Below, one piece after another: positions 1 through 64,000 of a DNA stretch of 64,000 bases (positions within the stretch are counted from its first letter, which is position 1; every line of letters begins with the position of its first letter). The stretch is from Verrucomicrobiota bacterium (GTDB lineage: Bacteria; Verrucomicrobiota; Verrucomicrobiia; Palsa-1439): positions 10,938 to 74,937 of the forward strand of contig VHCW01000004.1 in the NCBI GenBank assembly GCA_016871575.1, written 5' to 3'. The notes below the pieces were generated by a model. It made no database searches. It saw nothing but the letters and a program-made list of their open reading frames with translations, and was not told where the DNA came from. The translations under genes were made by a program, and so were the position numbers.

Positions 1-1
1 C

Positions 2-76
2 CAGCGCCCCGAGGATTTCACAGAGGCGCGGCGCTCGGTGCAACGGAAGGTGGCGCAGGCTGCCGCGAAGGAGTGA
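2..76 (+). CDS. 3' end of a probable antitoxin (truncated by window edge)
   Basis: Open frame QRPEDFTEARRSVQRKVAQAAAKE* stops 3 nt before the PIN gene ATG, as in a type II TA operon. Confidence 0.55.
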   Translation, partial: QRPEDFTEARRSVQRKVAQAAAKE

Positions 77-79
77 GCA

Positions 80-487
80 ATGGCCACGACTTTGTTGTTG
101 GACACAAACGTTCTGGTGCGATTCCTCACCAACGATGACCCGCGCAAGGCCGATCGTTGCGACAAGCTGTTCCGCCGGGCGGCCAAGGGCGAGGTGACAC
201 TTCGTCTTTCCGATGTGTGCCTTGCCGAACTGGTCTGGACGCTGGAATCATACTATCGGCTCGACCGTCAGGACATTGCCGCCAAGATCACCGCCGTGTT
301 GAACACGGACGGATTCGAGGCGGAGAACGAGACATTGTGGCTGGACGCCATGCGCCGCTACGCGGAATCCAATGTGGATTTGATGGACGCTTATCACGCC
401 GCACAAGCCGCGCAGGCCAGTTGGCCGGTCTGCTCGTATGACCGGGACCTCGACCAGTTTCACGACGTTCAACGCGTGGAGCCATGA
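80..487 (+). CDS. vapC: PIN-domain (VapC-like) toxin
   Basis: LLDTNVLVRFL N-terminal motif, conserved acidic residues (LAELVWTL, LMDAYH, SYDRD), 135 aa. Confidence 0.9.
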   Translation: MATTLLLDTNVLVRFLTNDDPRKADRCDKLFRRAAKGEVTLRLSDVCLAELVWTLESYYRLDRQDIAAKITAVLNTDGFEAENETLWLDAMRRYAESNVDLMDAYHAAQAAQASWPVCSYDRDLDQFHDVQRVEP

Positions 488-542
488 AGCCTGTTCCTGA
501 TTGCTGAATGAAACATCTGCGCGCGCGTCTGACGCTTACACC

Positions 543-1758
543 ATGATCAAGAACTTATCCCGCCGAAGATTTCTCAGCGCCGTGCTTGCCTCGGCGACTG
601 CGCCGCTGTTCATTCCCGCCAACGCGCTCGGTCGCGGTGACCGTCCCGCGCCGAGCAACCGTCTGGTGTTTGGCTCCATCGGCGTCGGCGGACGCGGCTC
701 GGGCAACACGAAGACGATGGTCGGCTTCAGCGAAGTCCAGATGGTCGCGATCTGCGATGTGCGCGAAGACAAACGCACCGCCGCCAAGGGTTACGTTGAC
801 AAACAATACGGCAACACCTCCTGCGCCGCGGTCAACGATTTCCGCGAGATCACGCGCCGCGATGACATTGACGGCATTCTCATCGGCACGCCCGATCACT
901 GGCACGTGCCGATTGCCATTGACGCGATGCGCCACGGCAAGGACGTCTTTTGCGAGAAGCCGGAGACGCTCACCATCGGCGAAGGCCGTCAACTCATCGA
1001 GGCCGTCAAGCGAACCGGCCGCGTTTACTCCGGCGGCAGCCAGCGCGTCTGGGGCGATTACAACTGGTTTCACAAAATGGTCCGTGGCGGCGCCATCGGC
1101 GAGGTGAAGGAAGTCTGGGTCAATGTCGGCGGCCCATCGCGTCCGAGCAACCTACCCGAAGAACCGATGATGCCCGGCCTCGACTGGGAACTCTGGCTCG
1201 GTCCCGCCCCGTGGGTGCCGTTCAACGAGAAACTCCTCAAATTCCGCACGTGGCGCGACTACTCCGGCGGCGGCATGACCGACTGGGGCGCGCACACGTT
1301 CGGCGGCGCGCTCTTCGCCTGCAACCTCCACATGACCGGCCCTGTTCGGATCGTTCCGCCCGATGGAAAGGATTTTCCACAACTCACCTACATCTTCGCC
1401 AACGGCATCCGCATCTACCACGCTCCCGGAAGCAAACGCCTCAGATTTCGCGGCACCAAACGCGAAATCTCCGATGCCGACGCCAAACTCATCCCCGCGC
1501 CGAACATTTTCATCCCGAATTACAAAGGCGGCGGCACGCTGCCTGGCGATTTCCTTCACTGCATCAGGACCCGGCAGCAACCGTTCCGCCACGTCGAGAC
1601 CGTATCATCGCACCGTCAGTTTCTGTCACCTCGGCAACCTCGCCTACTGGCTTGACCGCCCGCTGAAATGGGATCCCGCGAAAGAACAATTCATCGGCGA
1701 CGACGAAGCCAACCGCTGGCTTGCCCGTCCCAGCCGTGCGAGGTGGCAAATCGCATGA
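543..1758 (+). pseudogene. Tat-exported Gfo/Idh/MocA oxidoreductase with a single-base frameshift near 1602-1605 (real lesion or sequence error)
   Basis: SRRRFL Tat motif, GVGGRG, TPDHWH, CEKP, DWGAH. The family C-terminus HRTVSFCHLGNLAYWLDRPLKWDP...W is in the shifted frame ending at 1758. Confidence 0.85.
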
Positions 1759-3515
1759 GAACAATCCGAAACCGAGTCCGCGAGACCTGCGCAGCAAATT
1801 CGAATATCGAAATCCGAAACAAGCACGAAGCCCAAATGACCAAAACCGTTTTGAACATTGCCGCAATTCGAATTTGTTTCGGATTTCGGATTTTGTGCTT
1901 CGGATTTGTCCTCCTTGCCGCCACGCCGCTGTTTGCCGCAGCGAAACAGAGTCCTTACTTCGCGGTCCCGCTGCCGCCAGTGCCCGACAAAGTCACTCCC
2001 GCCGTCCAACTCACCGGCAAGGAGACGCCCGGCCAACTCGTCGCCGCCTACGTCAACGCCATCAAAAGCCTTTTGCCCGGCCTCGCCAGCGCGGACGAAC
2101 AAGCTCTGTTTACTCTCGAAGCCACTGTCCACCACGCCGGAAGACCCGGTGCCGAAGCCGAGAGGCTCGCCTGCTGCAACGCCATCATCGCGGCGCTCAA
2201 TGCCCCCTCGCGTGTCAAATCACACTTGCTCCACCAACTCCAAGTCATCGGCAAAGCCGAGAGCGTCCCCGCGCTCATCAAGCTGCTCAACGACCCCGAC
2301 CCGCACGTCGCCAGCGACGCCCGCATTGCGCTCGACGCCAATCCGGCGTGTCCGGAACAATACCGGAGCATTGCCAAACTCGATGTCCCCGTTCGCAGGG
2401 ACGTTGCGTTACGCGCCAAACTCCTTGCTGCCGGCGACAATGCCGGCCCCGAAATGATCCGCTGGCTCACCGGCGACGATGCCGTGGGGCGCATGGTCGC
2501 GCTGGGCATGATCAAGGAACTTGGCCCCGCCGGGCGCAAACAACTCGTTGCCGGCGCCGGCAACCTTCCGCCGGCGACCAAGGCGATTGTCATCGAGTCG
2601 CTCGCCAACCTCGACGACAAATCCGTGTTGCCGCTGGCGCGCGCCAGCCTCAAGAGTCCTGATCCGTTGCTTCAATCCGCTGGACTGACCGCGCTGGCGC
2701 GGCTCGACGACCCCGAAGCCGATGACGCCGTCATTGCCGCGATGAACGACGCGACCGGCGAGGTGAAATGCAGCCTCATCGGCGTCATGGCCCAGCGCGG
2801 CAAACACAGCGCCGTGCCGGCGCTGCTCGCCGTCACCGGCAATCCGGACGCCAATGTCGTAAAAGCGGCCTGCCGCGCCCTCGGCGAACTCGCCGACGCC
2901 GGCGATCTGCCGGTGTTGCTCGATCAATTTCCCGAGGTTGCCGCGAAGGCGCTCGGAAAGATCGCTCCCGACACCGGTGCCGAGCTTGTCCAAGCCGCGC
3001 TGAGTCGCGCGAAGGACAAGGCTGCGCGTGCCGCGTTGTTGAAAATGTTCCGGTATTGTACCGGCCCGAAGGCGCTGGCGGCGTTGCAGGCGGCGTTGCA
3101 GGACAAGGATGTTTCCATCCGCGAAGCGGCTGTGCGGACGCTGGCCGATTGGCCGGACCCGGTGGTATTGGACACACTCGCCGCCATTTACCAGAAGCCG
3201 GAGAAACCGGCGTTCAGCATTGTGGCGTTGCGGGGCATCGTCCGCCTCGCATCCTCGGCCAACAAACAGCCGACACCCGAACTCGTCGCGCGCTACCGTC
3301 AACTGCTGGCCGACGCGCGCAGCGACGACGACCGCCGCCGCGTGCTTGGCGCGCTTGGCGGCTGCGGACACGTGGCCGCGTTGGAGCTTGCCGTCGCGCA
3401 ACTGGCGACGCCGAACCTGCGCGCCGAGGCCGCGGCGGCGGTGAAGAACATCGCCGCGCTGGTCAAGAGGCAGCACCCGAAGGAATCGAAAGCCGCGCTG
3501 CAACGGTTGAAGTAA
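1755..3515 (+). CDS. secreted HEAT-repeat protein
   Basis: ATG overlaps the upstream stop (ATGA); signal-like segment ending TPLFA; repeated HEAT motifs (AVPALLA, IREAAVRTLADWPD). Alternative start at 1836. Confidence 0.8.
   Translation: MRTIRNRVRETCAANSNIEIRNKHEAQMTKTVLNIAAIRICFGFRILCFGFVLLAATPLFAAAKQSPYFAVPLPPVPDKVTPAVQLTGKETPGQLVAAYVNAIKSLLPGLASADEQALFTLEATVHHAGRPGAEAERLACCNAIIAALNAPSRVKSHLLHQLQVIGKAESVPALIKLLNDPDPHVASDARIALDANPACPEQYRSIAKLDVPVRRDVALRAKLLAAGDNAGPEMIRWLTGDDAVGRMVALGMIKELGPAGRKQLVAGAGNLPPATKAIVIESLANLDDKSVLPLARASLKSPDPLLQSAGLTALARLDDPEADDAVIAAMNDATGEVKCSLIGVMAQRGKHSAVPALLAVTGNPDANVVKAACRALGELADAGDLPVLLDQFPEVAAKALGKIAPDTGAELVQAALSRAKDKAARAALLKMFRYCTGPKALAALQAALQDKDVSIREAAVRTLADWPDPVVLDTLAAIYQKPEKPAFSIVALRGIVRLASSANKQPTPELVARYRQLLADARSDDDRRRVLGALGGCGHVAALELAVAQLATPNLRAEAAAAVKNIAALVKRQHPKESKAALQRLK
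1796..1907. repeat. heptamer-based inverted repeat inside the 5' end of the HEAT gene
   Basis: Left arm aaattcgaatatcgaaatccgaaacaa, right arm ttgtttcggatttcggattttgtgcttcggattt; CGAAATCCGAAACAA/TTGTTTCGGATTTCG is a perfect 15-bp pair. Confidence 0.8.
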
Positions 3516-3527
3516 CTCCGGGACTGT

Positions 3528-3623
3528 GCGCGGTCTGGAGACCCGCGCACAACAGGGCTGTGTTTGTTCGGCGGAGTTCGGCGCAGGTCTCTGACCGCGC
3601 CGCGGGCTTGACCGAAGGTCTCC
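3528..3623. repeat. REP-like intergenic inverted repeat
   Basis: gcgcggtctggagacccgcgc (3528) is near-complementary to gcgcaggtctctgaccgcgc (3581-3600), followed by gaccgaaggtctcc. Confidence 0.65.
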
Positions 3624-3665
3624 TTTCCGGTGGATAAAGGCCACCAGAAAGCGTAGGATATTGCC

Positions 3666-3926
3666 ATGACGATCACCAAGAAAACAGTCGCTGAGAAGAT
3701 CGCCGCGTATCTCCACCACGAGATCACGCTGGCGCAACTGGTGGACTGGTCGGAGAGCGCGCTGATGGACGGCGAGCTTGCCGAGCGCGACGCGCAAACG
3801 CTTTCATCCGTCATCGCACGTCTCGGTGTGGCTGACGTGCGCGCCTTCGGGCTGGCATGGGAAGACTGCAAAGAACTGCTCCACAAACTCAGATTCTCCT
3901 CTCGCGTGGAAGTCGTCGCCGCCTGA
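3666..3926 (+). CDS. small helical hypothetical protein (86 aa)
   Basis: Host-like codon usage; TAGGAT -10-like box 6 nt upstream of the ATG. Confidence 0.75.
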   Translation: MTITKKTVAEKIAAYLHHEITLAQLVDWSESALMDGELAERDAQTLSSVIARLGVADVRAFGLAWEDCKELLHKLRFSSRVEVVAA

Positions 3927-4081
3927 CAGCCTGCCGGAACAAAGCCGGTTCATCGCGACAACTTCGACAATTTCGTTCTTGCCCGGTCATCTTCGATGGC
4001 GTTATTCTCCACACCGAAAGGAACACTTACAACGTAACGAACCAATAACCCAAAACCAATTCGCGTAGCTTCGGCTGCTGT

Positions 4082-4188
4082 CCACATCGAAACGTGGAAA
4101 TTTCGCATGGCAAGCAGCGCAATGAAGCGCGCCCCGCAAGGGGCGTGCTGAAAGCGCCTTGCCATGGGCATCCACGTGCCTGATGTGG
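4082..4188. other. long imperfect hairpin (candidate structured RNA or DNA site)
   Basis: Nested stems ccacatc/gatgtgg, acgtgga/tccacgt, catggcaag/cttgccatg, gcgc/gcgc, agcgcgcccc/ggggcgtgct closed by a GCAA tetraloop. Confidence 0.6.
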
Positions 4189-4254
4189 GGTGTAAGTAAG
4201 TGCGCCCCGTTTTGTTTGGGCTACAGACGGAAGACCCGCGAGAAGGAGATTGAA

Positions 4255-4596
4255 ATGTTTGCGTTTGCACCAGATTCACATCACTTGTTGCCCATCTTGT
4301 TAGCGGTGCTGCCGCAGTCCTTTGTCGCCGCTCTTATCGCACGAAGGAAAGGGCATAACTTCTGGAGATGGTTCCTTCTGGGAATCGGAATAACGATAGG
4401 ATCAGGCTTACTCGCGCTCCTTGCTTTCGTTTACGGAGGCGCTATTGGACGACTGGTTGCCATCGCAGTTGTTCTCTTGGCTGCGCCGATTATTGCGCTA
4501 TTCCTCAAGCGGAAGGAACAAGAACGACCCGTAGCACATCAACCTGTTCAGTCTCCAACTCATGTCACACCAGATTCAGGTAGGAGAGGGTCGTGA
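4255..4596 (+). CDS. small membrane protein, lower GC
   Basis: AAGGAG RBS; three hydrophobic segments; ARRKGHNFWRWFLLG motif. Confidence 0.75.
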   Translation: MFAFAPDSHHLLPILLAVLPQSFVAALIARRKGHNFWRWFLLGIGITIGSGLLALLAFVYGGAIGRLVAIAVVLLAAPIIALFLKRKEQERPVAHQPVQSPTHVTPDSGRRGS

Positions 4597-4997
4597 AGGC
4601 TATTCGTTACATTTTGTGCGGCATTTTTGCCATTCTGACTTTGATAATGCTTGTTGACTGGATCGCGGAAGGAAAACCACGGGAAATCCCCTACCGAGTA
4701 GCCATTTTGACCGTACTCGGCAATCTGTCGTGGCTTAGCTTTCCTAACCGCAAAGGTTCGATGCCATTGGGACTGCTTTGGGGCGAGTTTGTTCTCGCGG
4801 GACTTTACATTGTGGTTGCTGGTATCCGACTACATGCTGTCGCGTCACCAGAATTTCAGCGCAGTCATCTTTTCACGCAAGACACCGAAATGTGGTATGC
4901 ACAACAAGATTTGCACATGGCTACAACTGCTCTTGTGGTTTTTGGAGTCGTTCTATTGGCGAGAAAAATTGAATCACGAAACCAAACGACCAAATAA
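4593..4997 (+). CDS. small 4-TM membrane protein, lower GC
   Basis: GTGA start/stop overlap with the previous gene; GGAGAGG RBS; four hydrophobic segments. Confidence 0.7.
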   Translation: MKAIRYILCGIFAILTLIMLVDWIAEGKPREIPYRVAILTVLGNLSWLSFPNRKGSMPLGLLWGEFVLAGLYIVVAGIRLHAVASPEFQRSHLFTQDTEMWYAQQDLHMATTALVVFGVVLLARKIESRNQTTK

Positions 4998-5140
4998 TAC
5001 TCTTCCGAAAATCTCGTTCGACGAATTGAGAGGCTTGTGTGTTGGGGAGACAGGCCACACTGTTCAGCCGTCGTACCGGAAACGCGGCGACGGAGTGCTG
5101 CGACTACAACGAATGACTCCCAGAACATGACGCTCATCCG

Positions 5141-5172
5141 ATTCTGTCTCCTGACTTCTGAATTCTGACTCC
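5141..5172. repeat. degenerate heptamer tandem repeat upstream of purL
   Basis: attctgt ctcctga cttctga attctga ctcc. Confidence 0.5.
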
Positions 5173-5235
5173 TTTTCCCAACAAGGCGGCATTGCAATCT
5201 GGCGGGGATTGGCTACACTGCGCGGCGAATTTCCC

Positions 5236-7515
5236 ATGAACATTACACCTGAAGTCATCGCCAAACACGGAATCACGCCGGACGAATACGAGCGGATCAA
5301 ACAAATCCTCGGCCGCGAGCCGAATATCACGGAGCTGGGCATCTTCTCCGTGATGTGGTCGGAGCATTGCAGCTACAAGAACTCCAAGCCGGAACTGAAG
5401 AAGTTCCCGCGCGAGGCCGATTTCATCCTCGTGAAGGCGGGCGAGGAGAACGCCGGGATCGTGGACGTCGGCGACGGCTGGGCCATCGCGTTCAAGATCG
5501 AGTCGCACAACCATCCGAGCGCGGTCGAGCCGTTCCAGGGCGCGGCGACGGGCATGGGCGGCATCATCCGCGACATCTTCACGATGGGGTCGCGTCCGTT
5601 GATGGGATTCGATTCGCTGCGGTTCGGGCCGATCGAGGGCGACTCGGCGCAGGCGGCGACGAACCGGCGGTTGTTCGCGGGCGTGGTGGCGGGCATCGCG
5701 CACTACGGCAATTGCATCGGCATTCCGACGGTCGGCGGCGAGGTTTATTTCGACGAGTCGTACAACGGCAATCCGTTGGTGAACGCGCTTTGCCTCGGCA
5801 TCATTCGTCACGACCAGATCAAGCGCGGTTGCGCGAAGGGCGTCGGCAACCCGGTGATTTACGTCGGCAGCGCCACGGGCAAGGACGGCCTCGCGGGCGC
5901 GGCGTTCGCGTCGCGCGAACTGACCGAGGAATCGCACGAGGACCGCCCGGCGGTGCAGGTCGGCGACCCGTTCATGGAGAAACTGTTGCTCGAAGCGTGC
6001 CTGGAGGTGATGCGCAAGAACGGGCTGGTCGTTGGCATTCAAGACATGGGCGCGGCGGGGCTGACCTGTTCGACGTGCGAGACGGCGAGCCGGGGCGGTT
6101 CCGGCAACGAGATTGATCTGAACCTCGTCCCGAAACGCGAGACGGGCATGACGCCGTACGAAATCATGCTCAGTGAATCGCAGGAGCGGATGTTGCTCAT
6201 CGCCAACAAGGGACGCGAGAAAGAGGTCGAGGAGATTTTCCGCAAGTGGGACCTCCACGGCGTCACGATTGGCAAGGTCACCAACGACGGCATGATGCGG
6301 ATCAAGGTCGGCAAGGAAATCGCCGCCGAGATTCCCGCGGCGAAGCTGGCGGACGACGCACCGGTCTACCATCGGTCTGTCGAACAGCCCGAATGGGAAA
6401 TTCGAAACTCGAAATTCGAAACCCGAAGTGTTCGTGAGCCGCGCAACTGTCAGACGATTCTGCCGAAGCTGTTGGCATCGCCGACGATTGCGTCGAAGAA
6501 CTGGGTGTACCGGCAATACGACCACATGGTGCAGGACGGCACAGCGGTTGTACCGGGAAGCGATGCGGCGGTGATTCGGATCAATTTGAAACGCCCCGAT
6601 TTCGGTTACACGCCGAAGAAGGGCGAGCCGACGGAGAAATACATCGCGTTCACGACCGATTGCAACGGCGCCTACTGCTACCTCGACCCGTACGAAGGCG
6701 GCAAGACAGCGGTGGCCGAGGCGGCGCGCAATCTCGTGTGCAGCGGAGCGCGTCCGTTGGCGGTGACGGATTGCCTGAACTTCGGCAACCCGATGGATCC
6801 GCACATTTTCTGGCAATTCCGGCGCTGTGTGGATGGACTGTCGGAAGGTTGCCGGGCATTTGGCACGCCGGTGACGGGCGGCAACGTGAGTTTCTACAAC
6901 GAATCGCCGGTGGCCGCGATTGACCCGACGCCGACGGTCGGGATGCTCGGCCTGATTGACGACCCGAAACACATCACGACACAGTGGTTCAAGGAATCGG
7001 GCCACGTCATCCTCTTGCTCGGCGACATCGGCGACGAACTCGGCGGCAGCGAGTACCTGAAGCGCATCCACGGCCTGAAGACCGGCAAACCGCCGCGAAT
7101 GGATTTGGCCGTGGCGAAACGGACGCATGATTTTGTGTTGGAGATCATCAAGAAGCGCTGGGTCGCCAGCGCCCACGATTGCAGCGAAGGCGGCCTCGCC
7201 GTCGCGCTGGCAGAGAGTTGTGTCTCCAACGGCGATTGCATGGTCGGCGCGAGGGTGAACGTGAGCCAATTCAAGCAGCGCGTGGACGCGACGTTGTTCG
7301 GCGAAAGCCAGAACCGGATCGTCATCAGCGCCACAAAGACCAACGCCGACAAGATCATGAAAGCAGCGGCGAAAACAGGCTTGCCCGTGACGAAGCTCGG
7401 CGCGACCGGTGGCAGGACGCTGAAGATCAATACCGCGAAAGGCGAGCTTTCTTATGAGGTCGCCAAGCTCCGGGACCTGTGGTGGAACGCGATTACCCGC
7501 ATCATGGAGCGGTAG
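5236..7515 (+). CDS. purL: phosphoribosylformylglycinamidine synthase subunit PurL (small type)
   Basis: [58 protein letters not shown] motifs. Confidence 0.98.
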
Positions 7516-7544
7516 TGCTTCGTCAAATTTGAATGTGAGGGTCT

Positions 7545-7656
7545 GTTTGTAGTAACGCACGCAGTCCCGCGCTGTTTCGGGACGAAGTGCGGACCGTTCA
7601 GCTTGCAACGAACTCTCCCAACGCCACTTCGCTTCGCTGCGTGGCTCACTACGAAC
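7545..7656. repeat. GTAG...CTAC REP/REPIN-like doublet
   Basis: gtttGTAGtaacgcacgcag and ctgcgtggctcaCTACgaac are near reverse complements. Confidence 0.6.
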
Positions 7657-7662
7657 TGCCAT

Positions 7663-7701
7663 AAAAAGATCGGGGCGTCCCGCATGGCGGAACGCCCCGA
7701 T
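7663..7701 (-). terminator. intrinsic terminator of the minus-strand lipoprotein gene
   Basis: Stem atcggggcgt...acgccccgat with an adjacent A-run (U-tract on the minus strand). Confidence 0.75.
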
Positions 7702-7720
7702 AAACATCCTGTGGACGGCG

Positions 7721-8065
7721 TTACTTCTTGAGGATTCCCTCGACGGCTTTCCCGGCTTCCTTCTGCAGTTGTTCCGCTTTTGCGGCAACCTGCTTCTGGA
7801 CTTGGGCAATCACGTCCTGCAACGCCTGTTTTTGCGCGTCGGTGAGCTTGGCTTGGGCAGCGGCCGCTTGAAGCTTGGCCAATGCCCCGGCGTAGTCGCC
7901 GGCCTTGATGGCAGACACGGCGGCGTCCACATTGCCCTTGACGGCCGGCTCGGCGGAACTGAAGCTGCTCTCCAGTTTACCGGTGTCCACGCCGCTCTTG
8001 CTGCACCCGATGAGGGTCAATGCTCCCACTGCGATGACGACTGCGATCCATGCGAAACGTTTCAT
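7721..8065 (-). CDS. small helical lipoprotein
   Basis: Lipobox LIGC after a hydrophobic signal; AAAGGA RBS. Confidence 0.85.
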   Translation of the reverse strand: MKRFAWIAVVIAVGALTLIGCSKSGVDTGKLESSFSSAEPAVKGNVDAAVSAIKAGDYAGALAKLQAAAAQAKLTDAQKQALQDVIAQVQKQVAAKAEQLQKEAGKAVEGILKK

Positions 8066-8192
8066 AAGTGCGTTTTTCCTTTCTGGACAATCAGCCTACC
8101 ACAAAAGCCCCCCCAACAACACAATTCATTGTGTTTGCCCCGGAAGTAATTTGCAGTTGGCAGCGGCGGAGAGGTGCGCTATCACTCTGCCC

Positions 8193-9296
8193 ATGAGCAA
8201 CACCTTACGTCTCGGAGTCATTGGTGTCGGCGCCATGGGCGCCCGCCACGCGGAACAGATCATCGCCGGCGCCGTGCCGCGTTGCGAAGTGACCGCTGTC
8301 TGCAGCCAGATACCGGAACAACTCGCCCGTTTCCCCAAGCAACGGCAATTCGCCCGCAGCGAGGATCTCATCCGTTGCGGCGAGGTGGATGCCGTGCTGA
8401 TTGCCACGCCGCACTACTCGCACACCACCATCGGCGCTGATGCGCTTCACAACGGCCTTCACGTCCTCGTCGAGAAACCCATTTCCGTCCACAAAGCCGA
8501 CGCCGAGCGCCTGCTCGCCGCGCACACCGATCCGCGCCAGGTTTTCGCCGTCATGTTCAACATGCGGACCGAGCCGCTGTTCCTGAAAATCCGCGAGATG
8601 CTTTCCGCCGGTGAACTTGGCAAGCTCCAGCGCGTGAGCTGGATCATCACCCACTGGTTCCGTCCCGACGCCTATTACGCCAGTGCCCCGTGGCGCGGCA
8701 CTTGGGCGGGCGAAGGCGGCGGCGTCCTCCTCAACCAGTGCCCGCATCAACTCGACCTGTTTCAATGGTTCTTCGGCATGCCGAGCCGGCTGCGCGCCTT
8801 CTGTCACCTTGGCAAGTATCACCGCATTCAGGTGGAGGACGAAGTCACCGCCTATCTCGAATACGACAACGGCCTGACCGGCGTGTTCATCGCTTCCACC
8901 GGCGAAGCGCCCGGCGCCAACCGCCTCGAAATCGCCGGCGACAACGGCCGTCTCGTTGTGGAAAACAACACGATCACCTTCACCCGCAACGAAACCCCCA
9001 CGTCCCAGTTCAGCCGCGCCACGAAGGAACTCTTCCCCGCCGTGGCGGCGACAACCACCACCGTCGCGATCCCGAGTTTCACCGGACAGCACATGGCGAT
9101 TGTGCGGAATTTCGTGGATGCCATCCTCGATGGCGCGCCGTTGATCGCTCCGGCCGCGGAGGGAATCCGATCCGTCGAACTGGGCAATGCGATGCTGTTG
9201 TCCTCGCTTCAGGGACGGACCGTCGGGTTCCCGATGGACGGCGCCGTGTTCGAAAAGGAACTGCAACGGCTCATCGCAACAGCCGGCGGTGCGTAA
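8193..9296 (+). CDS. Gfo/Idh/MocA oxidoreductase (no signal peptide)
   Basis: GVIGVGAMG, ATPHYSH, VEKP, WRGTWAGEGGGVLLNQCPHQLD. Confidence 0.93.
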   Translation: MSNTLRLGVIGVGAMGARHAEQIIAGAVPRCEVTAVCSQIPEQLARFPKQRQFARSEDLIRCGEVDAVLIATPHYSHTTIGADALHNGLHVLVEKPISVHKADAERLLAAHTDPRQVFAVMFNMRTEPLFLKIREMLSAGELGKLQRVSWIITHWFRPDAYYASAPWRGTWAGEGGGVLLNQCPHQLDLFQWFFGMPSRLRAFCHLGKYHRIQVEDEVTAYLEYDNGLTGVFIASTGEAPGANRLEIAGDNGRLVVENNTITFTRNETPTSQFSRATKELFPAVAATTTTVAIPSFTGQHMAIVRNFVDAILDGAPLIAPAAEGIRSVELGNAMLLSSLQGRTVGFPMDGAVFEKELQRLIATAGGA

Positions 9297-9519
9297 GATA
9301 CACGATCAACATCCCCAGCACCAACACCGCAACACACAACACCACGCCGCTCCAGCGCATCCGTTTCTCCATCCGCCATGCCGTCACGCCGAGCGCCGCC
9401 GCATAAATCGCAAGCGCCGACAGCAACACCCATTGGTTGACGCCCCAGACATTGAGCGACGACAACACCGTCGGCCCGAGCGCGCCGAGCACCAGAATCA
9501 GTTTCAGATACGTTCGCAT
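9271..9519 (-). CDS. small 3-TM membrane protein
   Basis: 82 aa with three hydrophobic helices; 26-nt convergent overlap. Confidence 0.6.
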   Translation of the reverse strand: MRTYLKLILVLGALGPTVLSSLNVWGVNQWVLLSALAIYAAALGVTAWRMEKRMRWSGVVLCVAVLVLGMLIVYLTHRRLLR

Positions 9520-9618
9520 GATTCGACCGCCAACGATTCCGCCGAATCGTCACTTGGCAGCGGATGGGGTTGCTGGTAGATTGCTGGAAATTTCACAAGC
9601 AGAAGTGTAGCAGCACGC

Positions 9619-11061
9619 ATGAACGATGACCAATCAGAATTCTCTCCCCTGCGCAAGGTCGCCTTGCTGGCGTGTCTGCTCTCGGTGGCCGCCGACCAGC
9701 CGCAATGGGGCGAACGTTACACCCGCAACATGGTCTCATCGGAAACCGGCCTGCCCGATTGCTTCGATCCCGCCACCGGCACGAACGTGAAATGGTCGGC
9801 CGCGCTCGGCACCGAAACTTACAGCACACCCATCGTCGCCGGCGGCCGCGTCCTCATCGGCACCAACAACGAAACGCCGCGCGATCCGCAACACACCGGC
9901 GACCGCGGCGTGTTGATGTGTTTCGACGAACGCGACGGGCGGTTCTGCTGGCAGTTGGTCTGCCACAAGATCACGACTAGCCCGTTCTGGGACTGGCCGC
10001 GCGACGGGATGTGTTCACCCGCCACCGTTGAGAGCAACCGCGTCTATATGGTCACCAACCGCGGCGAAGTCCTTTGCCTCGACCTCTACGCGAAGAAGAC
10101 GACGCTCACCGAGGAGGACGCCTTCTGGCGGTTCGACATCATCAAGGAATGCGGCGTCCGCCAGCACGACTCCGCGCACTGTTCCATCCTGATCCACGGA
10201 CGGTTCCTCTACATCAACACCTCCAACGGCCTCGACGACGCCCACAAGACCATCCCGTCGCCCGATGCGCCGAGCCTTATCGTTCTTGACAAAACCACCG
10301 GCAAACTCCTCGCGCGCGACAACGAGAACATCGGGCCGAACATCTTCCACAGCACGTGGTCGTCGCCGGCGCTCGGCGAAGCCGGCGGTCGCCCGCTCGT
10401 GTTCTTCTGCGGCGGCAACGGCATCGTCTATGCCTTCGAGACCGTCACTCTCAAGAAAGTCTGGCAGTACGACCCCGACCCCGCTGCGCCCAAAGAGAAT
10501 GTCCACAGCTACATCCGCAACCGCAAAGTCAGCCCCAGCAACATCAAGAGCATGCCCGTCTTTCACAATGGCCGGCTCTACGTCACCGGCGGCGGCGACG
10601 TCTGGTGGGGCAAAAACGAAGCGTGGCTGAAATGCGTGGACGCCGCCACTGGCGTTGAACAGTGGAGTTATCCGCTCGAACGCCATTGCATGAGCACCCC
10701 GGCGATTGCGGGCGGTCTCCTGTTTGTCGCCGATTGCGGCCAGAAACTTCACTGCGTGGACGCCGCCACCGGCGCGCCGCATTGGACGCACGAGACGGGC
10801 GGCGACATGTGGTCCTCGCCGCTGGTTGCCGACGGCAAAGTCTATATCGGCACCCGACGCGGCGACTTCCAGATTCTTGCGGCATCCAAAGAAAAGAAAC
10901 TTCTCTGCTCCGTGAAACCCGGCGGTCCCATCCACGCCACCGCCACCGCCGCCAACGGCGTTATCTATGTGGCAACGATGAAAAGACTCTTTGCCATCTC
11001 CGCCGGTTGCGTTTCGGCGCCGACTTCGACTTCCATCACGGGCGCTCCGCAAGCGCGATAG
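9619..11061 (+). CDS. PQQ-binding-like (BamB-type) beta-propeller protein
   Basis: Repeated S[ST]P..A.G.V and DA.TG...W motifs; signal-like N-terminus. Confidence 0.9.
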   Translation: MNDDQSEFSPLRKVALLACLLSVAADQPQWGERYTRNMVSSETGLPDCFDPATGTNVKWSAALGTETYSTPIVAGGRVLIGTNNETPRDPQHTGDRGVLMCFDERDGRFCWQLVCHKITTSPFWDWPRDGMCSPATVESNRVYMVTNRGEVLCLDLYAKKTTLTEEDAFWRFDIIKECGVRQHDSAHCSILIHGRFLYINTSNGLDDAHKTIPSPDAPSLIVLDKTTGKLLARDNENIGPNIFHSTWSSPALGEAGGRPLVFFCGGNGIVYAFETVTLKKVWQYDPDPAAPKENVHSYIRNRKVSPSNIKSMPVFHNGRLYVTGGGDVWWGKNEAWLKCVDAATGVEQWSYPLERHCMSTPAIAGGLLFVADCGQKLHCVDAATGAPHWTHETGGDMWSSPLVADGKVYIGTRRGDFQILAASKEKKLLCSVKPGGPIHATATAANGVIYVATMKRLFAISAGCVSAPTSTSITGAPQAR

Positions 11062-11561
11062 TGGGCAAGCAACGGCGCGGTGCGCTCGTTGAAGATTCGC
11101 AGTTTCTTCTCCACAAGCTCGCGCGTGTCATCCTCGCGCGCCGCGCGATCTCCGCCGGTGTTCTTCCGCAGGCGCTCCCAGGCGGTCATGGCGTCGCAGA
11201 CCAGATGCACAACGGCGATGAATTCGAGGCGGCCGCTGAGCGATTCCGCCTGCCCCACGTGACGCGGCAGCCCATTCATCACGAGAAGATCAATCGGTTG
11301 CACGTGATGCCCCGCGAGAAAGGCATTGAGAATCTTGAGCGCAATGTGAAACGTGTCGTTCTCCAGCAGCGCACCGCGCTTCAGCACGTCCTGGAGAAAG
11401 CGCGTTTCCTCCGGTGTCAACCCGCTGGCGGCGCGCAAATTCATCCCGAAATCAAAATGATGGCATCGCCGGCCCCACAGTCCGTGGGTTTCGAGCCACC
11501 GGCCCAGCGGCGACTTGCCCGACCCGGTCGGGCCGATAAGGAGAATGGCCTGGTGACGCAT
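10965..11561 (-). CDS. adenylate kinase-like nucleoside monophosphate kinase
   Basis: P-loop GPTGSGKS, MNGLPR (cf. DGFPR), R..REDD...LRIFNERTAPLLAHY. Confidence 0.8.
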   Translation of the reverse strand: MRHQAILLIGPTGSGKSPLGRWLETHGLWGRRCHHFDFGMNLRAASGLTPEETRFLQDVLKRGALLENDTFHIALKILNAFLAGHHVQPIDLLVMNGLPRHVGQAESLSGRLEFIAVVHLVCDAMTAWERLRKNTGGDRAAREDDTRELVEKKLRIFNERTAPLLAHYRACGAPVMEVEVGAETQPAEMAKSLFIVAT

Positions 11562-11738
11562 AACAGGATGAGAACGGGTGCGGCACTGTATCAAAGAACG
11601 GACCTTTCAGACAAGCATCACGAATGAAAAGGCATTCTCTCAGAAGGACGAGGTTGTTCCCCGGCTGATCGCTGACTGGCCGCGAGCTTTCAATGAGAAA
11701 AACTTGCAGGCCGCAACGCTGCCGGCTACGATGCGGCC

Positions 11739-13139
11739 ATGAACCGTCGAACATTTCTCAAAACATCCGCTGGTATCCTTGCTGCCGCGCCGTTTGCGTC
11801 GTCCTTCGCCGCCGCTGCGGGCCGGAAACGCCGTTTCGCCCTCGTCGGCACGGGCGTCCGCGGCCTCAGCATGTGGGGCAAATCGGTGCTCAAGACCTAC
11901 GCCGACCGGATCGAGTACGTCGGGCTTTGCGACGCCAATCCCGGCCGCCTCGAATACGCCCGCAAGTATCTCGGCCTCTCGTGCCCCGTGTTCACCGATT
12001 TCGACAAGATGCTCAAACAGACGCGTCCCGATGTTGTCATCGTGACCACGGTGGACTCCACGCACCACGAGTTCATCATCCGCGGCCTCGAACACGGCTG
12101 CGACATCGTGACCGAGAAACCGATGACCACCGACGAGACAAAGTGCCAGGCCATTCTCGACGCCGAGAAACGCACGGGCCGCAAGGTTACCGTCACCTTC
12201 AACTACCGCTACGGCGCCCATCCCACCCGCCTCAAGGAACTGCTTCGCGAAAAGGCCGTCGGCAAGATCACCAGCGTGGATTTCCACTGGTATCTGAATT
12301 GCCATCACGGCACCGATTATTTCCGCCGGTGGCACCGCCTGCGCGGCAAGGGCGGCACGCTCCTCGTCCACAAGGCCACGCACCACTTCGACCTCGTCAA
12401 CTGGTGGCTCGATGCCGAACCCGAGGAAGTGTTCGCCTACGGCGGCCTCGATTTCTATGGCCGCAACCATTCGTTCCGTCACACCACCTGCCGCGGCTGC
12501 CCGCACAAGGACAAATGCCGGTTCTTCTGGGACATCACCAAGTCCAAACACATGATGGACCTCTACGTCGCCAACGAACAGCACGACGGCTACCAGCGCG
12601 ATGGTTGCGTCTGGAAGGAAGACATTGACATCTTCGACAAGATGGCCGTCCAGGTGAAATTCGCCGGTGGCGTGCAGATGAGCTACTCGCTGACCACCTA
12701 CTCGCCCTACGAAGGCTGGCGCATCGCCTTCAATGGCACCAACGGACGCCTCGAAGCATGGCAGGACGTGCCGTGGGACCTCGGGTTCGACACCTCCATC
12801 ACGCAGGACGCGCATCACGCCAAGCAATTCGACCAGAACCGCAAGACAAAGAAAGCCGACTTCGACCCGATCATCGTGATGAAGAATTTCGAGAAACACG
12901 AGCTGATCAAAGTCCCCCGAACCGGCGGCGGCCACGGCGGCGGCGACCCGATTCTGCTGGCCGACATCTTCAGCGGCGAAAAACGGACCGACCCGCTCGG
13001 CTACATGGCCGGCACGCGCGACGGCGCGATGTCCATCCTTCCCGGCATAGCCGCCCGCACCAGCATCGACACCGGCAAACCCATCCGCATCGCCGACCTC
13101 ACCACGCTGAAACCCGTGTGCAAACCAATCCACTCCTGA
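11739..13139 (+). CDS. Tat-exported Gfo/Idh/MocA oxidoreductase (YteT-like)
   Basis: NRRTFLK, VGTGVRG, TEKP, HGTDYFRRWH, HKATHHFD, CRGCPHKDKC, GHGGGD. Confidence 0.93.
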   Translation: MNRRTFLKTSAGILAAAPFASSFAAAAGRKRRFALVGTGVRGLSMWGKSVLKTYADRIEYVGLCDANPGRLEYARKYLGLSCPVFTDFDKMLKQTRPDVVIVTTVDSTHHEFIIRGLEHGCDIVTEKPMTTDETKCQAILDAEKRTGRKVTVTFNYRYGAHPTRLKELLREKAVGKITSVDFHWYLNCHHGTDYFRRWHRLRGKGGTLLVHKATHHFDLVNWWLDAEPEEVFAYGGLDFYGRNHSFRHTTCRGCPHKDKCRFFWDITKSKHMMDLYVANEQHDGYQRDGCVWKEDIDIFDKMAVQVKFAGGVQMSYSLTTYSPYEGWRIAFNGTNGRLEAWQDVPWDLGFDTSITQDAHHAKQFDQNRKTKKADFDPIIVMKNFEKHELIKVPRTGGGHGGGDPILLADIFSGEKRTDPLGYMAGTRDGAMSILPGIAARTSIDTGKPIRIADLTTLKPVCKPIHS

Positions 13140-13140
13140 T

Positions 13141-13290
13141 GTGATGGCTCTGGCCGGACAATGCAAGGGAGTTCGTTGCGGAATTGTCCTGCCGGCATGA
13201 GGTGAGGCGCTTGGAGTTTTTCAGCCGGACACCCACAACTTGGATTCTGCGGTGTCGTTGGCGCGGACCGGGGGCGCCGGGTATGCGGAT
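13141..13290 (+). pseudogene. decayed remnant of an MNT nucleotidyltransferase antitoxin gene
   Basis: Aligns by eye with 59802-59975: gcggaattgt...cgcttggag.ttttc, acttggatt.tg.ggt....tt.gcgcggac.gg, gcggat; carries indels. Confidence 0.75.
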
Positions 13291-13410
13291 ATGTGCCACC
13301 GAAGAAAGTAAAGGAAACTCAACGGATGAGTTGACAGAAGCAGGGAGAATTGAATACAGTGCGGCCGTGCTAGCACAAGAAACTCCTAGGATGGAGGACA
13401 ACAGAATATT

Positions 13411-14178
13411 ATGAAATTCAGCAGAATCGCTTCGATTGTCATTATTTTGATCAGCATCGGGTCGCTTTACTGTGTCCACATGCTGCGTCAGGGACGCGAT
13501 GGGTTGCGTGAGGACAAAGCCCAGCTTACCGAAGATGTGAAGGCCGCCAAGGCTCAGGTTGTCGCCGCCGAGGCCAAGGTACAGGAGGCCAATGACAAGT
13601 TGCCGCCCATTCAGAAATCGCTGGCCAAAGTGACTGCCGAGATGGAGAGCACCAAGAAAACCCTCGACACCACCACCCAGGAACGCGAAAAACTCAAAAC
13701 CAGCCTCGCCGCCACCGAAAAGAAAATTTCACCCATCAACGCCCAACTGGCCGCCGCCAAGGAAGCTCTCAAGAAAGCACAGAACACCATTGCCAGCCAA
13801 GCTGCTGAAATTGCGACGATTGCCGGTTTCAAGAAACAAATCGAGGCGTTGACAGCCGAGAACAAAGCCTTGGGCGGCAGGGTCGAGACAGCCCTTGCCG
13901 AGGTCAAACGCCTGGAACTGCAAATCGAAGACCTCCTGAAAACTCCCATCAATCTTCGTGGCCGCATTGACGGCATCGAGGGTCGCTGGAACTTCATTGT
14001 TCTCGACATCGGCCAGGACCAGAAGGTCCGCAAGGATACGCAGTTTTTCGTTTACCGCGACAGGACGTTCATCTGCAAGGCGCAAGTTATTTCCGTCAGC
14101 CAAAACACTTCCGTCGCCGAAGTCCTCTCCGAGTTTCGTCGTGGCGATCCGCGCGTTGGCGACCTGGTTATCCACTGA
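13411..14178 (+). CDS. membrane-anchored coiled-coil protein with C-terminal beta domain
   Basis: N-terminal TM segment, ~140 aa heptad-rich region, C-terminal WNFIVLDIG...RVGDLV. Confidence 0.85.
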   Translation: MKFSRIASIVIILISIGSLYCVHMLRQGRDGLREDKAQLTEDVKAAKAQVVAAEAKVQEANDKLPPIQKSLAKVTAEMESTKKTLDTTTQEREKLKTSLAATEKKISPINAQLAAAKEALKKAQNTIASQAAEIATIAGFKKQIEALTAENKALGGRVETALAEVKRLELQIEDLLKTPINLRGRIDGIEGRWNFIVLDIGQDQKVRKDTQFFVYRDRTFICKAQVISVSQNTSVAEVLSEFRRGDPRVGDLVIH

Positions 14179-14195
14179 GCGACCAACTTTCTGCC

Positions 14196-14369
14196 ATGAA
14201 AGCCCGTAACATTTTATCCTTGCTGCTTCTGATTGGCGCGACCTTCTTGGCAGGTTGCGCCGCCACGAACGAGAACGAAGTCAGCACGATCCCGTGGAAC
14301 CGCCCCGAAAGCTGGGAAGGCATGGGCGCCCTTGGCGGATACACCGGCATGGGCGCGGGCCGCTACTAA
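14196..14369 (+). CDS. 57-aa lipoprotein (not in the ORF track)
   Basis: MKARNILSLLLLIGATFLAGCAATNENEVSTIPWNRPESWEGMGALGGYTGMGAGRY*; LAGC lipobox. Confidence 0.8.
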   Translation: MKARNILSLLLLIGATFLAGCAATNENEVSTIPWNRPESWEGMGALGGYTGMGAGRY

Positions 14370-14403
14370 CCCGATCACGGCGGGCGAGTGAACGACTGAT
14401 TGG

Positions 14404-14820
14404 CTATTCCCCGATGATCTTTACGAGCACGCGCTTGCGGCGCTTGCCATCAAACTCCCCGTAAAAGATCTGTTCCCACGGACCGAAGTCCAACCGGCCG
14501 CCGGTCACCGCAACGACGACTTCACGTCCCATCACGGTCCGCTTGAGGTGAGCATCGGCGTTGTCCTCGGCCCCGTTGTGTGCGTATTGTGAGTGCGGTT
14601 TTTCCGGGGCCAGTCTCTCCAGCCAACGCTCGAAGTCCTGGTGCAACCCGGACTCGTCGTCGTTAATAAAGACGCTCGCCGTGATGTGCATGGCGTTGCA
14701 GAGTACAAGGCCCTCTTTCACGCCGCTTTCGCGCAGGCATTCTTCCACTTGGGGCGTGATGTTTAGCAACCCGCGCCGCGCGGGAACATCGAACCAGAGT
14801 TCTTTGCGATAACTTTTCAT
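14404..14820 (-). CDS. yjbQ: YjbQ / UPF0047 family protein
   Basis: [36 protein letters not shown]; promoter TTGACT-17-TACGAT 6 nt upstream. Confidence 0.93.
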
Positions 14821-14949
14821 GGGCGCATCGTATGCAGTTCACGGCCGGCAGTCAATCAGCCACGCGCACAGGCGCGATCCTCGGCGACCGACAGGCTGTT
14901 TTTCGGATTGGCAATCCGGCGGTCTGTCGCTACCTTGCCGGCGCCTGCA

Positions 14950-16749
14950 ATGAACACCAACGACTCCCAACATCAGCCAGCCATCGAACGCCAAAGCATG
15001 GACGTGGATATCGTCTGCGTCGGGTTCGGTCCCGCCGCCGGGGCGTTCCTCACAACGTTGACGCGGCACCTGCCGCTCCCCGACGGCGCGATGCCACAGG
15101 TGATCTGTTACGAGCGGGCGGACGACATCGGCTTCGGCGTCTCCGGCGTCGTCACGCCGGCGCGGGCCATTCGCGAATCCTTCCCGCAGTTCGATCCCGC
15201 GCAGGTTCCCACGTGCGCCCCGGTCAAGACGGAAAAAGTATTGTACCTGCTCGATCCGGTCGGCGCGAGTCGCCGGTCGGCAACGTTGCGCGCGGCGGAC
15301 AAAGTGTTGCGGCTTTTCGCCGGTAAGCATCTGGCGGTGGAACTGCCGTACATTCCGCCGTACCTGCAAAAACACGGCGGCCTGGTGATGTCCATCGGCC
15401 AGTTCAACCAGTGGGTCGGCTCGCAATTGATGAGCACCGGCGCGGTGCAAATCTGGCCGGGCACGCCGGCGGCGGAGCCGCTGGTTGCCGACGGCAAGGT
15501 CAACGGCGTGCGGTTGGCGGATCAGGACAACATGCCGGGGATGGACATTCGCGCGGCGCTCACGGTCGTGGCGGACGGACCTGTCGGTCCCATTGGACGT
15601 CAACTCGATCAGAGATTCGGAATGCCCGAACAACATCACACGCACGACTGGGCCATCGGCATGAAGTTCGTCGTCAACCTGCCGGAGAATTGCCCGCTCG
15701 AAGCCGGTACGGTGTTGCACACGCTGGGGTATCCGGAGCCGGAGATTTTCGGGTTCCTCTACGTGTATCCCGATCGCGTGGCGTCGCTCGGTATTTTTGT
15801 GCCGTCGTGGTTCGATTCGCCGGTGCGGACGGCGTACCGGTATTTGCAGCACTGGATGTTGCATCCGTATCTGTGGCGCTATCTCAACGGCGGCACGCTC
15901 CGTTCGTGGGGCGCCAAGACGCTCGGCGAATCCGGCCGGCGCGGCGAACCGTATCTCGTCGGCAACGGCTACGCCCGGATCGGGGAAGGCTCCGGAAGCA
16001 CCAATGTGCTCACCGGCAGCGGTGTGGACGAGGCGTGGGCCACCGGCGCGATGTTAGGCGACGCTGTCGTGGAACTGCTCAAGGAGAAGAAACCGTTCAC
16101 CAAGGAAAATCTGGAAGCAACCTACGTCGCCCGTCGGCGCGCCAGTTGGGTCGAGCACGAGGCGCGCGCCGCCGAGCGGGCGCGCGACGGGTTCCACAAA
16201 GGTTTTGTCACCGGCCTGCTGGGCATGGCGTTGGCGGGTGCGACAAAGGGGAAACTTCACGCGCCCGTCGAACCGCGTCCGCCGGCGGGGCACACGCCGA
16301 GCCTGGCCTCCTATTATCAAGGACGGATCCCGCTTTCCGAGATCGAGAAAATCCGTCAGGGATGCGCCGCCAAGGGCGGCAGCGCGCACAACGCGTTGAT
16401 GGACCGCGCCGGTTGGCCGGCGATTCCGTACGACGGCAAACTGCTCGTGTCGCAACAGGACGCGCTGTTGATGGGCGGCAAGGTGCAGGCGCCGGGCGGC
16501 TACGCCAACCACGTGGCCTTCTTGTATCCGAACCTCTGCGAGCAATGCGGCACCAAGATCTGCATCGAAGTTTGTTCCGGGCAGGCCATCACGCCCGGTG
16601 AAAAGGGCGCGCCGGCGTTTGACCGCGAAAAATGCGTTCACTGCGGCGCGTGCCTGTGGAACTGCCCCGTGCCGCATCCCGACGATCCCGATCGCAGCGT
16701 ATTGGACTTCCGCGCCGCGCCCGGCGGACTGCACTCGGCAGAGAACTAA
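14950..16749 (+). CDS. ETF:quinone oxidoreductase-like flavoprotein with C-terminal ferredoxin domain (FixC-FixX-like)
   Basis: DIVCVGFGPA FAD fold, VVADG, WGAKTLGESG, IGEGSG, CxxCxxxxCxxxC and CVHCGACLWNCP. Confidence 0.85.
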   Translation: MNTNDSQHQPAIERQSMDVDIVCVGFGPAAGAFLTTLTRHLPLPDGAMPQVICYERADDIGFGVSGVVTPARAIRESFPQFDPAQVPTCAPVKTEKVLYLLDPVGASRRSATLRAADKVLRLFAGKHLAVELPYIPPYLQKHGGLVMSIGQFNQWVGSQLMSTGAVQIWPGTPAAEPLVADGKVNGVRLADQDNMPGMDIRAALTVVADGPVGPIGRQLDQRFGMPEQHHTHDWAIGMKFVVNLPENCPLEAGTVLHTLGYPEPEIFGFLYVYPDRVASLGIFVPSWFDSPVRTAYRYLQHWMLHPYLWRYLNGGTLRSWGAKTLGESGRRGEPYLVGNGYARIGEGSGSTNVLTGSGVDEAWATGAMLGDAVVELLKEKKPFTKENLEATYVARRRASWVEHEARAAERARDGFHKGFVTGLLGMALAGATKGKLHAPVEPRPPAGHTPSLASYYQGRIPLSEIEKIRQGCAAKGGSAHNALMDRAGWPAIPYDGKLLVSQQDALLMGGKVQAPGGYANHVAFLYPNLCEQCGTKICIEVCSGQAITPGEKGAPAFDREKCVHCGACLWNCPVPHPDDPDRSVLDFRAAPGGLHSAEN

Positions 16750-17081
16750 TTTTTTTCTTTGCCGCGCGCCCCGCGCTGGCGGCGGGCGAGGCGTTCGGTT
16801 TTGCGTTTGCGGAGTCGCCGTTCGATCTTGGAGGCGGCGACATCCAGCGCGCTCAACACATCAGCGCCGTTTTCCTCGGCGCTCACGTCGGCGCCGGGGA
16901 TTTCACAGAGCACGCGCACGTTGTACTGGCGTTTGGACGAGTGCGCGCTCACTTTGCGCACGTGGATCCGCGCACGAAGCGCGCGGGGTGCGTATTGTTC
17001 GATGTGGGCAACTTTCTCCTCAATGGTCGCTTTCAGGTCATCGGCGAGTGTAATGCCATTCGCCTGGATCAGGATATCCAT
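16746..17081 (-). CDS. hpf: ribosome hibernation promoting factor / RaiA family
   Basis: MDILIQANGITLADDLKATIEEKV...DVLSALDVAASKIERRLRKRK; AAGGAG RBS. Confidence 0.88.
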   Translation of the reverse strand: MDILIQANGITLADDLKATIEEKVAHIEQYAPRALRARIHVRKVSAHSSKRQYNVRVLCEIPGADVSAEENGADVLSALDVAASKIERRLRKRKTERLARRQRGARGKEKN

Positions 17082-17113
17082 GCTTTGCTCCTTTCGGTCA
17101 GGTCGTCTTGGTT

Positions 17114-18130
17114 TCAATAACTGAACTTACCCAGTTCCACTTTACCACGAAACACCCAATAAATCACGCCTGTATAAACGATCACAAGCGGCATCCCCAC
17201 CGCCGCGATCACCGCCATGATCGCGAGCGTCTTCGGCGAAGAGGCGGCATTGTAAATATCCAAACTCACGCCGTCCGTCAACGTCGAGTGAACCAATTCG
17301 GGAAACAGCGCGATGCCCAGCAGCAACACCAGCCCCGCGATGGTCGCGCTCGAAGACACAAACGCGTAGACCGGCCGCCCGCGACGAATGGCGCGCGGAA
17401 TGTTGGCGATGGCAAGCACATTGAACGCCGCCACGCCCCATGCCAACGGCATCATTCCAAAATTGCGCGTCGCCAACGGCACGTCCACCAGCGTGTAAAT
17501 CGTCGTCAGCGCGTACAGCGCGACGAAGACCCAGAATGAGCAACGAATCCAGCCCTGGATGCGTTGCTGCAACTCGCCGGTCGTCTTCAGGTGCAGGTAA
17601 ATCGCGCCGTGCATGGCGAACAGCGACACGACAAACAATCCGACCAACACCGTGTATGGGTGCAACAGGTCAAGGAATCCGCCCTTGAATTCCATGTCGG
17701 CCCCAATCGGCATCCCGCGCATGGAGTTGCCGACAGCGACGCCGAACAACAACGCCGCCACGCCGCTCCCCGCGCCGAACAACACATCCCACAATCGCCG
17801 CCACGCCCGCGACTCTTTCTTGCTGCGGAACTCCATCGAAACGGCGCGCAAAATCAGCGCCAACAACAGCAGCATGAAGGCGGTGTAAAACCCGGAAAAC
17901 ACCGTTGCATACGCGTGCGGGAAGGCCGCAAACAACGCGCCGCCGAATGTCACCAGCCACACCTCGTTGCCGTCCCACAGCGGTCCGATGGAGTTCAGCA
18001 GGATGCGGCGTTCTTCGTCTTTGCGCGTGAACAGATGCAGGATGCCGACGCCGAGATCGAACCCGTCCAGAATCGCGTACCCGGCCAGCAACACGCCCAG
18101 CAACACAAACCAGAGTTCATTCAGATTCAT
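17114..18130 (-). CDS. cydB: cytochrome bd ubiquinol oxidase subunit II
   Basis: [24 protein letters not shown]. Confidence 0.97.
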
Positions 18131-19455
18131 TGCGCGCCTCCGTTCACCGGTTCAGGGCCTTGTCGAATCTTGTCGAGAAGAATGTACAACCAGACCGCGA
18201 ACAGCAGCGCATAGATCACCCCAAACATGATGATCGAGCCGAGCACCTGCCCGGCCGTCACCGATTTCGACAACGCATCGCCGGTGCGCAACAGCCCATA
18301 GACCACCCACGGCTGCCGGCCCACCTCGGCGGCGACCCAGCCAAGCTGGTTGGCGAGGTACGGCAACGGCACCGCCAGCACAAACACCCACAACAGCCAC
18401 CGCTTCTCAAACAACGTCCCGCGCCAGCGCCAAAACAGCGCCGCCACTGTCAGGAGAATGAACAACAGCCCCAGCGCCACCATCGCGTGAAACGTCTGAA
18501 ACGTCAGCGCCACCGGCGGCCAGTCCGCGCGCGGAAACTTGTCCAGTCCCGTCACCGGCGTCTTGAAATCCCGATGCACCAGAAAACTCAACAGACCGGG
18601 AATGGCGACGCCACCCTTGACTGTTTGCGATTTCACGTCCGGAAAACCGAACAGATAGATCGGCGTCGCGCCGGTGCCTGTCACGAAATGCCCTTCCATC
18701 GCCGCCATCTTGGCCGGTTGGTACTGGGCCACGTTGCGACCGTGTCCGTCGCCGCTCAACGGCGCCAGCAGCGACGCCACCAAGCCCATCACCAGCGCGA
18801 GGCGGAAACTCGTTTTCGCCGCTTCCACGTGGCGATTCTTGAGGATGTACCAGGCCGACACGCCCATCACGAAGAAGGCGGCCAGAATGTACGCGCCAAT
18901 CCAGACATGGACGAGCCGGTGGACCGTCGAAGGATTGAAAACCGCCGCGGCGAAATCGGTCAACTCCGCCCGCCCGTTGCGGATCACGAACCCGGCGGGG
19001 GTTTGCTGCCAGGAATTGGCCACGATGATCCAGACCGAGGAGAGAACGGCGCCGAGCGCGACCATGCAGGTCGAAAAAAAGTGCATGCGTTTGGACACCT
19101 TGTTCCAGCCGAAGATCATCACGCCGAGAAAAACGGATTCCAGAAAGAAGGCAAAGATGCCTTCCGCAGCCAGGGCCGAGCCGAAGATGTCGCCGACATA
19201 ACGGGAGTACGAAGCCCAGTTTGTGCCAAACTGGAACTCCATCACAATACCCGTGGCCACACCCAACGCGAAGTTGAGGGCGAAAATCTTCGTCCAGAAT
19301 TTTGTCAACGACTCGTACAACGGATCGCCGGTCCGAAGGTAACGCCACTCCATGAGCACCAACAACCCGCCCAAACCGATGGTCAGCGGCGGAAAAAGAT
19401 AATGGAACATCACCGTCAGCGCGAACTGCGCCCGCGCCAGGATTTCAACGTTCAT
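18127..19455 (-). CDS. cydA: cytochrome bd ubiquinol oxidase subunit I
   Basis: [40 protein letters not shown]. Confidence 0.97.
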
Positions 19456-19456
19456 A

Positions 19457-19813
19457 TCAGAATCCTTCTTTGGCCAGTGTGCTGTACGATTGCGGCAACC
19501 CGCGAGCGTCGAATCCTTGTTGTTTGAGAATCTTCACGGCGCTGACCGTGCGAGCGCCCGACCGGCAATGCACGTAAACCGGTTTGTCCTTCGGCAGCCC
19601 GTCGGCGGCCTTGGCGTCCGTCTCCAATCGGCTCAACGGCAGCAGTCGCGCGGATTTCAGGTGCCCGGCGTCCCATTCGCTTTTCTCGCGCACGTCCACC
19701 AGCACCGCCCGGCCCGCGGCCACTTCCTGCTTGATGGCCGGCAGCGATTCATTCGACGCGGCGCATGCTGCGCAGCAGCCCGCGATCAACGACATGAGCA
19801 ATTTGGTTTTCAT
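19457..19813 (-). CDS. exported rhodanese-domain protein
   Basis: LVDVRE...[12 protein letters not shown] active-site loop; signal/lipobox IAGC. Confidence 0.9.
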
Positions 19814-19858
19814 GCGCCCTCAGGATAGCACAACTGATCGCAGGCCGAAAGTTGCGGC

Positions 19859-21613
19859 TTACACAAAATACGCCTTGAGGACGTATTGAAGGATCATGCG
19901 CTGCGTGTTGAAGAAGGAGCCGTTCAACGCGATGGCGTGCCGCATGACATCGAGGAAACGGTCGCGATCCCGATAAAACAGCGGCAGGACGACGTTCTCC
20001 AGTTTGTCGTACAACGAGGCGGCGTCGTGCGGGGTGCGGTCGCCCCCGGCGGGCGCGGTGGAGTCAATCGCCCAGCCGGTGACGCCCTCGATGCAACCTT
20101 CGATCCACCAGCCGTCGAGGATGCTGAGGCTGGGGACGCCGTTGAGGGCGGCTTTCATGCCGCTGGTGCCGCTGGCTTCCATCGGCGGCAGGGGCGTGTT
20201 CAACCAGACATCCACCCCTGCGGTCAACCGGCAGCCGAGGTCCCAGTCGTAATTGGGCAGGTAGGCGATCTTGATGTCGTGGCGCAGGGCATCGCGCGCG
20301 GCAACGATGTGCTTGATCAATTCCTTGCCATTCTGGTCTTGCGGGTGGGCTTTGCCGGCATAGACGATCTGGAGGCGGCCGGCTTTGGCAACAATGGCGC
20401 GGAGCCGGTCGAGGTTGTGGAACAGAAGGTCGGCCCGCTTGTAGGTGGCGGCCCGGCGGGCAAAGCCAATGGTGAAATCATGACGGTCGAAGCCGGCGTT
20501 GGTTTCGTGGTTGATCCACTCGACCAGATCGCGCTTGGCGGTTTCGTGGGCGGCCCAGACTTGCGCCGGCGGAATGCCAAGCGCGTAGCGCAAGCTGAAA
20601 CTGTCCTCGCGCCAGCCGGGAATGTGACGGTCGAACAACTCCTGAAACGGCCGCGACGTCCATGTCGGGACGTGCACGCCGTTGGTGATGGCGTCCACCC
20701 GATACTCGGCGAACATGTGCCGGCTGACCTCGGCGTGTTTCTTGGCGACGCCGTTGACGTAGTGGCTGAGGTTGAGCGCGAGGTAGGTCATGTTCAACAT
20801 CGTGTCGGTGCAGAACAACGCCTTCATGTCGTGGGCGCCGGGCGGCCGGTTGAGGACGTGGGCGGCGAAATTGACGCAGAACTGGTCCTGCATTTTGGCA
20901 AACACATCGGGCAATCCCAGGACGCGACGGACCATGTCCATCGGGAACTGGTCGTGGCCGGCCGGGACGGGCGTGTGGGTGGTGAAGATGCATTGTTTGC
21001 GGACGGCTTCGATGTCATCCGGTGTGATGACCGGGTGTTGCGCTTTGCGGGCTTCTTCGAGGAGCAACTCGACGGTCAGCAAGCTGGCATGGCCCTCGTT
21101 CATGTGGAACCGCTGGATCGAGTCGAGGCCGAGCGCGCGCAAGAGGCGGACGCCGCCGAGGCCGAGGATGGCCTCCTGGCAGAGGCGATAGTGGTTGTCG
21201 CCGCCGTAGAGGTAATGCGTCAAGGCGCGGTCCCATTCGGTGTTTTCCGGCAAATCCGTATCGAGCAGATAGACGGGAACGATGCCGCCACCGGCGCCGG
21301 TGACGTCGTACTGCCATGCGCGGACATGCACGGCGCGGCCTTCGATGTTGACAACGACGCGCTGGGGCTGTTCGGCAAGGAAATCCTCGACAACCCATTC
21401 CGCCGGTTCTTCCGTTTGCCAGCCGCTGGAGTCGAGGCGCTGATAGAAATAGCCCTTCCGATGCAGCAACGACACGGCCACCATGGGCACGTCGCGGTCG
21501 GCGGCGGCGCGGATGGTGTCGCCCGCAAGGATGCCGAGGCCGCCACTGTAGGTCGGGATGCCGGGTTCCAGCGCGATCTCCATCGAAAAATACGCAACCA
21601 GTGGTTTGCTCAT
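19859..21613 (-). CDS. glgP: alpha-glucan (glycogen) phosphorylase, GT35
   Basis: [45 protein letters not shown]. Confidence 0.95.
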
Positions 21614-21620
21614 GGCCGCC

Positions 21621-21692
21621 ATGATGTGACGGCGGGCGTGGGAAGTCAACGATGGAGCCGCCGTTGACAAGGGGCTGGGGTGTTCGTAGTCT
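21621..21692. promoter_or_regulatory. back-to-back sigma70-type promoters for glgP (-) and the sensor kinase (+)
   Basis: Plus strand TTGACA(21664)-17-TAGTCT; minus strand TTGACT(21649)-17-CATCAT. Confidence 0.65.
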
Positions 21693-21702
21693 GGCGCCGG
21701 CC

Positions 21703-23259
21703 ATGGCACTTTCCAAACGCGAACAACGCCTGAAGTTTCTCGATTTCACCGAGCGCGACGCGGCGCTGCTGCAGGCGTTGCGCCCCATCGTGGAGCGGCA
21801 CGCCGAGTCGCTCGCGGACGGTTGGTGCGCGCTGCTGGAGTCGTTTCCGGAAACCGCCGAGATCCTGCGCGCCCGCACCAGCCGGGACCGGCTGACAGGG
21901 CTGTTCCGCCAGTATTTGTTGGAACTGACCGAAGGACAATTTGACGAGGAGTATTTCGGGCGGCGTCAACGCCTCGGCCACACGCACGAACGCATGGGGC
22001 TGTTGCCGCGCTGGTTCTTGCTCGGATATCCGACGCTCTTTCGCCGGATCGTGGCGTTGATCCGCCAGGAGGCCGGCGACTTGGGGGACGACACGATCGT
22101 GGCGTTGGAAAAAGTGTTCATGCTCGACGCCTCGCTGGCTGTGGACGCCTACATTGCGAGCGACCGCTATCGCCGGATGCAGGAGTTGGAGAGCATCATC
22201 AATGATTCCGCCGATGCCATCTTTACCGTGGACGCTGAGAAACGTCTCCGCTCCTGGAACCGCACTGCCGAGCAGGTCTTCGGCTGGACCGCCGGGGAAA
22301 TCATCGGCCAACCCGTCCAGCGCCTCGTTCCGCCGGACCTGCTCGCCGCCGGCGAACTCGAACAGATTGACCAGCGTGTTGTCAAGCACGGCCACCTCCA
22401 CATGGAAACCATCCGCCTCGCCAAGAACGGCCGGCGCGTGGCCGTCGAACTGAGCATCTCCGTGTTGCGCGACCCGCAAGGCGATTCCATCGGCCGCTGC
22501 GTCATCCTCCACGACATCACCGAGCGCAAACGCCTGGAAGAAGCCAAGCTCCAAGCCGAACGCCTCGCCGTCATCGGCGCGATGTCCGCCAAGCTCGCCC
22601 ACGAAATCCGCAACCCGCTCAGCTCGATCACGCTCAACCTCGCCCTTGTCGGCGACGAGGCCGCCGCCCTCGCCGAGGCCGAGCCGGCCGCCACCGCCGA
22701 GATGCGCACGTTGCTCAGCGCGATTGATTCCGAGGTGCGCCGCATCCAGCGCGTGACCGAGGACTATCTTCAATTCGCCCGGATGCCGAAACCGCGCCGC
22801 GACCGCGTGGCGCTCAACGACCTGTTGACGCAAGGGCTTTCGTTCCTCCAGGGTTCCTTCGACAACGCGCACATCACGGTCCAACATCGCCTCGACCCGC
22901 TGTTGCCGGCGGTGCACGGCGACGAGGCCCAGCTTTGGCAGGCCATTCTCAACCTCATCCGCAACGCCATGGAAGCCATGCCCGCCGGCGGCACGCTGAC
23001 GTTGACCACGGCGCGCAAGGAAAACAGCGTCTCCCTGGCCGTCAGCGACACCGGCAAGGGCATGAACGCCGACGAACAACAACAACTCTACAAACCCTTT
23101 TACAGCACCAAACCGAGCGGCACCGGCCTCGGCCTGCCGTTGACACAGCAAATCATCGCGGAGCACGGCGGACGAATCCATTGCGAGACGGTTCCCAATC
23201 GTGGTACTACTTTCCTCATCGAACTGCCCGTTGCCGACGCTCATGCCGCACAAAGCTGA
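21703..23259 (+). CDS. globin-coupled sensor histidine kinase (sensor globin-PAS-HisKA-HATPase)
   Basis: [10 protein letters not shown]...[20 protein letters not shown] globin with proximal His; PAS ([16 protein letters not shown]); [24 protein letters not shown]. Confidence 0.92.
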
Positions 23260-24589
23260 CATCCTGTTGGTGGACGACGAAGAAGCCCTCTGCGTCGCCG
23301 CCGAGAAAATCCTCCTCAAGGAAGGCTACCGCGTCACCTGTGTCCACACCGCCGCCGAGGGACTTGACCGCTTTCAGCGCGACGGCGCCGATCTCATCAT
23401 CACTGACCTCGCGTTGCCAGATCAGGACGGCCTCACCGTGTTGCGCCGGGCCAAACAACTGCGCGCCACCGTCGAGGTCATCGTCATCACCGGCCACGGC
23501 ACTGTCGAGAAAGCTGTCGAGGCCATGCGCTTGGGCGCTTATGATTTCATCGAAAAACCGCTCGACCGCGGCGCCCTGCTGAAAGCCGTCGCCAAGGCCG
23601 TCGAAAAACAGCGTCTCACCGCCGAAAATCTCCGGCTGCGCGATGCCCTCGAACAAATCCGCGGCGAAGAAGCCCTCATCGGCAACAGCGCGCCGATGCT
23701 GGCCGTGAAGAAACTCATCCGCCAGATCGCTCCCACCGATGTCAGCGTCCTCATCCAGGGTGAAAGCGGCACCGGCAAGGAAATCGTCGCCGACGCCATC
23801 CACCTGCTCAGTTCCCGTCGCGACAAGCCCATCATCAAAATCAGTTGCGCCGCCATCCCCGAGACACTGCTGGAAAGCGAACTGTTCGGTTACGAACGCG
23901 GCGCGTTCACCGGCGCGGCCAACACCAAGCCCGGCAAACTCGAAGTCGCCGACGGCGGCACCTTGTTTCTCGACGAGATCGCCGAGATGAGCACGCCGCT
24001 TCAGGCCAAACTGCTGCGTGTCCTTCAAGACGGCCGGTTCCAGCGCCTCGGCAGCACGCGCGACACTCAGATTGATGTCCGCATCATCAGCGCATCCAAC
24101 GTTGACATTCCTCATGCCATTGCCGGGAAGATGTTTCGCGAAGACCTCTACTACCGGCTCAACGTCGTCCACATCAGCCTGCCCCCGTTGCGGGAGCGGA
24201 CCGACGACATTCCGCTGTTGGCCAATCATTTCCTCCAGAAATACGCCGCTCGAATGCGGAAAGATGTCCGCGCCATTGCTCCCGCCGCGCTCGACCAACT
24301 CTTCGCCCACCCGTGGCCCGGCAACGTCCGCGAACTGGAGAACGCAATCCAACGCGCCATCGCTGTCACGACCGACGCCACGATCTCCAGTTTCATCTTG
24401 TGCGCGCCGCTGCCCGGTCTTCACGGCAACGGTTCGAGCATCACCGTGCCGGTTGGCACGACGCTGGAAAAAACCGAAGAGCGACTCATCGCCGAGACGC
24501 TCGCGCTGTGCGATGGCGACAAGGAGAAAGCCGCCAAGATGCTCGGCGTCTCCAGCCGCACCCTCTATCGCCGCTCTGCCAAGTCCTGA
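23243..24589 (+). CDS. NtrC-family sigma54-dependent response regulator
   Basis: REC (LVDD, TD, EKP), GESGTGKE, GAFTGA, LFLDEI, WPGNVREL, Fis-type HTH. Confidence 0.96.
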   Translation: MPHKADILLVDDEEALCVAAEKILLKEGYRVTCVHTAAEGLDRFQRDGADLIITDLALPDQDGLTVLRRAKQLRATVEVIVITGHGTVEKAVEAMRLGAYDFIEKPLDRGALLKAVAKAVEKQRLTAENLRLRDALEQIRGEEALIGNSAPMLAVKKLIRQIAPTDVSVLIQGESGTGKEIVADAIHLLSSRRDKPIIKISCAAIPETLLESELFGYERGAFTGAANTKPGKLEVADGGTLFLDEIAEMSTPLQAKLLRVLQDGRFQRLGSTRDTQIDVRIISASNVDIPHAIAGKMFREDLYYRLNVVHISLPPLRERTDDIPLLANHFLQKYAARMRKDVRAIAPAALDQLFAHPWPGNVRELENAIQRAIAVTTDATISSFILCAPLPGLHGNGSSITVPVGTTLEKTEERLIAETLALCDGDKEKAAKMLGVSSRTLYRRSAKS

Positions 24590-24644
24590 CGCGGTCCTCT
24601 CCTTTGACGGACACACGATCTTCCTCCCCTTGACTCATCACCGC

Positions 24645-24686
24645 TGTCCGATAACTTTGAGACGATCGTCTCAAGGTTATCGAACA
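24645..24686. repeat. 42-bp palindrome immediately downstream of the PaaX-like gene
   Basis: TGTCCGATAACTTTGAGACGA|TCGTCTCAAGGTTATCGAACA, two mismatches. Confidence 0.9.
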
Positions 24687-24687
24687 A

Positions 24688-25470
24688 CTATGTTCCCGCC
24701 AGTTCCACGAACCGCAGCGCCAGCAAACGGCGCAAGCGCAGATGCATTTGCCGGACATCTGCGCCCCGGTATCCTTTCGGCCAGAGCGAACGAGGCAACA
24801 ATGGGTCAAGCGAAAATGCCGATTGATAGACCCAGCGCTCACATCGGGCCAACGCCGCAAGACGCCCCAACTCACGAATGGCTGCCGCCGGATTACCAGT
24901 CAACGAAGGATGACGAAGATACTCCTCGTGCCGGTGCCCGATCCGTTTCCAGTCCCACGCACTGGCCACGACCTCTGCCGTGGTGCACAGGAACAATTCC
25001 CGCGCGGTAAATCCGCAGAAACACTCCGGCACGCCTTCCGCGTCCACGATTTCCTCCAGAATCGCCTCCAGCGAGTGCGGCCAAATCCAGACGCTGCGCT
25101 GCAACAGCCCCAATTTACGGGCGCGCAATGCGCGCCAGAGAATCTGGCGGTCCTTGCGCCGCACTTCCGGCAGATCGAACGTCACCACCCGCCACGCGCC
25201 ATCCCACGGCGTGTCCCACGAGGCTGTCGGATCATCCACTTGCGCCCGGCACACGCCTTCCGCCGTGATCCGGTAGGTCGCGTGCAGACCACTGCCGGTG
25301 CGCTGCAGAAGTTGGTGTCGCTCCAGTTCGTGGAACAGCGCGCGGCTTTCCCCGCGGTGCTCATACTCCTCATATCCTGCCAGCAGGTTGTTGAACGTGG
25401 GACGCGAGAGTTTGTCCATCGTCCAGAGGAACAGATCCAAGACCTCTGCGTAGTTCAAGCGATGTTTCAT
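24688..25470 (-). CDS. PaaX-family transcriptional regulator (wHTH + Cas2-like fold + PaaX C-terminus)
   Basis: YRITAEG, WDGAWRVVTFDLPE, LGLLQRSVWIWP, AWDW, DPLLPRSLWP; GAAGGGG RBS. Confidence 0.88.
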   Translation of the reverse strand: MKHRLNYAEVLDLFLWTMDKLSRPTFNNLLAGYEEYEHRGESRALFHELERHQLLQRTGSGLHATYRITAEGVCRAQVDDPTASWDTPWDGAWRVVTFDLPEVRRKDRQILWRALRARKLGLLQRSVWIWPHSLEAILEEIVDAEGVPECFCGFTARELFLCTTAEVVASAWDWKRIGHRHEEYLRHPSLTGNPAAAIRELGRLAALARCERWVYQSAFSLDPLLPRSLWPKGYRGADVRQMHLRLRRLLALRFVELAGT

Positions 25471-25512
25471 GTCCCCTTCGTATCGCGGCGCGCATTTCCA
25501 AGCAAGCACGAA

Positions 25513-25554
25513 GCGTCAACTATTTTGAGACGACCGTCTCAAAATAGTTGACGC
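25513..25554. promoter_or_regulatory. perfect 20-2-20 palindrome upstream of the PaaX-like gene (candidate operator or recombination site)
   Basis: GCGTCAACTATTTTGAGACG-AC-CGTCTCAAAATAGTTGACGC. Confidence 0.85.
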
Positions 25555-25606
25555 ACCTGATTGCGCCGTTGCTGAAATGACAAATAACTTCGGTGTCGTT
25601 GCCCGA

Positions 25607-26779
25607 CTACTTCTTCTTCGCCGGTTTATCCCAGCCGCGCGCCTTGACGATGCGATCCACGTCAGCCTTCGGCCCAAACTCGGCGGGAACAAAACCGAAC
25701 TTGACGAGATACTGGAAGTTGCGGAACGCAACCATCACTTCGTCCTTCCTGGCTGTGATCTGGTCGTCAGGCAGCTTTTTCAAACCTGCGGTGTATTGAG
25801 CGAGCAGTTGCTCGGCTTTGCGGCACGTCGGCTCGTCCTTCTCATAAACAAGCGATTCGGCAAGCCGCCATGCTTGCTCAACCGAACCGGCCGTCATTTT
25901 GGCGGCATCGTCGCGCACTTGGGCGGCGATTGTCTTGCGCATGGCCATCGTCTCCTCCACGCTGAGCGGACCGCGAATGCCTTTTTCCGGTTTGCGCGGC
26001 GGCAGCGGCTGATACCAGATGTTGCGGAACCGGACCGGGTTGCCGTGATCCTGCAACCGCAGCGGCGCGCTCTCCGGCAACGGACCGGGTTTCGAGCGCC
26101 CACGATGTCCCGTGGGACCTTCGAGTTGCGTCTTGTTCTGCACCAACACGCCGTTGCAATACACCGTGACGTAGCCGGGATCCACGCACTTGTCGCCCTG
26201 GTAAATCGGCCGGCGGAACGTGATGTCAATCTGCTGGAACTCGCCCGGCGGACGCAGCGCGTTGGCCAGCGGCGGCGCGACGCCATACATCGAACAGGCG
26301 CCGCCATCGGCGTAGGTCGGGTTGTTGTAGCTGTCGAGCACCTGGATTTCGACGCCGCACAGGAAAATGCCGCTGTTACCGCGTCCTTGGCCTTCGCCGA
26401 CTATTTCTGTCGGCGCAGCCCATTCGACATGGAGCCGGCAATCGCCCAGTTTCTCCTTCGTGCGGATGTAACCCGACTTCGGCACGCATTCCATCGCGCC
26501 GTCGCGCACAATCCACTTCGTCGGGGTGCCGTCCTTGTCCGATTCCCATTTTCCGAGCGACTCGGCTGTGCCATCGAACAACACAATCGCTCCGCGTGGC
26601 GGCGGCGCCGGCTTGAACGGCTTCGGCTCGACGCGCGGCGGCAACGGGCGGTTCCGGTCGTGGACGCACCACGGGTGGCGGTCATCAGGCGGGTCGCCAT
26701 AGAACGCCAAGCCGGCTGGCGCAGCGTAACCGGTGGCCGTGGCAATCAACAGGGAGGCAAAGATGAATTGAGCTTTCAT
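25607..26779 (-). CDS. DUF1080 (3-keto-disaccharide hydrolase) domain protein with helical C-terminal extension
   Basis: Signal peptide; LFDG, LHVEW, GNSG, EIQVLD, LQDHG.PVRFRNIW. Confidence 0.9.
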   Translation of the reverse strand: MKAQFIFASLLIATATGYAAPAGLAFYGDPPDDRHPWCVHDRNRPLPPRVEPKPFKPAPPPRGAIVLFDGTAESLGKWESDKDGTPTKWIVRDGAMECVPKSGYIRTKEKLGDCRLHVEWAAPTEIVGEGQGRGNSGIFLCGVEIQVLDSYNNPTYADGGACSMYGVAPPLANALRPPGEFQQIDITFRRPIYQGDKCVDPGYVTVYCNGVLVQNKTQLEGPTGHRGRSKPGPLPESAPLRLQDHGNPVRFRNIWYQPLPPRKPEKGIRGPLSVEETMAMRKTIAAQVRDDAAKMTAGSVEQAWRLAESLVYEKDEPTCRKAEQLLAQYTAGLKKLPDDQITARKDEVMVAFRNFQYLVKFGFVPAEFGPKADVDRIVKARGWDKPAKKK

Positions 26780-26842
26780 GGGGATATTCCTACCGTGTCG
26801 CCTGCCTTGTGGCAAGGACAGACATTGCCTATAGTGTCGGCC

Positions 26843-27787
26843 ATGAAAGTCCTTTTCATTGGCGGCACCGGAAACATCTCAACCGACTGCGCGGCGCGCC
26901 TTCACCAGCGCGGCTATGAGGTTGTACTGCTCACCCGCGGTCGGTCGCCGGTCCCGGGAACATTCCGGTCGGTGAAGGCCGACCGCAAAGACGTCGCGGC
27001 GATGAAAGCGCTCGCCCCGGATGTCGTCATCAACTTCCTCGGCTACGAACCGTCCGACCTCGCCGTGGATTACGAGGCTTTTGCCGGAAGAATCCAGCAG
27101 TACATCTTCATCAGTACCACCGCCGCCTACACAAAACCGGCGACCAAGCTGCCCATCAGTGAAAACGAACCGCTGGCCAATGCCTACTGGGATTACGCGC
27201 AAAAAAAACAAGCCTGCGAAGAATGGCTGTGGGCGCGCCCGGGGTTTCCGACGACCATTGTCCGCCCGTCGCACACTTACGGGCCGCATTGGTTCCCGAA
27301 CATCATTGCCAGCGCCAGCTACACGCTTGCCGCCCGTCTGCTCGCCGGCAAACCGCTCTTCCTGTGGGAGCACGACAACCTTTGGACACTGACGGCGACG
27401 AGCGATTTTGCGGTCGGACTCGCCGGGCTGGTCGGTAACGAGCGCGCCATCGGCGAAGCGTTTCACATCACCAGCGACGAGACGCAGACGTGGCCGCAGA
27501 TTTACGGGGCGACCGCCGCCGCGCTCGGCGCGCCGGCGCCGAACATCGTGCGGATTCCGCTCGATTGGCTCTGCGAGAAGTTCCCGCAATTGACCGGACC
27601 GTTCAAGGGCGACAAGGCCAACGACGCCGTGTTCGACAACTCGAAGATCAAGCGGTTCGTGCCGGAGTTTGTCTGTCGGAAGCCGTTCCGTGTCGGCATC
27701 CGCGAATCGGCCGCGCACACCGGAGCGGTCAACGCAGAGTTCGATGCGCTGTACGACGCGGTCGTCGCAGCGTGGAGGTCGCGATGA
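26843..27787 (+). CDS. NAD-dependent epimerase/dehydratase (extended SDR)
   Basis: IGGTGNIS, YIFIST, YAQKK, VRPSHTY. Confidence 0.92.
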   Translation: MKVLFIGGTGNISTDCAARLHQRGYEVVLLTRGRSPVPGTFRSVKADRKDVAAMKALAPDVVINFLGYEPSDLAVDYEAFAGRIQQYIFISTTAAYTKPATKLPISENEPLANAYWDYAQKKQACEEWLWARPGFPTTIVRPSHTYGPHWFPNIIASASYTLAARLLAGKPLFLWEHDNLWTLTATSDFAVGLAGLVGNERAIGEAFHITSDETQTWPQIYGATAAALGAPAPNIVRIPLDWLCEKFPQLTGPFKGDKANDAVFDNSKIKRFVPEFVCRKPFRVGIRESAAHTGAVNAEFDALYDAVVAAWRSR

Positions 27788-28812
27788 ACATCAAGGGACT
27801 CTACCGCGACGAGCTGATCAAGCTGATCACGCCGGTGTATCGGGCCGATCAGATTCTCCAGTGGGTGTACGAGAAACAGGCGGAGTCGTTCGACGCGATG
27901 ACGAATCTGCCGGCGCCGTTGCGGGCGAAGCTGGCCGAGGAGTTTGCGTTGAACGCGCTGAAAGAGGTGAAGACACGGCACGCGACGGACACGACGGAGA
28001 AATTCCTTTTCAAGCTTCACGACGGGTCGTTGATCGAGACGGTGCTGATCCCGGCAACGCCGGGACTGACAAGCACCGACGACCGGCAGACCGTGTGTGT
28101 TTCGACGCAGGCCGGGTGCGCGTTCGGGTGCAAGTTCTGCGCGAGCGGCCTGGACGGGTTCAAGCGGAACCTGAGCGCCGCCGAGATCGTGGACCAGGTC
28201 TGGCAGGTCCAGAAGCTGATGAAACAGAAAGTGAACAACATCGTCGTGATGGGGATGGGCGAGCCATTTGCGAATTACGAAAATGTGCTGCGGGCGTTGC
28301 GGATTCTCAATGCGCCGTGGGCGTTTGGCATCGGCGCGCGGAAGATGACAGTCTCGACCGTCGGCATCGTGACGGGGATTCGACGGCTGGCGGAGGAGCC
28401 GATGCAGATACGGCTGGCGGTGTCGTTGCACGGCGCGACCGACGAGGTGCGCGGCAAGATCATGCCGATCAACCGGAAGTTTCCGCTGAAGGAATTGATG
28501 GCGGCCTGCGAGTACTACGCGCAGGTCAAGGGCAAGATGCTCACCTTCGAGTATATCCTCATCGAGAATGTGAACGACATGATCGAGCAGGCCCACAAGC
28601 TCGCCGGCATGGCCCGTCGCGTCCACGCAAAGGTGAACCTGATCCCGTACAACCCGGTCGAGGGCCTGCCGTGGCAGCGTCCCGACCGCGACCGCTGCAA
28701 AGTCTTCCAACACGTCCTCCGCCAAGCCGGCATCTCGGCGACGTTGCGCATCGAAAAAGGCACCGACATTGCGGCGGCGTGCGGCCAGTTGCGATTGCAG
28801 CACGAGCGATGA
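27784..28812 (+). CDS. rlmN: 23S rRNA m2A2503 radical-SAM methyltransferase
   Basis: CVSTQAGCAFGCKFCASG, MGMGEP, AVSLHG, IAAACGQL. Confidence 0.96.
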   Translation: MNIKGLYRDELIKLITPVYRADQILQWVYEKQAESFDAMTNLPAPLRAKLAEEFALNALKEVKTRHATDTTEKFLFKLHDGSLIETVLIPATPGLTSTDDRQTVCVSTQAGCAFGCKFCASGLDGFKRNLSAAEIVDQVWQVQKLMKQKVNNIVVMGMGEPFANYENVLRALRILNAPWAFGIGARKMTVSTVGIVTGIRRLAEEPMQIRLAVSLHGATDEVRGKIMPINRKFPLKELMAACEYYAQVKGKMLTFEYILIENVNDMIEQAHKLAGMARRVHAKVNLIPYNPVEGLPWQRPDRDRCKVFQHVLRQAGISATLRIEKGTDIAAACGQLRLQHER

Positions 28813-29777
28813 ACCTGTTCTCGATTTTGTTGGCGGCCGCCCAGATTCTTCCGCCGGCGCAGCCGAAGACCGGGCCGGGCGGTGCGGAGTATTCGCACCA
28901 AGCGGTCGTCAGCAAATCCTACGGCAAGGGCGGCAAGGCGTATTGGCTGTTCGAGCCGTCCAACCCTGCGCCGACTTCAGCGCCGGTGATCGTCTTCAAT
29001 CACGGTTGGATTCTGATGGAGCCGCGTCACTACGATGCGTGGATCGAACACCTCGTGAAGCGCGGCAACATCGTCATCTTCCCGCGCTACCAGAACAGCG
29101 CGTTCACGTCGCCCACGAAGTTCGCGCCCAACGCCGCTGCGGCGATCAAGGACGCCATCCAGCGACTCGGTCGGGTTCAGCCTGATCTGAGCCGGGTTGC
29201 GATGGTCGGCCATTCGATGGGCGGCATCATCTCGGCGAATCTCGCGGCGCTTTGGCGGGACGTGGGCTTGCCGCAACCCAAGGCCGTGATGTGCGCCGAG
29301 CCGGGCGGCACGCGCGGCCCCGGTCAATGGATGGGAGCAAAACTCGAAGATCTCAGTCGCATTGCGCCGGAGACGTTGTTGTTGTGTGTGGCCGGCGACC
29401 GCGATTCGATGGTCGGCAGCGCGGAAGCCAAACGCATTTTCAAGGAAACCACGCAGGTGCCGGCCACCAACAAGAGCTTCGTGGTCTTGCAAAGCGACGA
29501 CCACGGGAAACCCGCGCTGGTGGCCGATCATTTTGCCGTGTGCGCGCCTTCACCGGTGAAACGCGGGGAACGAGTGAGCTTCTTCGTCAAGCTGGCGCGC
29601 GCGCCCGACGCGCTGGATTTTTACGGGACGTGGAAACTGTTCGACGCGCTGTGCGATGCCGCCTTTTACGGCAGGAACCGGCAGTTTGCGCTCGGCAACA
29701 CGCCGGAACAACGGTTCATGGGCACATGGAGTGACGGCGCGCCGGTAAAGGAATTGAAGGTCGTCGTTGCTCCCTGA
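28809..29777 (+). CDS. secreted alpha/beta hydrolase
   Basis: FNHGW, GHSMGG nucleophile elbow, Asp (GDRD), His (ADH). Confidence 0.88.
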   Translation: MNLFSILLAAAQILPPAQPKTGPGGAEYSHQAVVSKSYGKGGKAYWLFEPSNPAPTSAPVIVFNHGWILMEPRHYDAWIEHLVKRGNIVIFPRYQNSAFTSPTKFAPNAAAAIKDAIQRLGRVQPDLSRVAMVGHSMGGIISANLAALWRDVGLPQPKAVMCAEPGGTRGPGQWMGAKLEDLSRIAPETLLLCVAGDRDSMVGSAEAKRIFKETTQVPATNKSFVVLQSDDHGKPALVADHFAVCAPSPVKRGERVSFFVKLARAPDALDFYGTWKLFDALCDAAFYGRNRQFALGNTPEQRFMGTWSDGAPVKELKVVVAP

Positions 29778-29828
29778 CTGTAACCTTTTGGCAGGAAGTT
29801 TCGTCTGTTGGGATGAAAGGAACAATTC

Positions 29829-30263
29829 ATGAAGAACACGATGAGAATTCTAATCGGGGCGGGATTGATCGCGGCGCAGGCGATGGCCGCGGATGCGCCG
29901 ACATTTCCGGTGACGGAACAGTTCGTCACGGACAAACTCGGTGCAGTCACCGAGCTTTCGGAGGCGCAACGCGACAAGGCCAGCGCGCTGATTCGAGGGC
30001 AGTTGCCGGCCTTGAAAAAGGCGCTGACACGGTTCGCGGAGGCGCAGACTGCGGTGAAAGAGTTGATGGCTGACACGGACGTGAGCGAGCAGGCCATCCG
30101 CTCCGAGTGCGCGAAGCTCACCGACGTGTTGGTGGACCTCGCCAAGCAACGCGCCAAGATGGCGCAGAACCTCAAGAGCGTGTTGACTCCCGACCAACCC
30201 GAGGGCGCCAGACATCTTGGCAAGTTCGTGGATGACATTGTCAAGGCTCTCGGGAAGGAGTAG
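29829..30263 (+). CDS. Spy/CpxP-like periplasmic protein
   Basis: Signal peptide; LSEAQ and VLTPDQ LTxxQ-type motifs. Confidence 0.8.
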   Translation: MKNTMRILIGAGLIAAQAMAADAPTFPVTEQFVTDKLGAVTELSEAQRDKASALIRGQLPALKKALTRFAEAQTAVKELMADTDVSEQAIRSECAKLTDVLVDLAKQRAKMAQNLKSVLTPDQPEGARHLGKFVDDIVKALGKE

Positions 30264-30275
30264 AAGCAGTGCGCA

Positions 30276-30824
30276 ATGAGCGCGCAACACGGGGAACCAA
30301 CCGATGAACGCCTCATACAGTCCACCCTCGCGGGCGACGATGAGGCCTTCGCCTCGCTTGTTGCCCGCCACAAACGCCGCATCTTCGGCATCGCCGCCCG
30401 GTTCACACGCTCCGAGGCCGAACTCGACGACCTCTGCCAGGAGATTTTCATCAAGGCGTACCGGCAACTCGGCAAGTTTCGCAGCGAAGCGCCGTTCGAG
30501 CACTGGCTGTCCCGCGTCGGCGTGCGGACCTGTTACGATCACCTGCGCAAGACACGCCACGACCGCGACGCCGTGGCGCTGGACGACATGGAGTTGCCCA
30601 GCACCGACAACATCGAGCCGCGGCGCGCCCGCGAGGTGCTGGACTTTGCGATGGCAAAACTCGGCCCGGAGGAACGCCTCGTGATTACGCTGCTCGAATT
30701 GGAAGAGCGCACCGTGCGCGAGATTGCCGGGCTGACCGGCTGGAGCGAGTCGAACGTCAAGGTGCGCGCGTTCCGCGCCCGGCAATCGTTGAAAAATATT
30801 TTGGAGGCACATCATGAACGATGA
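30276..30824 (+). CDS. ECF RNA polymerase sigma factor
   Basis: GDDEAFASLV, DLCQEIFIKAY, WL.R...TCYDHLR, EIA...SNVKVRAFRAR. Confidence 0.95.
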   Translation: MSAQHGEPTDERLIQSTLAGDDEAFASLVARHKRRIFGIAARFTRSEAELDDLCQEIFIKAYRQLGKFRSEAPFEHWLSRVGVRTCYDHLRKTRHDRDAVALDDMELPSTDNIEPRRAREVLDFAMAKLGPEERLVITLLELEERTVREIAGLTGWSESNVKVRAFRARQSLKNILEAHHER

Positions 30825-31101
30825 CCGACTTAACAAATTATTCGCCGCCGCGCGACAAGCGCCGACGGATACCGAACAGGCCGAATTCGCGTTTGAGACG
30901 CGCCTGCTGGCCCGGTTGCGCGAGCAACGACGGTCTGCGGCGCCGTGGTTTGCGTGGTCGTGGCGGCTGGCGCCTTTGTTCGGGGCTGTCGTGATTGCGC
31001 TCGGCGTTTGGAGTTTTACTGCGCCCGGCGACCCGCTGGCCGACATTGTCGGCGACGCCAGCGACGAAGCCGCGCTTCTCGTGATGCTGACCGGAGAATG
31101 A
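30814..31101 (+). CDS. putative membrane anti-sigma factor
   Basis: Overlaps the sigma gene; FETRLLARLR followed by one TM segment. Confidence 0.75.
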   Translation: MNDDRLNKLFAAARQAPTDTEQAEFAFETRLLARLREQRRSAAPWFAWSWRLAPLFGAVVIALGVWSFTAPGDPLADIVGDASDEAALLVMLTGE

Positions 31102-31102
31102 C

Positions 31103-31525
31103 ATGAAACACTGGAAGGCGATTCTTGGTGTGTTGGTCGTATTTGTTCTCGGCGCAATTGCCGGCGGGCTGGTCACGCGCGGTTTTTACCAGAAACGCAT
31201 CCGTGCCCTCTGGCGCGGCCAAATGGTGGTTGCCCCCGAACTCATCGTGCGGGAAATGGGCGGCCAGTTGAATCTCACGCCGGAACAACGCGCCCAAATC
31301 GCGCCCATCATCGACGACACGCGCCAACGCCTGCAACAGGCCCGCGCCCAGTCCGAGCCGCAGGTTCGCGAAGCGTTTCAAGACATGCTCCGTCGCATCC
31401 GCGAAACGCTCACCCCGGAACAACAGAAACGATTCGACCGCCTGAACGCCGAACGGCGCGAGCGCTGGAAAAAAGTTTTCCCGCGCATTGCCCCGGCATC
31501 ATCGCCAACGCCACCGAAACCGTGA
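31103..31525 (+). CDS. membrane-anchored periplasmic LTxxQ (Spy/ZraP-like) protein
   Basis: N-terminal TM segment; LNLTPEQ and LTPEQQKRF. Confidence 0.8.
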   Translation: MKHWKAILGVLVVFVLGAIAGGLVTRGFYQKRIRALWRGQMVVAPELIVREMGGQLNLTPEQRAQIAPIIDDTRQRLQQARAQSEPQVREAFQDMLRRIRETLTPEQQKRFDRLNAERRERWKKVFPRIAPASSPTPPKP

Positions 31526-31661
31526 TGACGATCTTCCCAAGAGCGACAGCACTCTGGATCATCTCCTATTTCGTATTGATCAGCCGCTTCTGAGTCAGTC
31601 GTTGCAGACCCGCGCCAACAAACCGGAGTCAATGTTCCGGCTACGCTGACATGTTGGCGGT

Positions 31662-32144
31662 TCAGGCAACGCGACTGATGGCGAGAGTTTTCAGTCCTTC
31701 CAACGCAGCCAGTTTGTTGGCTTTGGGATCAAAACTCCAAAAGGTGTCGCAATCCAACAGCAACGCGGACGCGACGTGCAACAGGTCGTACGTGCGGAAG
31801 CCGTGCTTTGCAGTGTGGCGTAAGCACAACTCCTCAAATTGTTGCTCCAAGTCGCTCGGACTGATGACGGTTGGGCGCAGCAAGCTGGCCGGTTGCGCAC
31901 AGTCTTCCCGGAACCGCGCCTGTGCTGCCGCCGCCATCTCCGCAGTGATCCGGGTCCGACCAAGAGTTCGCCAGGCGAAGACGTGCTGCTCGAAGGCATT
32001 GGCCAGTTCCAAGCGGTGTAACCAGACAATCGGCAGCCAGCCGCCGGCACCGCGCAACTCTGCCAATTGATCATCCGTCGGTGGATGCGCCTCGATGGGG
32101 AGGTAACAACGCGTGAGGAAGTTGGTGTCGGCGTACGGTTTCAT
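31662..32144 (-). CDS. vapC: PIN-domain (VapC-like) toxin
   Basis: YADTNFL, LELANA, RTYDLLHVASA, FWSFD. Confidence 0.9.
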   Translation of the reverse strand: MKPYADTNFLTRCYLPIEAHPPTDDQLAELRGAGGWLPIVWLHRLELANAFEQHVFAWRTLGRTRITAEMAAAAQARFREDCAQPASLLRPTVISPSDLEQQFEELCLRHTAKHGFRTYDLLHVASALLLDCDTFWSFDPKANKLAALEGLKTLAISRVA

Positions 32145-32404
32145 TCACCCGCCAGCAGCCGGTCAACCAAGGCCGTCTGATCGCTGGCGATACGCTCGGA
32201 AAACATGCGTTTGCGCCAAGCCAGATGCTCCTCCAGCCACCGCGCCCGATCCTTCGCCGAGACCCGCGCGCTTGACGGTTGTTCCAGACGCACTGTGTAA
32301 CTGTGCCCGTTGCGGCGGCGGATGCGCACCGCGCCTTCTTTGTCGCAGGTGTTGAGCACGCTCGCCGGTCGCCGATCAAGGTCTCTGACGGTGAAAGTCT
32401 TCAT
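32141..32404 (-). CDS. Phd/YefM-like antitoxin
   Basis: MKTFTVRDL.RRPASVL...G.V.IRRR; GTGA overlap with the toxin; operator-like ATGTCGGACAT/ATGTCGGCAT at the start. Confidence 0.85.
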   Translation of the reverse strand: MKTFTVRDLDRRPASVLNTCDKEGAVRIRRRNGHSYTVRLEQPSSARVSAKDRARWLEEHLAWRKRMFSERIASDQTALVDRLLAGE

Positions 32405-32571
32405 GTCGGACATAATGTCGGCATTCGTGAAGAAAATGCAAGCCTCAGTTGTTCCGGTTTGCCGCTGACGGCGTTTGCTGCCCATTACCCCTCAGCGTTT
32501 CGTCGAACTCAGCTCCGCTTCGCTCGGCTTGTTCCGGCCATGCTGACCCAATCGCCGTTTCGAATGGCGGC

Positions 32572-32855
32572 TCATGCGAAGTTGATGTTGTCGCGCAGAC
32601 CCGATTCCCCGGCCTTGTCCACGAGCCGGACGAGTGCCGCACGCTCCTGCGCGCGGGTTTTGCGCCGGATGAGAATGATAAGGGCACCTCCGGTAACCAT
32701 CTTTTTCTTGCAGGCCACGTGACCTCACGTGGCGAATTCGTGAGGAAAACCGCCGCGTCAGGTGACACGGCCTACAACTTGACGACCTGATGCCCCATCG
32801 CTTCCAAGGCGAAGGCAATGTCGTCGGGCACGTCGTCATCAAGCAAGAACTTTAC
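32572..32855 (-). pseudogene. DUF5615 (PIN-like) toxin pseudogene
   Basis: (GTA)KFLLDDDVPDDIAFALEAMGHQVVKL* then, in another frame, LIILIRRKTRAQERAALVRLVDKAGESGLRDNINFA*; the middle is unrelated sequence. Confidence 0.8.
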
Positions 32856-33124
32856 GGCGCAGGGGCGGCCATTTGACGGGCGACCAGCACATCAATCTCA
32901 CCCCGATGGTCCTCGTAATAAGCCAGACACTCATACACTTGCGCGCGGGTCAGGTTTGGAAAGCACCGAGTAACGATCGTGTCCACGGTTTCGCCATTTT
33001 GGAGCAGGCCAATGACATCGTGGACTCCAATCCGAGTACCCTCAACGATGGCGTGGCCGCTGCGCACGCCGGGCTGGCGGCTGATGTAGCGGTAGGCGAT
33101 GGCTATTGTTGATGCTCCATTCAT
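32852..33124 (-). CDS. DUF433 antitoxin
   Basis: PGVRSGHAIVEGTRIGVHDV, PNLTRAQVYECLAYY. Confidence 0.92.
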   Translation of the reverse strand: MNGASTIAIAYRYISRQPGVRSGHAIVEGTRIGVHDVIGLLQNGETVDTIVTRCFPNLTRAQVYECLAYYEDHRGEIDVLVARQMAAPAP

Positions 33125-33337
33125 GGCGCTAAATCTACCTCAAGACAGTTCCCCAAGCGACCCTTTGATGTCGAAGACTTCGTACCCTTCCACATCTCAG
33201 CACTTGCCCAAGCCCTACTGGCCTGCCGCTGGAAGGTTCGCCCGCTTGGGTCCGGCGTTCGTGCCGCTTCGCGCCGCCGCCGTCAATGTTCCGGCTACAG
33301 ACCGATGCCTAACAGTGCTGGGTGTTTGAGTCTATCG

Positions 33338-35806
33338 CTATTTCACAAATAGCAACTCAACATCGGCAGCGGGTTGTATCTGCTTTGTTCTCTCGCGTGT
33401 GGTCTCATCACTCATATCCGCCAGTTGCCATTGTTCGTTTTGTTTTCTTGCGATGATCAGACGACCAAACACCTCACCGTGTTCGTCAGCGAACTTTGCA
33501 AGACCGACGGCCTTGGGGATTGTGTCTGTACGTGTGTCATCGTGCGGTTCAATAATGTCCACGACAAAACCACTGCTGTTTCTTCGCACGATAATGAAGT
33601 CGGGGTAAAAGCCCTTCATCCCGCCCATCTCGTAAGGAACGCACATCGACCAGTCGCGGCGATCTAAATTTCGCAGCCAGCAGACGAAATCCTTCTTCGC
33701 CATTTCCGTCTTCAGTATTTCCGCTTCCCAAGTGTTCAAGTCCGCAAAGAACTTGCCATTCGCGTCTTGGAACAGATGGCGATCCCAAGCTACACCTTCC
33801 TTTTTCTCCACGATTACTTCCGGTAACTCCCAATCTTGCACCACCGCTTTACCACTGGCTTGAACCAATGCTTGGAAGCGCGCCCGAACCGATGCCGGGA
33901 GTTTCTGAATTGCCGCTTTATGCTTCTTCCAACCCGCATCAAATTCTTCTCTCCCGAGTTTTTCCATCGCCAGCATCGTTTCCGGCTGACGCATGATGGA
34001 CACAAATTCCAGCTTCGCCTGATTCGGCTCGGCCTTATCCTGAAATCGCTTCCAATACGTCCAGTGAAGTCCTTCACCGGCGGCAAGCAGCCTCCCAGCC
34101 GCGTCAAAGAGTTGACCAATATTGTGCTCGGTGAGTTGCACACGCGCCAGATTCTTTCCGGCAACCGTCATGCCACTAATAGCGATCTTCGTGATGTCCA
34201 ATTCGATCTCGCCGCCTTCGCGTACCACGGTGTCCCATCCCGCAACTGTCTTCGCGTATTTGTCGCGCAACTCTTTCAGATTCTTCAGGAAGACTTCGCG
34301 CAACTGCTCATCGGCATCTTCATTCAACCCTTCATGCACCAGCAGGCCAGCGAGCCGCATCGCCCGCTTGATGTCGCTCATCTTCGGAACACGGCTAACG
34401 GAATATGTCGGCAGCGTCTTCAAATGCTCGAACACTTCTGCGAACTGCGGATCGCGCTGGTAGGTCTCCGTCGAGGTCTCGGCACGCGTCCCCAATCCTT
34501 CGTCTGGATTGCGCAGGCACTTCAACACGTTCTCAAGCGCCACGGGATCATAATGCGGCAGGAACAGTTCGACGGTATCGAGGACTTCGTTTGTGCCGAT
34601 GCGTCGCGCCAGCGGAGTGCGAATCATGCGCCCGACAAGTTGCGCGATGCTCGTCGGGTCTTCTGCGCGACGAAAACTCATCATCACTTCGGCGCGGGGG
34701 CAATCCCAACCAGTGGACAGCGCCGTCTTAAAGAGCACCACTTTGACCTCCGGACTGTCTTGGATGCGTGACGCCTCAAGTTTCCGGATAATTCGGCCAG
34801 CTTCCTGAATCTCGTTTTTGTCATGGAAGCAGTGGACAATCTCGTTTACGTCCAGCGGGCCGGTATATTCCTCAATCGCACGCACTGCATCCGCCAGCGG
34901 TGACGCTGTCAATTGCTCTCCAGGCCCGTCCTCAACCTGCACCACGAGAATCGGCCTAACGACTTCCTTCTCCTTTTCGTGCGTGCAATAATCTTCCCAA
35001 AGCTTCGTGAATTGCTTCCATGTCTTCGCCGCCGTTTTCAGCAGCGTTAGATCAGCCTCCACCGTCGTTCTTGGATTGTGAACGACGATCAAATCCTTCA
35101 GCAACCCACTCGCACGGACTTCTTCAGGGTCAATGTTGATCGGTCGTTGTGTTCGGTTGGTGTTGCCGAGCAAGGCCGTGAAGCGTTGCGGCGTCGCGCT
35201 CATACCGATTACCAGCGGCACCGGCGTCATTCCGTCCGCTGGCGAACCGAGGACAAACTTCTGCATGATCGTTGTGCGGTTTCGGTCAGTGGCACTTGCC
35301 CCGCGATGCGCCTCGTCTATGATGAGGACAAAATCTTGTGGCGCGCGGGCAATGGTGTTTGCCACCGTCTGCCAGAAAGTTGTGTTCCTCCGGTCGCCTG
35401 GCTCTTTCGTGAGAATCTTGTCCTTCCCCAAAAGCTGCGTGTTGATGAAATACAGGTAGCCGGGTTGCAATAAATCGTCTTTGAAATTCTCGCTCTCAAT
35501 CGTGACCATCTTGTAGTACGGCAAATGGTCACACGCCGCTAACAGCTTGTTCTTGCTCTGCGCGTTTAACTCCGGTGAGTCCGACAACCACAGAAACACT
35601 GTATCCGGACGCGCCGAGATTCCATCGCCACCGCCGTACGTCAGGTCAATCACCTGCGCCAGCGTGATCGTCTTGCCGGAACCGGTCGGCGCGGCCAAAA
35701 TGATCGCCTCCAAATCGTTCACCGCGACACTCTCCCGCGCCTTGTCCAGCTTCGTGATGATGTCGCGAGCGGCGACCTCCTGAAAATTCTTCAAGTCGAA
35801 TTTCAC
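33338..35806 (-). CDS. res: type III restriction-like Res subunit (SF2 helicase + C-terminal nuclease)
   Basis: APTGSGKT, DEAH, MSATP, GWDCPRA, QLVGR, FYPDFII...IIEPH. Confidence 0.9.
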   Translation of the reverse strand: MKFDLKNFQEVAARDIITKLDKARESVAVNDLEAIILAAPTGSGKTITLAQVIDLTYGGGDGISARPDTVFLWLSDSPELNAQSKNKLLAACDHLPYYKMVTIESENFKDDLLQPGYLYFINTQLLGKDKILTKEPGDRRNTTFWQTVANTIARAPQDFVLIIDEAHRGASATDRNRTTIMQKFVLGSPADGMTPVPLVIGMSATPQRFTALLGNTNRTQRPINIDPEEVRASGLLKDLIVVHNPRTTVEADLTLLKTAAKTWKQFTKLWEDYCTHEKEKEVVRPILVVQVEDGPGEQLTASPLADAVRAIEEYTGPLDVNEIVHCFHDKNEIQEAGRIIRKLEASRIQDSPEVKVVLFKTALSTGWDCPRAEVMMSFRRAEDPTSIAQLVGRMIRTPLARRIGTNEVLDTVELFLPHYDPVALENVLKCLRNPDEGLGTRAETSTETYQRDPQFAEVFEHLKTLPTYSVSRVPKMSDIKRAMRLAGLLVHEGLNEDADEQLREVFLKNLKELRDKYAKTVAGWDTVVREGGEIELDITKIAISGMTVAGKNLARVQLTEHNIGQLFDAAGRLLAAGEGLHWTYWKRFQDKAEPNQAKLEFVSIMRQPETMLAMEKLGREEFDAGWKKHKAAIQKLPASVRARFQALVQASGKAVVQDWELPEVIVEKKEGVAWDRHLFQDANGKFFADLNTWEAEILKTEMAKKDFVCWLRNLDRRDWSMCVPYEMGGMKGFYPDFIIVRRNSSGFVVDIIEPHDDTRTDTIPKAVGLAKFADEHGEVFGRLIIARKQNEQWQLADMSDETTRERTKQIQPAADVELLFVK

Positions 35807-37521
35807 GCCGCACCGCCTTGCCCCAACGCTTCGGGCGTATTCAACCGGAAATTCTCAAGGTAGCTCTTGTAGAGTTGGACACACTGGAACTTGCGACCCA
35901 GCGCACGGCGCATCAGCCCAAAATTCTCTTCGGAATCCGTGACGAGGAAAATCCATTCGATGTCCTTCCGGTCGGCCAGTTGATCGCGGAACGAGCGGAA
36001 CTCCTTTTCCTTGATGAGCACGGCAAACGGCGCGTGTTTCGGAATGAACCAGCTTTGTGAGCCTTTCGACTCTTCGCGCTTGCCCCGACAACCGGCCATC
36101 ATCCAAAGAAGCGGCAGGATCGCCGCAAACGCGTCGCCGCGCGCAACGGTGGAGGAATCAAGGAAATCGAGTTTGAAGTATTCAATGTTCTCGGTAAAAC
36201 CATCCTTCAACGCTGATCCGGTAATATAAGCACCCGGCAAATCGGTTCCGTCATCGCGTTTACCACTGACGGCGGATTTGCAGCGCGGCCAAGTAACCTT
36301 GTTTGCGATTCCTTGTTGCTCAAATTCGGCCTCACCCTGAAAAATTCCTTTGGCCTCCAACTCTTGAATTGTCTTCTCATTGACTTCGTTATTCGTGACC
36401 AGAATGCAACGCCGTAACCCGTCATCCTCGGCATTGAGCAATGCTGTCGCGTGCAATGTAGTTCCGGAGCCAGCGAAAAAATCCAACACAAGGCCCTTTT
36501 TCCGAGCGAACATTACCGGCATTAGTGTTTCACAAACTGCATACAGAGATTTCGGATACGAAAACCCCGAAGGTCCTCCGAAGATGTCCACGAGCAGTTC
36601 ACTGCCGTGCGTGCTTGCGTCCAATTGCGGTTTACTCCAAACAGTTTTCCATCGTTTCGATTGTTTTTCTTTCAGCGTGTAATAAATCTGAATGCCGTAG
36701 GGCTGACGTGCGGCGAAGAGCTTCCCGGCCTCGAATTCCTTTTTTGCGCGCTCCGGGCCGTAATGCCAGTTCCTCTCAACCTGTAGTTTGTCGATTGGCC
36801 ATACCGGAACTGAACCTTCAACGCGTTCGGAATTCCTCTTTGCATCTTTCGGCAATGGTTTGCCAAACCCAGTGACTTCAAGGGAACGCTCATTGACGTA
36901 GATCGGATAGAACTGGCCGGGACGCGCTACCCGTAATGAGTTATTTCCAGTTCTTCGCAAATTTCTCGTCTCTCCTCCAATGCTAGATTCCAGGGGTTCT
37001 TCACCGATTATTCCCTCGCCCTGCGGGACAGCGAATACCGCATATTCATGACTTCTCGCGAATTCTTCTCCTTGGCGACCTCGCTTGTTGTGCTCGATTA
37101 CAATCGTGAAAAACTTATAACCTTGGAAAATCTCTTCGAGCAGACAAAGAAGGTGCGGCAACTCGTGATCGTCAATTGTCACCACCAAGACTCCATCAAT
37201 CTTTAGTAAGCGTTTCGCGAGGAGCAGCCGCTTCTTCATCATCGAAAGCCATTTGGAATGACGAAAGGTATCGGTCTTATCAACGTAGTCGTTGTTGTAT
37301 TTCCAGTCGCGCGCGCCAGTGTTGTACGGCGGGTCAATGTAGATCATGTCCACTTGGCCCTCATAGCAGTAGAGCAGGAGTTGGAGAGCGTGGAAGTTGT
37401 CGGCGTTGATCAGCAAGTGCCACGGCTTGTCCGGCCCGCCCCGCTCGACACGATCCACCGGCACCAGCGCCGGATAAATCGGGTCGCCGAAACTGCGAAC
37501 GACGACGAGATCGGCAACGGG
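35803..37521 (-). pseudogene. mod: type III Mod adenine methyltransferase lacking its native 5' end
   Basis: IYIDPPYNTG, YPKS, LDFFAGSGTT. Upstream of PVADLVVV the frame only reads antisense through a Fic fragment. Confidence 0.85.
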
Positions 37522-37962
37522 CGCGCTTCCCGTCTCTTGCTGTTGCAGTCGCTGTATCACTGCGGTTTTGAAGTGGGACGCTACATCAGCCTCGAACGCT
37601 TGATCGAGGAGAACAAGGAGCGCTACTACGAAACGCTCGAACAATCCTCCGCCCGCTGGCACGACGGCAAACACGACCCGTGGCCGTATCTGAACTACCT
37701 GCTCTACATTCTCGCGCAGGCGTACAAGGAGTTTGAGCGGCGCGTTAACTACCTCAAATCTCCGCGCGGTGAAAAGACCGCAGCGGTCCTCGCGGCGGTG
37801 GAACGGCAAGTCAGCACCTTTCGTGTGGCCGATTTGCAGGCCGAATGTCCCGGTGTGGGGCTGGATTTGACCCGGCGCATCCTTGCCCGGCTGCAAAAGG
37901 AAGGGAAAATCCGATCTCTTGGCACAGGCCGAGGCGCGAAATGGGAGAAACTGACAAATTAG
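37513..37962 (+). pseudogene. 3' half of a Fic-family gene with C-terminal wHTH
   Basis: Begins mid-motif at GNGRASR (HPF..D missing); GRYISLERLIE...YYETL; GTGRGAKW. Confidence 0.88.
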
Positions 37963-37971
37963 GTACTAACT

Positions 37972-39213
37972 TTGAAACTAGGTATTAAACTACGTACTGA
38001 AAAAAGGGGTGGTGCTTTCCAGAGAGGGCATAACACGAAAACCCTTCGACGAAGTTCTCTTGCCGCGTTGGCGGTCGCTTGCTTGGTTTGGAACGATGCG
38101 TCGGCTCAGAAGACGAAGCCGGAAGTCATGGCGGTCTATTATCCGCATTGGCACAACTACGACCACGGCAGCGCGTGGAAAGGTCACGGCTGGACCGAAT
38201 GGGAAGGAATGAAGGCGGCGATCCCGCGTTTCCCCGGGCACGAGCAGCCCAAGAAATCCGTGTGGGGCTGCTTCGACGAGAGCGACCCGAAATGGGTCGC
38301 GCGGGAAATTGACCTCGCCGCCGACCATGGAATCACCGTGTTCCTCTACGACTGGTATTGGTACAGCGGCGTCAAGAACATGGAGGAGGCGCTCGAAAAA
38401 GGTTTCCTGCGCGCACCGAATCGGAACCGGATGAAGTTCGCCCTGATGTGGGCCAACCACGACCGGCGCGACCAGTTCTGTCCGGAGTTCGGAAAACCAC
38501 GGACAGTGTGGCTGCCGGCGCGCCACTCGCCGCGCGACCTCACGCGCGTGATTGATTACTGCATCGAGCATTATTTCCGCCAACCGAACTACTGGCGGGT
38601 CAACGGCGGCCTGTTCTTCAGCATCTTTCAACCGGAAGATTTCGTGAAACAACTCGGCGGACCGGAGAAGACCCGCGCGCTGTTCAAGGAGATGGATGCC
38701 CGTCTGAAAAAGGCGAAGCTGCCGCCGATGCACTGGAACGCGATGGTGAAAGACCCGAAGGCCGCCGCCGTGGTCGAGCAAGCCGGGTTCTCCAGCACCA
38801 GCCGCTACAACGTCCACAGCGTCGGCAAAACCCGTCCCGACTTCACCGAGCGTTACGAGGACATGATGGAAGCGCATCGCGAGCATTGGAACAAGATGCT
38901 GGCAGCGTCACTGGTGAATCTGCCGGTGGTAACAATGGGCTGGGACTCGACGCCGCGCTGTCGTCCCGACGTGCCGTGGCCGTTTGCCAAGAAGGAATAT
39001 CCTTATACGCCGGTCGTCGTCGGCAACACGCCGGAGCGTTTCGAGCAACTGTTGCGCGATGCCGCCCGCCACATTGAGCAAGACCCGCGCAAACCGTTCG
39101 GCGTCCTGATCAACGCGTGGAACGAATGGACGGAAGGCGGCTACCTGCTTCCCGAGGAGCGAACCGGCACGGCTTACCTCGAAGCCATCAAACGAGTATT
39201 CAAAACCCCATGA
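37972..39213 (+). CDS. secreted GH99-like / WbsX-like glycoside hydrolase (start uncertain)
   Basis: AVYYPHWH, EIDLAADHGI, DWYW, MWANH, MGWD.TPR, INAWNEWTEG.YL.P. No ATG before the signal peptide; gagagggCATAAC may be a damaged ATGAAC. Confidence 0.85.
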   Translation: MKLGIKLRTEKRGGAFQRGHNTKTLRRSSLAALAVACLVWNDASAQKTKPEVMAVYYPHWHNYDHGSAWKGHGWTEWEGMKAAIPRFPGHEQPKKSVWGCFDESDPKWVAREIDLAADHGITVFLYDWYWYSGVKNMEEALEKGFLRAPNRNRMKFALMWANHDRRDQFCPEFGKPRTVWLPARHSPRDLTRVIDYCIEHYFRQPNYWRVNGGLFFSIFQPEDFVKQLGGPEKTRALFKEMDARLKKAKLPPMHWNAMVKDPKAAAVVEQAGFSSTSRYNVHSVGKTRPDFTERYEDMMEAHREHWNKMLAASLVNLPVVTMGWDSTPRCRPDVPWPFAKKEYPYTPVVVGNTPERFEQLLRDAARHIEQDPRKPFGVLINAWNEWTEGGYLLPEERTGTAYLEAIKRVFKTP

Positions 39214-40664
39214 AAATCCCACGACGAAAACCATTGACCGCCAACATCGGCATCTTCGGTGTCGGCCATTACAACTACTGGCCGCAGTTTCCCGGCCTGC
39301 TCGACGAGATGCACCGCAAACTCGATCATCTCGTCCGCAAAGTCCAGGCGCACGGTGTCGCCGTGACAAATTTCGGCCTCGTGGACAGCGCGCTCGGCGC
39401 AGCCGAACTGCTCCCGAAACTCAAGGCCGCCAACCTCGATCTCGTCTTCGTGGACATGGTGACCTACGCCACGTCGTCCACCATTGGCGCGATCTTGCGT
39501 GGACTCGACGTGCCGCTCGTGCTCGTCGCGCTCCAGCCGCTCAAGGCGATGGACTACGAGCGCGCCTCGACCTACATGCAGCTTTGCAACGACGATTTCT
39601 GTTCCGTGCCGGAGTTTCAAGGCGTTGCCATCCGGCTCGGACGCCGGGCGCCGGACGTGATTCTCGGCACGCTGGACGACGACCCGGCGGCGGACGCCGA
39701 ACTGGCGGCATGGTGCGGCATCGCCAAAGTGTTGCACGACCTGCAACGCGCCCGGATCGGCCACATGGGGCACGTGCTCGAAAGCATGCTCGACATGCAC
39801 ACCGACCCGACCGCGGTCACGAGGGAATTCGGCTGCCACGTCGTTCAGTGCGAGCCGGACGAAATCCTGCGTCATTACCGCGACGAACATGCCGCCGAGA
39901 TCGAAGCGAAGAAGCGCGAGATCCTCGGTTTCTTCGACACTCCCGACCCGAAGTCAGACCCGATCACGACCAAGCTCACCGACAAAGACCTCCACGTCGC
40001 CGCGAAAGCCGCTGTGGCGTTGGAGAAATTCATCGCTGACAAGAAGCTCGACGGCCTCGCCTACTACTACGAGGCCGAAGCCGGCACGCCGATGCGCGAA
40101 CTGGTCACGAACCTCATCGTCGGCAACTCGCTGCTCACCGGCGCTGGCTTCCCGATGTGCGGCGAGTTCGACATCAAGACCTGCATCGCGATGCTGATCA
40201 TGGACCGGCTCGACATCGGCGGCAGTTTCGCCGAGTTTCACCCGGTGGATTTCGTGCGCGATTCGGTGCTGGTCGGCCACGACGGGCCGCACCACGTCAA
40301 CATCGCGAACGGCAAACCGGTGTTGCGGAGCCTGAAGAAGTACCACGGCAAACCCGGTTCCGGCGCGAGCGTCGAGTTCAACCTCAAGACCGGGCCGATC
40401 ACGATGCTCAGCATCGGCGTGAAAGCCGACGGACGGTTCAAGTTCGTCATCGCCGAGGGCGAATCATTCGACGGCCCGATTCCGCCGACGGGCAACACGA
40501 ACACGCACGGGCGTTTCCAACCCGACGTGCGGACGTTCCTGAAGCGCTGGGTGGCCGAAGGCCCGACGCATCATTTCGCGCTGGGCGTCGGCCATCACGC
40601 CCGAACGATTCAAAATGTCGCCAATGTGCTCGGCATTGAAAGCGCGGTCGTAATGCCGCTGTGA
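39210..40664 (+). CDS. L-fucose/L-arabinose isomerase family protein
   Basis: IFGVGH..YWPQF, GFPMCGEFD, GSFAEFH, GHDGPHH, GPTHHFALG. Confidence 0.9.
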   Translation: MKIPRRKPLTANIGIFGVGHYNYWPQFPGLLDEMHRKLDHLVRKVQAHGVAVTNFGLVDSALGAAELLPKLKAANLDLVFVDMVTYATSSTIGAILRGLDVPLVLVALQPLKAMDYERASTYMQLCNDDFCSVPEFQGVAIRLGRRAPDVILGTLDDDPAADAELAAWCGIAKVLHDLQRARIGHMGHVLESMLDMHTDPTAVTREFGCHVVQCEPDEILRHYRDEHAAEIEAKKREILGFFDTPDPKSDPITTKLTDKDLHVAAKAAVALEKFIADKKLDGLAYYYEAEAGTPMRELVTNLIVGNSLLTGAGFPMCGEFDIKTCIAMLIMDRLDIGGSFAEFHPVDFVRDSVLVGHDGPHHVNIANGKPVLRSLKKYHGKPGSGASVEFNLKTGPITMLSIGVKADGRFKFVIAEGESFDGPIPPTGNTNTHGRFQPDVRTFLKRWVAEGPTHHFALGVGHHARTIQNVANVLGIESAVVMPL

Positions 40665-40782
40665 ATCCAGATGATGAGCGGCAGTGGCGCGTCCGCCTTG
40701 CCAGGCAGAACCATCGTTCGCGCGTTCCCATGGTACAACCGGTGTTGCACCCGTTGCGCTGACGAATCGGCTCAAGCGGTGA

Positions 40783-42042
40783 TCAAGCCACGCAGGTGGT
40801 GAGGGTCCACGGCTCGCGCATGGCGCGGCTGCGCATGCGGTTGGCGGTGTCGTCGTTGAGGAATTCTTCCTTCACGGGGTCCCAGCGAAGCTTGCGGCCG
40901 AGCAGCATGGCGATGTTGCCCATGTGCATCACGGTCGCACAACGGTGTCCAATCTCCGCGGGGAAATACGGGTCGAGCCGGGTCTTGACGCAGTCGAGGA
41001 AGTTGCGGTGCTCGCCACCGGTGCAGGTGTAGAGCTTCAACTCGGCTGAGCCGATGGGCGCGTTGAGAATCTCTTTCGAGCTGGCTTCGAGCGGGCCGCG
41101 CCAGCCGGTGTTGCCAACCCAGCCGTTCGTGCCGATGAAGCGGATACGCACGCCGTTGCCGTCCACGGTCATCTCGACGCCGTTGGCGTAGCGGTAACGA
41201 AGATCAAACTCGTAGAACGTGTCGTAGAGGCCGCCTTCGTATTGTTTGCCGGTCCCTTCGACGGAGATGGGGCCGGTGTGCTCGGTGTCGTTGGCCCACT
41301 GGGCGGTGTCGAGCAGGTGCGCGCCCCAATCGGTCAGCATCCCGCCGGAGTAATCGAACATCCATCGGAAATCGTAGTGACAACGCGCCGGGCAGTATGG
41401 CGCCCACGGCGCGGGACCGAGCCACATCTCGTAGTCGAAACCTGCGGGCACCGGCTGCGGCGTCGGATCGCCGGGCTCACGCTTGCCGGACGGCAGGCCG
41501 ACTTCGATGCGCTGCAACTTGCCGATGCGACCGTTGCGGACAATCTCGGCCATGCGGTGGTACTGGTACAACGAGCGGTCCTCGGTGGCAGTCTGAAAAA
41601 CCCGGCCGAGCCGGCGCGCGGTGTCGCTTTGGAAGCGGCCTTCCTCGATGGTCAACGTCGGTTTCTCGCAAATCACGTCCTTGCCGGCGCGCATCGCCAT
41701 CAACGAAATTGGCACGTGCCAGTGATCCGGCGTCGAGATGCAGACGGCGTCAATGTCGCGCCGGGCCAGGATCGCTCGGAAATCGCCGTAGATCGCGCAA
41801 TCGGTGTTGCCGTACTTCTGGTTCACCAAGTCGCGGGCGTTCTCCATCCGTGGCCGGTCAACATCGCAGACCGCGACGACTTGCGCGTCGGGCTGCGGGA
41901 GGAAATTGCGCAGGTTCATCGCGACGCCATGTCCGCCGGTGCCGATCATGCCGATGGTGACGCGCTCGCTCGGCGCGGCGCGCAACCGGCTGCCCCAAAG
42001 CGCCGCGGCGCTCGCGACAAGAAAGTGCCGGCGCGAAATCAT
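40783..42042 (-). CDS. Tat-exported Gfo/Idh/MocA oxidoreductase
   Basis: SRRHFL, IGTGGHG, TPDHWH, CEKP, DWGAHLLD, LRWDP. Confidence 0.93.
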   Translation of the reverse strand: MISRRHFLVASAAALWGSRLRAAPSERVTIGMIGTGGHGVAMNLRNFLPQPDAQVVAVCDVDRPRMENARDLVNQKYGNTDCAIYGDFRAILARRDIDAVCISTPDHWHVPISLMAMRAGKDVICEKPTLTIEEGRFQSDTARRLGRVFQTATEDRSLYQYHRMAEIVRNGRIGKLQRIEVGLPSGKREPGDPTPQPVPAGFDYEMWLGPAPWAPYCPARCHYDFRWMFDYSGGMLTDWGAHLLDTAQWANDTEHTGPISVEGTGKQYEGGLYDTFYEFDLRYRYANGVEMTVDGNGVRIRFIGTNGWVGNTGWRGPLEASSKEILNAPIGSAELKLYTCTGGEHRNFLDCVKTRLDPYFPAEIGHRCATVMHMGNIAMLLGRKLRWDPVKEEFLNDDTANRMRSRAMREPWTLTTCVA

Positions 42043-42887
42043 GCGAGCAGGCGGCGGGTGAACTCGGCGTTGCGGCGGGAGTCGGCGACGGGATTCTTCG
42101 ATGGGTTGGAGGTTTCGAGGACGATCCAGCCGTTGTACTTGATGTCCCGAAGCGCGGCGACGATTGGCTCGAAGTAACCTTTGCGGTCTTCGAGATACTG
42201 CGGCCCGTTCTTGAAATGGACCTGCGCGACGCGGCTCTTCAATAGGCGAAGCTCGGCCGGGACGTCGTAGCCTTTGCTGACGCCGGTGTTGAAAACGTCG
42301 TAGTAGAATTGCACGGACTCGTGATTGATCTTGTCGAGGATGCGCATGTTCTCGGTGGCGGGAAGCGTGTTCTCTAGGGCGAGCGTAACGCCGGCCTTCT
42401 TCGCAAGCGGGGCGGCGTCGCGGAGACGTTGGACGACGACATCAACGTCCTGCTGTTTCACCTTGCCGTCGGCATCGAGCAAATCGCCCTTGCCGAAGAA
42501 CGCGACGAGAATGACTTTTGCGCCGAGGTCCTTGGCGGCGTCAATGCTCTGCTCCAGCCATGCCGGGCCGCGCGGGTCGGAGGCGAGCGGCGCGCTGTTC
42601 AGAATGCCCATCATCAGCGATTGCACCACAAGGCCGGTTTGTTTCATCTGTTCCTTGAGGCCGGCCCGCACGGCTGGGTCGGTGATCTCCAAACGGTCCT
42701 CGGGTTTCTTGCTGACACGGACCTCGACGCCGTCGAGTCCGGCTTCTTTGGCTTCCGGAAGACTGATCATGCAACTGCCGATGCGGAGGCGCGACCGTTG
42801 TGCGGCCTCTAATTGGGTAAGCCACGCGGCACCGGCGACAGTCAGGGCGGTGCGAGTGATGAATTGGCGGCGGGTCATTGTGTTCAT
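42039..42887 (-). CDS. Tat-exported sugar phosphate isomerase/epimerase (AP2-like TIM barrel)
   Basis: TRRQFI, GLDGVE, LALEN, YYDVFN, VHFK, WIVLE. Confidence 0.9.
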   Translation of the reverse strand: MNTMTRRQFITRTALTVAGAAWLTQLEAAQRSRLRIGSCMISLPEAKEAGLDGVEVRVSKKPEDRLEITDPAVRAGLKEQMKQTGLVVQSLMMGILNSAPLASDPRGPAWLEQSIDAAKDLGAKVILVAFFGKGDLLDADGKVKQQDVDVVVQRLRDAAPLAKKAGVTLALENTLPATENMRILDKINHESVQFYYDVFNTGVSKGYDVPAELRLLKSRVAQVHFKNGPQYLEDRKGYFEPIVAALRDIKYNGWIVLETSNPSKNPVADSRRNAEFTRRLLA

Positions 42888-42888
42888 G

Positions 42889-44259
42889 TTAGAAGGACTC
42901 CAGGATTTGCCACGCGTACATGTAGGCGAGACCGTCGGTCTGTGCCCAGATGTTTTTCATCAGTTGCTCGTCGCCAGTAACCGGGGGCCAGTTGTTCTTT
43001 ACGCGGTCCCACGGCTCGACGGAGCCGGGCGGCGTGCGTGTGGGGCGACCGATGGTTTGCGGGGCGGGTTTGGGTTGGGTTGGGGGAGCCGGGCGGCTGC
43101 GCGAATAAACACCGTATTCAAGAGTCGCCTCGGTCATGGCTTTCATATTCTCGATCTGTGCGTCATTTTGGACAATCGCGCTGGCGTCCATGATGTATGC
43201 ACCGTCCTTGGCGCAGATGTCGAGGACTTCTTTGACTTTTGCGCGGACTTTGTCGGGCGTGCCGTAGGCGAGCATGGCGTTGGGGATGCCGCCGGAGAGA
43301 CAGAACTTGCCGCCGAGCTTGGCGAACACCTTGGCCGGGTTGGCTTGGTCCATGTGATAGACCAGGCTGTGCGCCGGTAACGTCGCGAAATCGTCGAGAT
43401 GATAATCCCAGTTGCCCTCGGCGTAGAACAACGTCTGGCGGCCGTTGCGCCAGAGTTCCTCGATGATCGGCTTGAGGGTCGGCCAGAAGATCTCGGAGAA
43501 ATGATGCGGCGACACCATCGGGACGCAACTCCGGTGCATCCAGAACCCGATGGGCACGGTGCCGGTCGGGTCGGAGCTGCCGAGCGCGACAGCGTAGAGA
43601 TGCGGCGCGAGCGCTTCGCAGGCGGCTTTGACTTTGTCGGGCTGGGTTTCGAGGTCGGAGAGCAGGCCGAGGTAGCCGCGGAACTTGTCGGCGAGAATGT
43701 CCATCGGCGCCTTGAAGATGCCGGCGATGGCGGAGACGGTGCCGTTCTCGGTTTTCATCCGGTCGATCTGGCCGCCGATGCTGTTGAAATATTGCATCAT
43801 CGCCATGCCGCCCTTGAGCTGCGAGAGCGGCGTGCCGTCGGAAACGCGCGGGAGCCATGTGTTGAGGATGAACGCCGTCGGGTCGTCAATCAACGCGTCG
43901 TACTCGTCGGGCCGCATGTAGGCGCCGTCCTCGGGCGGTTCGTGGTATTGGAAGCCGGTGTTGGCGGGGACGTGAATGCCGGGGATGCCGTAGTATTTCA
44001 GGCCAAGCGCCTGCGCGAGGCCGGTCCAGACCCAGACCATGTTCACGACCATCGCATCCCAGTCGAAATCTTTTCCCGTGCGGATGACGGCCTCGTAGGC
44101 TTTCGTGTAATCGTGCGCGACTTCCTGGCAGGTGAACCCGGCGTATTTCGCGCAGAACTCCGCGACGAACGGCCGGATCGGCACGCGGTCAGGCATTCCG
44201 CCGCGCATCGCGGTGGTGTAACGGGCCAGACGCTGTTGGTAGAGTTGTTCGGTTGTCAT
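42889..44259 (-). CDS. uroporphyrinogen decarboxylase (URO-D/MtaA-like) family protein
   Basis: PDRVPI, IFWPTLK, CLSGGI...L.YGTP, GAYIMDAS. Confidence 0.85.
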   Translation of the reverse strand: MTTEQLYQQRLARYTTAMRGGMPDRVPIRPFVAEFCAKYAGFTCQEVAHDYTKAYEAVIRTGKDFDWDAMVVNMVWVWTGLAQALGLKYYGIPGIHVPANTGFQYHEPPEDGAYMRPDEYDALIDDPTAFILNTWLPRVSDGTPLSQLKGGMAMMQYFNSIGGQIDRMKTENGTVSAIAGIFKAPMDILADKFRGYLGLLSDLETQPDKVKAACEALAPHLYAVALGSSDPTGTVPIGFWMHRSCVPMVSPHHFSEIFWPTLKPIIEELWRNGRQTLFYAEGNWDYHLDDFATLPAHSLVYHMDQANPAKVFAKLGGKFCLSGGIPNAMLAYGTPDKVRAKVKEVLDICAKDGAYIMDASAIVQNDAQIENMKAMTEATLEYGVYSRSRPAPPTQPKPAPQTIGRPTRTPPGSVEPWDRVKNNWPPVTGDEQLMKNIWAQTDGLAYMYAWQILESF

Positions 44260-45458
44260 GCTTTTACTCCAGTGAGTTTGGCATTGAGACGTTCCTTGGA
44301 GCGCATTACTTCATCCCACGTCACGGTGCGGCCACTGTAAGCGGCCATGCGCCCCATGATGGCGACGAGGTTGCTCATCACGCTCGGTTCAAGGGTCGGG
44401 TTGGAAACGTTCTTCGCGGTGATGGATTCGTGGAAGGTCTTGATGTTGGTGACAGTGCCATCCTTGTAGATGCCGGTGGTCTTGCCGCCGCGGTAGAACA
44501 CGCCTTCGCCGCCGCGGATGATCACTTCGCCGCCGTACTCGGTCAGCAACGCGCCCTTGGTGCCGTACATCTTGTTGATGATGCCGCCGGGGGCGTCCAC
44601 GTTGTATTGGCGGGAACTGAAGGTGATGCCAACCTTGTTCGGGTACTCATAGACGCAGGTGAAATAGTCCCAGCAATCGCCGACGTCCACGCGACCCTTG
44701 CGTCCGCCGAGGCCGCTGCAACGAAGCGGCGTGGCGTTGTTCATCGCCCAGTTCATGATGTCGAGCGTGTGGATGTTCTGTTCGACGATGATGTCGCCGG
44801 AGAGCGCTATATCGAAGGCCCAGTTGCGGAGGCGACCTTCGGGAGTCTTGTCGTCATCGCCCTTCTTGTTGAGTCGTCCCGTGTGGTAGAGCGCCTCGCC
44901 GAATGCCAAGGTGCCGAGCGCGCCGGCGTGGACGCGTTTCATCGCCTCGATGAAGAAGGCGTCGGCGCGGCTCTGGAAATCCACGAGGAACACGAGTCCC
45001 TTCTTGCCGGCCCTCAGTCCGCTTTCCTTGATGGACTTGCAGCCGGGCACATCCACGGCGATGGGCTTGGCGAGATAGACGTGCAACCCTGCGGCGACCG
45101 CGGTGGTAACCTGTTCGGGATGAAAATACGGCGGGCTGATGATGGCAACAGCGTCGAGACCGCCTTTCGCGATCATCTTCTCGGCGCATTTCAGGCCGGT
45201 GAAGGTCTGTTCGGGGGCCAATTTGTGTTTGGCTGCGACGGGGTCAATGCGGTCCTGGAAGAAATCCGCCACGCCGGCGATCTGGTAGCCGCCGTGAGCC
45301 GCGAACAGATCGGCAATCCACCGTCCGCGTCCGCCGCAGCCGATGACGCCGAGGCGGACTTTCGAGTTGGCGTCGGCGCCGCGCACAAGCGACGGCTTGA
45401 TGATGGTGAAGGCAGCGGCGGTGGCGAGGCTGCTGGTGATGAATTGACGGCGGTTCAT
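44256..45458 (-). CDS. Tat-exported Gfo/Idh/MocA oxidoreductase
   Basis: NRRQFI, IGCGGRG, SPPYFH, YLAKP, SGDIIVEQNIHTLD; AGGAGA RBS. Confidence 0.93.
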   Translation of the reverse strand: MNRRQFITSSLATAAAFTIIKPSLVRGADANSKVRLGVIGCGGRGRWIADLFAAHGGYQIAGVADFFQDRIDPVAAKHKLAPEQTFTGLKCAEKMIAKGGLDAVAIISPPYFHPEQVTTAVAAGLHVYLAKPIAVDVPGCKSIKESGLRAGKKGLVFLVDFQSRADAFFIEAMKRVHAGALGTLAFGEALYHTGRLNKKGDDDKTPEGRLRNWAFDIALSGDIIVEQNIHTLDIMNWAMNNATPLRCSGLGGRKGRVDVGDCWDYFTCVYEYPNKVGITFSSRQYNVDAPGGIINKMYGTKGALLTEYGGEVIIRGGEGVFYRGGKTTGIYKDGTVTNIKTFHESITAKNVSNPTLEPSVMSNLVAIMGRMAAYSGRTVTWDEVMRSKERLNAKLTGVKA

Positions 45459-45561
45459 GGTGTTGTCTCCTGTTGATTGGCTGGTTTCCAAGGAGTAAAA
45501 ACTACGAAAAGACCGGCTGACTGGCTTGCATAAAGGTGACGGGTTTGTGTATGAATGGCGC

Positions 45562-46299
45562 ATGCATCCTGCGCGGTTCCAGAAGCAATTTCTCCGTCGG
45601 CTCGGTGATTTCCGTCCCCTGCAACAACTGCTCGATCTGTTGCCTGACGTTGCCTTCTTCATGAAAGACCGGAGCGGACGGTTCGTGTTCAACAACCAGC
45701 GGGCCACCGAGTCCTGCGGCGTTGCCGCGGCCGCGGAGACCATTGGCAAGACCGACGGCGATTTCTTTTCGCCCGACCGCGCTGCGCTCTACCGCCAGCA
45801 GGACCAGCAAGTCATGCAGGGCACGCCGATCCTCAATGCCATCTGTCCCGCGCCTGAAAAAGGCGCCGACTGGCTGATCATCTTCAGCAAGGTCCCGCTC
45901 AAGGACCGCCGCGGCCGCATCATCGGCGTCGCCGGCATCCACCGCGAGATTCGCGGGCTTCCCGCCGCGCCGCCACAGTACAACCGCATCTCGCGCGCAA
46001 TCCAACGGATGCACCAGCATTACGCCGCCCCGCTGAGCATCGCCGCGCTTGCTGCCGAGTCAGGGTTGTCGCGCAGCCAGCTTGACCGTTGTTTCCGTCG
46101 GCTCTTTCGCACCACGCCGCGCGACTACCTGCTGCGCCTTCGGATAAACGCCGCCAGCCGTCTTCTCGCCGAGACCAACCGCAAGACGACCGACATCGCC
46201 CTGGAAGTTGGTTTTTACGACCACGCACATTTCTCGCGCACCTTTCGCAAACTCACCGGCGTCACTCCCGCCGCGTACCGCAAACGGCACCACCACTGA
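45562..46299 (+). CDS. PAS-domain AraC-family transcriptional regulator
   Basis: FFMKDRSGRF PAS; LAAESGLS...GFYDHAHFSRTFRK.TG.TP..YR. Confidence 0.93.
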   Translation: MHPARFQKQFLRRLGDFRPLQQLLDLLPDVAFFMKDRSGRFVFNNQRATESCGVAAAAETIGKTDGDFFSPDRAALYRQQDQQVMQGTPILNAICPAPEKGADWLIIFSKVPLKDRRGRIIGVAGIHREIRGLPAAPPQYNRISRAIQRMHQHYAAPLSIAALAAESGLSRSQLDRCFRRLFRTTPRDYLLRLRINAASRLLAETNRKTTDIALEVGFYDHAHFSRTFRKLTGVTPAAYRKRHHH

Positions 46300-47481
46300 T
46301 CACGCCTTCAGTCCCTTCAAGCTCACTTCGAGTTTCTTGTTCTCCTGGAGCAGTTCGTCCATTGTCAGCTTCGCGCGGCGGGCGGCCGCTTCGCGGCCGA
46401 GGATGCACGTGAGGCAACCGTCCACGGAGCGTCGAACAATCGTGTTGCTGAAATCGTTTTTCGTCACAGCATCGTAAAACGACGCGATGTTGCGTTTGGC
46501 GCCGTCTTCGTAAAGGTTTTTCACCGCGCCGCCGCCGTAGTGTTTGGAGCCGCCGCGCAGGAACGCCCTGCCCCAGTAATCAATCTGCGCGTAGGCCGTC
46601 GGGCCGTAGATGCGACAGGTGAGCGCGCCGTCAGTGTTGTTCTTGAGACCCTGCCCGGAGTGGTTGAGGAGCAGGCCGTCCGCGAACTCGAACACGACTT
46701 GGCAAATGTCGCGCGAATCGCCGTGCGGATTGTCGCGGCAGACGCGCGAGGCGCCCATCGCGCTGACGGGACGCGCACCGGCGACCCAGAGCGCGGCATC
46801 AATGGCGTGGATGTCGAAGTTGCCGATAAAATCGCAGCCGAGCGCGACGTCGTTGATCCACGTGAGGCGCTGGAGCCGGTCGGCGATGGTGTCGGTCTTT
46901 GGCGGGTCGGCGAAACCCTGCGTGTAACCGAAGGTCGTCATGTAGGCGATCTTGCCGAGCCCGCCCTCGTGGATGCGCTGGACGACGCCTTGGTTGAACG
47001 GGTCGGTCGGCATCTGGTAGTCCACGAAGATGCACTGTTTCTTCCGCGCAAGCGCCTCGATGGCGAGACATCCCGGCACATCCACCGCGACCGGCTTGGC
47101 CATATAAACGTGCAACCCGGCGGCAGCAGCAGCGGTCGCGTGTTGCGGAATGAAGAACGGCGGCGTTTCGAGCGCCACAGCCTCGACACCGCTCTTGATG
47201 ACTTTCTCGTAACCCGACAATCCGCTGAACCGGCGCGCCTTGTCCGTGCCGAGTTCGTTGCCGGCGTCGTCGGCGACCTCAGGAAAATAATCGGCAACAG
47301 CGTGGATGTCGTAGCCGCCGTGTTGACGGAAAAGTTTGGCGATCCATTTGCCGCGTCCGCCGCAACCGACAAGGCCGAGTTTGATCTTGCGCGGTGTGTC
47401 TGCCGCGAAACTCAGAGCTGGCGCAAGCAACGCGGCGGCAGCGGCGCGACTCACAAACTGGCGGCGACTGAGGTGTTTCAT
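46300..47481 (-). CDS. Tat-exported Gfo/Idh/MocA oxidoreductase (paralog of 44256-45458)
   Basis: SRRQFV, VGCGGRG, TPPFF, YMAKPVAVDVPGC. Confidence 0.92.
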   Translation of the reverse strand: MKHLSRRQFVSRAAAAALLAPALSFAADTPRKIKLGLVGCGGRGKWIAKLFRQHGGYDIHAVADYFPEVADDAGNELGTDKARRFSGLSGYEKVIKSGVEAVALETPPFFIPQHATAAAAAGLHVYMAKPVAVDVPGCLAIEALARKKQCIFVDYQMPTDPFNQGVVQRIHEGGLGKIAYMTTFGYTQGFADPPKTDTIADRLQRLTWINDVALGCDFIGNFDIHAIDAALWVAGARPVSAMGASRVCRDNPHGDSRDICQVVFEFADGLLLNHSGQGLKNNTDGALTCRIYGPTAYAQIDYWGRAFLRGGSKHYGGGAVKNLYEDGAKRNIASFYDAVTKNDFSNTIVRRSVDGCLTCILGREAAARRAKLTMDELLQENKKLEVSLKGLKA

Positions 47482-47633
47482 GAGGACAGTTTGGCCGAAA
47501 TCTAATCGAAAGAAAAGCCTGTTCTTGGCCGCTGGACAAGGAGACCCAATCTGGCGATTCATCTCCGGCGATGTTGTGTGCTGCGCGACTGTTATGGTAT
47601 GCTTTTTGTGATTCAAACAAAGGAGCGATTCCC

Positions 47634-49634
47634 ATGACGCGAATGTATCTTGCCATCATCGTCTGTTTGATCGGTTGCTGGGGCGGTTCGGCGCGAAGTT
47701 CGGAGATGACCATTTACGCCAGCGTCTGCCAGCAAGCCCGTCAAATCTCCAGCACGTCGCTGGCCCTGCCGATGCCGGCGGCAGAATGGAAGGCGACGCT
47801 CGCGCAACGACGCCAGATGTGGCTCGAAATGCTCGGTCTCTGGCCGATGCCCGAACGCACACCATTGAAGGCGACTGTCACCGGTGTGCTCGAACGCGGA
47901 GATTACGTGGTGGAGAAGGTTCATTTCCAAAGCGTGTCCGGCGCATACGTGATCGGAAACCTGTATCGTCCGGCAAAAGTCACCGGGCGATTACCCGCTG
48001 TGTTGTATCTGTGCGGTCACACGAAGGGAAAAGTGAGCGCGACTTATCAGGCCAACCCGCGTTGGTTCGGCCAGCACGGTTACGTGGCGTTGGTGTTGGA
48101 CCCGATTCAGTTGGGCGAGTCACAGGGCGTGCACCATGGAACATGCCGGATGGATCGCTGGGATTGGCCCAGCCGCGGCTACACGCCTGCCGGCACCGAA
48201 GTCTGGAATGCCATGCGGGCGCTCGATTACCTGGAAACACGGCCCGACGTTGACAAGGATCGGATGGGCGTAACGGGCCTGAGCGGCGGCGGCGTGATCT
48301 CGTGGTGCCTCGGAGCAGCGGATGAACGGGTCAAGGTCGTTGTCCCGGTCTGCCAGAGCGGAACCATCGAACACGTCGTTGTGGATCGCGCCACCGACGG
48401 TCACTGCGACTGCGCGTTCTGGATCAACTATTACCGGTGGTGCTGGCCGGATATCGGCGCGTTGATCGCCCCGCGCGCTTTTCTGATGGCCTCCGGCAGC
48501 GAGGACGTGCTCTGGCGGCCTTACGGGTATCGCGACGCGGCTCACCGCATCCGGCACCAATACGCCGCGTTGGGATCGCCGGATAATTTCGATCTGGTCG
48601 AAGACCTCACGCCGCACGGGTACACGCCCAAATTGCGCCGCGCCATTTTCACCTGGTTCAACAAACACCTCAAAGGCGACTCGCGTCCCGTCGAGGACGA
48701 CGTCACCGACTTTGTGGAACCGGAGAAAAACCTGCTCGTGTTTGACGGCAAGTTGCCGGAGAACGACGAGATGCGGCGGATTGACACCTTGCTGGTGAAA
48801 CGGGCGGAACCGCCGGCGATTGCGAACCAGGCCGAGTGGCGCTCCCATCAAGACGCCACGCTCAAACGGTTGCGCGAACTCACGTTTCGTCACATCCCGC
48901 GCGAGCATGATCCGCGCGTTCGTGAATGGCGAGCAGACGGCAGCGCCAAGGGAACCAGTTTCGGCACGTACGTGTTCGATACGCTTGATGGATTGACCTT
49001 GCGCGTCAAGACCGCGCGTCCCGAACCCGCAAACTGGCCGCTGCACACGGTCGCGTTTGCCGTGCCGCCGGACGCCCGCAGCACATTCACCGGCGGCGGT
49101 TCCTCTCGACCGGGCGCGCCGCAGGAGTTCGCCTCTGCCGGTGTGGAAGTCCGCAACACGGGCGCGACCTCGGTCGGCACCGGCTATCTCTGGACGCTCC
49201 GGCGCGTCTATCCGCTCCTCGGCCAAACGCTCCCGGAACGCCAGGCCCACGACCTGTTGGCCGGCATCGCCGTCATGCGAGGCAGCGCCGGGACCGGTCC
49301 CATCGCGTTGTTCGGTCAGGGCGTCACGGCGCCGCTGGCCATTTACGCGGCCATTCTCGACCCGCAAGTCACTGAGGTCATCCTCGCCAGTCCGCCCGAA
49401 ACGCACACCGACCCGCAGACACCGGAGTTTCTGGGAATCCTGCGCATCGGCGATCTGCCGCAGAACTTGGCGTTGCTTTATCCGCGCCCGATCACATTCG
49501 TCGGCAAAGTTCCACCGGCTTACGAGTGGACTCAAAAAGTGTATAAGACGTTGGGCGCCGCCGACCGGATCCGGGTGATTCCCAACATCCGGCAATGGAA
49601 ACCGTGGTCTGCCGCCTCAGCGTCGAAAAAGTGA
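47634..49634 (+). CDS. secreted acetylxylan-esterase-like alpha/beta hydrolase (two domains)
   Basis: LYLCGH, RALDYLETRPDVD, GLSGGG, HCDC, PHGY. Confidence 0.88.
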   Translation: MTRMYLAIIVCLIGCWGGSARSSEMTIYASVCQQARQISSTSLALPMPAAEWKATLAQRRQMWLEMLGLWPMPERTPLKATVTGVLERGDYVVEKVHFQSVSGAYVIGNLYRPAKVTGRLPAVLYLCGHTKGKVSATYQANPRWFGQHGYVALVLDPIQLGESQGVHHGTCRMDRWDWPSRGYTPAGTEVWNAMRALDYLETRPDVDKDRMGVTGLSGGGVISWCLGAADERVKVVVPVCQSGTIEHVVVDRATDGHCDCAFWINYYRWCWPDIGALIAPRAFLMASGSEDVLWRPYGYRDAAHRIRHQYAALGSPDNFDLVEDLTPHGYTPKLRRAIFTWFNKHLKGDSRPVEDDVTDFVEPEKNLLVFDGKLPENDEMRRIDTLLVKRAEPPAIANQAEWRSHQDATLKRLRELTFRHIPREHDPRVREWRADGSAKGTSFGTYVFDTLDGLTLRVKTARPEPANWPLHTVAFAVPPDARSTFTGGGSSRPGAPQEFASAGVEVRNTGATSVGTGYLWTLRRVYPLLGQTLPERQAHDLLAGIAVMRGSAGTGPIALFGQGVTAPLAIYAAILDPQVTEVILASPPETHTDPQTPEFLGILRIGDLPQNLALLYPRPITFVGKVPPAYEWTQKVYKTLGAADRIRVIPNIRQWKPWSAASASKK

Positions 49635-51968
49635 TCACGGAAGCGATGCCGGCAAACGGCTGATCTTCTTCATCAGCTCATCGCGCTCAAACAACGCGGC
49701 TTCTTCGCGATGCTTGAGGTAATCGCGCAGGACGGCTTGAAAATACACCACGTGATCGGGACGCTGGTCGAACTTGATTTGACCTTCTTCGTAGTCGCGC
49801 ATGGCATCGCGGTCCGTCGCCAAGCGGTAACGTTTTTGGCGCTCTGCCGGGCCGATGTTCGCTGCGTCTTCCCACGGATTGATCCCTGACGCCGGCCAGC
49901 CGTGCTGCGCACAGAGTTGCACAATCGGCCGCAGGTTGCGGGCCGCAGCGTCGAGATATTCAGCCTTCGCTGCGGCATCGTGAGCGAACAGCAGGCCGTG
50001 CACATATTCGAGGTTCCACGTCAGACCCGCCGTCGCCGGGTGGGGATAACCCCATCCGCCGCCGGGTTGCTGGACGCGCGCCATCCAGTCGTTGAGCGCG
50101 AGGATCGTCGCGCGCAATCGCTGATCGTTCGGCGTGTGAACAAGCAGGTAAGGCAGGGCGTTGGCTGCGTACTGCACAATGTAAGGTTTGACGAAAGGCG
50201 TCTGGTAGCCCGCGGCATCGCTGCCGATGTACAAGTCGTGGCCGACAGCCGGTTTGCCGCTTTCCGTGAAAAGCAGGTCAGCGCCCTGTGTGGGCTGAAA
50301 GGTTTTCCACAACCGGATGGCGTTGTCCAGATGCTTGCGGTCGCCGGTGTATTCGTACATCTTCACCGCGTCGGTGACCACTCCAATGGTCCGCGTATAA
50401 CTTGGTCCCGCGTGCTGGTGGCGCGCGGACCAATCCGCCGCCGCCTCGGCGGCGTGCCGGTAACGCGGGTCGCCCGTCTCCTCGTGCATCAACCAGAAAT
50501 TGCTCCAGCCTTTGTGGACGTAGATCGGCGTGTTGTCGAATCGCGGGTTGAAAGTTCCCGGTCCGTGCGTCGGCTTGTCACGCCACGCGTTTCCCCGGCG
50601 ACAGGCGCCGTAGTACTTCGGGTTCGGCCCCCAATACATTCCCAGGTCAAAATAGTTCCGGCACCAATCGTGCGCCACCGCGCGCATTCTTGGATCGCCC
50701 CCACGAAACCAATCCTCCCAGACATACAACACGTGATTCAGGCGAACAGCCGACCGGTAATTGGGGGTGGTCTGCCGCGGCGACCAACCCCAAGGCATTG
50801 AGCCGAGGTCGTCACCCTTCATCTGCATGTCCTGCAGGGCGAAGACACACTTTTCGACGCAATCACGGAGCGCAGGATGCTCCACCTTCAACGGAGCGCC
50901 GGTTCGGTACACCGCGTCGTACGCGCGCCAATCGGCGTGGCTGTGCACCGGCGCGTCGAGTTGCGCGGCGTACTCCGCCTTGCGCAGCGGCGCAACCGCC
51001 AGTTCGCTGAACCGCCACGCGCCTTCCTGGATCATCAGCCCTTGTGTCGGAAGATTCTTCACCGGCTCGATCCGGCTCGACCGGACAATGACTGCATCGT
51101 TGCTCCGGCTCGCCTCGAATGTCCCCCGGTTCTGGCGCAACGCGAGCGGATTGACGACGCAAGCCGGCGTGCCGTCGCCGAGCGTGAGTTGCGCGAGCAA
51201 GTCCGCGTTGTCCTCATCGGAGAAACGCGAGTTCGGATTGCGTCCCAACAGGCGCGCCGGGTGTTTTGGCAAATTTGGGGACTGCGCGGCGGGCGCGGTC
51301 AGTTTCCAGCCGAAATCCGGCGTCCCATGATCGCCCTTGTTCTTCGCCTGAATCCGATGCGTCAATCGCACTTCGCCGGTGCGATAGACCTGCGCGTCCC
51401 ATTGCCGGTTCCACTGGCTGCCCGCGCGGTCATATCGCAGCCAGGTGAATTGCGGCCCGCAATCGAGAACTTGAACGGTCGTTTCCCCTTGCTCAGGTTC
51501 CGGCCCGAACGGCTCCATGGTTGCCAGGAGAAGATTGTCGGCGCTGCGCAGCTCGACGCGCTTTTTCCCAAGCACCACCTTCCCACGGTCGGTCGCGATG
51601 ACAGACGGAACGCGATCGACCGCTGGCGTTGACGTTTTGCCGGCTCGATAAACGCCGTTCCTGGTGCTGCGCGGTTCCAGACGCGCCGGCACGCTCAACA
51701 TCACACGCCGAATCGAGCCGTCCGGGTGGCGCGTGACGACCTTCGCTTGCACCGGCACAGTCTTGCCGTCGAGCATCACCGCCGCCGGCGGCTGTCCGTC
51801 CAGCCAACCGGCCGGCACGGGAAGCGAAACGCGCGCCACGGTTGTCACGGGCAGCGGCGATGGATTGGAGATGGTGAACTGGATTTCCTTTGCCTTCGCA
51901 GGCAACGAGGCCATCACCAACAACCCCATCACTCCGCCAATCTTCAGCATGACAGACAACCGTTTCAT
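49635..51968 (-). CDS. large secreted protein, probable carbohydrate-active (alpha/alpha)-barrel
   Basis: Signal peptide; N-terminal V.LP.P.G...HPDGSIR beta domain; repeated ETGDPRY / YTGDRKHL helical motifs. Confidence 0.75.
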   Translation of the reverse strand: MKRLSVMLKIGGVMGLLVMASLPAKAKEIQFTISNPSPLPVTTVARVSLPVPAGWLDGQPPAAVMLDGKTVPVQAKVVTRHPDGSIRRVMLSVPARLEPRSTRNGVYRAGKTSTPAVDRVPSVIATDRGKVVLGKKRVELRSADNLLLATMEPFGPEPEQGETTVQVLDCGPQFTWLRYDRAGSQWNRQWDAQVYRTGEVRLTHRIQAKNKGDHGTPDFGWKLTAPAAQSPNLPKHPARLLGRNPNSRFSDEDNADLLAQLTLGDGTPACVVNPLALRQNRGTFEASRSNDAVIVRSSRIEPVKNLPTQGLMIQEGAWRFSELAVAPLRKAEYAAQLDAPVHSHADWRAYDAVYRTGAPLKVEHPALRDCVEKCVFALQDMQMKGDDLGSMPWGWSPRQTTPNYRSAVRLNHVLYVWEDWFRGGDPRMRAVAHDWCRNYFDLGMYWGPNPKYYGACRRGNAWRDKPTHGPGTFNPRFDNTPIYVHKGWSNFWLMHEETGDPRYRHAAEAAADWSARHQHAGPSYTRTIGVVTDAVKMYEYTGDRKHLDNAIRLWKTFQPTQGADLLFTESGKPAVGHDLYIGSDAAGYQTPFVKPYIVQYAANALPYLLVHTPNDQRLRATILALNDWMARVQQPGGGWGYPHPATAGLTWNLEYVHGLLFAHDAAAKAEYLDAAARNLRPIVQLCAQHGWPASGINPWEDAANIGPAERQKRYRLATDRDAMRDYEEGQIKFDQRPDHVVYFQAVLRDYLKHREEAALFERDELMKKISRLPASLP

Positions 51969-51997
51969 ACGACCGTCATGGTATCAGCAATGGATTG

Positions 51998-52138
51998 ACG
52001 ATGACAAGCCGCCGGGTGTCGTGGGAGACCCAAAGATGAACCCGGAAGAATCGGCGATGGCCGAGCCGATTCGCGTGCCCGACACGCTGTTGCGCCGCCG
52101 TTACCGGCAAGGCTGGCAAGTGCGCGGCTTGTCATCGT
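51998..52138. repeat. 141-bp segment bounded by perfect 15-bp inverted repeats
   Basis: ACGATGACAAGCCGC (51998-52012) / GCGGCTTGTCATCGT (52124-52138). Confidence 0.7.
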
Positions 52139-52236
52139 GATTCGGACTCCATGCGTTTGCTGAAGGAATAGCGGTGTTTTCGGGTTCTCGAATTGCATTG
52201 AATGAGTCCTGCCATGATGCCGTCCGAACAAAAGCC

Positions 52237-53463
52237 ATGAAACAGACCCCATCGCTACTGCTGTCGTGCCTCGCACTCTGCCTCACCTCCAACGCCGCCG
52301 AGAACTGGCCGCGCTTCCGCGGCCCGTTGGGCACCGGCCATCACGTGGGCGCGCCGCTGCCCACCCAGTGGACCGCCGACAACATTCTTTGGCGCGTTGA
52401 GTTGAAAGGCGAAGGGCATTCGGCGCCGGTGAATTGGGACCAACGCATCTTCCTCACCGCAGCCCTAGACAAGGGCGCCGTGCGGCTCGTCTTCGCCCTC
52501 GATGCCCGCGATGGGAAATTGCTCTGGGAACAACAAATCCCCTGCGATGCACCGGGCAAGACGCACAAGATGAACAGCTTCGCCACGCCAACCTGTGTCA
52601 CCGACGGCCAGCGCGTGGTGGCCTTCCTCGACAAGGCCGGCATCCACTGTTTCGATCTCAACGGCAAACCGCTTTGGTCGCAAAAGCTGGGGGATTTCCC
52701 CGGCCCGTGGGGCATCTCCGCCTCGCCGGTGTTTTCCGGCAATCTCGTCATCCAGAATTGCGACGCCCAAGGCGCATCATTCATCGTCGCGCTCGACAAA
52801 AACACGGGCAAGATTGTCTGGCGCACACCGCGCGGCGAAAAACCGATGGGCGGCTGGGGCACACCCGTGGAAATCCGCGCCGGCGCGCGCGCCGAACTGA
52901 TTGTCGCCGGCGAACACGGCCTCGACGCCTACGACCCGGCCACCGGCAAATCGCTCTGGTTTTGCAAGGGATTCAACGGGCGCGGCGAGCCGGGACCGGA
53001 GTTTGCCCACGGATTGATTTTCATGTTCAACGGCAAATCCGGCGACATCTACGCCGTCCGCCCCGGCGGCTCCGGCGACGTGAGCGAGACCCATCGCGCG
53101 TGGCAGACGCCGCGTCCCAAGATCCGGGACATCTCCTCGCCGATTGTCGTCGGCGAGTATCTGTTCGGCATTGACATGAAAGGCAGCGCCACGACCTACG
53201 AAGCGCGCACGGGAAAAGTTCTCTGGTCGGAAAAGATTCCCGGCGCCTACTCGGCGTCCCCGTTTGAATCCCGCGGCCTGATTTACATCAACAACGAAGC
53301 CGGCGAGACGCTCGTGATTCGGCCCGGCCCGAAACTCGATTTGGTCTCCCGCAACTCCCTCGGCGAGCGCAAGGGCGAATTGTTCCGCGCATCGTCCGCC
53401 CCGATCAACGGACGGATTTACATCCGCTCCGACCGCGCGTTGTATTGTGTGGGCATCAAGTAA
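52237..53463 (+). CDS. PQQ-binding-like beta-propeller protein
   Basis: Signal peptide, NWPRFRGP, repeated ASP and D..TG...W motifs. Confidence 0.9.
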   Translation: MKQTPSLLLSCLALCLTSNAAENWPRFRGPLGTGHHVGAPLPTQWTADNILWRVELKGEGHSAPVNWDQRIFLTAALDKGAVRLVFALDARDGKLLWEQQIPCDAPGKTHKMNSFATPTCVTDGQRVVAFLDKAGIHCFDLNGKPLWSQKLGDFPGPWGISASPVFSGNLVIQNCDAQGASFIVALDKNTGKIVWRTPRGEKPMGGWGTPVEIRAGARAELIVAGEHGLDAYDPATGKSLWFCKGFNGRGEPGPEFAHGLIFMFNGKSGDIYAVRPGGSGDVSETHRAWQTPRPKIRDISSPIVVGEYLFGIDMKGSATTYEARTGKVLWSEKIPGAYSASPFESRGLIYINNEAGETLVIRPGPKLDLVSRNSLGERKGELFRASSAPINGRIYIRSDRALYCVGIK

Positions 53464-53535
53464 GACGCTTGGTATCATTGCGGCAACCGCAACCGGTGTC
53501 CTGTCGCACGTGGCGCGGTCATTGGGCAACAACTG

Positions 53536-55872
53536 ATGTCATCGCTGCACACAATCATCGTCGCGCTCGTCTTTTTCGTGTCGGGCTTTGCCGCGCTCAT
53601 TTATCAGGTGGCGTGGCAACGGATCCTGGTGGTGTTTGCGGGCGGCGACGTGTTTTCGGTGACGTTGATTGTGACGGCCTTCATGGCCGGGCTGGGTTTT
53701 GGCCATCTGGCGGGAGGCGTCCTCGCGGACCGGCGATCCCGCGTGGCGAGCCTGGCGTTGTTCGCCGTGGCGGAGGCGCTCATCGCGCTTTTCGGTTTCG
53801 CCAGCAAATGGCTGTTGTATGACGTTCTGTATCTTCAGTGGGGACATCTTGCCGGGTCGCGCGCCGTGACATCGCCCGTTCTTTTCGCGTGCCTGGTCTG
53901 GCCGACTTTCTTGATGGGCGTCTCATTGCCGCTGCTCGCGCGGGCCGCCGTCACCGGGTTGACGGATGCGCCGGCCGTCATCGGACGATTCTACGGCGTC
54001 AACGCCCTGGGCGCGGCGCTGGGCGCGCTCGGCGCGACTTGGGCGTTGCTGCCGAACCTCGGAATGGAAGGCAGCCTCCGCGTCGCCGGTTGCCTCAACC
54101 TGTTCTGTGCCGCGGCGATTCTACCCGCCGTGTTCCACCTGCGGCGCGCCGGGCAGGAAGTTGGCCCACCGGAGCCGCTCCGCGCCGGGACAGCCGAGGG
54201 TGATGCGCCGCGCCGACCGCTGCCGATGGGCGCGTGGCTTGCGATTTATGCGTGTTCGGGTTTCATCGCGCTCTCGCTGGAGATCGTCTGGTTCCGGCTG
54301 CTGGGTGTGATGCAGAAATCCACGGCGTTTTCCTTCGGCACCTTGTTGGCGGTGTATCTGGCGGGCGTTGGCATCGGTTCGCTGGCCGGTCTTCGCCCGG
54401 CCCGTCGCAGCCGGCGGCCAACAACCACTTTTCTTCTGTTGCAGGGCGGCATCGGGTTGTACGTCGGGCTGGTCACGTCGTTTGTGCTGGCGGCGGTTGG
54501 CCGGCTCAATGTGTTCCGCGCGTACTTTGACAATTACGAGCCGCTGGATGTCAACGCGGGCTTTGTCGCGCTGGGCCGGTTTTTTCAGGGGTCGGCCAGT
54601 CCGGAGGAATTGACTTTGGCCGGTGTTTTCGCGGCGCTTTATCTTGGGTTGCCGCTGCTTCTGGTGGGACCGCCCACGATTCTGATGGGGCTGAGTTTTC
54701 CGTTCCTGCAAAAAGCGGTCCAGACGGATTTGGCGCAGGTTGGACAGCGGGTCGGCTGGTTGCAGACGGCCAACATTCTCGGCTGCATGATGGGCGCCAT
54801 GCTGACCGGCGTTGGCGCGCTGGCGCTGCTCGGCACGGCGCTTACGTTGCGATGTCTTGTGGCGGGATGCGCTCTGTTTGGACTGGCGGGAATCTGGCGC
54901 GCCATCGGTTCGACACGCCCCCGGCTGGCTGTTGCCCTGCAAGGCGCGCTCGTTGTTGCCGTGGCCGGCTGCGTCTGGTCGTTGCCGAACCGGGAATTGT
55001 TGTGGGCGCGGACGCACGGCACGACGCCCGGCCGCATTCTCGTTGCCGAGGACGGCGCCGGCGTCTCGGTGCTCAAGCCGGATTCCGATGGCCGCTCCAC
55101 CATCGTCTTCGTCAACGGCATCGGACAGAGCTGGATTCCGTATGGCGGAATCCATGCCGCGCTCGGCGCGTTGCCGGCGATGCTGCATCCGAATCCCGTG
55201 GATATTGCGGTGATCGGCCTCGGCTCCGGCGACACGTTGTTCAGTCTCGGCGGACGACCGGAAACCCGGCGACTCGTCTGCATTGAAATCATCGGCGCGC
55301 AACTCGACACGTTGCGCCGACTCGCCCAGACCACTCCCGACCCGGCGCTGCAATTCCTGCTCGATGACCGGCGCATCGAGCACGTCACGGGGGACGGACG
55401 GCTCTATCTCATGCACTCCCCGCACCGGTTTGACATCATCGAGGCCGACGCCCTCCGTCCTTCCAGCGCGCACTCCGGCAATCTCTACTCGGACGCCTAT
55501 TTTCAGTTGCTCCGCAGCCGCCTGAAGCCGGGCGGATTTGCCGTGACATGGTGCCCGACGCGGCGCGTCCTGGAAACATTTGTCCGTGTTTTTCCCCACG
55601 TGCTTGTCTGCGGCGTCATTGGCATTGGCAGCAACGAGCCGATCCCGCTGGAGCCTTCCGTCATCCGGCGGCGTCTCTCCACGCCGTCCATTCAGGATTA
55701 TTACCGGCGCGCCGGCATTGACGTTTCGCAACTTCTCCAGCCGTACCTCAACCCCGAGGCGCGTCCCGTGCTGATCGGTCCCGAATTCAACCGCTCGGCG
55801 TTGACCGACATCAACACCGATTTGTTTCCGAAGGACGAGTTTTCCCTTCCGTCGCTCTGGAAAAACCGGTAG
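53536..55872 (+). CDS. fused membrane (MFS-like) / spermidine-synthase-like protein
   Basis: SGFAALIYQVAW.R repeated as SGFIALSLEIVWFR; IGLGSG, IEI, DGR, FDII, L.PGG. Confidence 0.88.
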   Translation: MSSLHTIIVALVFFVSGFAALIYQVAWQRILVVFAGGDVFSVTLIVTAFMAGLGFGHLAGGVLADRRSRVASLALFAVAEALIALFGFASKWLLYDVLYLQWGHLAGSRAVTSPVLFACLVWPTFLMGVSLPLLARAAVTGLTDAPAVIGRFYGVNALGAALGALGATWALLPNLGMEGSLRVAGCLNLFCAAAILPAVFHLRRAGQEVGPPEPLRAGTAEGDAPRRPLPMGAWLAIYACSGFIALSLEIVWFRLLGVMQKSTAFSFGTLLAVYLAGVGIGSLAGLRPARRSRRPTTTFLLLQGGIGLYVGLVTSFVLAAVGRLNVFRAYFDNYEPLDVNAGFVALGRFFQGSASPEELTLAGVFAALYLGLPLLLVGPPTILMGLSFPFLQKAVQTDLAQVGQRVGWLQTANILGCMMGAMLTGVGALALLGTALTLRCLVAGCALFGLAGIWRAIGSTRPRLAVALQGALVVAVAGCVWSLPNRELLWARTHGTTPGRILVAEDGAGVSVLKPDSDGRSTIVFVNGIGQSWIPYGGIHAALGALPAMLHPNPVDIAVIGLGSGDTLFSLGGRPETRRLVCIEIIGAQLDTLRRLAQTTPDPALQFLLDDRRIEHVTGDGRLYLMHSPHRFDIIEADALRPSSAHSGNLYSDAYFQLLRSRLKPGGFAVTWCPTRRVLETFVRVFPHVLVCGVIGIGSNEPIPLEPSVIRRRLSTPSIQDYYRRAGIDVSQLLQPYLNPEARPVLIGPEFNRSALTDINTDLFPKDEFSLPSLWKNR

Positions 55873-55957
55873 CGGCGCGCGGTGGAGGAATCTGCTTGCG
55901 CCAGCCAACACGAAGGCGTAGCCTCGACGCCGTTGCTTAACAACAGGAGAGCACACC

Positions 55958-57301
55958 ATGACTCGACGTGACTTCGTCCGCACCACGGCGGCAACCACTG
56001 CCGCTCTCACTTGGCTCGGCGCCAAAATCGCCCCCAACGTTTTCGCTGCCGATGCCGGGAAACCCGCCCTGCTCGGCGGCCAACGCGCCCACCCCGGCGG
56101 CTGGCCGAAATGGCCGGATTGGCGGAAAGAATGGGAACCCGAAATCCTCGACATCCTCCGCAGCGGTCGCTGGTCCCGCGCCGGTAGCGGCGGCAAAGTG
56201 CCGGTCTTTGAGGAGGAATGGGCGAAACTGCTCGGCGCGAAGAAAGCGTTGGCCACGGCCAGCGGCACGACCGCGCTCATCACCAGCCTCTATGCGGTCG
56301 GTGTGGATGCCGGCGACGAAGTGATCGTCGCGCCCTACACGTTCATTGCCACCTACAATTCCGTCCTGATCCAGAAAGCGTTGCCCGTGTTCGCCGACAC
56401 CGATCCCGAGACGTTCACCATGGACCCGAAATCCATCGAGAGCCGGATCACCGAGCGCACCAAGGCCATCCTGCCCGTCCACATCTACGGCATGCCGTGC
56501 TACATGGACGAGATCAACGCCATCGCCAAGAAACACAAACTCGCCGTCGTCGAGGACGCCTGCCAGGCGTGGCTCGCCGAGTACAAAGGCCGCAAGTGCG
56601 GCACGCTCGGCGACCTCGGTTGCTTCAGCTTCCAGAACTCCAAGCACATCCCCTCCGGCGAAGGCGGCGCCGTTACCGGCATGAATGAGAAGCTGGTGGA
56701 CAAATGCCATTCCTACCACAATTGCGGGCGTTCCTTCGGCGCCAACACCGGCACCGGCAGCTTCACTCGCGGCAATAACTTCCGGATGCAACATTTCCAA
56801 GCCTCCATCCTCCTCTCGCAGTTCGAGAAGCTGAAGAAGGAAACCGCGCACCGCCAAGCGAATGCCGACTACCTGATCGCCGGGCTGAACGAAATCGGCG
56901 GCATCGCCCCCGCGCGGCTGCCGGAGAAGAGCCGCGCGGTCTGGCATGTGTTCCCGATGCGTTATGACGCGACACAATTCAACGGCCTGACAAAAAGCCA
57001 GTTCATGAAAGCGCTCAGCGCGGAGGGTATTTCCAGTGGCGGCGGCTATCACGAGCAATACAACGACGGTCTGCTCGACGAAGCAATCAACTCGGCCGGC
57101 TACAAACGACTTTGGAACGTCAAGCGCCTGAAAGCCTATCGCGAGAGCTTCAAGGATTTGAAAGGCAACGCCCAAGTCTGCGCCAACATGGTTCGAATCT
57201 CCCAGAACATGCTTTTGGCCGACCGCAGCGCCATGGATCACATCCTCGACGCCATCCGCAAGATCAAAGCTTACAGCGCCGAGTTGGCGAAGAAGGCGTA
57301 G
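55958..57301 (+). CDS. DegT/DnrJ/EryC1/StrS aminotransferase with Tat signal
   Basis: TRRDFV; ASGTTAL, PVHIYG, EDACQA, SFQNSK (PLP lysine), GEGG. Confidence 0.93.
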   Translation: MTRRDFVRTTAATTAALTWLGAKIAPNVFAADAGKPALLGGQRAHPGGWPKWPDWRKEWEPEILDILRSGRWSRAGSGGKVPVFEEEWAKLLGAKKALATASGTTALITSLYAVGVDAGDEVIVAPYTFIATYNSVLIQKALPVFADTDPETFTMDPKSIESRITERTKAILPVHIYGMPCYMDEINAIAKKHKLAVVEDACQAWLAEYKGRKCGTLGDLGCFSFQNSKHIPSGEGGAVTGMNEKLVDKCHSYHNCGRSFGANTGTGSFTRGNNFRMQHFQASILLSQFEKLKKETAHRQANADYLIAGLNEIGGIAPARLPEKSRAVWHVFPMRYDATQFNGLTKSQFMKALSAEGISSGGGYHEQYNDGLLDEAINSAGYKRLWNVKRLKAYRESFKDLKGNAQVCANMVRISQNMLLADRSAMDHILDAIRKIKAYSAELAKKA

Positions 57302-57358
57302 TCATTGTATGAATGCATATCAAGTGATGCTGGCGGCGCTTCTTGTTCTTATAGCATG

Positions 57359-57544
57359 GGACCAACCGTGGTTGGCCAAAACATAGCATTTGAGGTCTCT
57401 GTTGTTTCTTTGGGTGACATCAAGGAGGAATGGCACGCGAAAGCGATGAAAGCCAGACCGTATGTGTCGGCCACGATGACCTACTCCAAGAAATACGAGG
57501 CCAAGTATGCGGTGGATGGGAATCCGCAAACCGAGTGGGTGTAG
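57359..57544 (+). pseudogene. possible fragment of a discoidin/F5-8-like domain gene, lower GC
   Basis: VSATMTYSKKYEAKYAVDGNPQTEW resembles the A.DG...T.W motif; no convincing start. Confidence 0.35.
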
Positions 57545-57641
57545 AAAGGACCGTTCGGAAAGATCTCGTTCAAGATGTCTGCTGCGATCCGTTGTTCGTT
57601 GATTATCGTGGAAGCACGAAGATGGTCGTGATCAACTCCTG

Positions 57642-57843
57642 ACTCTGGACAAGTTTCTCAGATAACCTTGCAGCGCACTTCTGTCGATACATGTCACTGA
57701 CGGGAATCGGTGTTCATCGCAACAAGCAATCCGCCTTCGCTGAAGCTTCGGCGGACAGGCCCGCCAGCGGCGGACAAGTCACGCCACGCGGACAGGTCGG
57801 CGGACACGATGGCGGACAAGACCAGCGTCAGTTTCTGATTCTT
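57642..57843 (+). repeat. cassette-flanking direct repeat, copy 1 (five GCGGACA units in the tail)
   Basis: actctggac...cttctgtcgatacatgtcactgacgggaatcggtgttcatcgc...gcaatccgccttcgctgaagcttcggcggaca...gtcagtttctgattctt. Confidence 0.9.
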
Positions 57844-57895
57844 TTGAGTCTGTCGCCATGCTTGACTCGGTTGATGGAACCGTTATGCTGAAGCC

Positions 57896-58123
57896 GTGAA
57901 GACTGTCGCAAATAGACCGACGCAGCCCGCGCTTCTTGAGCATTTCCGTGCGGCGAAAGCCGCGGATCGGAAACGCGATTGGCGTCGTCTTGCGCGGAAA
58001 GAGGTCACTCCCAAACAGGCGCAAGCTGAGAATGCTCTCTTTGCGCGTTGCGCGAAACTTCAAATTTTGAACTTGGCGGAAACCATGGCCTATTTCCGCC
58101 GCCATCAGCAACGTCGTCCATAG
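57896..58123 (+). CDS. small basic protein, putative antitoxin
   Basis: GTG start 6 nt after TTGACT-16-TATGCT; 75 aa; directly upstream of the NTase-like gene. Confidence 0.7.
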   Translation: MKTVANRPTQPALLEHFRAAKAADRKRDWRRLARKEVTPKQAQAENALFARCAKLQILNLAETMAYFRRHQQRRP

Positions 58124-58140
58124 AACGTGGCGGGAGTGCT

Positions 58141-58917
58141 GTGGCTACGTCCCGTCCCCAAACGAAGATCCAAGATTACCGTTCCATTCTCGCGCTGCCG
58201 GAGGGAGCGAATCTGGTGGTTGTCGGCGGACAAGCAGTGAGTATTTGGGCAGACCGTTATCTGGCCACTGAACCGGAACTACGACCATACTTGCCATTCA
58301 CGAGCAAGGACCTCGATGTGTTGGGTGATTACCTTGACCTCGACCATCTGGCCAAGGCAACCGGTTTCAGGAAAGAATCGGCGCCGCGCAAGTTGTTGAT
58401 TCCATCGGCCGGGTACTTGGAGATTCCGAGAGCGGGAGCGCGACCGATCAAGGTTGAGGTATTGAAGCGAATCCACGGCGTCATGACCACGGAAGCGAAA
58501 GCAACGGCTTTGGTCGTCAAACATGAAGGTCTCCGATTCCGTGTCCTACATCCGGTGATCCTGCTGAAAGCGAAATTGGAAGCGGCGGTTGGTTTGCCGC
58601 AGGACAAACCCGGACTGGAACGTCAGGACGTGCGTCATCTGAAGATCATGCTCTTGTGCGTTCGCGGTTTCTTGCGAGAGCTTATCATGGCGGTCGAAAT
58701 CGACAAGCTTCCCGCCAGAGATTGCCTGAACTTGTTGGAAGGAACAATGGCGTTAGCCATGAACCGATCTGGAGTAAAGGCGCTAAAGAAGCATGGCATT
58801 GACTGGACAAGCGCTCTTCCAATAGCCGCCTTGGAACATGTGACGAGTGCGAAGTTGCAAAACTTCCGGGACAAACGTCTGCCCCGATGGCTAGATGTTC
58901 TCCAGTCGTCGAGGTGA
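58141..58917 (+). CDS. nucleotidyltransferase-fold protein (AbiEii/type IV toxin-like)
   Basis: VVVGGQAV...TSKDLD (GG + DxD), VLHPVILLKAK, RQDVRHL; GGGAG RBS. Confidence 0.75.
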   Translation: MATSRPQTKIQDYRSILALPEGANLVVVGGQAVSIWADRYLATEPELRPYLPFTSKDLDVLGDYLDLDHLAKATGFRKESAPRKLLIPSAGYLEIPRAGARPIKVEVLKRIHGVMTTEAKATALVVKHEGLRFRVLHPVILLKAKLEAAVGLPQDKPGLERQDVRHLKIMLLCVRGFLRELIMAVEIDKLPARDCLNLLEGTMALAMNRSGVKALKKHGIDWTSALPIAALEHVTSAKLQNFRDKRLPRWLDVLQSSR

Positions 58918-58934
58918 CCCGTTGTCAATTCCCC

Positions 58935-59059
58935 ACTCTGGACGGATCTTTCAGGCTACCTTGCGGCGCACTTCTGCCGATGCTTGTCACTGACCGGCAT
59001 CGGTGTTCATCGCAAAGGGCAATCCGCCTTCGCTGAAGCTTCGGCGGACAAGTCGGCGG
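58935..59059 (+). repeat. cassette-flanking direct repeat, copy 2
   Basis: actctggac...cttctgccgatgcttgtcactgaccggcatcggtgttcatcgc...gcaatccgccttcgctgaagcttcggcggacaagtcgg. Confidence 0.9.
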
Positions 59060-59126
59060 CCACGACGATTTTGTTCGAAGCAGAACCAGCTTGTCAACGC
59101 AGGATCAATTGCGCAGGATATGTCCG

Positions 59127-59366
59127 ATGAGATTCGAAGTTGTTGGGAACATTCGTCAAATCGAAGCCATCGCCACCGGTGGAGGAATCCGCATTTTGCG
59201 TTACCTGCGCAAGCAGCATGGGGATGGGCGCTGGCGCAAGTTGAAAGGCGTCGCCGAAGTTCGGCTTCCCAACGGGGCGCTGCGCACAGTGGAGTTGCAT
59301 TGGTACGAAGCTCACGGTATTGGTAAGCGTGACATGAAGATTAAGCGGTATCTGGAAACGCCATGA
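59127..59366 (+). CDS. small basic putative toxin (79 aa)
   Basis: WRKLKG...ELHWYEAHGIG...KIKRY; ATGA coupling to an acidic partner. Confidence 0.8.
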   Translation: MRFEVVGNIRQIEAIATGGGIRILRYLRKQHGDGRWRKLKGVAEVRLPNGALRTVELHWYEAHGIGKRDMKIKRYLETP

Positions 59367-59596
59367 AGACAACCAAACACCAATTTGCTCTTTGTCTGGA
59401 CAACACCGATTACGAGGCCTCATTGATTTGCGGGAAAGTCTATCCGGTCGTCTCCGATCCGAACGCCGCGAAAGATGCGTTGCTGCGAGTGATTGACGAG
59501 GACGGCGAGGACTATCTCTTCCCTGAAGACCTGTTCGCGTTGGTGGATTTCCCGCGTCAGGTGGAAAGAAAATTGCTGGCCCTTGCCAGCGCGTAG
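59363..59596 (+). CDS. small acidic putative antitoxin/immunity protein
   Basis: ASL..GKVY...LRVIDEDGEDYLFP..LF. Confidence 0.8.
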   Translation: MKTTKHQFALCLDNTDYEASLICGKVYPVVSDPNAAKDALLRVIDEDGEDYLFPEDLFALVDFPRQVERKLLALASA

Positions 59597-59627
59597 CCAT
59601 CGGCATTGAATACGGGGTTCTGTAGTC

Positions 59628-59765
59628 GCGCCCTTCTGCCGATGCCTGTCACTGACAGGTATTGGTGTTCATCGCCAAGAGCAATCCGCCTTCGCCAAGG
59701 CTTCCGCCTACGTCAGAACTACGGCGGACAAGTCGGTTTATTGTCCGAGTCAGCTTCTGATTCTT
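59628..59765 (+). repeat. cassette-flanking direct repeat, copy 3 (with nested REP-like unit)
   Basis: cttctgccgatgcctgtcactgacaggtattggtgttcatcgc...gcaatccgccttcgccaaggcttccgcctacgtcagaactacggcggacaagtcgg...gtcagcttctgattctt. Confidence 0.88.
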
Positions 59766-59801
59766 GACTGTTTTCTCGGTAGCGTGTGATATAATCCTGA
59801 C

Positions 59802-60131
59802 ATGATTGATCTGGTCGAACAACGCAGGAAGTCCATCGCGGAATTGTGCCGTCGGCACGAAGTCCGTCGCTTGGAGCTTTTCGGCTCGGCGGCGCGCGGG
59901 GATTTTCAGCCGGCCAAAAGCGACTTGGATTTTGTGGTCCAGTTTGCGCGGACTGGCTACACCGGTTACGCGGATGCGTTCCTTGAATTTGCGGAGGCGT
60001 TGGAAGAATTGTTTGGCCGCAAGGTGGACGTGCTGACGGAACGGATGATTCGAAGTCCGCATTTCCGCGCCGCCGTGGACGCCACGCGGCAGGTGGTCTA
60101 TGAAGAACGAAGCGAGACAAAGACTGCTTGA
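59802..60131 (+). CDS. MNT (minimal nucleotidyltransferase) antitoxin
   Basis: LFGSAARGDF...SDLDFVV, LFGRKVDVL; extended -10 TGATATAAT 6 nt upstream. Confidence 0.92.
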   Translation: MIDLVEQRRKSIAELCRRHEVRRLELFGSAARGDFQPAKSDLDFVVQFARTGYTGYADAFLEFAEALEELFGRKVDVLTERMIRSPHFRAAVDATRQVVYEERSETKTA

Positions 60132-60250
60132 CGTGTTGGAAGCCTGTCGTGCCGTTGAACGATTCGCTCGCGGACGACGAGATCGTATGGGACGTGGTGG
60201 AGAACAAACTGCCGATTCTGTGCCGCCAAGTGGAGAAGTTTTTGAAGTGA
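60100..60250 (+). pseudogene. HEPN/DUF86 toxin with internal deletion
   Basis: MKNEARQRLLDVLEACRAVERFARG joined out of frame to DDEIVWDVVENKLPILCRQVEKFLK*; the RxxxxH region is absent. Confidence 0.85.
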
Positions 60251-60331
60251 CAATCGACGGCTTGGGATTGGGCAAGAAGATTTGAGGGCAAAAAGATTCC
60301 GCAATGTTCTTGCCGGCCGTTAGCGCGGCAT

Positions 60332-60568
60332 GTGGACGAAACCGCCAGAAAACCACCGGTTCTTGCCTCAGCCCCCTGCCACTGCTCCGGCGACGATGCA
60401 GTGGAAACCCGTCCTGATCTTTTCCATCCTCGCCGAGCCTGTGCGCCGGGCGTTGTTGAGGGCGCTGTTGGTGACGATGCCCGACCCGACCGATGGCCGT
60501 CGGTGCCGGTGGTGAAATCGCCGGAAGGCATCGTGATTGATTTCGGTTTCTGCCTGTTGCGGTTGTAA
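60332..60568 (+). pseudogene. probable ArsR-like HTH regulator remnant
   Basis: IFSILAEPVRRALLRAL and DPTDGRR in one frame, VPVVKSPEGIVIDFGFCLLRL* in another; HTH core missing. Confidence 0.45.
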
Positions 60569-60686
60569 CAAATGTTCCCGCCCGCGGCGGATGAACTTCG
60601 GTGGGCCAGCCGGTTTGTTCCGTTCGGGGTGTCTTTGCGCAGATTCGTCAAGAGTCAGGGGTGACTCCGTCACCTATTGCAACTGG

Positions 60687-60704
60687 TTGTAACAACTGTT
60701 ACAA
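60687..60704. promoter_or_regulatory. AT-rich perfect palindrome (candidate operator)
   Basis: TTGTAACA-AC-TGTTACAA upstream of the TMTC-like gene; related ttgtaacaaatgtt at 60563. Confidence 0.55.
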
Positions 60705-60789
60705 ATGTTTGCGACTCCGGGAGAGGGGGCACGGTGAAAAGTTGACTTTGGATGCGCCTGCTGACACACTTTCGTTGCGCCGAGAGACA

Positions 60790-63123
60790 ATGGAGACACA
60801 ACAGCCACAAGAATCCGTTCCGTCCGCCGCCGTGAAGCCGGCCCCGCTGGAGCCGCCGGTGCGCCGGGTGTTGTGGACATCGTGCGGCTGGGCGGCGCAT
60901 CTGGGCGTGGTGGCGTTGCTGGGGACGTTGGTGCTGTTCACGTTTGTCAACACGCTGCGCAACACCGAGTTCGCGCTCGACAACAAATTCATCATCCTCG
61001 AAGACCCGCGCCTGCGGCAGGCGAAATCGGAAAACGTCAAGCTGATCTTTACGCAGGACTACTGGTACCCGAAGGCGGTGAGCGGGCTGTACCGGCCGCT
61101 GACGACGTTGTCCTACCTGTTCAACTACGCGGTGTTGCACAGCGGCGACCGCGCGGCCAGTTACCACTGGATAAACCTGTTGTTTCACTGGCTGAATGCG
61201 GTGTTGATTTATTACTTCGTGTTGGTGCTGATGGACAAGCTCTGGCCGTCGTTGTTGACGGCGCTGCTGTTTGCAATCCACCCGATTGTCACAGAGTCGG
61301 TCACCAACATCGTCGGGCGGGCCGACTTGTTTGCGATGGCTGCCGTGTTGGGGGCGTTTCTTTGTTATGCCAAAAGCACTGTTTCGACCGGCTGGCGCAG
61401 GCTCTTGTGGCTGCTGGTGATGACGGCGGTGACGACGCTGGGCGTGTTCTGCAAGGAAAGCGCGGTCGTCGTGCTGCCGGTGATGGTGTTGTACGATTTC
61501 ACCTACCGTTTCCAACAGCGGGTCGGAAACCGGGCGCTCAACGTGCTGGCCAATGCGTGGGACTTTTTCCTGAAAGGCTACGTTGCGGTGCTGCCGGCGG
61601 TGGCGGTGATGTTTTATGTGCGGTCCAAGGTGTTTGGGAATTTGCGTCCGCCCGAGCTGCCGTTTGTGGACAATCCGCTGATTGATCTCGGCTTCTGGGA
61701 AGCGCGCCTGACGGCGATCAAGATTGTGGGGCGATATTTCTGGCTGTTTTTCTGGCCGGCGCGGCTCTCGTGCGATTACTCCTACAACGAGATTCCGCTG
61801 GTGCAATTCCCGTTGAATAGCTGGGAAGACTGGAAATCGGTCGCTGTGTTGGCGCTGGTGCTGGCGATTGTGGCGTTGGCCGTGCTCAATTACCGCCGGC
61901 ACAAGGCGATCTTTTTCCTCGTCGCGTTTTTCTTCCTGACGTTCCTGCCATCGTCGAACCTGGTGCCGAATCCAACATTCGGGCTGTCGCTGTGGGACAA
62001 CACGGCGTGGTGCATCGGCAGCATCATGGCGGAGCGATTCATGTACCTGCCGTCCATCGCCTACGCGGGGCTGACGGTCATCTTGATTTATGCGCTCTGC
62101 CGGAAAGTGGTTGCGCGGCTGGACATCTCGGCGTGGGCGCAACGCGTCTGGTTGCAGTCGCTGGCGCGCGGTTTCCTCTGCGTGCTGGCGCTGGTGTACG
62201 GCGTCCGGACGTTCTTCCGCAACTACGATTGGGACGACGATGTCCGGCTCTGGACCAAGGCCGCCGAGGTCTGCCCCAACAGTTTCAAGAGCCACAAATC
62301 CCTTGCCTACGCGCTCTACGAAAAAGATCCGCAAGGCAAGAACATTGACCGCATCATCGAGGAAGGCGAAAAAGCCGCGCAGATCACCGACCGCGCGCAG
62401 ATCGTTTTCCTCCACCTCGGCGCCTACTACCGCATCAAGGGCGACCTGCTCTCGCAACGCGGCGCCGACGGCGCGCTGGTTCCCACGCCCGAAAGCAGGC
62501 CCTTCTACCAGAAATCCATCGAGACCTTGCGCCGCGCCGTGCCGTTGGATCACAGCTTCAACAACGAGAACCGGACCAAGGAACTGAAACGCGGACGCAA
62601 ACCGGAAGACATCCCGGACATCGGCAACCACGAGATTTATTGGAACCTTGGCCATTCCTGCATGAGGATCGGCCTCTACAACGACGCCCGCGAAGCTTAC
62701 CGTTACATGCGCCACCTCTCGCCGGCCAATCCCGACGCCTACATCAGCCTCGCGTCCGTTGCCATCGCGCAAAACCGGCTCGAAGAAGCCGCCGTCCACC
62801 TCCTGCAAACACTGCTGCTCGACAACAACCGGCAGGAAGCGCTCCGCACCCTCATCAACGTCTATCGCCAGATTGACCGCGAAGGCACCGCGCTCGTCTT
62901 CTCCCCCGGCACACAGGCGCAACCCCGGCTCAATGCCGACAGCGCGCTCGTCCGCAAACACCTCTGCGCCGCCTACCTCGATCTCGTCCAGGCGTTCATC
63001 GTGGCCAAACAATACGAGCTTGCCCAAAACACCCGCCAGAATGCCCTGGCCGCCTACAGGTGCGAGCCTGGTCCCTTCGACCAACTCATCGCCACCATTC
63101 CGCCCTCCAAACGAAAACCGTGA
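60790..63123 (+). CDS. TMTC-like GT-C membrane glycosyltransferase with C-terminal TPRs
   Basis: YRPLT..SY, YHWINLLFH, LFAIHP..TESV...GRADL, CKESA, L.CDYS, AERFMYLPS, RNYDW, TPR region. Confidence 0.9.
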   Translation: METQQPQESVPSAAVKPAPLEPPVRRVLWTSCGWAAHLGVVALLGTLVLFTFVNTLRNTEFALDNKFIILEDPRLRQAKSENVKLIFTQDYWYPKAVSGLYRPLTTLSYLFNYAVLHSGDRAASYHWINLLFHWLNAVLIYYFVLVLMDKLWPSLLTALLFAIHPIVTESVTNIVGRADLFAMAAVLGAFLCYAKSTVSTGWRRLLWLLVMTAVTTLGVFCKESAVVVLPVMVLYDFTYRFQQRVGNRALNVLANAWDFFLKGYVAVLPAVAVMFYVRSKVFGNLRPPELPFVDNPLIDLGFWEARLTAIKIVGRYFWLFFWPARLSCDYSYNEIPLVQFPLNSWEDWKSVAVLALVLAIVALAVLNYRRHKAIFFLVAFFFLTFLPSSNLVPNPTFGLSLWDNTAWCIGSIMAERFMYLPSIAYAGLTVILIYALCRKVVARLDISAWAQRVWLQSLARGFLCVLALVYGVRTFFRNYDWDDDVRLWTKAAEVCPNSFKSHKSLAYALYEKDPQGKNIDRIIEEGEKAAQITDRAQIVFLHLGAYYRIKGDLLSQRGADGALVPTPESRPFYQKSIETLRRAVPLDHSFNNENRTKELKRGRKPEDIPDIGNHEIYWNLGHSCMRIGLYNDAREAYRYMRHLSPANPDAYISLASVAIAQNRLEEAAVHLLQTLLLDNNRQEALRTLINVYRQIDREGTALVFSPGTQAQPRLNADSALVRKHLCAAYLDLVQAFIVAKQYELAQNTRQNALAAYRCEPGPFDQLIATIPPSKRKP

Positions 63124-63140
63124 AATCGCCGCGCACCGCG

Positions 63141-63728
63141 ATGACGCCTTTCGAGACGTTCGCCCCGCTCAACGAAGTTCCGTTCATCCGCCACGCCTTT
63201 ACCCGGCGCACCGCTGCCGACACCAAGGCCGCCGATTACGAACAACAACTCGTCCGTTCCTTCGGCTGCGACCGATTCGCCCGCGCCGAGCAAATCCACG
63301 GCAACGGCGTCGCCCTCGTCACCCAACCCGGCGCCTATCCGGCGGTTGACGCGCTCATTACCACCGCGCCGGGGCTGCCGCTGCTGGTCCGCTGCGCCGA
63401 CTGCGCCCCCCTTTTCCTCGTTGCCCCGCAGGCAATCGGGCTTGTCCACTCCGGCAAGAAAGGCACGCTCGCCAACGTCGCCGGCGCCGCCGTTGCCGCG
63501 ATGCCGGCGCGCCCGGCGGACATCCTCGCCGTCATCGGCCCCTGCATCGGTCCTTGCCACTACGACATGGATCTCTGGACTCCGCTGGAAGAACAGCTTC
63601 GCGCCGCCGGTGTCCGCAACATCCACAACGAACGCCGCTGCACCGCCTGTCATCTTGACCTCTACTATTCGTATCGCGCCGAGCGCGGCCGCACCGGCCG
63701 CATGTTCGCGTTCCTTGCCCTCCGCTAA
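63141..63728 (+). CDS. pgeF: PgeF/YfiH (purine nucleoside phosphorylase / laccase-like) protein
   Basis: EQIHG, DALIT, ADCAP, VHSG, IGPCIG, CTAC, YSYR. Confidence 0.9.
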   Translation: MTPFETFAPLNEVPFIRHAFTRRTAADTKAADYEQQLVRSFGCDRFARAEQIHGNGVALVTQPGAYPAVDALITTAPGLPLLVRCADCAPLFLVAPQAIGLVHSGKKGTLANVAGAAVAAMPARPADILAVIGPCIGPCHYDMDLWTPLEEQLRAAGVRNIHNERRCTACHLDLYYSYRAERGRTGRMFAFLALR

Positions 63729-63771
63729 TCCCGGCGTGACAAACGCTGCCCGCTGGCCGTATCTTGGCGGC

Positions 63772-64000
63772 ATGAAAATCAGCATTTTTGGACTCGGCAT
63801 CATTGGCGGCACGTGGGCCGACAACCTGTTGCAGGACGGCCATGAAGTGCGCGGCTGGAACCGCACGCCCAAACCGTCGCAGTTTTCCTACACGCACGAC
63901 GCCTGCGCCGCCGCGGAGTGCGCCGAATTGCTTCACATCGTTGTCGCCGATCCGCCCGCCGTGCAGGGCGTGCTGGATCGGATCAAACCCGTCCTGCATT
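63772..64000 (+). CDS. beta-hydroxyacid dehydrogenase family NAD(P)-binding protein (truncated by window edge; not in the ORF track)
   Basis: MKISIFGLGIIG...GHEVRGWNRT...VVADPPAV. Confidence 0.85.
   Translation, partial: MKISIFGLGIIGGTWADNLLQDGHEVRGWNRTPKPSQFSYTHDACAAAECAELLHIVVADPPAVQGVLDRIKPVLH

Follow-up and report, generated by a model that had tools for sequence, protein, structure and literature searches.

A PaaX-family gene bracketed by two related palindromes in a lake Verrucomicrobium: a putative self-contained regulator cassette

Introduction

PaaX, the phenylacetyl-CoA-responsive repressor of Escherichia coli and Pseudomonas, is represented by the E. coli structure 8A39 and by the Pfam families PF07848, PF20803 and PF08223. 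In PMC9493321, the E. coli PaaX operator is given as TGATTC(N27)GAATCA, a dyad of 39 bp, and PaaX is described as a negative autoregulator of its own promoter. Two further PaaX-like structures, those of Rv0674 of Mycobacterium tuberculosis (3KFW) and of a Jannaschia protein (3L09), are uncharacterised.

A different kind of partnership between a protein and a palindrome is that of the REP/REPIN repeats and the RAYT proteins, the latter being HUH/Y1 transposases, while REP sequences are arranged as inverted doublets and reach high copy numbers, in the range of tens to hundreds. These systems share with the locus presented here a protein gene that stands between copies of a palindromic repeat of its own, the occurrence of extra intergenic copies of this repeat, and the presence of several protein/repeat families per genome.

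The present analysis concerns a PaaX-family gene in the genome of a lake Verrucomicrobium (5.19 Mb, designated G000), located within a stretch of 64,000 nucleotides that is referred to below as the window and to which all coordinates without a contig label apply. The encoded protein resembles PaaX in fold and domain order, and a 42-bp perfect dyad at the start of its gene is close in size to the 39-bp operator reported for PaaX in PMC9493321. A full-text literature search returned no description of PaaX-like genes bracketed by palindromes.

The PaaX-family gene and its product

The gene (24688-25470, minus strand) encodes a protein of 260 amino acids and ends with the stop codon TAG at 24688-24690, while the alignment of homologues places its start at the ATG at 25470 and not at a GTG at 25509. 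The leader or promoter region that separates this ATG from the upstream palindrome (25471-25512, minus strand) is 42 nt long, with AAGGGG preceding the ATG; a simple scan for sigma-70-type promoters, which may not cover the promoter type of this phylum, returned none in 24400-25800, and no RNA run that contains the locus was found. According to Pfam and the gene calls, the same-strand upstream neighbour is a 3-keto-disaccharide hydrolase/DUF1080 gene (25607-26779, minus strand; PF06439, E 1.5e-34), beyond which an epimerase gene is found, and the convergent neighbour is an NtrC-type sigma-54 activator gene (23231-24589, plus strand); both are considered to lie outside the unit. The cassette adjoins a region (21703-24589) in which a protoglobin-PAS histidine kinase gene is followed by this NtrC-type activator gene, and the two look like a globin-coupled two-component pair. 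The first-pass annotation, made from the sequence, had reported that no phenylacetate genes lie nearby, which is borne out by a Pfam scan of the nine neighbouring ORFs: none could be assigned to a phenylacetate-pathway family (and two gave no Pfam match at all), so that no paa genes stand next to this PaaX-like gene.

The protein is composed of a winged-helix-like N-terminus, a Cas2-like middle domain that contains the FDLPE...RR helix (residues 99-117), and a putative helical C-terminal domain. Pfam searches returned PaaX_M (PF20803; E 1.7e-16, 60.5 bits against a cut-off of 24) and PaaX_C (PF08223; E 0.0013, 19.5 bits, under the cut-off of 22), the latter family being present in some homologues, and these two were the only families matched, with no hit to any transposase, HUH, recombinase or nuclease family. 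The N-terminal winged helix family PF07848 gave no Pfam match at E <= 0.01, and the corresponding region is modelled as helices and a beta-hairpin with a pLDDT of 51-73; the AF2 model of the protein has a pLDDT of 82.8, the first 80 residues being its weakest part. The best Foldseek matches of this model are 8A39 (E 1.1e-8, 272 columns), 3KFW and 3L09, with Rv0674 (3KFW) giving the best superposition (TM 0.61/0.67), while Cas2 chains match the middle domain with a probability of 0.98. A profile of 41 homologues aligned to E. coli PaaX (8A39) with an E of 1.4e-9 over residues 41-244, and this alignment extends through the DPLLP..L.P motif of the C-terminal domain, whose retention suggests a ligand-responsive regulator. 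The names of the homologues place the family in the Verrucomicrobiota.

The two palindromes

The upstream palindrome (25513-25554) is a perfect 20-2-20 palindrome, GCGTCAACTATTTTGAGACG AC CGTCTCAAAATAGTTGACGC, the arms of which (25513-25532 and 25535-25554) are 20 nt long and 100% complementary across a gap of 2 nt. It is located 52 nt past the DUF1080 stop codon and 42 nt before the PaaX-like ATG. The first-pass annotation had described this palindrome correctly and had put it 43 nt from the start codon; the distance is 42 nt because homologues begin at ATG 25470. The downstream palindrome (24645-24686) consists of two arms of 21 nt (24645-24665 and 24666-24686) with no nucleotides between them and with two mismatched pairs, i.e., 90% (19/21) complementarity. 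It lies between convergent genes, 1 nt past the PaaX-like stop codon, exactly as had been claimed.

Both palindromes contain the core TTTGAGACGAYCGTCTCAA, and a 19-mer common to the two (24656-24674 and 25524-25542) differs at a single base. Their inner part reads TTTGAGACGA(T/C)CGTCTCAA, such that the inner 10 nt of each half are alike, whereas the outer arms are unlike (GTCAACTAT as opposed to CGATAAC in the downstream palindrome), each being self-complementary. A palindrome search recovered the common core and the differing yet self-complementary arms of the earlier description. The core TTGAGACGNNCGTCTCAA occurs twice in the window against an expectation of 0.01, and none of 100 shuffles reached two occurrences. 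In the complete genome it is found at six places, two of them at this gene, and a reversed control at none; the core is a rare repeat, which is contrary to the case that the first-pass annotation had named as refuting its view, namely an abundant repeat without a link to PaaX genes. A 38-40-mer of the upstream palindrome recurs at G000:C6:4878 and C46:22216.

Arms of 20 bp had been regarded as unusual for a simple operator. This view was not upheld, since PMC9493321 gives a length of 39 bp for the operator of E. coli PaaX, and long arms are therefore normal for the PaaX family.

Flanking palindromes of paralogues and homologues

The G000 genome holds 15 PaaX-like genes that are 30-66% identical to the one described here (tblastn), and 118 long palindromes. 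Approximately 70 of these palindromes are low in G+C and fall into about 12 families, each with its own outer arms and its own inner core, e.g., GAGACGATCGTCTC, GGAACGATCGTTCC, GAAACATATGTTTC, TGTTATAATTATAACA, GCTACATATGTAGC and GTGAAATAGGTATTTCAC. Seven of the 15 paralogues carry palindromes of the same family on both sides, two on the downstream side only, two on the upstream side only, and three carry none, while the remaining one (on contig C85) has just weak core-like sites on both sides. Self-complementarity extends through the central bases of the dyads in most families (CGATCG, CATATG, TAATTA, CAATTG).

To cover the wider family, the flanks of 91 distinct homologues from G000, 11 related genomes and metagenome contigs were scanned under uniform criteria, and both flanks were readable for 86. 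Palindromes were present on both sides of 33 of these genes, upstream only of 17, downstream only of 13 and on neither side of 23, so that at least one was found at 63 of the 86; flanking palindromes, which the first-pass annotation had proposed to look for among homologues, are thus a feature of the family. The central 20 nt of upstream and downstream sites were scored against each other for 32 pairs, every one of which agrees at 15 or more of 20 positions. Among 400 random G000 genes that served as a control, a palindrome was found upstream of 8, downstream of 10 and on both sides of 4, in windows of 170 nt as compared to 200 nt in the main scan. The upstream palindrome lies 33-56 nt from the start codon in the 18 closer homologues that possess one, and the downstream palindrome starts within ~13 nt of the stop codon in nearly all pairs. 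PaaX-like genes are patchy and multi-copy in their distribution, being found in 12 of 41 genomes, four of which hold 15, 9, 14 and 5 copies.

Palindromes flanking other paralogues also front neighbouring genes at C79:16634-16673 (a divergent fucosidase gene), C59:11539-11588 (a TAT-signal Gfo/Idh/MocA oxidoreductase gene in the same direction) and C36:28002-28037 (a divergent ABC ATPase gene), and these bracket sites could control the neighbours as well. Two further types of repeat were observed in the genome. A G+C-rich (70-80%) palindrome of 44-54 nt, GCCGCGTCACC...GGTCACGCGGC, is unrelated to the PaaX-linked families and lies within called ORFs (G000:C5:24565, C5:30528, C5:31641 and C29:24335). 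A short intergenic repeat family, TTCGTGCCTGACTAC...GTAGTAAGCCACG, occurs at G000:C136:2068, C136:2739 and C37:20516, with a similar stretch beside the solo palindrome at C13:4858.

Co-variation between protein residues and site bases

Every column of the protein alignment was compared with every half-site position for the 67 homologues that have a flanking site. The first helix of the Cas2-like domain (FDLP-E102-VRRKDR-Q109-ILW; modelled helix 102-117) carries both of the strongest signals, and they share one of its faces. When position 2 from the dyad is G (ACGnnCGT), as in the sites of 41 genes, residue 102 is always E, and in none of the 26 genes with A at this position is it E, a rule that holds for 67 of 67 genes. 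Residue 109 varies with base 6, the pairings being K/R with G, Q/L/S with A, M/I/V with T, and Y/F with C. In protein-DNA contacts, the usual partners are cytosine for glutamate, guanine for lysine, adenine for glutamine and thymine for aliphatic side chains.

On a tree built without the co-varying columns, residue 102 and base 2 change six times each, and these changes coincide. Three independent pairs for residue 102 are located on well-supported branches, a number too small to reach significance alone, and for two of the classes of residue 109 the independent-pairs test gave a median p of 0.03. For the outer positions 14-20, the best correlation, though a weaker one, is with winged-helix residues 40-47 and 79. 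Co-variation of the palindromes with winged-helix residues, as suggested by the first-pass annotation, is accordingly seen in weaker form and for the outer positions, the strongest signals being found in the Cas2-like helix instead. Because residues 102 and 109 track bases 2 and 6, it is most likely that the PaaX-like protein binds its flanking sites as double-stranded dyads.

In the profile alignment, the FDxPE...RR helix is placed against an unrelated stretch of 8A39. Furthermore, the inner core is conserved in this family, whereas the E. coli operator as given in PMC9493321 has 27 unspecified bases there. On these two grounds we infer that the present family reads the whole dyad and that classical PaaX reads only the outer boxes. 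Additional differences from PaaX are the 15 paralogues in one genome and the bracketing of genes by sites on both sides.

Conservation, gain and loss of the cassette

The congener G001 contains an orthologue with 93% protein identity at the same place and with both palindromes, and orthologous cassettes are conserved in position in G001 and G003. Apart from its central base, the upstream palindrome is unchanged in three orthologues, while the surrounding spacers diverge. The downstream palindrome occurs in these three orthologues in three versions, which differ at positions 8-10 from the dyad and are each self-complementary or nearly so, in agreement with the proposal of the first-pass annotation that symmetry is conserved rather than sequence.

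An empty site between the NtrC and DUF1080 genes, which the first-pass annotation had proposed to look for in relatives, was found on a contig of 1429 nt from run X10. On this contig, the counterparts of window positions 24580 and 25607 are separated by 12 letters of different sequence, and the whole block of spacers, both palindromes and gene (24581-25606, 1026 nt) is absent. Compared with the window, 6 differences were counted in its flank of 266 nt and 61 in that of 694 nt, while the flanks of G001 are 83% and 80% identical to the window, i.e., G001 is more distant than the X10 contig. As the cassette is present in G001 despite this greater distance, its loss in the X10 lineage would be the simpler reading of this single contig. 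As all 1026 nt are missing from the contig of the closer relative, the cassette behaves as a discrete block. The corresponding gap in G002 was considered as a second empty site and rejected, as it holds 683 nt of unrelated sequence with neither a palindrome nor a PaaX relic. In G003 the NtrC and DUF1080 neighbours are on different contigs, and a related palindrome lies ~500 nt from the DUF1080 orthologue with no gene between. G003 has the cassette of the C59 paralogue, in place of which G001 has unrelated DNA of 1.27 kb.

The first-pass annotation had envisaged a self-contained unit with hairpins as its ends. The architecture and the gain and loss of the block agree with such a unit; cleaved hairpin ends found no support, as the protein matches no recombinase or nuclease family and the co-variation indicates reading of duplex DNA.

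Solo palindromes

Each palindrome family that flanks a paralogue is also present at 3-12 other intergenic places. Solo sites with the exact arms of this gene have a GH5 gene on one side and a ThuA-UxaC-SDR set on the other or, in another case, stand before a set that comprises a gene of unknown function, a PfkB gene and an epimerase gene; their position near sugar-acid genes would suit a sugar-acid regulon. When all families are taken together, 8 solo sites lie between convergent, 7 between divergent and 30 between tandem genes, as compared to 213, 368 and 1093 such intergenic regions in the genome, with 11 further solo sites within called genes being left out of this comparison; the sites thus occur in background proportions and show no preference for promoter-bearing intergenic regions. 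They often lie close after stop codons. The genes that face them are mixed, and include those for RNase HII, threonine synthase, BipA, Ppx/GppA, CoaX and cyclophilin as well as glycosidases and oxidoreductases. The background proportions and the mixed genes weaken the reading of the solo sites as a simple regulon and keep alive a reading in terms of a REP/RAYT-like system (see below).

Fourteen solo sites were compared between G000 and G001. Three (C46:22216, C79:12534 and C12:11572) are absent from collinear G001 flanks, the extra stretches in G000 measuring about 33, 80 and 207 nt. The site at C46:22216-22253 is absent from G003 too, and its two genes overlap as ATGA in both G001 and G003; the insertion has split these overlapping genes, such that the end of the upstream HAD-hydrolase ORF has come to lie within the palindrome. 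The site at C79:12534 follows a conserved stretch that we take, from the alignment, to be tRNA-like. Another three sites (C13:17602, C72:21890 and C26:6302) are present in G001: C13:17602 is identical at 44 of 44 positions between flanks that differ at many, and C72:21890 exhibits symmetric changes in core and arms. The flanks of the other eight are not collinear in G001, where gene order differs, and are uninformative on gain or loss; this may reflect rearrangement at the sites or assembly breaks in the fragmented G001, as repeats may break an assembly.

Two perfect palindromes (G000:C17:42572-42611 and C46:15888-15937) combine the inner core of this gene with other outer arms (TGTAAACTCT), a version that flanks no paralogue in the G000 assembly, and one of the two sits between convergent KdtA and DegP-like genes. 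The solo site at C17:42572 was considered as the relic of a lost cassette and rejected, since relatives have 0.86-2.2 kb of other sequence at this place, with no PaaX-like gene or palindrome.

Proposed mechanism and alternative explanations

The explanation that we favour, and hold to be probable, is that of a self-bracketed, autoregulated repressor cassette of the PaaX family, in which recognition of the centre of a 40-bp dyad falls to the Cas2-like domain and to which solo sites would add reach. On the evidence of sequence and models, the protein would bind the ~40-bp dyads on both sides of its own gene as a symmetric dimer, its Cas2-like middle domains sitting over the dyad. The first helix (residues 102-117) would read the inner half-site GAGACG, with E102 predicted to contact the C:G pair at position 2 and Q109 the A at position 6, and the winged helices would read outer boxes at a distance of ~15-19 bp from the dyad; against this, the outer arms of the two sites differ, so that the winged helix cannot read both equally. 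Negative autoregulation would most likely be the role of the upstream site, which precedes the ATG by 42 nt, even though the simple scan showed no sigma-70-type promoter there, and the downstream site at the stop codon would most likely be a second operator. Because it lies between convergent genes, the downstream site cannot be the operator of a downstream promoter; it may be a roadblock or insulator that stops transcripts arriving from the convergent gene, or it may take part in looping. The outcome would be a compact, self-contained regulator cassette that could work wherever it lands, and the solo palindromes may put other genes under the same protein, candidates being the GH5/ThuA-UxaC interval and the PfkB-epimerase operon.

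The observations on multiple copies could also be explained by a selfish or symbiotic system of the REP/RAYT kind, in which the palindromes would be mobile, the PaaX-like protein would recognise them and promote their copying or retention, and the gene with its two palindromes would be the master copy, any regulation of the host being incidental. Each paralogue is indeed flanked by its own palindrome family, which is also found at 3-12 other intergenic places, but these are low copy numbers when set against the tens to hundreds reported for REP sequences, and the sites are single perfect dyads rather than inverted REP doublets. The solo sites are distributed in background intergenic proportions, often near stops and beside unrelated genes, and three are absent from collinear G001 flanks; however, some are conserved between species, the inserted stretches (~33, 80 and 207 nt) are unlike one defined element, and no target-site duplication was seen at the three insertions or at the ends of the 1026-nt block, which, together with the lack of a match to a transposase family, also leaves the locus without these traits of an IS element or MITE. 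Similarly, the cassette as a whole is an indel in relatives and the family has a patchy, multi-copy distribution (12 of 41 genomes), while orthologous cassettes stand at the same place in G001 and G003 and identity among the paralogues of the genome does not exceed 66%, so that no recent gene copying is apparent. The flanked protein has the fold of PaaX and, in Pfam, matches no HUH/Y1 transposase of the type found in the RAYT systems described, nor any recombinase family; its apparently retained C-terminal domain suggests a ligand-responsive regulator, and the co-variation of residues and bases points to double-stranded reading. In view of these differences, we regard a REP/RAYT-like origin as rather unlikely. 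It is also unlikely, in our estimation, that PaaX-like proteins and their private palindromes form a protein/repeat partnership independent of RAYT, in which the Cas2-type reader would spread or protect its own dyads and the bracketed gene would be the heritable core.

DNA looping is a special case of the regulator reading, in which protein molecules at the upstream and downstream sites, separated by 868 bp, would join into a tetramer and enclose their own gene. In favour of it, the gene stands between two sites whose inner cores are identical, and paired sites recur in 33 of 86 homologues, and yet 30 of the 86 have a palindrome on one side only and the outer arms of the two sites at this locus differ; looping is accordingly judged to be improbable. 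That the palindromes are protein-independent RNA or DNA hairpins, i.e., terminators or 3'-end stabilisers whose linkage to PaaX-like genes is incidental, appears highly improbable. Each would fold into a 20-bp stem, and many palindromes lie just past stop codons, including between convergent genes, but neither palindrome of this locus is followed by a T-run and none of three terminator-like matches is one of the two palindromes, although one on the minus strand overlaps the outer edge of the upstream palindrome. Moreover, self-complementarity to the very centre of the dyads is not needed by a hairpin loop, each palindrome family is tied to one paralogue, and residues of the protein co-vary with bases. 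A repressor cassette that reads and is bracketed by its own dyads is therefore retained as the preferred explanation.

Conclusions

The co-variation described above offers what would be a readable rule of protein-DNA recognition, in which a helix of a Cas2-type domain reads the centre of a 40-bp dyad, and it does so in a large family that databases label as phenylacetate repressors and that has no phenylacetate link at this locus. Free-living Verrucomicrobiota carry as many as 15 copies per genome of a site-gene-site module whose proteins are full-length and include the putative C-terminal domain, and the solo sites can be traced between species as gained, lost or kept symmetric. If the proposed binding is correct, these cassettes would constitute compact, orthogonal repressor/operator pairs and would provide a test case for the spread of operators.

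Follow-up and report, generated by a model that had tools for sequence, protein, structure and literature searches.

Three small two-gene modules that follow one another in an uncultured Verrucomicrobiota genome are separated by a hairpin-rich repeat of ~110-220 bases, termed R here, which raises the question of whether R is the site through which these modules were captured or an element of another kind that came to lie among them. The window, that is, the whole 64-kb stretch of DNA analysed, holds three copies in direct orientation on contig C4 (R1, R2 and R3; Table 1), and a fourth is found on contig C26 of the same genome. The initial annotation took R for a recombination or insertion site of an enzyme encoded elsewhere, forming a non-integron capture platform for TA and defence genes, and this interpretation is partly supported. 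We see about an even chance that R is an element of the BIME/REP type, located in a hotspot of accessory genes, and not a dedicated TA-capture site. R appears to be a mosaic of REP-type hairpins that is low in copy number and restricted to the genus.

Table 1. Coordinates of the genes, R copies and R segments in the DegT-TMTC interval of the window.
Feature	Position	Strand	Basis or remark
DegT/DnrJ-type aminotransferase, conserved left flank	55958-57301	+	Pfam PF01041, E=5.7e-92
Short ORFs, 79 and 70 aa	57305-57642	+	ORF list; no family match
R1, most complete copy	57624-57843	+	covariance model, 97.9 bits
R1 5' arm	~57624-57680	+	part of R1
R1 hairpin 1	57684-57710	+	part of R1
R1 linker GGTGTTCATCGC	57709-57720	+	part of R1
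R1 REP-like hairpin	57730-57763	+	part of R1
R1 GGCGGACA iterations, about five	57750-57822	+	part of R1
R1 tail	57827-57843	+	part of R1
Module 1 gene A, 75 aa, GTG start	57896-58123	+	ORF list; no family match
Module 1 gene B, 257 aa, uncharacterised	58144-58917	+	NTase-like GG...SKDxD motif, alignment inspection
R2	58908-59067	+	covariance model, 100.4 bits; 5' arm and linker present, shared tail absent
R2 hairpin 1	58977-59003	+	part of R2
R2 REP-like hairpin	59023-59056	+	part of R2
Module 2 gene A, 79 aa, invariant HWYEAHG motif	59127-59366	+	at least 7999 homologues
Module 2 gene B, 77 aa, acidic partner	59363-59596	+	pair conserved in G306
R3	59625-59765	+	covariance model, 87.2 bits; 5' arm absent, linker present
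R3 hairpin 1	59639-59665	+	part of R3
R3 double REP-like unit	59685-59728	+	part of R3
R3 tail	59749-59765	+	part of R3
Module 3 MntA-like nucleotidyltransferase, 109 aa	59802-60131	+	Pfam NTP_transf_2, E=8.8e-13
HepT/HEPN remnant	60100-60250	+	ORFs 60100-60285 and 60128-60250
Broken winged-helix (ArsR-like) gene, conserved right flank	60330-60568	+	two pieces match G001 protein
TMTC-like TPR glycosyltransferase	60781-63123	+	Pfam PF08409 and TPR families

The core shared by the three window copies, already recognised in the initial annotation, spans 80 nt (57673-57752, 58966-59045 and 59628-59707) and shows 86-90% identity to the reference copy in a repeat search. The copies are spaced 1293 and 662 nt apart, R1 and R2 are 82% identical across 138 nt, and since BLASTN against the 5.19-Mb genome gives E-values of 2e-33 (R1/R2), 2e-20 (R2/R3) and 5e-17 (R1/R3), their similarity is far beyond chance. 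The parts of R are arranged as a 5' arm, a 27-nt palindrome (hairpin 1), the linker GGTGTTCATCGC, at least one GC-rich REP-like hairpin and a tail. A search of the window with 4227 Rfam covariance models gave no credible match, only a chance SNORD43 hit (E=1.9, 60966-61000).

Hairpin 1 is a palindrome of the GATGCCTGTCACTGACAGGTATC type centred on GTCA-C-TGAC. It is fully paired across 15 positions in R3, G-T wobbles included, and carries two mismatches and wobbles in R1, as initially described; R2, which had also been credited with two mismatches, has one mismatch and one wobble inside a 13-bp stem. Among 33 hairpin 1 sequences, stem positions 1-11 are paired in 27-33, counts that are biased towards pairing because the palindromes were found by a structure-aware model, and compensatory changes that alter both sides and keep the pairing occur at positions 3, 4, 6, 7 and 8. 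Position 8 is a persistent wobble or mismatch, and the flanks of the hairpin, CTTCTG and the linker, are strongly conserved. The second, REP-like hairpin (tccgcc...ggcgga) is present in all three window copies, as proposed, and 47 regular-expression instances are found in this genome vs 6 in the reversed-sequence control; of 36 further genomes in the family, 27 also match the REP part of the query. Hairpin 1 together with the linker occurs in just four copies in this genome. The tail gtcagYttctgattctt was correctly assigned to R1 and R3, and the promoter-like sequence said to follow it did not hold up (2 sites vs 1.6 expected from shuffles, with only the R1 site listed).

Across 12 R copies, alignments and sequences show that the segments reassort at several points. 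The 5' arm is present in R1, R2, C57 and the sister-species copies G1_a, G1_b and G1_c and absent from R3, while the REP-like part comes in three variants, shared by R1 and R2, by R3, G1_b and the C26 copy, and by G1_a and G1_c. One tail type unites R1, R3 and G1_a and another G1_b and G1_c, and a TTCCGGAA-type hairpin is substituted in four copies. By inspection, the REP-like variant of R3 and C26 reads ...CCGCCTACG...CTACGGCGG and has GTAG on the opposite strand, and no GTAG or CGTC tag is evident on hairpin 1.

A small two-gene module lies downstream of all four R copies in this genome, and the three in the window differ from one another, as the initial annotation had stated, while two of its gene assignments need revision. 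In module 1, gene B had been called an NTase-fold protein; it has no match in Pfam, NCBIfam or PDB, and its 48 homologues are all unnamed or hypothetical and contain no Pfam domain, with G29, W35, P51, S54, D56 and D58 invariant. A 74-aa ORF homologous to gene A precedes the gene B homologue in genome G019. The module 2A homologues, ~70-84% identical and named from several phyla, likewise contain no Pfam domain, and the protein has no PDB match; G306 holds the A and B genes adjacent to each other (79 aa and 72 aa). The MntA-like protein of module 3 matches NTP_transf_2 above the cut-off (48.9 bits), NCBIfam MntA under the cut-off (E=1.7e-10) and PADLOC PDC-S09 (E=4e-31). Its supposed HEPN partner is a remnant, with N- and C-terminal pieces in two frames and the middle missing, and the HepT-like profile matches only at positions 98-119, that is, 22 C-terminal residues (E=0.03, 14.5 bits vs a cut-off of 23.5). 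With the HEPN RNase side not intact, module 3 is ruled out as an intact type VII TA MntA/HepT system.

Homology to the sister species G001 ends at 57300, at the end of DegT (88% identity to G001:C150), and restarts at 60365, within a wHTH gene whose two pieces correspond to residues 5-40 and 90-113 of an intact 113-aa G001 protein. The 57305-57642 stretch has no homology in G001, its 79-aa ORF matches none of the Pfam families, and its short ORFs are probably remnants. The GC content is 52-57% over 57200-60800 vs 58-69% in most flanking windows.

Comparison with other genomes, which comprised MAGs and two comparable species, bears directly on the question of capture. As anticipated, the content of the interval differs across genomes, in that G001 carries different genes between DegT and the HTH gene, with R present there too. 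The linkage of DegT and of GGT to R is kept in both species while the intervening genes differ, and R3 is 93.6% identical to G1_b over 109 nt, vs 88% for DegT. The breakpoints, however, had been predicted to fall within the repeat, and the outer ones lie outside it, at the DegT stop codon and the HTH gene start. They likewise fall outside R at the contig-26 locus and at G001:C7, where the unit that this genome lacks is gene-R-gene and not gene+R. Contigs of four lake metagenomes contained no module-skipping joints, which is weak evidence because contigs drop rare variants.

Full-length R is found elsewhere in five copies in G001, one in the sister species G002 and on two further metagenome contigs, and G003 has no R. 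None of these eight copies is followed by a co-oriented TA module, which contradicts the proposed tie of R to TA genes; their neighbours include a hydrolase-like ORF, a pectate-lyase-like protein, a GFO/IDH/MocA oxidoreductase, a SET-domain protein and a PEP-CTERM protein. Thus, two outcomes that the initial annotation had named as counting against it, a lack of TA enrichment and breakpoints outside R, were observed, and a third, identical module content in related genomes, was not. For 8 of the 12 copies, an upstream ORF in the same orientation has its stop codon within ~50 nt of the start of R; R2 starts 3-5 nt past the stop codon of module 1B. The hairpin 1 palindrome recurs by itself, as 23-29-nt covariance-model matches, in further genera of this family. 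Matches at E<=0.1 were obtained in 14 of 45 genomes, and at E<=0.01 in none of 133 genomes from other families of the class.

As stated initially, attC boxes (RYYYAAC...GTTRRRY, 40-150 nt apart) form no pairs on either strand of 57200-60800 (shuffle mean 0.56), and no integrase is nearby; a tyrosine recombinase or Y1 transposase is also absent from the window's contig. The genome has four PF00589 matches (contigs C32, C70, C1 and C2) and ten RAYT-family NF047646 matches, five of them above the cut-off, all outside C4 and C26, and no RAYT lies near any of its R copies. On contig C35, an IS200-like gene, the only such gene with flanks examined, is flanked by palindromes other than R. In G001, a GTAG-tagged inverted REP pair comes after G1_c, and a RAYT (NF047646, 82.1 bits vs a cut-off of 80) lies ~370 nt from that copy; after G1_b, an IS110-family transposase (210.9 bits) comes at the same GATTTGTAG point.

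We consider it unlikely that R is a true recombination site, at which an enzyme encoded elsewhere, such as a RAYT-type HUH, IS110-type DEDD or tyrosine recombinase, would insert circular units of gene(s) and R into an integron-like array, with R as the attC counterpart at the cassette 3' end. The single orientation of the direct array, the attC-like position of R close behind upstream stop codons, the covarying stems with their position 8 irregularity and conserved flanks, the kept anchor linkage with different cargo, the R3/G1_b identity above that of DegT, and the RAYT-family matches and tyrosine recombinases available in trans all argue for it. However, both R-bearing contigs lack the enzyme gene, three repeats accompany three modules with none after module 3, the outer breakpoints avoid R at three loci, the G001:C7 unit is gene-R-gene, homologues of modules 1 and 2 occur in other genomes without R, R segments reassort at several points and not at one crossover point, and attC boxes are absent. 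Of the initial reading, the absence of attC boxes and of a nearby integrase, the REP-like hairpins, the presence of HUH/RAYT genes in the genome and the differing cargo stand, and the tie to TA genes and the placing of breakpoints do not; excision joints were not observed. Even less probable is the specific proposal that R serves as attachment site in an undescribed hairpin-directed, non-integron cassette system, in which an enzyme encoded elsewhere would capture units of one or two genes and a 3' R downstream of DegT and GGT; if true, capture there would account for R remaining linked to anchor genes in two species while the intervening genes were replaced. RAYTs are numerous in the genus, one member of which carries an IS110 RNA-guided transposase next to an R copy.

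A cis-acting regulatory role is similarly doubtful, whether R is pictured as the operator of a dimeric protein, e.g., the neighbouring wHTH, or as an RNA 3' end or insulator between autonomous operons. A near-perfect palindrome of 27 bp would fit binding by a dimeric protein, a single-copy wHTH gene lies within ~1.6 kb of R in G000, G001 and G002, and R is placed at the 3' ends of upstream genes, with the following gene in the same orientation. G003, without R, gave no wHTH match with the G001 protein alone, but a two-sequence profile gives a weak wHTH-family match there (E=8.7e-5), and wHTH homologues in other genera have R nearby at none of four loci. Furthermore, the stems show covariation that would be incompatible with an operator read by its sequence, the orientation of R relative to the wHTH gene is inconsistent, and that gene is broken in this genome. 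On the RNA side, neither hairpin is followed by a T-run, and the fold predicted for R1 does not surpass shuffled sequences in stability (z = +0.52 and -1.63 for the + and - strands). The least probable of these alternatives is a decayed MITE that inserted three times near modules. The ends of R1 pair as CTGACTCTGGAC / GACCAGCGTCAG at 10 of 12 positions, forming the outer helix of the predicted fold, the R3 tail GTCCGAGTCAG matches the same arm inverted, and copies occupy non-orthologous places in three species. Nevertheless, the terminal pairing is clear in R1 only, and an alternative reading of these ends is an imperfect direct repeat, TCAACTCCTGACTCT / TCAGTTTCTGATTCT (11 of 15 positions). 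The 4-5 copies per genome are 10-25% divergent, and neither a target-site duplication, nor a filled and empty locus pair differing by R alone, nor a parent IS with R-type ends was found.

R shares with REP/BIME elements, REPINs and RAYT 'REPtrons' its short imperfect palindromes with covarying stems, its extragenic position usually just 3' of genes, its mosaic structure with other conserved motifs and its lineage restriction. IS110-family elements target REPs, and in the sister species both this type of transposase and a RAYT with a tagged REP pair lie beside R copies. In the available text of PMC3733652, REPs are reported in Verrucomicrobia from Opitutus terrae, and a GTAG tag is given as defining most RAYT-linked REPs, with GTAG or CGTC at one end. 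R differs in being composite and low-copy, in lacking an evident tag on hairpin 1 and a RAYT beside it in this genome, and in forming a regular array with two-gene modules. Several points run against the REP-like reading: hairpin 1 with the linker is low-copy, unlike classical REPs, no tag is evident on hairpin 1 and no RAYT lies near a copy in this genome, and the predicted R1 fold does not stand out from shuffles in stability. In addition, three of the four genome copies are clustered in 2.2 kb, point the same way and each precede a two-gene module, a regularity that a passive REP-like element does not predict.

Other systems offer partial parallels. CALINs are clusters of attC sites without an integrase, and the direct array of hairpin-forming R copies between unrelated small genes, TA modules included, right after an upstream stop codon and with no integrase nearby, is reminiscent of them. 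In contrast to integrons and CALINs, R is a mosaic with REP units that has no R''/R' box pairs, the modules seem to have start regions of their own, no R follows the last one, and R copies elsewhere are single and beside ordinary genes. Plasmid dif (pdif) sites measure 28 bp, are of the XerC/XerD type and alternate in orientation. In Acinetobacter, the available text of two articles describes pdif modules as discrete accessory units, TA pairs included, that are bounded by short recombination sites and depend on a host-encoded recombinase (PMC6449649, PMC13141974). The modules described here are similarly discrete and bounded, whereas R copies are direct and 110-220 nt long and, by inspection, unlike the dif consensus, with a palindrome that can be parsed as 11-7-11. 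Exchange of the minimal mobile elements of Neisseria probably proceeds via homologous recombination. In these and in repeat-flanked variable regions of that genus, cargo varies between conserved flanks, according to the available text (PMC3082526, PMC1538595). The same arrangement of different cargo between conserved flanking genes, with intergenic repeats inside, is seen here, although the comparison rests on two genomes of an uncultured lineage without known natural transformation.

Under the BIME/REP-like interpretation, R joins a family-restricted palindrome of the hairpin 1 type to a conserved linker, followed by a variable number of GC-rich REP-like hairpins common across the family, and typically starts 0-50 nt past the stop codon of a co-oriented gene, inside low-GC accessory islands with rapid gene-content turnover. 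Small selfish two-gene modules may have piled up in one hotspot between DegT and the wHTH gene, while R copies were presumably duplicated or imported with neighbouring DNA and reshuffled via homologous recombination or gene conversion among copies. As DNA, R could serve REP-directed transposases (RAYT, IS110) as a hairpin target and be a source of portable homology; as RNA, it may form a structured 3' end, through which termination or insulation of the transcript from upstream would be possible.

Should R be no more than a REP/BIME-like mosaic, it is a new repeat family of uncultured freshwater Verrucomicrobiota, useful for annotation and unsurprising, and it would show such repeats marking hotspots where selfish two-gene modules accumulate and decay. 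If it is a recombination site, it would represent a second, non-integron route to cassette arrays via hairpins of the REP world, and would tie REP/RAYT biology to gene capture. Two of the four toxin genes adjoining R are truncated, as would be expected of selfish modules in decay. The two conserved two-gene modules are candidate TA or defence pairs, and the widespread HWYEAHG protein of one of them has no family assignment.

A hairpin-rich repeat, R, occurs in three direct copies within the 3-kb interval between a DegT-type aminotransferase gene and a TMTC-like gene of the genome under study (G000; 5.19 Mb in 257 contigs, the window being C4:10938-74937). The GC content of this interval is 52-57%, compared with ~58-69% in most flanking windows, and the window stretch is also present in lake-water metagenomes (nine runs listed, all of DNA in contig form and none of RNA). 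The copies share an 80-nt core with 86-90% identity, R1 and R2 have 138 nt in common, and the copy-to-copy BLASTN E-values range from 2e-33 to 5e-17 in a search space comprising the whole G000 genome. Each copy is followed by a two-gene module (Table), and the initial annotation, which described a three-copy repeat preceding different modules, was accurate apart from small corrections. Behind the fourth copy, on contig C26, the match of the VapC gene is confined to the first 44 residues.

Profile searches with modules 1 and 2 gave no Pfam, NCBIfam, PADLOC or PDB matches, and in the protein atlas they fall into unnamed clusters only. The gene pair of module 1 is also present in genome G019 and that of module 2 in G306, both being conserved gene pairs outside G000. 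Module 2, in the window and at locus L128, consists of a basic protein of 79 aa, in which the motif HWYEAHG is invariant, and an acidic partner of 72-77 aa. The basic protein has at least 7999 homologues of ~70-84% identity, under names from Lentisphaerae, Acidobacteria, Nitrospirae and others, and is found in just 3 of the 401 Verrucomicrobiota genomes searched. A C-terminal remnant of a homologue of the second module 1 protein (76% identity, two stops) lies in the sister species G001, adjoining a 505-aa gene that by appearance encodes a helicase carrying an endonuclease domain.

Table. Positions of the repeat copies, their neighbours and other loci (no contig name, window coordinates)
Feature	Location	Upstream	Downstream or content
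DegT-type aminotransferase gene	55958-57301		
R1	57624-57843 (core 57673-57752)		module 1: 75 aa + 257 aa
R2	58908-59067 (core 58966-59045)		module 2 (59127-59596): 79 aa + 77 aa
R3	59625-59765 (core 59628-59707)		module 3: MntA-like nucleotidyltransferase + HepT remnant without its middle
wHTH gene	60330-60568		
Direct repeats GGTTGTAACAAATGTT / GGTTGTAACAACTGTTACAAATGTT	60561-60709		TMTC-like gene
TMTC-like gene	60781-63123		
Fourth R copy	C26:22896-23030		DUF6364 antitoxin-like ORF, then VapC gene
G1_a	G001	128-aa ORF, GIY-YIG-like by appearance, no family match	weak DUF2204 nucleotidyltransferase, opposite strand
G1_b	G001	PEP-CTERM protein	IS110 RNA-guided transposase + DUF4357 protein
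G1_c	G001	332-aa ORF of no assigned family	GTAG-tagged inverted REP pair; REP-associated tyrosine transposase ~370 nt off
R copy	G001:C7	295-aa ORF without assignment	pectate-lyase-like protein
R copy	G001:C57	two uncharacterised ORFs	GFO/IDH/MocA oxidoreductase
R copy	G002	SET-domain gene	wHTH gene
R copy	L044 (metagenome contig)	993-aa gene	gene with TAT-signal-like start
R copy	L048 (metagenome contig)	PIN-like and MqsA-like ORFs by appearance, opposite strand	
Module 2 homologue	L128 1495-1953		
Module 1 remnant	L100 (G001:C253)		
Second array	L101 (G000:C24:22500-32500)		
C44 island	L137 (G000:C44:20000-31500)		
DUF4357 gene	L052 1246-2085; G000:C28:8651-9581		
GTAG REP pairs	L032 840-960 (= L051 about 6860-6990); G000:C28 about 9600-9700		

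Alignment of the R copies of G000 and its sister species divides the repeat into five segments: a 5' arm, (G)GTCAACTCCTGACTCTGGAC...ACCTTGCGGCGCA; CTTCTG followed by a 13+1+13 palindrome (hairpin 1) centred on GTCACTGAC and by GGTGTTCATCGC-AAAGAGCAA; at least one GC-rich hairpin of the form TCCGCC...GGCGGACAAG; iterations of GGCGGACA; and a tail. At ~220 nt, R1 is the most complete; the common tail is missing from R2 and the 5' arm from R3. The segments reassort between copies, R3 having the hairpin variant of G1_b and the tail of R1 and G1_a, and in four other full-length copies a TTCCGGAA-type hairpin replaces the GC-rich one. This is what a mosaic with several points of reshaping shows, and not what a single crossover site would. 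An Rfam scan of 57000-61000 returned nothing relevant, and R has no matching family there.

Both hairpins belong to wider families. Of 36 other genomes in the family, 27 contain matches to the GC-rich hairpin, and a regular expression for it finds ~47 instances in G000 compared with 6 in a reversed-sequence control. A covariance model trained on nine copies finds full-length R in this genus alone (four copies in G000, five in G001 and one in the second sister species, G002), with none in G003 of the same genus. The same model finds the bare palindrome, of 23-29 nt, in other genera of the family (matches at E<=0.1 in 14 of 45 genomes), and finds it absent at E<=0.01 from 133 genomes of the class that belong to other families. 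The 11-bp palindrome stem is maintained across 33 instances with two-sided changes at five positions (e.g. GCC/GGT to AGA/TCT, GGG/CCC or ATA/TAT), pairing counts that are biased upwards because the instances came from a structure-aware model. An exact-pattern scan for hairpin 1 plus linker matched only the sister MAG among the contigs of the genome collection, no viral contig, and nine metagenome contigs, seven of which represent three loci already in G001.

In its hairpin families and mosaic make-up R behaves like REP elements and their mosaics, the BIMEs, and REPs are reported from Verrucomicrobia (PMC3733652). Our preferred reading, which we consider about equally likely to hold or to fail, is that R is a BIME/REP-like mosaic marking a hotspot of accessory genes, which it perhaps promotes through homology and hairpins. 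The regular array in G000 is not fully explained by it.

The tie between R and TA genes that the initial annotation proposed did not hold up, as none of the eight copies outside G000 precedes a co-oriented TA module. For 8 of 12 copies the start of R is at most ~50 nt past the end of a co-oriented ORF, counted from its stop codon. At the GATTTGTAG point, G1_b borders directly on the IS110 element and G1_c runs on into a GTAG REP, which suggests that the element next to G1_b inserted into a REP beside R. A query with the sister-species IS110 found no homologue in G000, and the RAYT (REP-associated tyrosine transposase) on contig C35 of G000 is flanked by other palindromes, not R.

Since the BIME/REP reading leaves the regular array partly unexplained, a true site-specific capture site is kept as a rival, although an improbable one. 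It would accommodate the DegT-wHTH interval of G001, which holds quite different genes and has R alone in common with G000, homology stopping at 57300 and restarting at 60365. It would likewise fit the linkage of a GGT gene (90% identical) to R in both species, where the genes separating GGT from R and those past R differ, and the 93.6% identity of R3 to G1_b, which exceeds the 88% of DegT between species. The gene content of the interval does differ between relatives, as a capture platform would have it, but the outer breakpoints lie at gene ends, outside R. Against capture also stand the C26 locus, where an entire 4.4-kb stretch is found in place of a 1.06-kb stretch; the 2.4-kb block of G001:C7 missing from G000, which comprises gene-R-gene; the occurrence of module 1 and 2 homologues in other genomes without R; and the absence of an R copy past module 3. 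A box test for attC was negative, in agreement with the initial annotation, which saw neither attC nor an integrase, and C4 and C26 have no tyrosine recombinase, Y1 transposase or RAYT. The contigs of four metagenomes contain no module-skipping joint, a weak point since contigs cannot show rare variants. These contigs break within the GC-rich hairpin, as repeats do, and diverged relatives account for the loose contig ends at 60266-60271, which are not clean breakpoints. One record that joins two REP-like flanks, 59052 -> 57733 across 11 other letters, is most simply another REP cluster and not a circle junction.

A cis-regulatory role for R is unlikely. The association of R with the winged-helix (wHTH) gene right of the array was found at none of four loci outside the genus, and a scan for sigma-70 promoters and terminators showed no excess over shuffles. 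Another reading made R the 5' leader of a gene on the minus strand: GCGATGAACACC can be taken for a start codon, and the 7-codon ORF that it opens stops within the hairpin loop. This was rejected, since a Shine-Dalgarno sequence is lacking, the peptide shows no conservation and the genes next to R are plus-strand genes. The G-T versus A-C asymmetry was dismissed as a sign of the folding strand, because stand-alone palindromes are found in both senses. Descent from a decayed MITE is very unlikely; the search for a parent IS or more copies of the R ends yielded solely the 16-mer ACTCCTGACTCTGGAC, which was judged uninformative, being at C24 and C203 the ribosome-binding region of minus-strand genes.

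The wHTH gene (ArsR-like) is broken in G000 by an internal loss and a frame change, and intact in G001 (113 aa); it is single-copy, and G000, G001 and G002 each have it at most ~1.6 kb from a copy of R. The direct repeats upstream of the TMTC-like gene could be an operator. The second array, on contig C24, contains at least three minus-strand genes with a common N-terminus, MKRKPQRR..., two of which run into long poly-Ser linkers with differing C-terminal parts, a layout similar to that of polymorphic-toxin loci. The genes between them, 225 and 276 aa long, are paralogues, and the 16-mer of the R 5' arm is also found upstream of one of these paralogues and of a C203 gene.

On contig C44, a decayed island containing genes that by appearance are fragmented type I restriction-modification genes has the GC-rich REP-like hairpin at four scattered places. 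The genus also has classical GTAG-tagged REP pairs (GTAG + GGCAGGCG...CGCCTGCC, GGCAACCG...CGGTTGCC + CTAC), and its genomes have 3-15 RAYT-family matches each. The DUF4357 gene is 95.9% identical between G000 and a relative's contig; this exceeds the 86-90% of the neighbouring orthologues and therefore suggests, at the level of sequence identity, a recent exchange of the gene.
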